A stretch of 62,550 nt of DNA, the filler included, from Collodictyon triciliatum (lineage: Eukaryota): NCBI GenBank assembly GCA_043381765.1. It is 17 parts of 17 records of this genome, joined end to end, with 100 filler letters (N's around TTAATTAATTAA, not from the genome) between each part and the next. Parts side by side here need not be neighbours in the genome. Positions count along the whole stretch, not along the records: positions 38,231 to 41,842 come from JBHJMP010007078.1; 16 more parts are not named here. The stretch is one strand, 5' to 3'. The notes under the pieces were generated by a model. The model was given only the letters and a program-made list of their open reading frames with translations. It did not search any database and was not told where the DNA came from. Of this stretch, positions 1-62,550 are shown piece by piece (position 1 is the stretch's first letter; every line of letters begins with the position of its first letter). The translations under genes and the position numbers were made by a program.

Positions 1-10
1 CCTAACCGCA

Positions 11-143
11 GGATGCAATTCCTGATTACCGACTACTTCTCCGCCACCCGGCCACCAAGTAGCGTCCATGCAAACGATGGCTAGCGAACCAAAGCCAGCA
101 TCTCTACCATCCTGTACAAAATTGAAAGGAAGAATAAAAAAAA
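11..143. repeat. Dispersed repeat, copy 1 (second copy at 5361-5495)
   Basis: ggatgcaattcctgattaccgactactt...aaaattgaaaggaagaataaaaa recurs with only scattered substitutions on the next contig. Confidence 0.85.
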
Positions 144-1289
144 TCCTTTTATTTTTGTTTTTGGACAATGAATAAATTATGTATCTGGCTACCAATCCAG
201 GCAAAGTTATATATTACAGATAGCCAAAATATACATTTACTCAAGCAAGAAATTAGTCGGTGCTGTGTGAAAGTTGCGTGGTAATTTTCTACAGAGTAAT
301 TGATTTGAGTGATTATGTTTACTCAGTAACTGGACAGCAGTGTCACACACATAAAAATTAAATAAGAATACAGAGAATTACCTGAATCATACAAACTTGT
401 TTTCCTCCATAATATTTTTTCCCTTTATTCGATTCAAAGTGTTCTTCCATAATCTTAACATATTTGGTGCATGCACAAGGTAACTCGCAAAAAAAAAAAA
501 AGAGGAAAAATTCATGGGTAATGAACCGGATATGAATGGTTTTTTTGAATAAATAAAGGGAACCTACTCCTCGAAAGAATAAATAATGTTTAAACCATGT
601 GGTTTGATAAAACGACCCTTCAAAAAGCTATCTCAAGGCCAGATATGTTCAAGTTCAAGTTAATATATTATTCAAGAGAATCTGAAGCGAATTTGTATAA
701 GCTTACCTCGAGCAGCGGCAAACCGATGAAGAAATAGTATATTAATGTCGTATAAATGCGAATGTTGGAGGATTTGATAAACAAAGACAAAAACATGCTT
801 AGATAGCCATTAACATAATTAATTAAATATTTGGCATTAGTCCTTTTATCAGCATAATCACATACATGTCTCGAGTTATTTCTGCCAACAGTGATTCCAG
901 CCGCACGAAGTTGCTTCAATTTCAGAAAATGCGCGATGCAATAAACTATATCTTTTTTAATATCCATCACCATTTTTCTTGGTTTTCTGGTTCCAAATAC
1001 AGAAAAAATAATATGGGAACATATCTATTGTGAGCCTCTGAGACAAACAAACATGAAAAATCCACAAAATATCCGCTCAAACGATTCTTAAACTTTTCAC
1101 TCAAAAATTGGAGAATGTTTGGGGTATTTTCAGGTTGCATTACTCTGCAGCAATTAGCGTTTCATCACATTCAACACCCGTGACTATTTTCATCCAAAAA
1201 AAAATAAGATAAAGGGCACGTCGGCCAACGCTGGATTCTGATCTGCTCGGAAAAAATGCTGATTCATCTTGGGTTAGATTTGATTCAGT

Positions 1290-2391
1290 TGAAATCCGTT
1301 GCATTCGTCTATATGTGGATATTATCATACTCAACATACCATACATATGCATTTGATATCATTACTTGTTCTATAGAAAACGAAAATGATATATTCTGAC
1401 AGCTTTACTTTTCCAGTTTGTTTTATCCAATAAACTAATTGCCTGCATCATATCTTTCAATTATCCTATGTTCATTTTAAATGGTTTATGTGTATAGTCA
1501 ACAAACACCAATTACATCTTGAATTGATTTTTTATTTACCATAACTTTATCTTAAAAAATGCATCAAATATACCTTGCTCTTGAACATGATTTTCATACT
1601 CCAAATAAACTTAAATCATCTTCAATTTGTTATTATATTTCACCTATTTTCATCGATTCAATAAATTAATTAAACGGCCAATATGCAGAAATTCGTGTAT
1701 TTTTTTCCTTCAACAGCCGCATTATCATTTTTGCTTCTTTTATATCAATCGTAATGAAACAGCTATTGACATAATTACTCGATGATATATCCATCATACT
1801 GAATCCTTTTTTCGATTTCGACCAAAAAAAATCGACGGAAACATTTGGTTCAGGATATATCAAAAAAATAATTTATCTACATATTATTGTATGATTCTTC
1901 ACTATTGAATATTCATCTCCATTTTATAAGCTGTTTTCATATATCTAATTATCATCTACAAATACCCATCCAATATCCATGTAAATAATACAAATGCCGG
2001 CAATATATTCATAATCTACACTTGTATACGACATACTTTGTAAAAATATCTGAAATACAGATATACAGGTTTATACCATATTCCTTTCACTTTATCATTG
2101 AATGAATATTTATATATTATTGATTGAAGCACAGCCCAAATACATATCTCCCATATCTATAACTATTAATTCATCCGATGATAACCCCTTGGAAATATAC
2201 GTTTTTATCTCGTTCCTGCCCATGTTTTTTGAATACGATATATCTAAACAATAAAGTAATACCAATCCATATTTCAAATTGTCTATGTATTTCATTGTAT
2301 GAAATATGTTACATTGATTTTTCCTCATGCTAGTACTATTATTCCGTTCAAGAAAATTGACGATTGGCGCATAAGAATACCTTTCAATCAT
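1290..2391 (-). pseudogene. Decayed long AT-rich ORF of unknown origin
   Basis: ORFs 2110-2391 and 1666-1863 are in the same frame, and the sequence between them reads as protein broken by TAA/TAG/TGA (MSYTSVDYEYIAGICIIYMDIGWVFVDDN*IYENSL*NGDEYSIVKNH). After a frameshift near 1590 it continues EYENHVQEQGIFDAFFKIKLW*... Confidence 0.4.
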
Positions 2392-3489
2392 CTACTAAAT
2401 CTGTGACTCGTACTGAACTTCACTTCCATAAAATAGAATAATGAAAATATCGGCCAACCGGTTCCATCATACTCCTATCATCTTTGGTTAAACCATTAGA
2501 TTGCAATAATTGTATAATAAAATCCCCGTTTCAATATAAAAGTGGTCAAGTGAATTAAAAATGATGACATTTATCGATATACTATGCGTAATATATAATT
2601 CATAATTATTAAAACATAAGCTACATGTAAATTACCATATATGTCCCCAGACAAGTATTCATATTTTCATTGTTGATATTATGCACTACATAGTTCACCC
2701 ACCTATCCTACTAACTATTCAAACCATGCCATATTAGCATTTATGAAAAATATGAAATTCATTCTTCACGATACCATGTATCTAACATCCAATCACCTTG
2801 TTCTTGAAACGAATAAAGGGAAAAAAAAAACAGCAGTCGATTACCCTGCAATATCTTTCATTTTTCTCCATGCAATTCTGTGGATGTCCTAACCAATGAC
2901 ACAAATGAAGGCAAACCAACTCCACTATCTCTTTCCTACCAGCCCTCCTCATCGCACAGAACAAGCTTCGTTGCAAATTCAGCGTGCTCTCTTTCAGCCT
3001 TCTTCGCTGTCCGTATAGACAAGAGTCTTTGTCCTTATAATAGCACCAACATGTATTCGCCATTGTATATTAATGCGCATGCGAGAAGTCCTCCAGCCGT
3101 ATCCAGTCATACTTGCGCGATATTATTATTCATATTGATAACTTGAAAACACGTAAGGTTTTTGGTGCAGGACTTCACCAATACACTAATATTTATCGTA
3201 ATCATAATATTGCTTATATCGCCGCATCGCTTTTTTCCCTTTGCCTTCACTTTTTCCATATATGGTCGCCACCGTTTGTCCCTATAAAAACACCCCGACT
3301 ACCTATACACACAGCACCCTTCTTTCCCGCTTACCCACCCAAAAAAAAAAAGAAAAAAGAATCTGTCCAAACTACCTACCTTGCTCAGGTACCATAACTT
3401 TGGCCCCATCTAATACCCACATAAGGCTCAAAGGCATTACCAAATGGAAAAGGCGCAGGCCGGTCATACCTTTTCTGGCGCCCCTAAAT

Positions 3490-3607
<118 letters not shown>

Positions 3608-3621
3608 CAGATAATTGCAAT

Positions 3622-3721
3622 NNNNNNNNNNNNNNNNNNNNNNNNNNNNNNNNNNNNNNNNNNNNTTAATTAATTAANNNNNNNNNNNNNNNNNNNNNNN
3701 NNNNNNNNNNNNNNNNNNNNN
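3622..3721. other. Artificial contig linker N-run/TTAATTAATTAA/N-run, first of 16 (12-mer cores start at 3666, 7388, 11107, 14825, 20231, 24062, 27779, 31494, 34328, 38175, 41887, 45597, 49306, 53015, 56724, 60431)
   Basis: Identical 12-mer with stops in all six frames, flanked by ~44 N each side. The contigs between linkers are mostly 3607-3621 bp in decreasing order. Confidence 0.98.
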
Positions 3722-3792
<71 letters not shown>

Positions 3793-3808
3793 AAGAAAAA
3801 AAAAAAAA

Positions 3809-3888
<80 letters not shown>

Positions 3889-5360
3889 AATAAAGAAAAG
3901 GGAGCTTTGGCCACCGGGCGAGGGGAGACAGCCTTCGGCATTGCAGCACACAGGCCCGCACCGCAGACGCGCTCTCCCCTCCCTGTGGCGCATGGCCGTG
4001 CAGGCAGCACGGTAGAGGCAGGCCGGGCAAGCCGGCAGAGGCCAACAGGCAGAGACAGGCAGGAAAGGCTGCTGTGCTCTTGAATCGGCCCTGCTGTGGT
4101 TGCCGCCCTCGCGCCGGGTTGCGGGGGTCTTGTCGTGGTTCATCCGCAATGACCCAGCCCGGCACAATTGCCTGCTCGCGCTTTGTGGTTAGAGCCCCAG
4201 GTTCATTGAGAATTCATTATCGAGCTTCGACATCTTTATTCCGCAACAAGAACCCCATTTCTCATTGCGGGGTGGTGGATGGCGCGGTAGAATGAATCAA
4301 ATGTGGAATACAAATGTGGCGACAATCAATAAATGATCTTTAAGTTAATCCAAAAGAGGAATTTCTTTTGCGTGGAACTATTGGTTTTGTGGTGACGCAT
4401 TGAGTGTGTGGTTTACGAAGCAGCCACTCATCCCGAAACAGCGTCATAACTATAATATAATATAAAACACCATGTTCATACAAAAATGACGAAAATAATC
4501 TATCAATAGACATTAATATGTAAATTTAAAAAATATATTTATATTCCACATATGTAATTTATTCATTTGGATGTTGAAGGCATTCACCTCGTTATCACCA
4601 GGCACCCAGGTTATATAGATGATGGCATCCCAACAAGCGCCCCCGTCTTCACTGATTTTTTTCGGCTTGATTCGATTCAAAGTGTAGTAATCCCGTCTTC
4701 ATTGGTAAAACGCAAAGTCGAAGGCACACTGCCTCTTGTGTGGCCTTCACTTTTCATAATCTCCCCTGTCACCCTCTGTATTCTATTTAGGTGTGAGTGG
4801 CCTTATTTACCAAAGCAACTCTTGCTCACCCCTTGTGGCCTCTGCTGTGTCTGCATTTCAAAACAGCCTCGAACTTCTTTTTTTTCCTTTATTTTTTGCA
4901 TCGTTCATTGTTCGATATGCGCTCACATAATCGATTCAGCGACAGCGATCCGTCAACCTGATGCCCTCTGAGACAATTTATGATATCAAAATCTATCAAA
5001 CTTTCTTCTCTGCCCCAATATCAAGTCTAATAAACCCTACCCCTCCACCCTCGAAGTCCACCGAAATACCCAAACTCTTCTATACCTCTACTCGCCGATG
5101 AAATTTATTTCTCATTGCGTAATACTATCTGCTCCACAAGAATATAAGCTTTTTCTTTGTAAGCTATCTATTTCAAGATTGTTCATCTACTCAACCCCCT
5201 GATACTGTTTCTTACCGCTCTCGTGGACATCCATTAAATCACACCATTTATTACTCAGACTCTGTGAGAAGAGACATATGGAAGGAAGCCGAGAAGGATA
5301 TTAATCCTCGTCATGTCTCCCTCATGCAAGCACAAGACTCAGGATACAGGCCAAAGCGCG

Positions 5361-5495
5361 GGATGCAATTCCTGATTACCGACTACTTATCCGCCACTCG
5401 ACCACCAAGTAGCGTCCATGCAAACAATGGCTAGCGAACCAAAGCCAATATCTCCATCACCTTGCACAAAATTGAAAGGAAGAATAAAAAAAAAA
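5361..5495. repeat. Dispersed repeat, copy 2 (see 11-143)
   Basis: Near-identical to 11-143. Confidence 0.85.
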
Positions 5496-5899
5496 ATCAC
5501 ATTTCAAATGACTCGCTTATAATTGGCCTTTGTTCAACTATAACCCTCCATTTCCACGCAAAACCCGATATCCACTGGGCTTTCGTTCCTGATTTTTCCT
5601 CTTTTCTTTTCTGCATTGGCGAATGTATGCCACGCTCGACTAGGATAATAAAAGTCGACGAAACCATGACTGTTTTGTTTATTGAAGCTAAAAAGAATTC
5701 TAATAAGCCGGGGAATCACTCTGTACAACAGTCATTCGAAGTGTGCCAAAATCGAACCAGAAAGAACCAAAGTATAGAACTAGACATGCAACAGACAAAT
5801 GTTGCATCACAGCCCGGAAAGAGTGCACCATGACATCCTTAGAATAATCGTACCTAATGCAATTGTGTTCATATCAGTGTACATATGAGTGTGCATTGG

Positions 5900-6860
5900 A
5901 ACTCTTACCTGCCGCTAATTGGATGCATGAAGATTTAATTCACCAAAAAAAGACCGGAAACCAATCATGAAACAAAGAGAAAGAAGATCTCGTACCAGTT
6001 CGACACCATTGACATCCCAACGGGCAGGTAAAGAATGACAAAGAAGAGAAGCATGTAACAGATTGCAAGCTTCACTTTATAGCTGCGTTGCAACTCAGGG
6101 TGGTCGGGTCTCCTATTTGCCAGAATCTAACAGGGAAAAAAATCCTTAAAAAAAGGATATCGGCAGTTTGTGTGTGTATACCGTGAATAAAAGTTATCTT
6201 GAAAATCCCAATAATCTTTACTTTATAAATCGAAGTATTCGTAAAGACGTATGCAACCATGAAAGGGAAGAACCCAAGAACGAAAAGCATATGAAGCCCT
6301 GGGGATCTAATACCGATCATATTCTTAGAGGCGAATTCAAATGTCTAACGATATGGTTTGATAGAAAAGAATCCATGCAGAGACTAACCTTGCTGTATCA
6401 AAACACGCTAGCAAGCCTAAAAAGGGGGATGCTATTAACCCTAGAATTAAAGCAGCGCGATTTCGTTTGTACCCTCTCCAGTCAGCTTCATCCTATAATT
6501 GTTTGGCTTAGGTCTCCAATAAAAGGACTTCCGTTTCTTTTTCTTTATATCCACTAGAACCTGCCTATCCTAATCAAAGAATATATTTAGATAGGGTATT
6601 AACCTGGTTTAATCTTTTTCCAGAGGCCTCGATATCACGTTTAACCTAGATTTTATGTTGATTTGCATTAGACCCATCCTACGCTCATGCGGAAGACTTC
6701 GGACAAAAAACCTTGGTAATGTGTAATATATTTTTTATCACCTTGCCATAGTTTAACGTTATCAGAGCAATCAGCCAAACAGAAGTCAGAGTCATCCCGA
6801 GTGACCATATAGCGCTTTCTGGAGACTGCTTTGCCACATCCGAGAGGTATGGCCAGTAAA
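5900..6860 (+). mobile_element. Possible decayed DIRS/Ngaro-type retrotransposon (RNase H and methyltransferase-like region)
   Basis: KPWGSNTDHILRGEFKCL...LTLLYQNTLASLKRG...LHPIIVWLRS resembles DIRS RNase H motifs (W..HINxLE, DNQ..LNKG, WIPR). Downstream DPSYAHAEDFGQ and PE*PYSAFWRLL resemble the DIRS MT region (DAFxQxW, PxWP..WW..L). Heavily frameshifted. Confidence 0.35.
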
Positions 6861-8189
6861 GCCCTCCAATATCATGGTCATATATTCTTGTTTGTATTTT
6901 GTTTTTGTTTTTTGTTTTTGTTTTTTGTTTTTTTTTAGTGAAGATTCTTAACAGGTGAACATTGGTCGATTAGCTCAGCATAGGAATTCTGGTATTATTA
7001 AAACTCAAACGCCAAGCAAGGGAGGGTCAAGAGCATGGCATAGATAGAAATAAAGATCACAGTAGAAGGAGAAGCCGAATGCAAAGAAACCTATTCAAGT
7101 AGATGGCGATGGACAAGGTAACAAAGAAGGTTACGATGCCTGCAGCTGAAAAGAACCGGCTTGGAAAGGAGAAGGTGACGGAGCCAACTTCAGCCATCTT
7201 GGCCAGCTCCTTTTGCTGGGTTTTGAGACTGGGTGGCTCCTTGCGGGAGTCGCTCCCTTTTGGATTCGTCTTTGTCTGAGAGTAAGGATCGTGAATATGT
7301 GCCTCCAAAACTAATTAGCAATTATTAGCATGATTTCCATAGANNNNNNNNNNNNNNNNNNNNNNNNNNNNNNNNNNNNNNNNNNNNTTAATTAATTAAN
7401 NNNNNNNNNNNNNNNNNNNNNNNNNNNNNNNNNNNNNNNNNNNTTCCTTTCCTTTCCTTTCCTTTCCTTTCCTTTCCTTTCCTTTCCTTTCCTTTCCTTT
7501 CCTTTCCTTTCCTTTCCTTTCCTTTCCTTTCCTTTCCCTTCCCTTCCCTTCCCTTCCCTTCCCTTTATATATATATATATATATATATCATTCATAAGCA
7601 GAAAGATTAATAATATTTTTTTATATTAGTTACTCGAAATGTAATGTCTTAATTTTAAACTGAGATATAAGCGACTTTCTTATGTAGTTTTCTACAAAAC
7701 CACAGAGAGCATCCACACCTGAGTCAAAATATGACAGAAAAGTTTACATTTAATATATACAGAAAATGAATAAATTCATGATGCACACTGCATCCGACTT
7801 AATATCGTATACTTTGATTATTATTTTTTGAAATCAAAATAGACTGCACTTTCTTCAAGTAATCGAAGACTGTCCGGAGAATTCACACCTTCACGAGAAA
7901 GTATACTCAGCCTCTTTTGTTAAATTTTTTTACAAGAGTTATGACACTTTTTCTACATCTTAGTCTATGTATAACTAACTGCTACAGCCTCCCTTCTAGC
8001 AAAAATAGATCATCTGGATAGAGCTGTGTACTCCGGAAATAAATCTTCTGATTCTGTATAGTTTTAATCCCCTAATATCACCAATATGCGATAAAATGAA
8101 CGAATATATAACAGTACACTTTATATAATCCCCTTTATTTGAATGAGATTATTTAAACCGATATTAGCGAACAATGACATTATATTCTA

Positions 8190-10000
8190 CATTCCTCTTC
8201 CTCGTTGTGGTAGTTTCAGCCGCTCGACCAAATGCTGGACGAGATAGCTGCAGATTTCTCTGACCAACCAACCAATAGTCCACATTCCCGTATCAGCCAT
8301 GACTCCAGCCTCCAAAGCGCTCTTCGTTCTGATTTAAATGGGGTATGAACATACGTAGCCTCACCACTTAACGACTTTGATGGTTGCCAAACAACATTCA
8401 TTTCTATTTCACAGCAAACAAATGACGTTGTCCTTTTTTTTTTTCTTTCACTTTAATTCTATTTTTCTTGTGTTCATGCATGTTTGTGTAGAAATCCAGG
8501 AGTGAGAAACATGTTCGAATGCACGAAAGTGTGTTACGTTCATCTCTTCCTCGTGCTGATAATTTGGAATAGCCAGGAAATACCATTTCAGCTGTTTTGT
8601 CATTCTTTCCCTTATTTATCTCTGACTAGCCTAGTTTTTTCTTCCAATTCTTTCTTTTTTTTAAAAATTTTTTTTTATTCTCTCTGTAATTCAACCATTC
8701 AGCTCATAAAATTAATTATACACATTCTCAGAACGTGTCAATATTTGTGCAAAAAAAAAAAAAAGAACACTTTTTCTATTTAAATCGATTTTTATGGATG
8801 TGTTACTATATTTTTACACGACGCTAGAGGATATTTCCAGACATTCTAGGTAAGAGAGAATTGACAGTTTTGTGTCACCGCTGCACAATCACCCATTTCG
8901 CATAAGACTGTGAACGCAGACAGCAAATCGTGGCATCTATCTGCTGGAAAATAGCGAAGCATCAAAACACGGTCACCAAAGAATTTGAGTGACTCAACAA
9001 ATGCCTTTATAAGCTGTACGTCTGCTTTGTCTGTCCACTGTATTCCAATGAGAAAAAGAATTAATGATTTATATTGTACCATGTCTGTATGAGCGTGTAT
9101 TGGTACAGTGGAAAGTGCTCTTAAGTTTGATGAGAAATTTATTGAATCTACCTTATATCCCGATACAAGCAAAGGGTGAATCAGACAGCTGAAAAATATC
9201 GCCGGAGGTGTCTCTGTATTTATCCATCGCACAATGGTATCCTATATGGAAAAAGCGTGATGATTTATAGTATATCTAACTTTATGTAAATTGAAACATC
9301 TGTTGCAAAATGAGTCCTAGCTCACAGAGGATTAAAATGCATCACGTCAAGAATTATAAGAGAGCACCTCTTGTAATTACAAATGTTACATTTTTTTTTT
9401 CGCAATATAATGAGTGACAATAAAGCATACTGTGAAATTTTCTTTGGAGCTGATATCCTGTAAGGAGGCCAACAAGAGGGAGCATGATTTTCGAAAGCTT
9501 TGGATTTCACAACGGCGAAAGCTCTCATCAACATCTTCTTCGTCATCCTAATGCACAAAAAACAGGCACACAATATATAATTTCGATATTACACAGAGAG
9601 CATATTGCCATGAATCCACTGTATTTGAGTTTGTGGAAAAGAAAACCTACATTTTGGAATGCTTCAGCCAGTGATAGTCTTTTGTAGCCATTTATCATAT
9701 TCTTGATGAATCCAACAACCACAAAGTGGTTGTAAATTGTCATAAACTTCATCTGCTGCGCAGCACACCTGGGTCGTACAAAAGGGTGCGTACTTTAGGT
9801 TATGGCGACGCGACACACAGCGAGAAAACCGCCTTCACAAACATCTCGTTAAGATACTTGACATATCATTCGAAATCACAGAACGCGCGCGAAACCTTGC
9901 GATGATTGAAGCTGCGGTGACAACGCCCATGTAAGAACTTCTTCGGGAGTAGTTTCTCCAACTTGGAATCTCTGTCGGTGCAGTTCTCTTCAGAAAAGCT
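8190..10000 (-). CDS. Internal exons of a multi-exon gene of unknown function
   Basis: GT-AG exons join in phase: ...YMGVVTAASIIAR|CAAQQMKFMTIYNHF...LAEAFQN|DDEEDVDESFRRCEIQSF...SKENFT|DTIVRWINTETPPAIFFSCLIHPLL. Further exon-like blocks lie near 8870-9050 and 8190-8330. Ends not defined. Confidence 0.45.
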
Positions 10001-10700
10001 GCAGAAAGGCGAGGTTTAAGGACATAGAAAGATCAGCTCGGAACCTAATGAAGTAAACGCATAATGTCTCATATAGTGTTTATGACTTGCCGTCCATCTC
10101 CTCAATAGTTGGAGATAAAGCCCGGTTATTTCTTGAATCCATGACATGAACATCTATCAACCTCTGGTAAAAAAAAAATTACACAAAGCGAGATAATTTT
10201 ACTTCTATGTTTTATATAAAGTTACTAGTGACATTAGTTTTTATAATGAATCATAGCCACTAAATGGCATACACTCAGCTACCTGGCCTGCTGCGCGTGT
10301 TACTACGATTGATATCCAATGAGACGTGAGGCCCACCACAAAGCCATGTTGGTAACCCATATCCTTCGATTAATTGGCGCAGACATTAGTTTACTAATGA
10401 TTTCTCGGTGTTTTTATAAATACATGGAAGCTAAGGATAAAGGAGCAATTCAGAGACAATTAAGCAAGATATAGACTAATTGAACACCGACCTCATTTTG
10501 TGACGACTCGCAAAAATGAAAGCGGTCAAAAATATCTTGCAAGGGGTTTACTGTTCCACTGTACAAAGCACCGTTCATTATATCTATTATCCCGAGCGAC
10601 GGAAGAACACTGATATTACCCTTCCACTTTCTCAGAGTCTATGGTTCAATAATGCATGAATTCTATGTTTGATTCTAAATATTGCATCCAATACGAACAC

Positions 10701-10796
<96 letters not shown>
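10701..10796. repeat. (AAT)n microsatellite
   Basis: Perfect run. Confidence 0.95.
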
Positions 10797-10798
<2 letters not shown>

Positions 10799-11808
10799 GT
10801 TTGTTAATGAGCTATTTGAGTCCTGGCTTTAATGATAAATCAATAAAGATTAAAGTATAGTTATTGACCGGACATTCCATTATTTTTCAAACAGTAGAAT
10901 GTAATATTACTGGATTTTTCCCTTCGTTCATGAGAAACCTTGCATATTCTCGTTCTAAAAGTCCAGACATAATATCCTTATTTCTCCAGGGATAATGAGA
11001 ACCGCCCTGGTACATCAAAAGTAGTCAATACATTAGTTAGCTCTCTCCCCAATTTTTATTTTNNNNNNNNNNNNNNNNNNNNNNNNNNNNNNNNNNNNNN
11101 NNNNNNTTAATTAATTAANNNNNNNNNNNNNNNNNNNNNNNNNNNNNNNNNNNNNNNNNNNNAGAGAAAAGAAAAGAGAAAAGAAAAGAGAAAAGAAAAG
11201 AGAAAAGAAAAGAGAAAAGAAAAGAGAAAAGAAAAGAGAAAAGAAAAGAGAAAAGAAAAGAAAAGAGAAAAGAAAAGAGAAAAGAAAAGAGAAAAGAAAA
11301 GAGAAAAGAAAAGAGAAAAGAAAAAGAGAAAACAGAGATGAGTATTAACAGCTACAGGTTTCGCTCGAGGCTTGGGCGAGTAGGACGATGTCTGGTTGGC
11401 AGAGCTGCCCGTGCACACAGGGCATCGAGTCTTCAGATGTTGCGTATGAAGTAAAGGCTTTTGGCTGCATTTCATTAGAATACTCAGTAGTCTTTCTAAA
11501 GATGGCTTTCTTTTCCAAACGTCAAATGATTGAGCATGAAGAATGTGGGGCGTTTCGTGCAGATGCAGTAATGAAGGAGTATCAAAAGCAGGTGGTATGT
11601 ACCTCATAATGCGCTGTGGAGACTGAGGATTGGTTGTTGACGGGAAACCTGCTTGTCCTGTTCTCTTTAGAGCTTCTTTTGCCTTGTGAACTGAGCGAAG
11701 CCAACAAGAGAAAGTGCCGCGCGTGTGGCTGTGTTTCTTCTACGCCTCAGTCGATCGAGCGGAAAACAAAATTGATCGTTGGGCTGCATATCTGTGCATA
11801 ATGCCAGA

Positions 11809-12190
11809 AATCCCTCAATCCCTCAATCCCTCAATCCCTCAATCCCTCAATCCCTCAATCCATCAATCCATCAATCCATCAATCCATCAATCCATCAATC
11901 CATCAATCCATCAATCCATCAATCCATCAATCCATCAATCCATCAATCCATCAATCCATCAATCCACCAATCCATCGATCCATCAATCAACAAAACAAAA
12001 AAAATCAACAAAAAAATAATCAACAAAAAAAATAACCAACAAAAAAATAACCAACAAAAAAATAATCAACAAAAAATAATCAACAAAAAAATAATCAACA
12101 AAAAAATAACCAACAAAAAAATAACCAACAAAAAAATAATCAACAAAAAAATAATCAACAAAAAAATAACCAACAAAAAAAATCAACAAA
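11809..12190. repeat. Compound minisatellite (TCAATCCC)n/(TCAATCCA)n followed by (AAAAAAATAATCAAC)-like units
   Basis: Visible tandem arrays with periods of 8 and about 15. Confidence 0.9.
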
Positions 12191-12593
12191 GTATAATCAA
12201 ATAAAATCTGACAAACACAAAGAATAGTCAAGAATACATAATGAAGAATGTAGTGAATCATTCTTCGCTCCACAATGCGAAGTATATAATACACTCAAAA
12301 GCTCGATGTCAGAAATCTGCGCGCTAGAGTTCCAATCCCTATCCTCAAAAACAGGCACAATGAGGTCGTTTTCAGATATGTCGCATGAAGGTTTTATTCT
12401 GGCTTGATGCCGAGGGATTTCGAGATGGACAGAAGGAAAGAGTGAAAGCATTAGCACCATCGGGAGGAATAGAAGAGAGTATCATACTCGGAGTGTTATG
12501 AATGAATCATTACCATTCACATTCTAGCTACGACAGAAGGTTGTCTTTCTATTGATGGAAAGTGTCATGGTACAACAGCTTGCAAAGAAAGTC

Positions 12594-24557: not shown

Positions 24558-26933
24558 CGTCTCTGAAAAACTTTTCCTTGAGCTTTTCCTGCTTACATAC
24601 AGCCCCCAGTCAAGCAGGCGGAATACATATACAAACCTAAGTAGATAGAAACTAATCTCTGAGCCCACGTCCTGTCCAGTCCCCGATCCACGGGAAGTTG
24701 GGAAGCAGCTGCAAACAAGTCCGACAAAGCACGGCCAGACGGGAGACAACTGGGGCGGAAAGACACATGCGCTCCGTCGCCTGTTTGAAGGCGACCAGTA
24801 CGTGGACCCGGGAATGCTGGACAGAAAGGCCCGTGTCGAGAGTACGAAGAAGAACCTTACACCAAACGGCTTTGTTCCGTCCAGCCCGCCAAAGAAACAG
24901 TACATCTTTCCTTGGCACAGAGAATATTTCTATGAAAAAGACTCAATGCCTCCATATTTTTAACTTTCAATCTGCTTCAACTGAATATCATTCAAGATAT
25001 GAAGGGTATTATGGTTGGTATTGTCATTGTTTTCATCAAATTGCCACTGATGCGAATTCGATAGATAATTCTTTTCCCCTTTTTCTTTTTTGTGTTCACA
25101 ACACCAGAACTGGACTTGGAGGCTATGACGGCTGCCTCGGCAGTGTCTACGAATACCAACCGCAAGGAGCCCCTCCCAAAGGAAAACCCAAGCATGAACC
25201 CAGACAGATTGTGACAAGTCCCCCTAAGAAAGGTATTGTTTTAAGCCCTCTCGATTCAACCTATCAATCTATTTTCTCACAGCTTCAGAGACTGCTTCTG
25301 TTCGAAAGTGGGGTGTGAGTCTGGTTACTCTGTTGTGTCTAAAGAAACCAAACCAAACCAAAACAAACTGTTTATAGGCTCCTTTGGTTATAATAAAGTC
25401 TTGATTGGCCGAGACCCGCCATACTATCCAGACCCATTCGATGCACCAAGGGAGCAAGAAAAGGTAAGGCAACTATATTGTTCCAACATCGGGTTCGTTG
25501 AAATATAGGAATCTGCATTTTAGCGCCAAAGAACACACCAGCAATAGCAAAGTCTCCCACTCTGAAACGGATGCTTCTTATTTTCCTTCCAATTGTACAT
25601 ATATTGAATCTATGTCGTCGTCTGAAATGATTATGCACTTTACATAGGAGGAGCGCCAAAGCCATCTAAAGAAACGTGCAGGTGGCGCATTTAAAGCAAC
25701 GAGTCACCCACTTGATTTCTTTGACTCATATCCCAAGGTAGCTGCCTCCAAGGTTTATACACGTGACATAGGTAAGGATGGATGGCTGTCCTCTTTTCCT
25801 TTTCTCTCTTCTCCAAACGAACCTTGAATCCACATTATCCAGTAACTTTAAAGGCCAATTCTGTTACATGTGGTTTTATCAAAAGAAAAATAGAGAAACA
25901 AAAAAAAACTCAAAGGCAGTCGCTTTGAATTTATATGAGTTATTACATGTAATCTATTCTGAATGTATTTCCTTCCGAATATGTCACTCTATTCTCTGTT
26001 ATTTACTTACACCTTAACAGAATGAAGAATTTTCATTTTCATTTAATTTTTTACACATAAAGATTTGCCCCCACCAAAGGAAGCACCACATACACTCCCA
26101 CCAATCGGGAAACCTTTCATGCCCAGTCACGCTCCATTACAGGTACACCGACAATCGACACATTCCGTCATCGCATTACGCTTTCTTCTTTTCCTTCTTT
26201 CGCTAGAATGTTCTGAATCACTCAGAGGCATCTTAACCATCTCTCAGTCTTGTTTTTTACCAGCGTTTTCTCTATCCTTTTGCGGCGCCATGACAAGACC
26301 TTAAAAAAAAAATACACGCACATTCATACCATCCCATCACGAAACTAAACACTGTCCTCATCCGCCGGTTAGGGGTTCAACTCAACTTTTCAGTCATTCC
26401 CAGAGTACAAGGAGAGTCCTTATGACGGCGAATTGATTAAGCGATTAGAAACAGAGCAGTAACCTTAACCATCCGACCCATCAATTCTCTTTTTTATATA
26501 TCTCTTTTCTTTTCTTTTCTTTTCTCGCATGCACAGACACCTCTCAAAACCAAAACACAGTACTCACCAATCACGCAATGCAATTCCATCAGCGAAAGCA
26601 AAAAGAAAGTCATCGGGCCAAGCTGGAAACCAAGCAGCACACCCAAAAGCACGCTGCAATCGGTACATACATTCCCGAAAGGCTTCTTCAACATACGAAT
26701 CACTCACTCTTCAATACAAGTGGCCACTAGAATAATAATGCATCAATATTCATTTATATATTATTGTTTGTTCGTTTTTTTAAATTGTATTTTTATTTCA
26801 AATAAAATACAAGATTATCTTGACCTTATGCCTATTCTTCATGACGAATACATACAAAACAAAATAAACTTCGTAGTCTATCCTCACCCGCAACGTCACG
26901 TACAACACCGTCGCATTCAGCAACACTATCTGA
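24263..26933 (+). CDS. CFAP96: Cilia- and flagella-associated protein 96 (C4orf47/UPF0602) homologue, apparently complete multi-exon gene
   Basis: Exons join to MGKDG...LGFFTTSASIGIGDPF...RRLFEGDQYVDP...KKNLTPNGFVPSSPPKK..TGLGGYDGCLG...IVTSPPKKG|SFGYNKVLIG...GGAFKATSHPLDFFD...KPFMPS...STFQSFPEY...WKPSSTPKS..|SILTRNV...TI*. Matches the C4orf47 motif order (GLFS..ITVGD, RIFEGE, KKNLGKAFLPS, GLGSY.G, YTNPGKKG, GAPFK..HP.DYFD). Confidence 0.85.
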
Positions 26934-27318
26934 GGCACATACAACCCATCCCACCAGCGTTGGACTTGTCCTCCAAATAGCCTTCACAATCACAATCACA
27001 ATCACAATCAGAATCACAATCACACGAAAAAGAATCATCCGCTTCTCTGTTGGTTTCATTACAAAGCTAGCTCAAAGCACTCGAAACAAACATGAGTAAC
27101 AAATCCACCACCATTCACCCCTTTCTTTACTAGTACCAAGCCGACTCGAATATCAGAAAAGCCCAAACCAAAAGAAAAAAAACGTGAATAAAACCCCAAC
27201 ACAAATAATAAAAAGTAAGAAAAGAAGGTTATTTGTTTATTGATACAGAAACACCGGCACCAACCGAGCCGATGCGCCAATAAGTTCAACACATCACATC
27301 ACATCACATCACATCACA

Positions 27319-27534
27319 TCACTGTTCTTTTCTTGGAGACACCTGCAAAAGCGCGGGGGACAGCGGACGCATCGTTTGTGCAGTTTGCGGGATGGCGAGT
27401 GATTGCGGCACAGGCGGGGTAAACTCGACAACGAGCGTCTGTGATGGTCGACCGAGCGAAGGCGACGACGGCGGACGCGGCGATGGCGGCGGGCGTGGCG
27501 ATGGCGGCGGTTTCTGCGGCTGCTCTGCCTCCGA
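27319..27534 (-). CDS. Pro-rich terminal exon of a convergent gene of unknown function
   Basis: AG acceptor then an open 72-codon frame SEAEQPQKPPPSPRPPPSPRPPSSPSLGRP...VSPRKEQ*, GC-rich within AT-rich flanks. Confidence 0.45.
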   Translation of the reverse strand, partial: SEAEQPQKPPPSPRPPPSPRPPSSPSLGRPSQTLVVEFTPPVPQSLAIPQTAQTMRPLSPALLQVSPRKEQ

Positions 27535-27851
27535 CTATTCATCCAAGCGCGCATGAGAAGCATTATATCCAAAGAGAGAAAAAGAAAAAAAGAAAAAAAG
27601 AAAAAAAGAAAAAGAGAAAAAGAGAAAAAGAGAAAAAGAGAAAAAGAGAAAAAAAGAAAAAAAGAAAAAAAGAAAGAAAAAAAGAAAAAAAGAAAAAAAG
27701 AAAAAAAGAAAAAAAGAAAAAAAGAAAAAAAGAANNNNNNNNNNNNNNNNNNNNNNNNNNNNNNNNNNNNNNNNNNNNTTAATTAATTAANNNNNNNNNN
27801 NNNNNNNNNNNNNNNNNNNNNNNNNNNNNNNNNNGTTGCCCATTTTAACAG

Positions 27852-30800
27852 GTTCTATTCCGAATTTTTATCACGTCCCATTTGTCAATCAAATTTATTT
27901 GTCTGGAAACGAGCTCAACGGTGAATTTTATTCTATCAATATTTTTGCTAGATTTTTTAAGACGAAGAGTTACTAACATGAGGTTATCAAATATCTGTAT
28001 ATCATCAATAGGGACTGTTCCTGACCTAAATAGGGTTTCCACCCTATCAATATTTGATGTATCTAATAACCGACTTATTGGTAATATCACCAATACCCAC
28101 ATCATACCTTTTTTTTTTTTCGAAAAATACACATATGAATCGAAATCTTCAGTGCCGAACGTGACATTATCTTTAGGAAAAATACCTGATTTCAAAGGAA
28201 TTTTATATTTGACGGAATTGGACGTTTCCATGAATCAATTAGAGGGTAAACTAATCAGAATTAAGTGCATCTTAACGCCTACGATGAAACACGTAGAGAT
28301 AATTGCACCTTTATATGAATTATATTTGATATGGTTCATACACTAGGAGAAATCCCAGACTTCAGTTCCATTTCTCTAGTTGTCAAGCTGGATTTGTCCA
28401 ATAATAGATTTATTGGTATACTTCTCAATCAAGCACTCACTTTTGCAATTTAAGTGTAAATTTTAAAATTTCATATGATTCTTTATTCAGGGGATATACC
28501 AGAGCTGCCAAATTTACCAATGACCCGATATTTGTATCTCTCTAGCAACTATCTAAATGGTAATATTTTACATCATCTTTTCTTTTTTCTTTTTCGCTTG
28601 CGTGTAAATAATAATTTTTTCAAAATGTATCAGGCTACATTCCGAACTTTCCAAATTTGCCAAACCTAGAAAGAATCGACTTATCTGACAACACCTTGAA
28701 AGGTTTAATATAACATACCAAGAATCAAGTGCTTTTCTGATACGTCACAATATCGCACTTTAATTAAAGTTCCGAAGGAAAAGGTACATTTTTTTTTTAA
28801 AAAAAAGGACGGTTTTCTAGGAACTATGCCAGACTTTGAAAATCTGCCAAGCCTCATATCAATGGATATCTCAAACAATAAGCTAACAGGTTTGTTAATT
28901 CTTAACTGTATCAAAATAATAATTTCACAAATGTCTTGTCTCTGACAATTCGTTATTCGTCATAGGAACTGTACCGAATTTCAGCCTTATTCCGAACATT
29001 TTTAACATGTCCCTTTCGAGCAATAATCTTGAAGGTAGTTTCCCCACATTACTCCAATTTATATACTTTTACTATAGATAGTGAGATCATAATTATCACC
29101 ATTCTTTTTATCATTCCTATCGTTATTTTAGTATTTCACAGTTTGCTGACACATATAAATATTGTAGGAGAGCTTCCAGACTTTGACAAAATCCCAAAAA
29201 TAAATATGATTTTCATATTCAGTACCTTCATAAATGGTACATTCGTATTGTAAATTTATGAACATATATTGCAATTATAAAAAATCAATCGAATACACAG
29301 GCACAATCCCAAACTTTCGTCACTTGCAGAAGATATCATCTTTGATTCTCCACAGTAACGAACTGTCAGGTACTCAGAAGCAAATATATGCAAATTCAGA
29401 TGTAGTATAATTAAGCAAAACACTATCTGACTGAAAACAAAATATTAGGAACAATTCCTGATTTCGGCTTTATCCGCAACGTATCTGTGATAGACCTATC
29501 AAATAACAGATTAAGTGGTGGGATGAAAATTTTACTGTTGGTTGTTAAAGTTAAAACATAAGCATTATGTCGTTTAAATTTCAACTCTCCAATATAGGAG
29601 TCTTGCCCAATTTCGAAAACATAAGGAATATTTCTAGAATTAATCTATCTGGAAATCAACTTAATGGTAATTTTTGTATTAATTTTTTTAGTTCACTTTG
29701 ATGCGGTTTTTTTTTTTGTTCTTTCATAAGAATCGACAAAATGTGTATAGGAACGATACCAGATTTTAATAATGCTCAAGACCTAATGTTCATATCTCTT
29801 TCAAGCAATCGCCTGAGTGGTAATTTTTTTATATTTTATATCAATATTTGTTTCACATGTTTATGTAACATGTGGTGCAAATATAATTTTTTTTTATTAA
29901 AAAAGAGACAATTACTTACATTTTAGGCACCATACCTAATTTTCACCATATTCCATCGGCTCTTTCAATCGATCTGTCCAACAACGAGCTAATAGGTGAA
30001 TCTGAATTTTTTTTTCAAGATGCCATATAAGTGTTTTTTCCCCCTGTATCTGAAGCAAACGTCAATTCGTTATTTAAGAATATATTCTCCCCAAAAATAC
30101 AGGAGGAGTGCCAGATTTTGACCTATTAGAAAGTCTTCTAAACATGGACATTTCTAGGAATGATTTAAATGGTGATAAAAATTCATCCTTTGAAATATAT
30201 GGACGCTCCTCTTAACATCTTTTTCATTTTGAAGACAGGATTTATTAATTGTACAACAATTCTAGGCTCCCTTCCTGACTTTTCAAGTCTTCCTCGACTG
30301 AAAATATTATATGCATATGATAACAATCTATCTGGGTACATTCCAAACTTAAGAAAATGCCCTGATATCGAAGAAGTCCTGCTCTTCAGAAACAAATTGG
30401 TTGGATTATTACCTAATCTAGACCATGCGAAGCTTGTTAAGATGGACTTTAGTGAAAATTACATTTCTGGTGGTGTTCCCTTCGGCTGGAATATTCCTGC
30501 GATACAATTTCTAGACATATCGCGTAACAATATCACTGGCACCATCCCAGAGTATTTCGAACGATTATACAAATTAAAATCAATCACTTTGTCCCACAAT
30601 AAATTGTATGGTGGGATTCCGAAGCTTTTCTGGAATCTCGAAAATCTCATTTCCATAGATTTGAGAAATAATTCATTCGAAGGAGACATAGGAGTCTTTC
30701 TCGTTCCATCAACCGGTTACCACAACTATTCGTATGAGACTTTGATTTTAGATGACAATAAACTCGTTGGAGAGTTGAATTGGAGGTTGTTCAATTTCAT

Positions 30801-31449
30801 ACCAAATTTAAATACACTAAGCTTGAGAAATAATCGGATTTCAAGACTTGGTTCATTGCCCAGTTTGCTTAAATGGACAAGTGTTGATGTTTCTGGGAAT
30901 CCGATCCACGGAGCTGTCCCAAATTCATTTAGCCAGTTCACTAAGTTAGAATATCTCGGGTTGAAAAATACGTCTATGAACCACGGTAATGAAAACTATC
31001 TACCCAGTTTTATGATGTACTCTGATCCATATAATCTAGATGATAAATCCAATCTTTACATTTGCCCTTCCATAATTGTGCAAGATGGAGTCTATGAAAC
31101 AAAAGTGGATATAAACCCCGCATATTATGATTTTACATTTTGTCATTGCTTGCCAAACTACTTTGGGTTTGGAAATAAATGTATTCAATGCCCCAGAGAA
31201 TGCGAATGTAACGATGGACTTACTTTGAAAGGCTGCTATTCATCTCCTAGTGTCATTGAAATAAAGTATATTGTTTCTTGCCCCAAGCCAGACTCTTGTC
31301 AAATAAGCATACCAGAGACATTATCACAATCCAATTCAACCCCAAACATAGTTCAGTATTGTGAGGAAGGATATGAAGGACAGGCTTGTTCGAAGTGCCA
31401 AGAGGGATATGGCCGACAAGGAAGGTCTTGTGTAAAATGTCATGATTCA
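27852..31449 (+). CDS. Extracellular-type LRR protein: 15 single-LRR 69-nt exons, then a long exon with more LRRs and a Cys-rich region (partial)
   Basis: Exons near 27852, 28012, 28177, 28347, 28491, 28634, 28821, 28966, 29169, 29301, 29450, 29599, 29751, 29927 and 30103 each encode one 23-aa G-x-IP-x-F...L-x-x-I/LDLS-x-N-x-L-x repeat, with phase-1 introns in the Gly codon. The long exon from ~30266 ends CEEGYEGQACSKCQEGYGRQGRSCVKC at the contig end. Confidence 0.92.
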
Positions 31450-32276
31450 NNNNNNNNNNNNNNNNNNNNNNNNNNNNNNNNNNNNNNNNNNNNTTAATTA
31501 ATTAANNNNNNNNNNNNNNNNNNNNNNNNNNNNNNNNNNNNNNNNNNNNCCAAAGAGGGGGGGAAAAAAAAGACACAAAAAAAAAGTAAAGAAACAACGC
31601 CCCCCCGCCCACCCCCCCCCCGGTGGGCCTGGGGGGCCCCCCCCCCCCCCCCCCCAGGGAAACAAAAGGCAATCACATGAACAGTCGCCCAGAAAACGAC
31701 TTCATTTCTACAGGCCATACAAATCCTTGAAACATGTATCTAAATGAGTCTGCCTTTTTATTTTTAATTATTTTTTTTTATTAAGGGACATCATGTGATA
31801 GAGCCTCAGTTTATGATAACGATTGGAAACACTCATAATGTACGGTGTTTTATTTTCAGTCAAGTGGGCTCTTACCCCCTCGATGCTGTCGCTTATCGAT
31901 TCTGCATATTGCTGCAGAGTGACCCTGAGTAAAAAAAAAATAATTATATATGTATTTACATATTCCCAGAGTGTATTTTGCATTTAACTATGCTAAAAAT
32001 CTCGATTCTGTTAATTCATATTGTTTCATGTCAGAAATATATCATTCATCGATGTTTTTTTAAAAAAAAAGTACCATGTTGAGTTTGAGATGAAAGCATT
32101 AACACAAAAGTACCATGTTGAGTTTGCTTGATTATAAAGTCTCTTTATTTTTGAATTTGATTGCCACATACATCAATTTCCGCCCATCTATCAATATTGA
32201 GTCCCTTTACTATAACATACCTCGTATGGTGATTAATATATAATGGGGGCTGTAGCTGCCGAATAATTATAAGTAG

Positions 32277-34160
32277 TCCAGCCGGAGAGCCTACAAAACA
32301 TCCATGTTTGAAGAGATTTCGAAAAGTGATTTACTTTGAGCTGATCAATTTTTACTTTCATCTGGTTCCCTCAGTCCTTGGGGATTTGAACAGGATTTCA
32401 AGACAAGACCGCGATATGGCTGTCTCCATTCAACCATATGTATGGCCGATGGAAATTAATACGCATAAAAAAATATAATTTTTTATGTTGCCAAAAAACC
32501 ATCAAAATTTTGCATGGTTTGAAAATAGAACTTTAATAAAGTGCTTTCTCACAAAACATGTCATGAGTCTATTCGAATAGGTTAATGGCAAAAGATCCCT
32601 TGGAGAAATATGCCAACTTTTGACCGTATCTAATTTGAGGCAATCGTGGATCTTTTGGAAAAAAATTGTAGAACCGGACGACTCGAAGCTTGAAGAGTAT
32701 CTACCAATGATAAGAAGGTAGTTGCTTAATTTTATTAGGTACCTTGTACCTATGAAGCAATGCCACGAAGCAGATACATATATGCATAAATGGCATTGAA
32801 GATTTATTTTATTTTATCCTATTTTCATCATATACTAAAACATCACTTAATGGCAAAATCAATAATATTATTGTTTATTCTCGTCATTCGATTCAATAGA
32901 GAATCAATTTAGAAAAGAATGAATGGCAACTTAAGCATCCTTTTGATATTTCATTCTCATATTTTATTCAGTTGGTGCACGANNNNNNNNNNNNNNNNNN
33001 NNNNNNNNNNNNNNNNNNNNNNNNNNNNNNNNNNNNNNNNNNNNNNNNNNNNNNNNNNNNNNNNNNNNNNNNNNNNNNNNNNNNNNNNNNNNNNNNNNNN
33101 NNNNNNNNNNNNNNNNNNNNNNNNNNNNNNNNNNNNNNNNNNNNNNNNNNNNNNNNNNNNNNNNNNNNNNNNNNNNNNNNNNNNNNNNNNNNNNNNNNNN
33201 NNNNNNNNNNNNNNNNNNNNNNNNNNNNNNNNNNNNNNNNNNNNNNNNNNNNNNNNNNNNNNNNNNNNNNNNNNNNNNNNNNNNNNNNNNNNNNNNNNNN
33301 NNNNNNNNNNNNNNNNNNNNNNNNNNNNNNNNNNNNNNNNNNNNNNNNNNNNNNNNNNNNNNNNNNNNNNNNNNNNNNNNNNNNNNNNNNNNNNNNNNNN
33401 NNNNNNNNNNNNNNNNNNNNNNNNNNNNNNNNNNNNNNNNNNNNNNNNNNNNNNNNNNNNNNNNNNNNNNNNNNNNNNNNNNNNNNNNNNNNNNNNNNNN
33501 NNNNNNNNNNNNNNNCAGGCCAGTGTATATTGAAGTCGTGGAAATGATTTTGGATAAATTTGATGGGTTCAGGTCAGTTTATACTAGCCTTTCATAACAT
33601 ATTTTATGTTATGCCTTTAAGGTTCCTAAATATGTTATCATTATTAAATCTGAAAAATAAAATCTATGTATTCTTGTATGTAGCACGATTAGAGAAATAG
33701 AGTTCAGTCTTCCTCTTCCGTCGTCATTGGTTCGAGATATTGCAGAAGTTTTAATCGATCACCGCTTGATTGAACGTCCTGTATTGATACCTAGAAAGGC
33801 TACACATGACTGGCAAAACGCACAAGAGAACGGAGAAATATCGGAGGATTCAATACGAACGTATAGGTTTGCACTGCTCCTATGCACTTGATTCCATTTT
33901 GTGTTTTAATAGAAAAAAAACTCTACCGCCACGATAAAATTTATTAAAAAAAAAAAAGAAAAGAGAGAGGTATATCTCTTGCATGCCAAACAGACTATTG
34001 ACGTGACATAATCATAGATTATTTGACGGAGAAATGTGTTTAGAAAAGATCGCTATATTCTCTGGTGTTCACATAGCTCAAATAATGGGATGCACACAAG
34101 ACAAAGCCATCTCTATTGAAAAACTCAGCTGGAACACATTTGACCGTCGGGACAGGATGG
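32277..34160 (+). CDS. Multi-exon fragment with three winged-helix-like repeats resembling NPRL2/NPRL3 (GATOR1) HTH units
   Basis: Spliced segments IQPY|VNGKRSLGEICQLL, MILDKFDGF(R/S)|TIREIEFSLPLPSSLVRDIAEVLIDHRLI and LFDGEMCLEKIAIFSGV resemble NPRL2 [33 protein letters not shown]. Interrupted by an N gap. Confidence 0.45.
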
Positions 34161-35749
34161 TACTATATATTGTTAATTTTCTTGTCTTTCTCTCTTTCTC
34201 TCTTTCTCTCTTTCTCTCTTTCTCTCTTTCTCTCTTTCTCTCTTTCTCTCTTTCTCTCTTTCTCTCTTTCTCTCTTTCTCTCTNNNNNNNNNNNNNNNNN
34301 NNNNNNNNNNNNNNNNNNNNNNNNNNNTTAATTAATTAANNNNNNNNNNNNNNNNNNNNNNNNNNNNNNNNNNNNNNNNNNNNGTTGGATAAGCAGCAGA
34401 TGGGTTGAGTTTAAGTCTGACTGGTAGGCAAACGACGCCAGCAGAAATAAGTTGGTGGAAGTGACCTTATCTGAATGAGCACACGAGGTTGGATTGCTGC
34501 ATGTTATGTTACTATTGTCAGATATTGTTTTAAATATAATACGAGACTCACAAAGTACCATTCATTGCAACATCACATAATCAAGCTGATGAAATCCGGT
34601 TGGTGTGAAAAGAAGGCTCCAACATCTTGAGTGATTGCAAGGCTATCCCGATATCTTCGAAAAAAGGAGGTTCGGTACCGATTCTGTCTCTTTTTACTGG
34701 CTGTTGTCAGCGAAGCTACATGTTCGATGATAATACTCGAATATTCGCCCATGTCATCCGCAACACTTTATTGGTTTGAAAGTCGGTGGTGGGTTTGTTG
34801 GAATTGAATGTCATGCAAGAATCCTACAAATGCTATTTTTTTACGTGAATGGTCTTTTTTTTTCCCAATTTCTTCTTTCTTTCCCTTTATTGGTGCGAAT
34901 AAGTATCTTGTTCGATGGAACTCGTTTTGTGTTGGAAGGAAAAGTCTGGAAGTCAGCATCTTTGGAATATCTGCAAGAAGGATTATTTTACCAATCCCAA
35001 ATAGAATGGATTCTTTTTCTTCCTCTTCAAAAAAAAAAGAGGACTTTGTTACTCATGACTCTGCAGAAGGGCTTCATTCGCTTGCATTTAATTGGAAAGA
35101 ATACGCATTTTACAGGGATACAATACATCTTGCAGCTCTGTCCAAACTCAGCCGTTCAATAAATATGCAGCTTTCTGATGCCATGTCTAACAAATGAATA
35201 TAACTATAGGCGAGATAGGAGGGCGCAGACTTGTAAAAGTAGCTTCATTTCTTCCCCTTTTCTCCTGTTGATATGAGAGTCCGAGGTTGCAATCAGGATT
35301 CACCGATAAAAAAGTCACATCCTTTCGACAGTAGATTCGGACTTCCATCATTCCGCGGTTCGCTGCCTTTTTTTTCTTCCCAAGAGATTACTGGAGCAGA
35401 GAACTGGTTATGACTTTTCTCGAAGGTGTACAACACAGTCTTCGTTTTCAAGAGGTGTTTGGTGGGCCGCATTACTTTATTGCAGTTTATCATGTTTGAA
35501 TGATTGATGGAGAATCAGTTCCTCGAAGCGAGATTGACTATGAAGGAGGATGAATGATGCCGAGTTATTGCGCGTAATCGTGCTGGGATTTGTTGCAAAA
35601 TGATGTTATGAAATAATCACATAAAACCAAATATAATATTCACATCCATTTTTACTATTCGGCATTTTCATAAATACACACAAATAACTGCGATAATCTG
35701 TTTAGTTTTTATTCAATCAGACTTTTCTCATTCTGCCTTTTCATCCTCC

Positions 35750-37220
35750 TTTGAGGATTTTTCTCCGTCATTCTCTCCAATCATATTCTAATTCGCTTTT
35801 GCCAAACATTTGGATGCGGTGATTTCTGTAGTCGCAAACATAGAGTTTTCAATTCAGTCCAAAGCAGACTCCCATCTGATAATAAAACTGTCCATCATTT
35901 GATGAAGACTGCGAGGATGTGCCGAAAGTGTGAACAACGACATCGTCTCTTGTCATGTCAATAAACGCGGATGTGATGATATCCGTATTCACTCACCACA
36001 TTTGTGTTGTTTGGACCTTTTGCAATCGAAACATGACCCGGCACTTTATCGATTCTGACAGTGCGCATACATCTCCCCATCACATAATAAATTTTGATTT
36101 TGTCTCCGCCGCGTCCAATCACATACACTTCGCTAATTTCAGTCACGCAAATGCCCTCTGGGGATAAGCGATTCCTTCATCGCCAGAGGATGCTCTCGCA
36201 AACGAGCGTTCGTACTCAAACACACGGTTGAACTTGTCCACTTGATTCTTGCTAAGGTTTATGACATTAAGATTGCCTTCGCTGTCAAAGCATGGATTAA
36301 ACGGATTGGAGAATCCGCCAAACTCACTGGATTCTGTGCCTTGTGCGCTTCTTTTGCGACCCGACTGGATTGTCTCAATCATCTTGAAGTTATCATCAAA
36401 GATTTGCACACGATTATTTGAGCTGTCACAAACAGCGATGCATCCATCATGCGAAATGGCGATTCCGATTAGATTGCTGAATTGGCCTGAGCCATTCGTG
36501 CCAAACGTGCAGGAAAAGCTCAAATCCTCATCCAGCACTTGAACGCGGTGGTTACCAAGAACAACAACGAATATGTTCATAGTCTTTGGATGAGCTGCGA
36601 TTCCCCATGGACTAGAAAACTGTTGGACTCCACTTCCTTTTGAGCCGACCTTCTTCTGGAACACATAGTCTTTGATGTTGTATTTCGACGCCTTCTGATA
36701 CAAGTCTTTGTTCATTTTCTTCTTCATCTCCTGTTCTTCTTTCATCTTCCCTGGCTCCATCTTTGCAATATGTTCCTTCATTACGCGATGCTCATGTACC
36801 TCACTCTCCAACTCTTACATGTGCTTGTCTGTCTCGTTCATGTGTCTCTGCCACACGGCATTTTCTCTTCGCAGCTCTTCCAAGACCGACTCACACTTTG
36901 CGTGGATTTCCTTCAGCACATGCGCCTCGCCTTCTCCTATCACAACGTTGCCGCCAATCTCTATGCTTGCTTGCAGCTGCTCCACGTCCACATTGCCGAC
37001 TTCTTCGATGTCTATCTGCAAAGCTGTGCGAGCAAACATGGCGCTCTTGAAAAGCTAGGTCACGACTCTTTCGCGCTCGTATATCTCCTTGAACATCCTG
37101 AGCGCGTTTATGGAGTGCCTTAGAATTTTCTCGGATGCCACCATTCGATGCTGTGTGTACTTGATTTTGCTGCACGCTGGTTGCAAGGCTAGGATATCTT
37201 GAATTCATTATCGTCATCAT
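35750..37220 (-). pseudogene. Coiled-coil plus NHL-repeat (TRIM71/NHLRC-like beta-propeller) pseudogene, intronless
   Basis: NHL repeats QFSSPWGIA...GNHRVQV, GQFSNLIGIA..DG.IAVCDSSNNRVQIF and GQFYYQMGV...LYVCDYRNHRIQMF. In-frame TAA at 36815-36817, frameshifts near 36160 and 35960, and further stops. Confidence 0.8.
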
Positions 37221-38230
37221 TTCCCATGTTTAGTGAATTATGGATACAATCACACAACAAAATAAAAAAAAAACCAATTTAGATTGTCAATATCGGACAA
37301 CAACGATGACAAGAGGAATGATTACAGTTTCTATCAGCTTCTCCTTCAGCTGTGCTGCTTTCTGCACAACATCATCGTACAATTTGTCGATCTTTGCATT
37401 TTGGTCTCGCTCCTCAGCACCAATCTAAGGAATTGAATATTCGAGGAAATAAACAGAAAAAAAAAACATATAGCTTGAGCACTTCATGAATATACCTTTT
37501 TCATTTCGCTCTCGACTTTTGACCTGATTTCAGCCATTGCGTTGTTTTTATTTCCATCTCCCCAATCAAGTCGTCATCCTGGATAGCATCATAATCAATT
37601 TTCTCTACTTTGATATATTCGTGCGTTTTGGCGGTTTTTATATCTTGAAACCCACATTTATCACACATTTCGGCTATGGGTCAGCATTGCTCGCAGATGG
37701 AGACGATGGGAAACTTGTGCAGAATATATTCGCGCATATTTACGACATGTTTTGCTCTGGCTTCAAGCCAGTTTACTATTCAAAAAAAAATGTTATTCCC
37801 AGAATGTAATTACTCCACAGCAAAACTTTGTAATTGCGAGTTATAATTTTCAAAAACCAAAAAGAAAAACAAACAAGTTAAAAGAAAAAGATAAGAGAAA
37901 AAATAAGAGAAAAAAGAGAAAAGAAAAAAAGAAAAAAGAAAAGAAAAGAAAAATGAAAAAAGAGAAAAAGAGAAAAGAAAAAGAGAAAAGAAAAAGAGAA
38001 AAGAAAAAGAGAAAAGAAAAAGAGAAAGAGGAAAGAAAAAGAGAAAAGAAAAAGAGAAAAGAAAAAGAGAAAAGAAAAAGAGAAAAGAAAAAGAGAAAAG
38101 AAAAAGAGAAAAGAAAAAGAGAAAAGAAAANNNNNNNNNNNNNNNNNNNNNNNNNNNNNNNNNNNNNNNNNNNNTTAATTAATTAANNNNNNNNNNNNNN
38201 NNNNNNNNNNNNNNNNNNNNNNNNNNNNNN

Positions 38231-38512
38231 TGCTGAAACACGCCCGCATTCTTCGCTACTCTGACCGCAAGCGAAGAGAGATGTGGGAATGTGTCGTAAG
38301 ATATCTCCCACAGCATATCCAACCCCTGCTACCGACGCAGCCAATCAACCATTTGGGTCGCCCACCTGACCAGCTCGCTATCACTGATTTCTTTCCAGTG
38401 CTAGCCTCTCCACGGTAGTGTCTTCTCTTACTCGCGTTTGCTCTCTCCCATGCGCTCCCATCCCGCCCCTTTGTATGGCATAACCTCGCTGCACTTTGAA
38501 TCGAATAAAGGA
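38231..38512 (+). mobile_element. 3' end of a probable inserted (retro)element: ORF C-terminus with PIP-box, short 3' UTR, terminal CACTTTGAATCGAATAAAGG
   Basis: Open frame LKHARILRYSDRKRREMWE...LGRPPDQLAITDFFPVLASPR* (stop ~38416-38418). GC content drops abruptly after 38512, where it abuts and interrupts the viral minor-capsid frame. Confidence 0.45.
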
Positions 38513-38667
38513 ATATATAGATTATATGGCTTGTTTTCAATAAACAGAAAATCTGATAAATCAAAAGTGAAATTATTGTTTGTCCCACTCACTCGTTTCG
38601 ACTCCGAATTAATAAAAAGATAATTGGCCTCATTTGTATTTCTCTCGTTAAACAGACAGCGTTGCAT
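38512..38667 (-). pseudogene. N-terminus of PLV minor capsid (penton-like single jelly-roll) protein, truncated
   Basis: MQRCLFNERNTNEANYLFINSESKRVSGTNNNFTFDL...KPYNLYI fits the hxI[DN]S..R..GT..NF.F.L start motif of PLV/virophage/NCLDV minor capsid proteins. Lies in the same cluster as MCP and ATPase. Confidence 0.6.
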
Positions 38668-38700
38668 AAATTACCATAGAATTTTTTTCTATATCAAATT
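38668..38700. promoter_or_regulatory. 33-bp bidirectional viral promoter with TCTA at -13 on both strands
   Basis: Plus strand TCTA-TATCAAATT-ATG(38701). Minus strand TCTA-TGGTAATTT-ATG(38667). The two motifs are separated by ATTTTTT. Confidence 0.55.
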
Positions 38701-39079
38701 ATGGAGCAAGATTATGATGAGAATATTGAACTTCCTGTTGCCGTGCCCGAAAAAAAAAGAAAAGAACGCTGACCCCCAAGCAGCTCAAAAAAAGCTCGAA
38801 CTGATGCGGCAGAAAAAGATGGCCAAAAAAAAAGCATCGCAAATGATTGAGGAGTCTGTAAGAAATTCGGTGAGAGACGCAGAGACCGAGGAATTCTCTA
38901 ATCTAAAAAGTGAACTCTCTGAGATAAAAGAAAAATTAAGAAAGAAAACAAAACCCCGGGATATTCCAAAGAAACGAAAAAAAGCTGAATCAGAATCAGA
39001 ATCAGATGAACAAGAACTTGGTACAAGTTACAGACAATCAACAAATCCATACTTGAATCAACTTGTAAGATTTAAATAA
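38701..39079 (+). pseudogene. Small basic/coiled-coil viral protein with two A-run frameshifts
   Basis: Reconstructed MEQDYDENIELPVAVPEKK/KRTLTPKQLK/KLELMRQKKMAKKK...ESESESDE...NPYLNQLVRFK*. ATG 38701 has the same promoter spacing as its neighbours. Confidence 0.55.
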
Positions 39080-39106
39080 TTATTTTTTTATAAAACAATT
39101 ATTTAA
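39072..39106. terminator. AT-rich hairpin (15-bp stem, 1 mismatch, 5-nt loop) overlapping both convergent stop codons
   Basis: TTAAATAATTATTTT-TTTAT-AAAACAATTATTTAA. The arms pair at 14/15 positions, and the mismatch is G-U in the minus-strand (MCP) transcript. Confidence 0.6.
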
Positions 39107-40864
39107 TAAAGAACTTGGGCGTTGTTTTTTCCGACGTCGAGAATACGTGTGTGCTCGATGATGACCCAACAAGTATAGTCATCTACAGGGTTCAATGATG
39201 GAAGATTTGCGGGAACTGGTGCCTCCCCAGCAGCGATTATAACTGAAGCGTGTTTGCAGGACCCGGCAAACTGAAGACCGACCTGCACAATACCACTGAG
39301 TTGCTGTTTGCATTGTATCCCGAAAGCTCAAATTCGTCCGAGTAATCTGAACGGGTCATTGACCACCCCAACGCGAACAGAGTCGGAGTTTTCCAGAATA
39401 TTTCTTCACATTCAATTACATTTGTGTTTTTATCAGTTGATGTATTTGCTGTTAAAATCATATGATTTTGAATGGCTTTGTTGCTGGCATAATTTACACC
39501 TGCGCTTGACCTCGGTAACATCAGTTGAGCTATTCCAGTATTTAGTGCGTCACCGACATTCAATTGAAGTGGTTGAGTAACCTGTTGACCGAAGTTGACC
39601 TGTCCCAGCATCTCAGCACTTATGTTATATCCCAATGCTTTCATTAAATAATTTAGGGCTTCTGGTTGCTTACACAAAGCTTGACCAACTACTGCGCTGG
39701 ATAAAAATCCGGACGCCGCAGCTGCCGTACCAGTAGTATTTTGGCCAGCGGCCGGAACATTTGCATAAGCTGGATTAGCTAATTGAATAGGGACTGATGG
39801 TAGCACTTTACCGTTGACTGTTAGACGGGTTTGTGAAAGCCCCTCAACTTCATGCATACGGTCCGGAACCTAGATATCCAAGATTACTCTATTCACAAGC
39901 TCGGGTAAATATAAGATAAATTGCATTTATATTTGAGTATTGAACAGAAATATCTTGTGTAACCCATCCTGTAGTTCTTCTTGGAATATTAAACTGAGTC
40001 ATAAAATATGTTTCAATTGGAATCTGTAAATTATTATTTATTAAATATTGTGAAAGAGCATTTTTATACGATGGCTCCGTTTGAATGTAGTTTATATTCA
40101 TTTTTAAATTACTTAGAGTATAATTAAGAGTTGTGTTTGTACTATCAGTCCAATACAAAAAGTCTATTACTCCATTACCGGCTCCTAGCGCACCGTAAGT
40201 TATCAAACCATGACTAAAGCACTCTGATGGGGGCGCCATCCAAATACGAATTTCCAATGAACTGGGACCCAGTAAGTAAGCAGGAAGTAAAGTCTTTATA
40301 TTCATTAAGCCAAGATATCTAAGCGGAAATTCAATTTGAACAGTGTTGCTTGTTGTGCCAGCTGCACCAACTAAAAACAATCTGGACCTATCAAAACACT
40401 GACCTAATCCCATTCCACCACTCATAAGATTCACCCAATTCTGATTATTACACCAATTATGTTTAAAAGTTTACAAGATATGAATAGTTGTATATTCGTT
40501 CGAGCTCACTTCCATTGAGATAAACAGCAATGCGATACACAAAAGACTCGTAACTTTCACAAGGAGCTAGAATTGGCAAAGCAGCAGCTCCGCTAATAAC
40601 ACTTCTTTTTAATCTATCCTGAGCAGCAACTGCATCTGCATCTAGTCCTTTTACGGTTAAATCAGCTATAATATGGGCGCTATCCATTTGAATCGGCCAT
40701 TCGTTATCAATTGGAATCCTAAAAACAATTTGAGGACCAGATGAATAAGTTGCTGTCTGCTCCGTTCCATTTGAGGGCAGTACTTGTCTCATTTGCTTTT
40801 CCAAAATAGTTTTCTTTTTTGACGATACATTTCTAAACTATAGCTCCTCCGGTAGTGAATCTAT
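39103..40864 (-). pseudogene. Double jelly-roll major capsid protein of a Polinton-like virus (about 587 codons, disrupted)
   Basis: Four ORF pieces join across 2 TAG stops (40838, 39889), 3 frameshifts (~40465, ~39865, ~39300) and an ATA in place of the start: (M)DSLPEEL*FRN...VLPSNG..Y..GPQIVFRIP...RIAVYLNGSELERIYNY...FPLRYLGL..KTLLP...LEIRIWMA...YTLSNL...LTVNGKVLPSVPI...EALNYLMKAL...FALGWSM...LSGYN...RILDVGKNNAQVLY*. This is the usual PLV MCP motif order. Confidence 0.85.
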
Positions 40865-40886
40865 ATTCTAAAAAAGAAAATAGTTT

Positions 40887-41297
40887 TTAATAACCTATTT
40901 TATTTCGGATATTGTCGTCGTATGATTTTATGACTTTTCCCAGGGATTCGTCCCGCCGTGCAGCTTAGCGAATTACAGGCGCGTATTTTTTCCATTGTTC
41001 AGCGCCTTTTTCAAATGGCTTTTGGAATTTGCTACCTTCGACAAGTTTTGCCATCGTTGTTCCTTTTTTCCCTTCTGCCAAATCCAAGCCTCATTTTACA
41101 TACACTTTATTTGCATTGTACACCTTTAGCGCCTGTTCACTGAGTCCATCCGTGGCAGTACGAGCCAAGTCGCGCAATCCTCCACCTGTGGCTTTATCAA
41201 CGGCATTGACTGCTTTCTCACCGACATTCATCCCCTTCCGTACAAGTTTTACTAGACTTTTTGTGAATCCCCTCAAGCTTCTCCATGTAAATACCAT
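40887..41297 (-). pseudogene. 136-aa viral protein with N-terminal amphipathic helix, two internal stops
   Basis: Single frame MVFTWRSLRGFTKSLVKLVRKG...VYVK*GLDLAEGKKG...YAPVIR*AARRDESLGKVIKSYDDNIRNKIGY*, filling the gap between ATPase and MCP. Confidence 0.7.
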
Positions 41298-41318
41298 ATC
41301 ATTACTTATAAAAAAAAT

Positions 41319-41842
41319 CTAGGTTAGCTCTTCCTCAAAATTTTTAAAATATAGTTGCGGGTTCGAATTACAAACGACATAAAGAAAATTGTATTTTTCC
41401 GCTGTGGCATATTCATAGAACTGCTGGAATTTTTCTTCTGGCAAATCTATAATGTCCTCATAAATGGATTTTACCTCGTTTTTACTTTTGCTTCTGTACA
41501 TTATAAAATGCGTGAAATTTGTCCGGTGGATTCTCTGGAAATATGTAAACTTGTGCGAAATCATAATTATGCTGAGATGCAAGTGCCGCGACTTTAAAAT
41601 TAATTTAGTCAGCTGGGTATGCCGGATGCTTTTCAGCTCATTGGCCAGGTCATCGATTATCAGGAGCGCTCTGAAATCCTCCTTCTCGAAATCCTCGTCA
41701 CCCTCTATATCCTCCTTTATGTAATCTGCTACTTCATTATTTATTGTCTGAAAAACACGCTCGTCTGAAAACTCGATCGAGTCCAGGGATTTATCATAGA
41801 CTTTCCCCTCGTCCGTCACATTCGGTGAGCAGAAATAAATTT
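41319..41842 (-). CDS. A32-like (FtsK-HerA family) genome-packaging ATPase, C-terminal part
   Basis: IYFCSP, Walker B LLIIDD, KSRH arginine-finger motif, IIMISH, IHRTN, YATAEKYNFLYV and YFKNFEE. Walker A lies beyond the contig end. Confidence 0.9.
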
Positions 41843-41942
41843 NNNNNNNNNNNNNNNNNNNNNNNNNNNNNNNNNNNNNNNNNNNNTTAATTAATTAANN
41901 NNNNNNNNNNNNNNNNNNNNNNNNNNNNNNNNNNNNNNNNNN

Positions 41943-42038
<96 letters not shown>

Positions 42039-42138
42039 GATGGTGGTCAGCCTCCGTTCTTCAGGCACAATCTTTCACTGGGCTGTCTTGATGGGCGTAA
42101 TGTCCTACTTACTAAATTGTTGCTGTTTGCTTCCACAG

Positions 42139-42326
42139 GAAACCCGCTCGAGGACAAACGCGCCGTCAAGATTCTCCAGTCCGGCCGCGTCCCTGTCAAG
42201 GAGCTTTTCCAACACATCCGCAAGAACGGGTCGCGCAGAAGTAAGAAATCCGGAAAAAAGAGTGCGGTCGACGAGGATGAGGATGATGAAGAAAACGACG
42301 AGGGCCACGACCAAGCGGACGAATAA
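42139..42326 (+). CDS. Terminal exon of a probable LRR protein (LRRC47-like cap plus acidic tail)
   Basis: CAG acceptor then GNPLEDKRAVKILQSGRVPVKELFQHIRK...DEDEDDEEND...DE*. Confidence 0.4.
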
Positions 42327-42716
42327 AAAAAAAGAAGAGGGAGATAATGGAAAGCAGGGACAGACTAAAACACTGACGCAAATGCATCCGTATTGCCTTC
42401 TTCGCTGGGTATCGTACCTCACCAGACATGCACGATCGGTTGCTCTACATATTCCCTATCCCCCATTCTGTTTTATTATCTTTCCATTATTCGATTCAAA
42501 GGCTCTATGGTTCATTCTGTTTTTGCTGCTTACCGCCTCGTTGTGGAGTCGACTCGCAAGTCATTCGTCGAAAAGGATACGCACAGTATAGTATTATTTC
42601 TTTTTTTTTTTTAAAAAAAAATCTTAAGAAAAAAGAGAGGAGAAAGAATTATTATTATTATTTTTTAGATAATTCATCTATCAAGAAACCGAAAAATGAA
42701 AAGGAAAACCACCAGC

Positions 42717-45400
42717 TCAAGCCGGCGATGAAAAGTGCCGAGCTCTCTTCTGCGGCTGACTCTGACCGCGCTCCTTCCCGTGCGTCTTGCGGATTTGGCT
42801 CTTTTCCCACTGCGCCGGGCTGCGACGCTTGAGCGGACTTGCATCTGACGGTGGCGTCCTTTTGCGGGTTTTGTCAGCGAAGCAGCGGTCTCCCCGGAAA
42901 AAGTCTTCGTCGCTCATCACGGGTCGTCCGCGCGCGCTTGTAAACTGCCCGGTGCCGCTCCGAAGCCAACTTTCGCTGGGTGCGTCTGCGCCAAAGTCCC
43001 GCGCTGCTCTCATTCGCCTATCGCCTCGGCGTGAGTCTGGGTGATGATACCGTTAATGATTGATTGATTGATTGATTGATTGGTTAGTTTGATTGATTTG
43101 ATTGATTTGATTTGATTTGATTTGATTTGATTTGATTTGATTTGATTTGATTGTTTTGGAGACGAATCATGTGGCGAAATGAAAAGCAAACTTCGTCGGT
43201 CTCGTGAGCCCTTGATGTCGAATGGAGAGGCGTCGTGACTGATGGGATAGTCTCGAGGAAAGCGTGCTTTCAGTGACTTGGAAAGATATGGGTCTGGTGA
43301 AGGATGCTGCGGGTTTCTTCGTGGGGGCGAGGAGGTAAGCAGCGGCTCGGAGTTTGGCTTTCCTGGCTGCTGTTCGATGCACGCATCAAAAGAATCAGCA
43401 ACTGTTTCTGTCTACATTATGATTTGGTAGACTTGGGCAAAATACAACGATAAAAAAAAATAAATTATGATCACTTTTCGTTTGTTTTTTGGTTGGACTT
43501 TAGGAGATTCTTCTGATTTTATCCCCTTGGCAGTCTTTGATAACGCGATGCATGATTCCATCAGCACTTTAGAGATTGCATTTTGCGAGACACAGTAATC
43601 TATTTACATATGAAAAAAAAAAAAGAAAAAGAAAAAGGAAGAAAGTTAAAATGTTACAAGCTATGAATTGGTGTAGCATTTCGGAAGTGATGGTTTGATT
43701 TTAGGAAAGACAATAAAAATAAAATAAAAAGGTAGACATATTGAGGAGAGAGGCGAGCCATGGTGAGTTAAAAATGAGTTGCAAGTAATTTTAGATCGAA
43801 TCACGGAAGAAAAAAAAAAATAGTAGGCGAGTTGCAAGTACCATCGGTTCCAGTAAAAATAGGGTGATTGAAAGTGAAGCCATTTTCAGAGCAAAAAGCA
43901 GCTGGTGACTTTGAGCCAAGAGCAATGCGAGGCGAATCATTGATAATTTCACGGATCTTGTCGATTTGTGTGTGCCATTCTGGTTTTGATGACAAAGGAA
44001 TGTCTAAATCCATTATGTACTGCGACAGTTGTTCCTTAATCTGACATGACATGCATTAGTAAATGGATCAGCACAGCCGAAGGGAGGAGGAGAAGGAGGC
44101 AGTCAAAATATCTTACTTGGCACGAATGTTTGAGTGAGTCAATTATTTCTTTTAAATCGCAATAATTATTATATATATATGTTTTTTTTTTTAGGATTTT
44201 CTTTTATAATCTTCAGTTTTGTGATTTGATTCAAATGTGGTGATTCACACGCAGAAGAAAAGATATATAAAATAACGCACCGTTGTGTTGACAAATTTGA
44301 TGTGGGACTTGAATTGTGCATTCTTCTTCAAGTTTCTGACACATGTAATATTTCTTGAGCGACAGAATGATTCCAAATCGAAATAGTCGTGCAAGGCCTC
44401 CTTCACGGTATATATCGAAGCAGGTTCTGTTGGGAAAAAAACAAAAGAAAGGATTGACATAACTAAAAATGTAAAAAAAAAAAAAAAATAGATAAATAAG
44501 AAAAATTAGATGATGAATCCAAGAAATACGACTAAATTTTTAGGGTTATGAAAATATATACGAGAATAATCATGGATGTATCGGTCTAAAGCGTTCTCGA
44601 TATATTCTTCTGTCTGCTCTATAATTGGATACAAAGCAGAGACAAGTGTGTGTCGGTCGATGACAACAAGTAACCCGCTGAACGACGTGTGGAATGGAAA
44701 CAAAGGAGCGAGCAAACTTATGGAGACCTTGAATCCATCATATATTGCATGTGAGTCCGGGAGTAGAGAAAAGCAACGTATATATATCTTCCATCAACAT
44801 TCATTCCTTCATTAGTATGATATTCTTTTTTTTTTTTTTAAAAAAAAAGGGGTACCATTCCATCATTATTTTGCTTGCATGCCTCTGGTTCCGTATTAGA
44901 TTCTATGCAGTCACGGCAAAATATATCAATTACACTTGGTGGGATGCATTTGTACCGACGGGTAGCATTTGCTCTTAACCCATCAACACCGGTGTTCGAT
45001 GACAATGCATCTTCGAAACATTCGGTCAATGCATCAAACCTAGCATAAAATGAATTAATTCCGGTGTATCGAGCAACGTAGTTAATAAATCAAAAATATA
45101 TAAAAAAAAGACAGTAAAAAAAGACAGTAAAAAAAGACAGTAAAAAAAGACAATAAGAAAAAAAGAAAAGAGTATGATAAGCTTTCACACCATTTCAATG
45201 GTGAAAGGCTCTTAATTGCAGCCTGTGTGGATACATCGTCTGCAGCATAGGGCTTTTCAGTGGCTACAGATTTGATGGAATCCCGCTCCGCAGCCGCACA
45301 AATGACCGGGACTTGGAGAAGGAGTTCGCAACCGAAAGCTTCGCAAACGCGAGTGGCAAAAACTTCGCGCTTCGACATGGTGTCTGAATATATTCATGTG
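42717..45400 (-). CDS. 3' part of a multi-exon gene of unknown function
   Basis: Series of GT-AG-bounded open blocks (KREVFATRVCEAFGCELLLQVP; FDALTECFEDAL; PLFPFHTSFSGLLVVIDRH; EPASIYTVKEALHDYFD; IKEQLSQYIMDLDIP) and a low-complexity last exon ending at TGA 42717. Confidence 0.55.
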
Positions 45401-45652
45401 AGTTCGTGGGAGACTTAAGGTCTAGTAAAAAGAAAGGAAAAGAAAGGAAAAGGAAAGAAAATAAAAGAAAATAAAAGAAAATAAAAGAAAATAAAAGAAA
45501 ATAAAAGAAAATAAAAGAAAATAAAAGAAAATAAAAGAAAATAAAAGAAAAGNNNNNNNNNNNNNNNNNNNNNNNNNNNNNNNNNNNNNNNNNNNNTTAA
45601 TTAATTAANNNNNNNNNNNNNNNNNNNNNNNNNNNNNNNNNNNNNNNNNNNN

Positions 45653-45723
<71 letters not shown>

Positions 45724-47874
45724 AAAGAAAAAAAGAAAAAAGAAAAAAAGAAAAAGAAAAAAAGAAAAATAGGAAAGAAGGAAAAAAGAAAAAAAGAAAA
45801 AAAAGAAAAATAGGAAAGAAGGAAGAAGAAAAAATGAAAGAGCTTAGACAACCCCGCCCGACCAAGGGTTAGGAAATCCCTGAGTTTTCAAGTGCGTGTG
45901 TTTAAACCATATCTTGGATTCCGCCTCCAAGACAGATCGCACAGCCAGGAATTAATCAAAGGACGACCGCCAAGAAGCCGCCCACAGGCTATATAGCGTT
46001 CCACATATATCTAAATTCCGTTGGCTGTCAAACGAAACACTGACCAAAATGACACATTCTACAAGCGACCAATTGCGCATTTTTATTTTCCACCTTAAAA
46101 AATAAATTAGGTATCATGAATCGGATTTATGGCAGATGAGCACAAGACTTCAGTTCGCACTGAAAGTCCGATTTGTGGTGGGTGCCCTTCAGAATCATGC
46201 AGACTGGCTTTCCAATCATCGATGTGCTATTCCGGGGTATCCTTTAAAGAATCATATGTCTTAATCGGACTTCATAATTATGTTTCTTTACGCATACCGC
46301 TTCGGTTGTTGCCATGAAGAGCTCTCAGCCACGCCCACTCTTTTACTCTCCGTGATGCGGCCGAATTTTTATGTAATGTTGATTTTAAAAAATTAACCAT
46401 GATTGTATATTCTATTAAATAAAAATCACTATTGAGGCCGTATTTTGTAACATTCCATTATTATCACAGGCAATTTTCTAATGTTATAGAAAAAAATGCA
46501 TGAAAGTGACAGTGGGCTACCCAGATTATATTGGTAAATTATGAAATATTGGTTCCATCCAATTGTTAATACAAAGAAAATATTTTTGTTGATTTCACTT
46601 CTGAAAAAATAACTGGTATGGAAATTTACTGTCTTTACAAGATAAAAAAGAAGGGAAGTATTCTAGCATCGAATAAAAACCTACAAGAGCTCGATTTATG
46701 CGATATTCGGTGTGAAAATTCCTGAAATATGAATTATTAAATATTAGTTGAGAAACATCTCAATAGATTCTGTCTATTGAATATAATCATCCATTGTTGG
46801 TTTAACACGATTTGTAATGCATCTTTTCAAAGATATAGTTGCTAAAGTTTGTGCCAATATCAAATGGCTTGCCTTAAGATCCCCTTTATTCTTTTAATAA
46901 TATGAAGGGGTGATTGCAAATAAATAGCAAACGAGAGAGTGACGTTCGTAAAAATGAATTAAATTTTTTGAAAGAGAACATCGAAAAGTGAGACATTCTT
47001 TCTCTTCTTAACGGACATATCTTGCCGTAGTTTGTCAATATTCGTCATGATTATGTTTTGGAGGAAAGTAATTGAGATTAAAAAAGGTGTAATTCAGTTG
47101 TTGCTTAGAGTTATCTTTGATCGTAATATCATGGTTTTAACTTAATAGTGCATTACCATGTAAAGATGGTGAGATTTCATAGGTGATTTTACCATCCGAG
47201 CCACTTAATATATTCTGCTAATGCAATACAGGCACTCAGTGTTCCGTTATTTCACTCCATGAAAGGAAGAATTAATGCCGTGGGAAAAAATAGCAGAACA
47301 GCTCGAGCATATTTATCAAAATAATAAAAATGGAGAAGGAAGTATTTGGACTGAAATTGTTCAAGTTCGAATCGTCCATTAAAATAAATTTTATATTTGA
47401 GTGTTCATTTTCTCAGGAAAAGGAGATTTGCAAGGGTCTTTCTCCAAATTATTCAAATTGAAAAAGTGTAAAAATCATTATTAACTCTGGTAGAAGCGCG
47501 GTCGAGAGACTCACGATCGCCCACAGACTCTGGCTTTTCCGCGTCAACCGGGTTTGCGACTTCGTTTCCACTCATCTCCTATTCACCACTTACGTGTTTT
47601 GAGGCAGGTTACAGATATTCAGTTTCGGTAATAACAATTTTTGTTCGGAATCATCTTTTGCGACCAACATAAACGACATCGATAATTTTCATTCACGAGG
47701 CCCAATTAATACACTTCAGTTATTCTACTAAGGCGCAAATAAATACTGTCGGACTGTAAAAATCTATAAACCCTCCCTTCCACTTAATTGGATTAAGGGA
47801 AAAAAAAACACTTCATTTATTCTAAAATTTCTCCACTCGTTGCTTTTATTTTTTTCATTTTATTTTTTTGGCTG

Positions 47875-49261
47875 CTATTGGATATCTTCGATGGCAAGTC
47901 CACGTTTGATATCAAGACCTGGTGACCGAAGTTCTTCAAAGCTCGGTCGCTGCTCTGCATTAGCATCCCAGCACTTGCGCATCATCTCAACGAGAACCTC
48001 GTCCATGTCACCCTTTATATCGGGTCGCAACCCTCTCAAGACGTGTCTTTGCAACTGAATCACGTCCATGCCTTCATAAAGCGACGCCCTGCTCTCGATT
48101 TCCCACACAAGAATGCCGAAGCTGTAAACGTCTGCTTTTTCGTTGTACCGAACCCCTTTCATAATCTACAGATAAGTGATTAACTTTACATATTGGACAG
48201 TTTAATACAGAACCACTATTCAGGTCGCAATCGAAAACTATAAATCCGCAAATTAAGATAAAAAAAACCTCGGGTGCTTGGAATGCGAGGGTTCCACACT
48301 TAGTCATCGTGCGGTTGTTTGCCCTGACGCGCGCAAACCCAAAGTCGCATATCTTGGCTTCAAACTCTCCGTTTACCTGAAAGAAAATCACCAAAATGAG
48401 ATTGCGAAATACATTTTAAAAATATATTGATAAAATGTAACATAGTTAGGTCGTCGTAATTATTTTTCAAGAAAAATTTCAAACAAGGATGTTTGATGAT
48501 TTTAAGTCTCGGTGAAGGATGACAGGCGATGAATAATGCAGGTAATGCATCCCATCAATGACTCCATTTACTATTTTCATCCTGGAGCAGAGAAATAAAG
48601 GTTTTTGCAAGGGTTTACATATGTAAATAAATAAAGTCAGAGAGGGAATGATAATGAATCGAGGGAGAACTTTTCTCTCTTGCTGATTTCAACAGTCCTA
48701 TCTTGAAGAAGTTGCCGAAGATTCCAAGGTTCTACAAGTTCCATGATAATTGCTAGGTTTGGAACATCCGTACAAGCTGCTATAAACTTGACGATGTTCT
48801 GGTGTGCCAGTTTCCTATCCATAAACACACACATACACACAATAAATAATACCGAAATATGAGTTTAAAGATAGAATAATGGTTAAAAAGCACGTACTTC
48901 ATGAATATTTGTTTTTTTTTTTTAAAAAAAAATTAATGAGACCTTATCATCAAAACTTCAGACATAAAGGGGATGAGGCTTTCATAAGCTCGTTGGTTTG
49001 CAATTTTCTTCACAGCAACTTTCATTCCCTTTTTTTTATATTAATATTAGCATTAGAAATTCACACAACAACATTATAAAATTAAATATCATAAACAAGT
49101 ACAGTATTTCCTTAATTCCCATGTTTTTAACATAAAAGGATACCTTATATTCTCCAACAAACACGGAACCATAAGACCCTGAACCGATGGATTTAGATTC
49201 CATATTCACATCAGCGATGTCAATTTCCCACGCCTTCTTCTCACGGAGACATAATTTAGTC
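47875..49261 (-). CDS. Tyrosine-kinase-like (TKL/Raf-like) protein kinase, C-terminal domain, multi-exon, 5' truncated
   Basis: WEID, IGSGSYGSV, VAVKK, HQNIVKFIAAC, HRDLKSSNIL, KICDFGFAR, MTKCGTLAFQAPE, KADVYSFG, CWDANAEQRPSF. Confidence 0.95.
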
Positions 49262-49361
49262 NNNNNNNNNNNNNNNNNNNNNNNNNNNNNNNNNNNNNNN
49301 NNNNNTTAATTAATTAANNNNNNNNNNNNNNNNNNNNNNNNNNNNNNNNNNNNNNNNNNNN

Positions 49362-50603
49362 CACTTCCTGAGATGATTTTCTCATTATCAGGAGTTATGG
49401 TGACTGTATTGACGACGTTGGAGTGGTTAGAAAGAGAACGAATTAACTGTCCGTTCGATAGACTCCAGATTTTGATTTGATTATCAGAGTGTCCAGAAAC
49501 AGTAATCGATTTTGTTTGTGATGTAGATATGCTTGAAATGCCAGAGCCTCTTGAGTAAATTTGACTTCCATCAGAAAAATTAAACACCCTAATGATTCTC
49601 TCAAGGCCCCCAGATATAATTTTTGAACCATCTTGTGTACATACGACACTGGTAACAGCATTTAAATGACTATTTAATGTTTGAATCAAATTTCCGCCTG
49701 ATATATTCCAAATTTTTATTGTTCTATCTCCACTCCCAGAAATAATTTTAGAGCCTTCTGAATTAACAGCTAAACTGCGAACGTATGAAATATGCCCTGT
49801 TAATGTATTTATTAAATTACCATCAATAACACCCCAAATCTTTATGGATTTGTCATCTCCTCCAGAGACTATCTTCGAATTATCTGGAGTAACTGCAACA
49901 CTCCAAACGGCATTTTCGTGCCCAATTAATGTGTGAATCAATAGTCCATTTGATACATTCCAAATTTTTATTGTTTTATCCTCACTTCCAGAAATTATTT
50001 TTGAACCATCTGAAGTGATAACAACACTGCGTACAGTCCCTGTGTGACCTGTCATAGTTCGAATCAAAGTTCCGTTAGAGAGGTGCCAAATTCTAATCGT
50101 TAAATCCCAACTCCCAGACACAATTTTGGAGCCATCAGGGGAAACTGTAACGCTTAAAACATCAAACGAATGGCCAATTATTGTGCGAATTAAAGTTCCA
50201 TCCGAAATATTCCAAATCTTTATTGATCTGTCTCCACTCCCTGAAATAATTTTTGGGCTATAAGGCACTGAACATACACTCCAAATATGACTAGTATGTC
50301 CATTCAAGATGTGCAGCAATATTCCGTCGCTAAAATTCCATATTCGAATAGAATTATCCATTCGAGAACTTCCAGATGCAATTTTTGAACCATCAGAAGA
50401 AATAGCAACACTCCAAATCCCATCAATGTGACCTGTCCCAACCGTGTAAATCGACGAAACCTGGCATGTGGATAACAAAAAATTGCAGAGAAAAACGAGG
50501 CCTATGCGAATAAAGTGAGTTAGAAAAGAAGTATTTATATCTCATAGAAAAATCACAAACCGAGGAAAGTAGCATGCAATAGACCGACTGTTGTGCTCTT
50601 CAT
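49362..50603 (-). CDS. Signal-peptide-bearing WD40-repeat protein (at least 9 repeats, 3' truncated)
   Basis: ATG 50603, 59-nt GT-AG intron 50502-50560, N-terminus MKSTTVGLLHATFLGLVFLCNFLLSTCQ, then repeats GH...V.SV..T.DGSKI.SGS.D.TIKIWN. Confidence 0.9.
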
Positions 50604-53070
50604 CTATCATGGAAATGCAAAAATGATTTTAAACCTTGGATATGTTAAAAATCTTCTAATATTATATTTTTATGCTCCTTTTCTAATTAATTTCATTTTT
50701 AAGGCTCAAGCCATTCAACTACATCATTTTACTTTTTTTTCAATTAAGCACCAGTTTTCAATAAATTTCATTTAATTTTATAATATTTAGGTTTGATATC
50801 TATAATTAACATTTCAAATAATATTCCGTTTGGAAGATTGGTTCTTTTTTTATATGATATGTATTCATTTTATTTTTATTGACGAATTACAAAAGATTTC
50901 ATAGCTTCATATCAAATTAGTTCAAAAATATCTTCATGTCATGTTCCTTGACGAATATTGTTATTCTTATCATGCAATTATATATTATGAATATTTTCTT
51001 TAATCATTTGTCAGAATAGTTAAATGAATCATTATTAGTCGTTTAATAAGAGTAATTTAGCATATAGTTCGATGTACCCAATATTTTAAATTGAAGACAA
51101 AATCAACTGAAGATATAAAATAATACGAATGCAAGAAAAAAGTGTGAATTGTTCCTATTTTGATTTTTTAAAATGAATATATCAGTACACTGAAGTCAGC
51201 CACTATTAGATAAAAACTTAAAAGGAATTTTCGTACAGAGTTCAAATAAAATATGTGATTGTATGGATATCTTTTGACTTTGCATTTTAATACAATATAT
51301 TGGAATAAAGTAGTGGTATTTAAAAGTATCAGATAGGAAAAATATCCATACAACAAATGATTGCTTAATTCAATTAAAAATTGTTCATTGTAACAATAAA
51401 TTTCACTTTGATGGTGTTTGTTGGATGAGTTCTTAGCTTTTTAGTATATTATCGGCAAAATTTCGATGATTCGTACTTTTGTGTGTGAATAAAAAAAAAT
51501 TAAAAAAACTAATATCGCGTCAGTAAAATATCATTCAAGCATCGTAATTGGAAGACATTAATCTTATACTCTCATGAAAATAATATAATATGTTAAAATG
51601 TGATATTTTAATGAAAATTATTAAAATATTTGGTTGTAATTATACTTAAGAAAATAAAGAAATGTTAAATTCAGTCAAGTTCCCGATTTTTCATTTAGAT
51701 GTATTTATAATTAAAACGGTACTTTTTCCACTTTATAATAGAATGCAAATATAAAATAACACATATAGACTGTTGGAAAATAATTCTTGTGGATAAAGTG
51801 TTCGTAAATTTCTCATTAAATTATCACATTCTTAAATGTACAAAATCAATTGAATTCGAAAAGAAATAAGAACCTATGTTTGGGAATATTGATGCTTGTA
51901 ATTTACATTTTGAAAGGTTGGATAAGTGAAGCCAGATTTTCAAATAAAACATATTTCCATTCATTTCCATTCACTATCGCGGTGATTTTTGAACAAAAAA
52001 CTGAATTCGTTCTAGGCACACTGACTTTACATAACTTTTGGCCGTTTAGAAAATTTGCAGCTCAGTTCTATCTGCATTCAGTACACAGCGCCAAAATGAC
52101 CTAACCAAAGAAGACCGATGTTTAATGATGAAGTATCAAAAGAAAAGAATATATTGAGATATCATATCACAATACTCAAGACAACTTTGTAGGCTGTAAT
52201 AACCAGGAGGGAAATGTGTATAAAATAATTAGATTTCTTTTTATTTCTAATCGGTCACTTTTTGTTCCAGCACTTATTTAGATATGTAATAAATGATTGT
52301 CTCCTTCCAGATTGTATGATTTAAATATCAATGATATCATTTACATAAAGCATACATGATAAAAACCTGGATAAAACCCTAAATCACACAAAATAATTTC
52401 AATATGCGAGTATTTAATGTTAACGTAAGGAAGTTATAATTTACCTGTTATTTTCTTGGCTAATATGTGAACGAAGGAATTGATACGGAGCAAAATTATC
52501 ATATTTAGTTGCCGGGTGCATGTTTTGGTGAGTTAAGTCCTTCTGTAGTTTCTTTACGAATCGTGGTTACTTTTCAGAATATGGACATAAGAAGGACTTG
52601 GATTTGGCATTTTCAAAGACAGAGTCAAATAGCTATGTGAACCTAAGATACGACACTGGGCCATGAAGACTCACGATTAGAAAGAATTTGTGTGCTCAAA
52701 AATTACTGAGATTGATATAAAGGATACTCAGTTTTTTTCTGATTTTGCAATTCTCTTCCAGCGTTATTCAAGAAATTATAGCACCAAATGTGGGCTTTGC
52801 TTTGTTGAGGCTCACTTCACAACTTACTATGCGCCGAAACAAATTTAATTTCTAATACTTTGTTTTTTTCGTGTTTTTTTGTTTTTTATTGTTTTTTATT
52901 GTTTTTCGTGTTTTTTATTGTTTTTTTGTTTTTTTGTTTTTTTTGTTTTTTTTTGTTTTTTTGTTTTTTTNNNNNNNNNNNNNNNNNNNNNNNNNNNNNN
53001 NNNNNNNNNNNNNNTTAATTAATTAANNNNNNNNNNNNNNNNNNNNNNNNNNNNNNNNNNNNNNNNNNNN

Positions 53071-53165
<95 letters not shown>

Positions 53166-53333
53166 CTAATTATAAGATTTCAGTGTTGACTGGATGTGCA
53201 TTAAAAATCAACATAAACGAATTTGCGTGCGGCATAAAGATATTCGATTGTATAAATCGATTTTTCCGCCAGTTTCATATCGAGTTATTCGTGTTTTTGT
53301 CCATGAAATTGGTCTAATTAATAATCCTTCCAG

Positions 53334-55857
53334 GTCGTCACGGATCGGTTTGCCACAGCTTCACAAGGCGTCCTGCACATGGAAGGAGGTTGGCCGAAGG
53401 ACATTGACCCTTCTGAACACGAAAGCGTTTCTCGGTATAGAAGAAAGGTGAGCACTAGACTCATTATCAAGCATTACGAAAATCATACACATTCCGAATC
53501 GGCTATTTTTTAAGCCAGATAGTCGCCATATATACCTATACTTATAATTTTTTTTATTTTTTCCTCTTCATAAAATAAACCCATCCTTTTTAAATAGCGA
53601 TTTATTTTAACTTTTAATTTTATATAAAAATTTTTAGATCGAAAAAAGTGATGACTTTGGGCGAATTGTAAAATCTCTCGGTGATTTTGTCGAGAAGGTA
53701 ATTGAGGAAAATAATTCACTTGACATTTATGAAGAGTATTTTTCTGGAAATCCCATGGACTTTTCAAGTGAACCTCCATCCACTAGAACAATCACATGCT
53801 TGAGGTGATTACCATAAAAACATCGAAATGTGTTGTTCTATACGATTGCATGACATACTGTTGAAATATCTTAAAAGGAGAAAAATAAAAAAAGCATGGA
53901 GTATCAATCTTAAAAAGAAGGATTAAAAAAATAAGAAAAGAAAAAAAAACATCTTCACCGTTTCAGTTAACTGTATGAATTCACAGAGACCCAAGCAATA
54001 TGAAGAGAACTGTGAGTTCCATTTCGTGGCATCCTGACGGAGCCAAGAAACTCGCAGTGTCTTATTCCAGCCTCCAATTTCAACAAAGTCAGGAAGGGAT
54101 GCCGATTCAATCGTACATCTGGGACATTGAAAACCCTAACTACCCTGAGATGGAATTAACCCCCGTTTCACCACTCGTATCCTTGAAGTATAACCCTAAA
54201 GAACCTCACATCTTGGTTGGAGGCTCATACAACGGCATTATATGTAATTAATTTCATCACCATATCATTATGATTCATTGAAAATGTCATGGTTGTTGCC
54301 CAGCCGTTTTGCATACTCATGCTCTAATCTCCTGAAATCTAGCCTTTTGGGATACTCGAAAGAAAACATCTAGCCCCGTCGACTCATCTCTGATTGAAAA
54401 AAGTCACCGTGACCCTGTTTATGACATTGTCTGGGTTCAAAGCAAAACAGGCTCCGAATATTTTTCTGTATCCACTGATGGACAGGTTTTTTGGTGGGAT
54501 ACCCGAAAACCAGGAGAATGGACTGAATCCTTCACTTTGGATTGGAAGGGTGATAATCTGACTTATGGTGGTATCGTCCTTGAATTTGACCCATCCTTGG
54601 TAACATACTAATACTTACAAAGTTTGATAATGCCAATATTATCTCTATCAATATAGAATACATTCTCACAAAATTACAGAGGGACATTTATTAAACATTA
54701 GAAACAATAATGTCCTTCTAAAAATATCAGCAACAAATCCCAATCAAAAATAACTAAAAACCACACTCCAAGTAACTAAAAATATCATATCATGCCCAGC
54801 CCACCAGATTCATGGTTGGAACCGAGCAAGGCATCGTCTTAGCCTGCAATAAAAAGAGCAAAACCCCAACAGAGAAGATATTTGCTCAATATCCCGGCCA
54901 TCATGGGCCTGTTTATGCACTCCAAAAAAATCCATTCTTCCAGAAGTATTTCCTTACTGTCGGTGATTGGAGCGTCCGGGTATTTTACCTATGATTATGC
55001 ACATAGCCCATAATTTACGATTTAATATACTACCTAGAGCTAAAGTTTTTTTTCTTTTTGTTGTACATGCTTAATTATATCGTCCTATAGGTTTGGAACG
55101 ACGATATTCGAACCCCCATCATGTCATCAAAGTACCACATGTCATACATAACTGACGGTTGCTGGAGCCCGACCAGGCCGGGCGTGTTCTTCACCACCAA
55201 ACTGGATGGAACCATGGATATTTGGGATTGCATGTACAACCAAAACGAACCATCTCTATCTGTCAAGGTACACAAACCCTATTTCCTACAAATGGACACT
55301 TTTAATACCACGCAAACCATTAGCATTATTCACCACGAACTTCTGTATTTCCCTCCACATTGTTAAGATATGCGATTCTGGAATTCACACGTTGGCAGTC
55401 CAAGACCAAGGAAAGTTTGTTGCTGTTGGTGCCAAGGATGGCTCGACAACCCTAGTCCAGCTCAGTGAGAGTTTGCACGTATCTCCTGGGATTGAAAAGA
55501 CACTAATCAACAACGTAATACACATGTCATTTTGCTCTTGTTATTAAGGTTCCAGACGTGATTTCTGCTTAGGAGCTGAAAATCTTTACAATTATTCACT
55601 TTTTTTTTCACTCTTCCAACATGAAGATGTTTGAGCGTGAATCAATCAGAGAAAAGAATCTGGAAACCCGGGCTAAAGAAATGAGACTCCGAGAAAAGCT
55701 AAAGTCTGCATCGGCTCAAGGGGTCAGGCCTGAAAAGAAGGAGCAAATAATCGAAGATTCCATGAAGCACGTAGAAAGGGACTTTTGGGAAACCGTGAAA
55801 CAAGTTGAGAACGAAGAAGAATCTAAGGCATCCGCCCAAGCATCAAAGCAAAAATAA
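53334..55857 (+). CDS. DNAI2: Axonemal outer-arm dynein intermediate chain 2 (IC69/ODA6 type), 5' truncated, multi-exon
   Basis: [140 protein letters not shown]. Confidence 0.95.
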
Positions 55858-56256
55858 GGAAATAAATAATCCCCTCCCTGATGAAACGTACAGTCCTTGT
55901 GATGACAGACGCTCCGAATTACATAAATATTTACAGACACAAAGAAGATACTGTATGTATATGACAATGCCCAGATATTCTTTTTATTCATCCATCTCTC
56001 AGCGCAACCGACACTGGTCTCCTTTCTCGTATCTGGAGACGGAGCCGAAATAGGTCAGGTGGATGACTCTGTCATACCAATCCTTATTACCGAGGTTGTT
56101 AACCTTGCAACTAGGCAACTGTGGTAGCAGTACCGAGATATGGAGAGAATGTTTTATTTTCCAGAATTGATTTCCAGAATGGAAAATCGTAAAAGGAAAT
56201 ATACACATTCCTTGCTTATCGGCTGACGAAAGGTGACGCGCGTTGACGCAAAGGAC

Positions 56257-56365
56257 GCATCAGCATCGCATCAGCACCGCATCAGCACCGCATCAGCATC
56301 GCATCAGCACCGCATCAGCACCGCATCAGCATCGCATCAGCACCGCATCAGCATCGCATCAGCAT
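56257..56365. repeat. GCATCA/GCACC-based minisatellite
   Basis: Tandem 11-bp units (GCATCAGCACC/GCATCAGCATC). Confidence 0.85.
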
Positions 56366-56780
56366 TGCAAAAGGAATTATTCGTGGTATGCTCTTATGGG
56401 ATGAGCCATGCGAATGGTGTCATAATCTGCCGAGTTGTCCGTAAGACCATCCAGTCACAAACCACAGTGCGTGCTGGTAAAATCGGGCACATAAGCGCGA
56501 GTCTAGTCAATGCGAGTAGGGATAAAGTAGATGAGCGATAAAAACAATCACCTTCATGTTGTGGCAATGAAACAAAAGAAAACAAAAGAAAACAAAAGAA
56601 AACAAAAGAAAACAAAAGAAAACAAAAGAAAACAAAAGAAAACAAAAGAAAACAAAAGAAAACAAAAGAAAACAAAAGANNNNNNNNNNNNNNNNNNNNN
56701 NNNNNNNNNNNNNNNNNNNNNNNTTAATTAATTAANNNNNNNNNNNNNNNNNNNNNNNNNNNNNNNNNNNNNNNNNNNNA

Positions 56781-56876
<96 letters not shown>

Positions 56877-57070
56877 GAAAAGAAAAGAAAGAGAAAATAA
56901 AAGAAAGAGAAAAGAAAAGAAAGAGAAAAGAAAGAGAAAAGAAAAACAAGATAATAACTGAAAGAAATGAGAAATAAGAAAAGATAAAAGGGCGAAAAAA
57001 ACACATGAAAGAACAAGAAGAAAAGAATAGAGCCACCAAGGTCGCATTTGTATCGCTCTAATTCATTTTC

Positions 57071-59772
57071 TTATTGAGAGGCGGGTTGATCTGCAGGTTT
57101 ACATTGCATCTTGTGCAAAGGCCAATCGGTTTTTTGGCAGCCAACACAGCAGTATTTGACAGATTTGCACCGAGAACATCTGAGTGGTGGGATATGTGCA
57201 TATTTGAGTTTTTAAAGATTTTTTCCTTTATTTCGAATTTTTATATAATATATAAAAGATTATTGGAGATGTTGAAAAGCTTTAAACCTCTCCTAAAGAA
57301 AAAAAATAGATGAAAGAGAACCGGGTTTTTGCATCCATGAAGCAGTAATTGCATTGTTTTGAAAATTCAACCCCGAAAGTGTTTGGAGTGCGTATCACAC
57401 CGCGGAAGTAGCTGCGCCAGTATGAGTGCGGGTGAAGAATCCCTTTCTGTGCAATTTAGTTGTTGCATTTATTCACAAGAGATGCTATGAAGGAAGTGTG
57501 TTAACTTCAATCCTTCCTAAAAAATTTTTGAAAGGCAATAAAATAAGAACAAACCGAAGCCAAAAGCAGGGAGGTAATGATAGAATGAAGGACAACAATT
57601 CATTAAATATTAGAGGGAAAAAACATTTCATTACATCGGGTGTCCAAGCTTCAAAATCTTGAATGAAAGACTCGATTTCAATGTGGTTCCCCCTGTTTGA
57701 TACATTTGTCATTTTGCTGCGAATATCTATCCAAAGATTATTTAGTTGTGATGCTTGTAAAAGTAAGTCAAAAGATGAAGCCTTGTTATGCATTTGGTAA
57801 AGAAATATCGCGATATATTGTGAAATTCATTTAAACTGTCCAATAATATATAAATTAAAAGAGGTAAGACAGCAGAATAACCTACCCTTCCGCACAAACG
57901 TCATGTGATGCATTTCAATGACATCTCGCTCGTATGCATGAAACTTTGTAGAATTCTGTGAATTGCGGTTTGGTATGCATGACTTGCAACGATGGGATAA
58001 CGAATAACTGTTTTTGAAAGGAAGAAAATATTAAAGGTGGTTGTGTGCAGTCAAACTTACTTCGATTCTCCTTGTCGGATCTACAATAACGGGACAAGGG
58101 GCAGCTAATCGGAGAGGCTTCTTTTCATCAATCTTACAAATCATTGGAACCCAGTTGATTTCGTCACGAGGTAAAAGTTCCAAAGTTGGCTCCTTAAAGT
58201 AAAGCCTCATTCTATATGTTCGTATGAAGGAGTAAAATTAAGATGAAAATGAGAAACAAGAAAAAAATGGGATAGAGAAAATCAGTGGATTTTTTTTTCA
58301 TTTTTTGTACCATAATATTGCCCACCCTCTCATAGACGTGCAAGTGTTCAAATTATTGTGACCACAATCCTCAATTTATTACGTGTTTCTTTGAAAAGGA
58401 AAATATGCGGGTATTAAAAAAAAATGTCATAAATTACAACCTGCATGCCGTCGCGTCGTAGTCATGTTTGGCGATATCTCTCATCACAAACTCAAGTTGC
58501 TCGTGAATGTAGAATTCATCTGTATCCTTTTAGAAAAAATAGAATAAAAATAAAAATAAATCACAAGTAAATTACGATGGTAAAAAGGGAAGCCCAGTGA
58601 TACCGAATACAAAGAAATCACATGTTTGGGTTTGATGTTTTTAAGAATAAGTCTCATTAAATACCATTAAAAGAAAATGAGTGGCTCCATTTCTACGGCA
58701 ATACTCTCTGCCCATGGAACGCTTCCCTATTTCGTTGAAGAATTGGGCACCAATCACTGTGAAATGGATTAATGAGAAAGGTTTCCAAGTGTATTACATG
58801 TATTTATTATGCGACCTTGCTTTTCAAATGAAAAATAAAAAAAAAAACATGCGTAGTCTATGTATGCGAATGTAGAAGATTCAAAAAAAATTGGCGTAGC
58901 ACAGAATGAGTTTCATGAATCAGATGAAAATTGAAGCAGCTCCTCAATAATTTACGAGCGGTACAAACCCATCACATCCGAGCCTACATCCTTTGGATTC
59001 GCCCCCTTCGATGTCAGATATTGCCTCTCTTCGGCAGGATAATGACGAGGTGTGTATAGCACTAGCTCATCGACCAAGCCGGACGACTTTAGGTCCTGGA
59101 TGAGTCATGATACGAGAAAAAAATAAGAAAATGAACAAAGATATTGTTTATTTTTATTTTTATTTTTTTTTTTGTACTAGAATATTGGTAAGGCGAGCCG
59201 TTGTTGTAAGTTGGAAGCTTAGTATAGAAATGGAGTTGCCCAAGTTATAGAGTTAGCGCACCTGTATTAGATGAAGCATTCGAGGATGTGCAGGCTGTTC
59301 AAAGTTTGATACTGTTTGATAGATGATGCAAATGTAATGTGCAAGTTTGCGCACAGAAAGAATGGATGCCTTGAGCAGCTCGTGGCCATCAAAAACTACA
59401 CCGGTAACAGTTGTCCCAGAATACATTACGAACGAAAATGAAGACAAAATACATGTAAAAATAATAATAAATAGATACATAAAATAATATGCGGTATTAT
59501 CGTCCATATGTTATGTAGATGATAACACCACATAAGGAAAACGACTTAAACAGCTAAGTGATGAAAAGTTAAGCTGCCGATAACAATCAACATGATTATT
59601 TTCTCGTGGTAGTATTTTTTTTTCAGAGTTTCTTTCTTTTTTTTTTTTTTTGATAAGACCCATTATTTTTAAAACATATATAGATAAAAGTATAGAAGAA
59701 GTTGTTTCGCGAACCGTTGTAGGCAATGCCCAACTTGATTGGGGGGTTTGTTTCGTGGGCGGTCTCGGACAT
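57071..59772 (-). CDS. GT-A-fold (GT2-like) glycosyltransferase fused to a C-terminal MYND zinc finger, apparently complete 10-exon gene (about 345 aa)
   Basis: Exons join in phase: [48 protein letters not shown]..|[16 protein letters not shown]..|[37 protein letters not shown] (DxD)..|[17 protein letters not shown]|..[17 protein letters not shown]..|..[39 protein letters not shown]. Confidence 0.85.
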
Positions 59773-61429
59773 TCGTCACCTTTTCCAGTCTCAAGGATTG
59801 AAGGGGAGCACCTGCTTGCGATCCTATGATCCAAAGTAATGAAGCAGTCCTCAAAGCACTTTAAGTTTCAACCTCACAAAGCCTGTTGTTGTGCTTTGGA
59901 AGCCGCCTTCGTGTTTAGTAATCTGCCCGAGCAGAGTGAGAAGCTGCCTTTGGTCTCGACATGATGTGGAAGGTTCTGGAAACGGAGGCACGGACTTGGT
60001 TGTTCATACCAAATTTAAATCGTGCAATCATGCCATATAAATATTTTTAGTCATACTATTTTCGTTGATTGATGTTTGCTTGTGTTTGATGAATTCGACT
60101 TTTTTTATATTTGGTTCGATCGTGTGGAAGCGGTAAAAATCACTTTCATTTTCGATCATGTTTCTTGGTGACTATCACCGTTTCTCTTTTATCTCTTTTT
60201 TATCTCTTTTTTATCTCTTTTTATCTCTTTTTTTCTCTCTTTTTTTCTCTCTTTTTTTCTCTCTTTTTTCTCTCTTTTTTTATCTCTTTTTTATCTCTTT
60301 TTTTATCTCTTTTTTATCTCTTTTTTTATCTCTTTTTTTATCTCTTTTTTTATCTCTTTTTTTATCTCTTTTTTTATCTCTTTTTTNNNNNNNNNNNNNN
60401 NNNNNNNNNNNNNNNNNNNNNNNNNNNNNNTTAATTAATTAANNNNNNNNNNNNNNNNNNNNNNNNNNNNNNNNNNNNNNNNNNNNTTTTTATTGTTCTT
60501 TTTATTGTTCTTTTTATTGTTCTTTTTATTGTTCTTTTTATTGTTCTTTTTATTGTTCTTTTTCGCCGCGTGCTAAAAAAAAAACCCCCAATCCCTGCGT
60601 TGTTTCGTTAGCTACATTTTATAAAGCTTACAGTACTACACCCAAACTCCTTTTTTTCCCCGCGTGGTAAGATAATAGCGTTAGAGCTCAATATGTCTTA
60701 CTAAAACCTGTACTGTATTTTCTTTGCTCGCGTCCTGTCCCCTCTTTCAACTTGTGTCTGATGAAGATTCAGTAAGTATTCTATTGAATCTTGCTGAAAT
60801 GATTTCTTTTCGGCCGGATAAGCGAGAAACCCAAGGGCAAGCCAACATCCGTGTGTGGCAAATAAGTGTGCCCAACAAAGTTATATCGCACTGGAGGTCA
60901 AGAATTTGTCCCGGAGTCTGTGATGCCGAATACTTTGGTTCCGCGTCCTCCGTTTCATGTTTCGATCGGGCAGTTTTCGCTGTCAATGACGCGCAAACCT
61001 AGTTATGAATCAGAAGAAGCTGCATATGCCGCCCAGCAAAGATGGCAACGTAGCCTGTCTCATCGGAAACCCTGATCACCTCGGTAGCTATGTATGATGT
61101 ATAAGAAAAAATGATATACATGCTGTGACAGCAGGTGGCCCTACAAACCCAGGAGCGCAATGAGCCGGCCATTGTTTGTCGCTCCGCTTATCTTGTGGAT
61201 TAATGTTGTCTGTGTTTGTCTGTGTCTTTGTGCGCCTACTGGATTCGAGTATACCTTCGGCATCAGCGATCCTAAGGGAGATACGTCAGCTGCATATGTC
61301 AATGACCCGGCGAGGTAGGTTTGGAATGAGCAAAGGTCGAAATAATCCTTGGGCTTAGGGTGTCGGTTTTCCCAAATCATGGCTTCGTTGCCTCTTTTCT
61401 TTTTTCTTTATTTCTTTTTCTTTATTTCT

Positions 61430-61679
61430 TTATTTTATTGTTTTATTGTTTTATTGTTTTATTGTTTTATTGTTTTATTGTTTTATTGTTTTATTGTTTT
61501 ATTGTTTTATTGTTTTATTGTTTTATTGTTTTATTGTTTTATCGTTTTATTGTTTTATTGTTTTATTGTTTTATTGTTTTATTGTTTTATTGTTTTATTG
61601 TTTTATTGTTTTATTGTTTTATTGTTTTATTGTTTTATTGTTTTATTGTTTTGTTGTTTTATTGTTTTGTTGTTTTATT
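61430..61679. repeat. (TTTTATTG)n 8-bp minisatellite
   Basis: Long near-perfect array. Confidence 0.95.
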
Positions 61680-62550
61680 TCTATCTATCTATCTATCACA
61701 AGAATATTTATAACAGTTAAATCAAAATAGTCTTTTCGTGATATTTACTTGGTTGACTTTATCAACAGAGGGAAATGGGACATTCATTCTTTTGAGGCCC
61801 GCTTTTCAGCCTCTTTTCCTCATTCTCTCGTGTGGCCCACGGCGAACACCACCTTCGATTTGGTTGTTCGCTTCTATGAAGCTCTTCAGAAGGACGACAA
61901 CATTTATATTCAACTGTATGTCGATGCAGATAATATTCCTGGGAGCGGCGCTGTCCATACCTTGAAAAACGCGGGACTATTGGTTGCTTCTCAACATCCA
62001 TGGGACTTTGCGGTTGAAGTATGATTCCTCCTTGCTCAACAAAATTTCAACATGACCATAGAATGCTGTAAAGAATATAATAGGATGAAAGATTTGCTTC
62101 ATTTATGATTTATATTTTATACACACTTTTTTGAAAGTACATACTAGTTTTTAGTTTTTTTTTAAAAAAAAAAAAAGGGTAATTAAAAAATTAGTTCTAA
62201 AGTCTAAGTAATGTTCTTTGCTTCATTTTTCTTCACGTTAACAGTTGAAATCTCACTCAATCATGCAAATATTTTCACTAGACAAACATACATAGAACTC
62301 AACTGGTTCTTCCAGATTGCTCAGTATTTTACAAACTAGACGAATACACATCTTATAATTCATCTACATCAACAGTGTCCATATCAATACCTTACTATAT
62401 ACTTATTACTCTTGGTTTTCAACCGAGGTAGTTAGAGTAAAATTGAACAAAAAAACAAAAAAAAAAAAAAAAAGGAAAAATGATTTTTTTCATTATTTTT
62501 GTTTTTTTTTTTAATTATTTTTTTAATAACCGTTCATTTAATTTTTTTTT

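Follow-up and report, generated by a model that had tools for sequence, protein, structure and literature searches.

A Polinton-like virus fragment with a broken capsid gene, probably endogenous and decayed, in the Collodictyon triciliatum assembly

The window, that is, the whole stretch of 62,550 nucleotides of Collodictyon triciliatum DNA analysed in this study, is composed of 17 contigs of ~3.6 kb each joined by N44-TTAATTAATTAA-N44 linkers, and one of these contigs carries a virion-gene module of the Polinton-like virus (PLV) type (Table 1). Because the finding is confined to this one contig, the flanking window sequence has no physical linkage to it; no PLV genes were found on the other contigs of the window, which contain long uninterrupted eukaryotic ORFs of 673, 442 and 411 codons in the standard code. 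The viral part comprises 3.3 kb with a GC content of 0.38, versus 0.53 in the flank, and forms a compact intronless module with a double jelly roll (DJR) major capsid protein (MCP), an A32-like packaging ATPase and a penton-like (mCP) gene. All the genes listed in the initial annotation, namely the ATPase, the 136-aa ORF, the MCP in four frames, the convergent basic ORF and the divergent mCP-like ORF, were recovered by tblastn and ORF reading, and its spacers of 21–33 bp measure 21, 22, 23 and 33 bp by coordinates. Its description of a full morphogenesis set is overstated: the ATPase is without its first 67 codons, and the penton-like gene, whose penton identity is a lead, ends after 52.

Table 1. 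Features of the PLV-bearing contig, in window positions.
Feature	Position	Strand	Remarks
PLV-bearing contig	38231-41842		3612 bp; single contig holding the whole finding
Non-viral flank	38231-38511	.	GC 53%; ends with the contig; unlike any PLV locus
18-nt motif CTTTGAATCGAATAAAGG	38494-38511	+	At the extreme end of the flank
Penton-like (mCP) gene, first 52 codons	38512-38667	-	Divergent; cut off at 38512
Lys/Glu-rich ORF	38701-39079	+	Convergent with the MCP; reading frame changes near 38750
AT-rich palindrome between the convergent genes	39071-39110	.	Inverted repeats I1 and I5
MCP gene, double jelly roll, ~587 codons	39103-40864	-	Four tblastn segments in three frames; interrupted at six places
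Conserved 136-codon ORF	40890-41297	-	Between ATPase and MCP; two in-frame stops
Packaging ATPase, C-terminal 173 codons	41322-41840	-	Pfam and tblastn; runs past the contig end

The ATPase fragment corresponds to residues 68–240 of a 240-aa relative at the metagenome locus L005 with 93% identity (tblastn). It matches the Pfam family PF04665 (Pox_A32) with an E value of 9.8e-10 and 38.7 bits (cut-off 22.8), and the full-length L005 protein matches the same family with an E value of 3e-13. The N-terminal 67 codons, including the Walker A part, lie outside the contig, and the part present is free of lesions. The adjoining 136-codon ORF is 75% identical over 142 residues to a 144-aa ORF of L005 (tblastn) and is interrupted by an in-frame TGA at 41091–41093 and a TAA at 40965–40967. 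An ORF occurs in the equivalent position at L001, L002, L005 and L008; no Pfam family was matched by the 136/144-aa ORF, and an Atlas search with the 137-aa ORF gave only scores of 0.81 and no lead.

The intact MCP relatives P0001 and P0002 together span the entire MCP gene by tblastn, with a reported E value of 0.0, in four segments that are 74–89% identical, and segment by segment the window MCP shares 74–88% identity with P0001; judged by sequence comparison, this match is far beyond chance. Aligned with intact relatives, the gene begins with ATA, the ATG start being lost. Two TAG stops, at 40838–40840 and 39889–39891, occupy sites where the relatives have Gln, encoded at both by CAG in the standard code, and position 40840 belongs to a sense codon in metagenome contigs of all four runs. 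Extra bases occur near 40478 (one), 39865 (one) and 39297 (two), of which the first is missing from one run contig, the second is absent in 4/4 relatives and the third in 3/3. As assembled, the contig thus contains a lost start, four nonsense codons, at least four frame changes and one truncation, the sense codons at the nonsense and lost-start sites being judged against L008 and L005 plus two MCP proteins. No Pfam family was matched by the MCP, and its profile hit none of the PDB sequences at E<=10, the Sputnik and mavirus MCP chains included.

Convergent with the MCP, the basic ORF aligns by tblastn with a 170-aa ORF of L002 in two frames, residues 1–19 in frame +3 (38701–38763) and residues 14–168 in frame +1 (38747–39070), and its relatives in three of the four runs have two bases fewer at 38750 and two fewer at 38794. 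It is present and convergent in L001, L002, L004 and L006, and has no Pfam family. The palindrome that separates the two convergent genes could act as a bidirectional terminator. The penton-like fragment corresponds to residues 2–53 of a 292-aa ORF of L002 with 77% identity (tblastn). Its relatives of 291–308 aa matched no Pfam family, and an Atlas feature search with the L002 protein placed viral DUF5901 clusters nearest (0.98) and a Sputnik V18/19 cluster at rank 22 (0.97), a language-model result that gives a lead to a penton identity of the mCP-like gene.

Of 527 candidate proteins, 19 are related to the MCP at E<=0.001; 18 of these are full length (579–632 aa), with 58–85% identity to the middle MCP piece. 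Nine metagenome loci of relatives were collected, and synteny extends to the five with enough flank (L001, L002, L004, L005 and L006), which share the gene order. The contigs that encode the relatives P0005, P0008 and P0010 measure 16–25 kb, and a 736-aa ORF of L005, the one relative in which such a helicase ORF was seen, matches DUF5906 (E 6.2e-16). The family is narrow: a search of 1.84 billion representatives gave 28 clusters at E<=0.001, and 14 when the limit was set at E<=1e-30. In IMG/VR no relative turned up, whether the MCP piece or the MCP alignment served as query. The lineage had been called undescribed; its relatives, annotated as 'hypothetical protein' at most, are already in public data.

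The fold was modelled on the intact relative P0001 rather than on the broken window gene. With a 34-row alignment the model reached a pLDDT of 81.8 and a pTM of 0.85, superseding an earlier MCP model from 18 rows (pLDDT 59.7), and the Foldseek lists from PDB and BFVD consist mostly of DJR capsid proteins. By VIA-align, the model is most similar to the PBCV-1 capsid chain (Z 21.1, 344 aligned, rmsd 3.4), followed by ASFV p72 and the Faustovirus MCP (both 20.1), SGIV (18.8), Sputnik (16.8), mavirus (15.5), and STIV and PRD1 (13.3–13.4). P0001 therefore folds as a DJR, and this fold, together with the A32-like ATPase identified by Pfam, bears out the assignment of the virion genes to the PLV type, whereas the suggestion that the MCP is closer in length to those of virophages was not supported: NCLDV capsid chains score higher than virophage ones (Z 18–21 versus 15–17), and a protein of 616 aa is listed for the known PLV Tetraselmis viridis virus S1.

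At the other side of the penton-like fragment, the viral sequence ends at an exact breakpoint. Homology to PLV loci by blastn begins at 38513, which places the limit of virus homology at 38512/38513, and in the nucleotide alignment the break in the penton-like gene falls within 1 nt of the 18-nt motif. The flank beyond is 281 bp long on the contig and is without recognisable coding sequence; it has no Rfam match at E<=1, and exact matches to a 30-mer from it are absent from IMG/VR and from 185,579 prokaryote genomes. The motif has six matches in the window at <=3 mismatches versus 0.22 expected, a number reached in 0/100 shuffles. The other five copies lie on four other contigs, two of them on the first, and each has an A-rich run after it, whereas inward of the motif the copies do not resemble one another in sequence. 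On the first contig the two copies form a 23-nt inverted pair with no long ORF between them. The motif may be the terminus of a mobile element. It is absent from the loci L001–L009, and L010, the only IMG/VR sequence to match the 18-mer, has nothing else in common with the contig, so that this match was taken as chance. Short contigs similar to the flank occur in all four metagenome runs and continue into other A-rich DNA at 38511–38513, and the window junction was not reproduced in the listed metagenome contigs. Summed over contigs, the depths of flank and PLV part differ across the four runs, but contig depth cannot rank the parts and was given no weight.

Based on these findings, we propose that the contig is probably a fragment of a PLV that resides inside a eukaryotic genome and can no longer make capsids. 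The lesions and the one junction with repeat DNA make endogenous status plausible but unproven. The junction with motif-bearing, GC-rich DNA favours an integrated copy struck by a repeat, and the long intact ORFs on other contigs suggest that the roughly ten lesions within 3.3 kb are not due to assembly error of a general kind. The ancestor would have belonged to a narrow freshwater lineage of small dsDNA viruses, with the order A32-like ATPase, 136–144-aa protein, DJR MCP, convergent basic protein and penton-like protein, a virion module that in relatives adjoins a primase/superfamily-3 helicase gene. The lesions would be real mutations: the capsid gene may have decayed through loss of its start, two TAG stops and three small frame-shifting insertions, the 136-codon ORF could have gained its two stops, and the basic ORF could have become frameshifted. 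A host mobile element, represented by the GC-rich repeat with the 18-nt motif, would have landed in the provirus and cut the penton-like gene after 52 codons, and the assembler presumably stopped within the repeat.

Another reading, possible though rather unlikely, is that one or many intact or near-intact PLVs are integrated and that both the lesions and the short contig are a false consensus of short reads, in which case the element would be endogenous but not decayed. Bellas et al. (2023) describe such a situation for protist endogenous viral elements, with MCP genes on lone short contigs among them: error correction often removed the stops and frameshifts of short-read contigs, which these authors ascribe to a false consensus of many near-identical copies. 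The contig studied here is likewise short, with one end in a repeat and the other inside a gene. The substitution pattern points the same way: dN/dS of the window against the 89%-identical L008 is 0.10–0.25, a low value that also fits the main reading, as most of the divergence would have arisen while the genes were under selection, and the window branch has no non-synonymous excess (25 non-synonymous or stop versus 27 synonymous window-specific changes, against 24 versus 19 for L008; Fisher p 0.54, a weak test as the outgroup is saturated). C>T or G>A changes are not in excess among the window-specific changes (16/52), so that deamination or a RIP-like process is not indicated. However, the four nonsense codons and the lost start are substitutions at sites where the compared relatives have sense codons, and mixing of intact variants should not create them. 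Moreover, in the MCP tree the window read-through, with an X for each break, falls inside a 100/100 clade with P0001–P0004, yet its end branch (0.14) is about twice those of these four nearest relatives (0.057–0.079), and unrelated DNA physically cuts the penton-like gene.

It is quite improbable that the PLV DNA came from a free virus, or from a second organism present in the culture or sample, and was mis-assembled onto a repeat without being integrated. Close relatives are frequent in metagenomes from freshwater, wetland and subsurface sites: parts of the contig sequence occur in sequencing runs in 20 rows from 12 studies, with shares of 0.09–0.18, and subsurface pieces 98–99% identical to the PLV part indicate that the environment contains either a nearly identical virus or this insert itself. 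No run contained even half of the words of the contig sequence (best share 0.18), and no RNA runs were listed among the matches. The junction is also a single one, and is not seen in the listed metagenome contigs. However, six interruptions of the capsid gene would not be expected in a replicating virus, no repeat that could cause a chimeric join is common to the PLV and the flank, and the motif at the flank end is also found on four other window contigs. That the genes are intact under a variant genetic code or with frame-restoring tiny introns is barely credible and was rejected, for although both MCP TAG stops fall where relatives have Gln and a 34-nt GT..AG stretch could bridge the first frame change, the alignments show standard-code CAG at these sites and frame changes of 1, 1 and 2 extra bases rather than introns, a TGA and a TAA also occur and the ATG is lost, and other contigs have 411–673-codon ORFs under the standard code.

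For a decayed integrated PLV, which we still consider the best reading, several observations count on the other side, namely that there is only one junction and the flank is itself a repeat, that the window branch lacks a non-synonymous excess, that the ATPase part is lesion-free, and that near-identical pieces occur in metagenomes.

The contig shares its module of DJR MCP, A32-like ATPase and penton-like gene with PLVs, which a preprint places in the class Aquintoviricetes (Bellas & Sommaruga, 2026), and the lineage is PLV-like also in having a relative with a primase/SF3-helicase type gene and no visible pPolB and in its abundance in freshwater metagenomes. It differs in its narrow MCP family without Pfam or PDB sequence match, and is so far assigned to no named PLV group such as GKS, TVS or PgVV. 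Endogenous PLVs of protists are known (Bellas et al., 2023; Bulzu et al., 2025), and they appear as short contigs in eukaryotic assemblies with apparent stops and mobile elements nearby, as here. Virophages (Sputnik, mavirus) have an MCP of similar length, the DJR fold in common and an A32-like ATPase; however, NCLDV-type capsid chains outscore theirs for the P0001 model, a sequence match to their MCPs is lacking, and their cysteine protease was not seen in the available stretches, which are incomplete. With Maverick/Polinton elements the contig shares the logic of the capsid module and integration in eukaryotic genomes, but pPolB and the retroviral-type integrase, which define those elements, are missing from the contig and were not seen in the 2–5 kb relatives; in their place L005 has a gene for a DUF5906 helicase. 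Retrotransposons reportedly sit inside endogenous mavirus-like elements of the flagellate Cafeteria. These elements offer a parallel in that a host repeat interrupts a small DJR virus after its integration, as proposed here, except that in our case the contig shows just 281 bp of interrupting DNA, in which no coding sequence is recognisable.

Integrated PLVs are already widespread in protist genomes, and one more fragment alone changes little. This one could nevertheless help to identify a host for a small and so far unnamed PLV capsid lineage of fresh water, and offers a clean example for testing real decay versus assembly artefact in such elements. The stronger claim, that the contig provides the first physical link between an orphan, narrow freshwater PLV lineage recorded solely in metagenome contigs and a cellular host, together with a host mobile element that bears an 18-nt terminal motif and inserts into the provirus much like the retrotransposons in Cafeteria, is unlikely as it stands. 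Still, the motif lies exactly against the cut end of the penton-like gene, which gives a lead towards a mobile element landing in proviruses; if PLV copies are repeatedly targeted by this element family, one would have a second example of a transposon specialised on small DJR viruses in integrated form.

The contig under study (38231-41842, 3612 bp) is a real fragment of a polinton-like virus (PLV). The finding is confined to this contig. The window, 62,550 bases in all, consists of 17 similarly sized contigs (each ~3.6 kb) with N44-TTAATTAATTAA-N44 linkers; two more stretches of N, 487 and 533 bases long, lie inside contigs. Adjacency in it therefore has no genomic meaning, and the contig is physically unlinked to the rest. 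The gene set described by the initial annotation, namely an ATPase, a 136-codon ORF, a capsid gene, a basic ORF and a divergent ORF, is present, and the spacers are of 21, 22, 23 and 33 bp as claimed. Pfam Pox_A32 matches the ATPase fragment above the curated cut-off (E 9.8e-10) and a full-length relative at 3e-13, and the AT-rich palindrome at the convergent gene ends may serve as a terminator shared by the capsid gene and the basic ORF. When all other contigs of the window were compared, none showed a PLV protein match; they carry eukaryotic ORFs with WD40, leucine-rich and NHL repeats, a sub-threshold CFAP96-like match and, when read in the standard code, open frames of 411-673 codons. A single scaffolded contig of the window bears a tRNA and four 5S rRNA genes, the latter with identical scores.

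Coordinates of features in the window and, where indicated, in the metagenome loci L005 and L002
Feature	Position	Strand	Remarks
A32-like ATPase, last 173 codons	41322-41840	-	93% identity to residues 68-240 of a 240-aa ORF in L005
136-codon ORF	40890-41297	-	75% identity to the 144-aa ORF at the same position in L005
Capsid gene (MCP)	39103-40864	-	intact relatives of 588-591 aa span its whole length, in four segments and three frames
AT-rich palindrome	39071-39110		exactly between the two stop codons where the capsid gene and the basic ORF converge
Lys/Glu-rich basic ORF	38701-39079	+	convergent with the capsid gene
Penton-like gene, first 52 codons	ends at 38512	-	divergent from the basic ORF; 292 aa in relatives
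Motif CTTTGAATCGAATAAAGG	422-439(-), 2802-2819(+), 4665-4682(-), 16640-16657(+), 38494-38511(+), 42484-42501(-)	both	spread over five contigs; the first has two copies
5S rRNA genes	14911-15029, 17015-17133, 18823-18941, 19458-19576	-	111.3 bits each
tRNA	17727-17800	-	same scaffolded contig as the four 5S rRNA genes
736-aa ORF, L005	3-2210	-	DUF5906 E 6.2e-16, VapE-like more weakly; adjoins the virion module
Gly-rich ORF, L002	3689-4198	+	after the penton-like gene; >170 aa, open at the contig end

The major capsid protein (MCP) belongs to a family that, by sequence comparison, is real but narrow. Of 527 candidates among longer proteins, its middle piece retrieved 19 at E<=0.001; 18 of these are 579-632 aa long and 58-85% identical to that piece, with no name in their sources past 'hypothetical protein'; a profile of these 18 matched 28 of 1.84 billion cluster representatives at E<=0.001, 14 of them at E<=1e-30. 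Neither a Pfam family nor a PDB sequence match was found for the MCP. The protein folded was a natural relative, P0001, in place of the broken gene product of the window, and its model was poor with 18 alignment rows (pLDDT 59.7) and good with 34 (pLDDT 81.8, pTM 0.85). DJR (double jelly roll) capsid proteins predominate in its Foldseek lists (PDB, BFVD), and VIA-align Z scores, taken on Foldseek's best chains, were 21.1 for the PBCV-1 capsid chain (344 aligned, rmsd 3.4), 20.1 each for ASFV p72 and the Faustovirus MCP, 18.8 each for the iridovirus MCP (SGIV) and Vaccinia D13, 16.8 for Sputnik, 15.5 for mavirus, and 13-14 for adenovirus hexon, STIV and PRD1. Together these comparisons of the predicted structure establish the family's fold as a double jelly roll.

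About 200 of the 591 residues of P0001 are unaligned to known capsids, and the variable columns of the family and the low-confidence segments of the model are found for the most part within the second jelly roll (residues 366-500), which fits the long insertions that had been claimed there; in the model these would most simply be surface loops. However, the accompanying claim of an MCP closer to those of virophages is not supported, as the fold ranking gives the virophages Sputnik and mavirus no edge over NCLDV-type capsids such as PBCV-1. Moreover, the PLV Tetraselmis viridis virus S1 has a 616-aa protein of its own in the Foldseek list, and therefore the length of the window MCP is ordinary for a PLV.

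One metagenome contig scan gave nine loci with relatives. In L005 a 736-aa DUF5906 ORF on the other strand is followed by the ATPase, a 144-aa ORF and the MCP, and this ORF probably encodes the primase/SF3 helicase with which the lineage replicates. In L002 the order is a 137-aa ORF, the MCP, the convergent basic ORF, a 292-313-aa penton-like ORF and a Gly-rich ORF; three further loci (L001, L004 and L006) repeat parts of it, and the DNA of L008 is 89% identical to window 40618-41711. No Pfam family was found among the penton-like protein and its ten relatives (291-308 aa), and an Atlas feature search placed viral DUF5901 clusters nearest and a Sputnik V18/19 cluster at rank 22; penton identity of the 292-aa gene is thus a lead. 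The Gly-rich ORF of L002 likewise has no Pfam family; phage-like fibre proteins in PLVs are a topic treated in part of Bulzu et al. (2025). The first bases of L002 (1-100) and L008 (1-30) are unlike virus, with adapter- or primer-like translations, and are probably non-viral. Beyond these loci, 20 runs from 12 studies, mostly freshwater, each hold 9-18% of the sampled words of the contig, and at 80% likeness contigs from four metagenome runs cover nearly all of it, some pieces being 98-99% identical. A subsurface run differs from window 38894-39088 at 3 of 195 bases and from 41538-41754 at 2 of 217, suggesting that this sample contains the same insert or else a virus of almost the same sequence.

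The copy carries many lesions. The capsid gene begins with ATA where L008 and L005 have ATG; its ninth codon is TAG, but CAG in L008 and L005, with a sense codon at 40840 in all four runs; and a second TAG at 39889-39891 is Gln in two relatives. Extra bases occur at 40478 (one, absent from one run's contig), near 39865 (one, absent in 4/4 relatives) and near 39297 (two, absent in 3/3 relatives). The 136-codon ORF has two in-frame stops, TGA and TAA, the basic ORF changes reading frame, and the penton-like gene is broken off at 38512. There is a substantial possibility that the element is endogenous yet undecayed, the lesions being a false consensus of the assembly. Passages of Bellas et al. 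(2023) keep this reading alive: error correction removed many of the stops and frameshifts from EVE contigs of protists, near-identical copies can yield a false consensus with single-nucleotide variants and frameshifts, and lone MCP contigs were poorly assembled parts of larger, often intact insertions. Introns as the cause of the extra bases, and a variant code as that of the stops, were rejected because the relatives have sense codons there under the standard code. Between the window and L008, dN/dS is 0.10-0.25, and therefore selection was acting while most of their divergence accumulated. In the MCP tree, where the window sequence was entered with X at each break, it nests with the relatives P0001-P0004 in a 100/100 clade, on an end branch of 0.14 versus 0.057-0.079 for theirs; a three-way count, of little weight as its outgroup is saturated, gave neither a non-synonymous excess on the window branch (p 0.54) nor a C>T bias.

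At the left end, PLV homology stops at 38512/38513, at most one base from the end of the 18-nt motif. The 281-base flank has 53% GC versus 38% in the PLV part, and it matched neither the PLV loci nor any Rfam family, nor did an exact search with a flank 30-mer match IMG/VR or prokaryote genomes. Six copies of the motif are present in the window, where 0.22 would be expected; each of the other five copies, on four other contigs, is followed by an A-rich run, and the sequence inward of the motif is unlike between copies. The first contig has two copies, which are inverted relative to each other over 23 nt; they lie 2366 nt apart, and the interval contains no long ORF. The motif may be regulatory, or it could form the terminus of elements of one mobile family. 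Flank-like short contigs occur in all four metagenome runs, and those of X1, X2 and X4 continue at 38511-38513 into different, A-rich sequence; the window junction 38511/38512 is reproduced in none of the metagenome contigs listed for the four runs. Retrotransposons within and close to PLV insertions are described in part of Bellas et al. (2023). We infer that the flank would be the terminal part of a repeat of this genome, probably a mobile element, which inserted into the penton-like gene, and that the assembler may have halted inside this repeat.

It is already established, as stated in parts of Bulzu et al. (2025) and of the preprint of Bellas & Sommaruga (2026), that PLVs can be endogenous, that there are PLV groups in freshwater and that their replication modules vary. 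The PLV fragment reported here is probably integrated and decayed, and its lineage is a narrow one, already in public metagenomes without a name.
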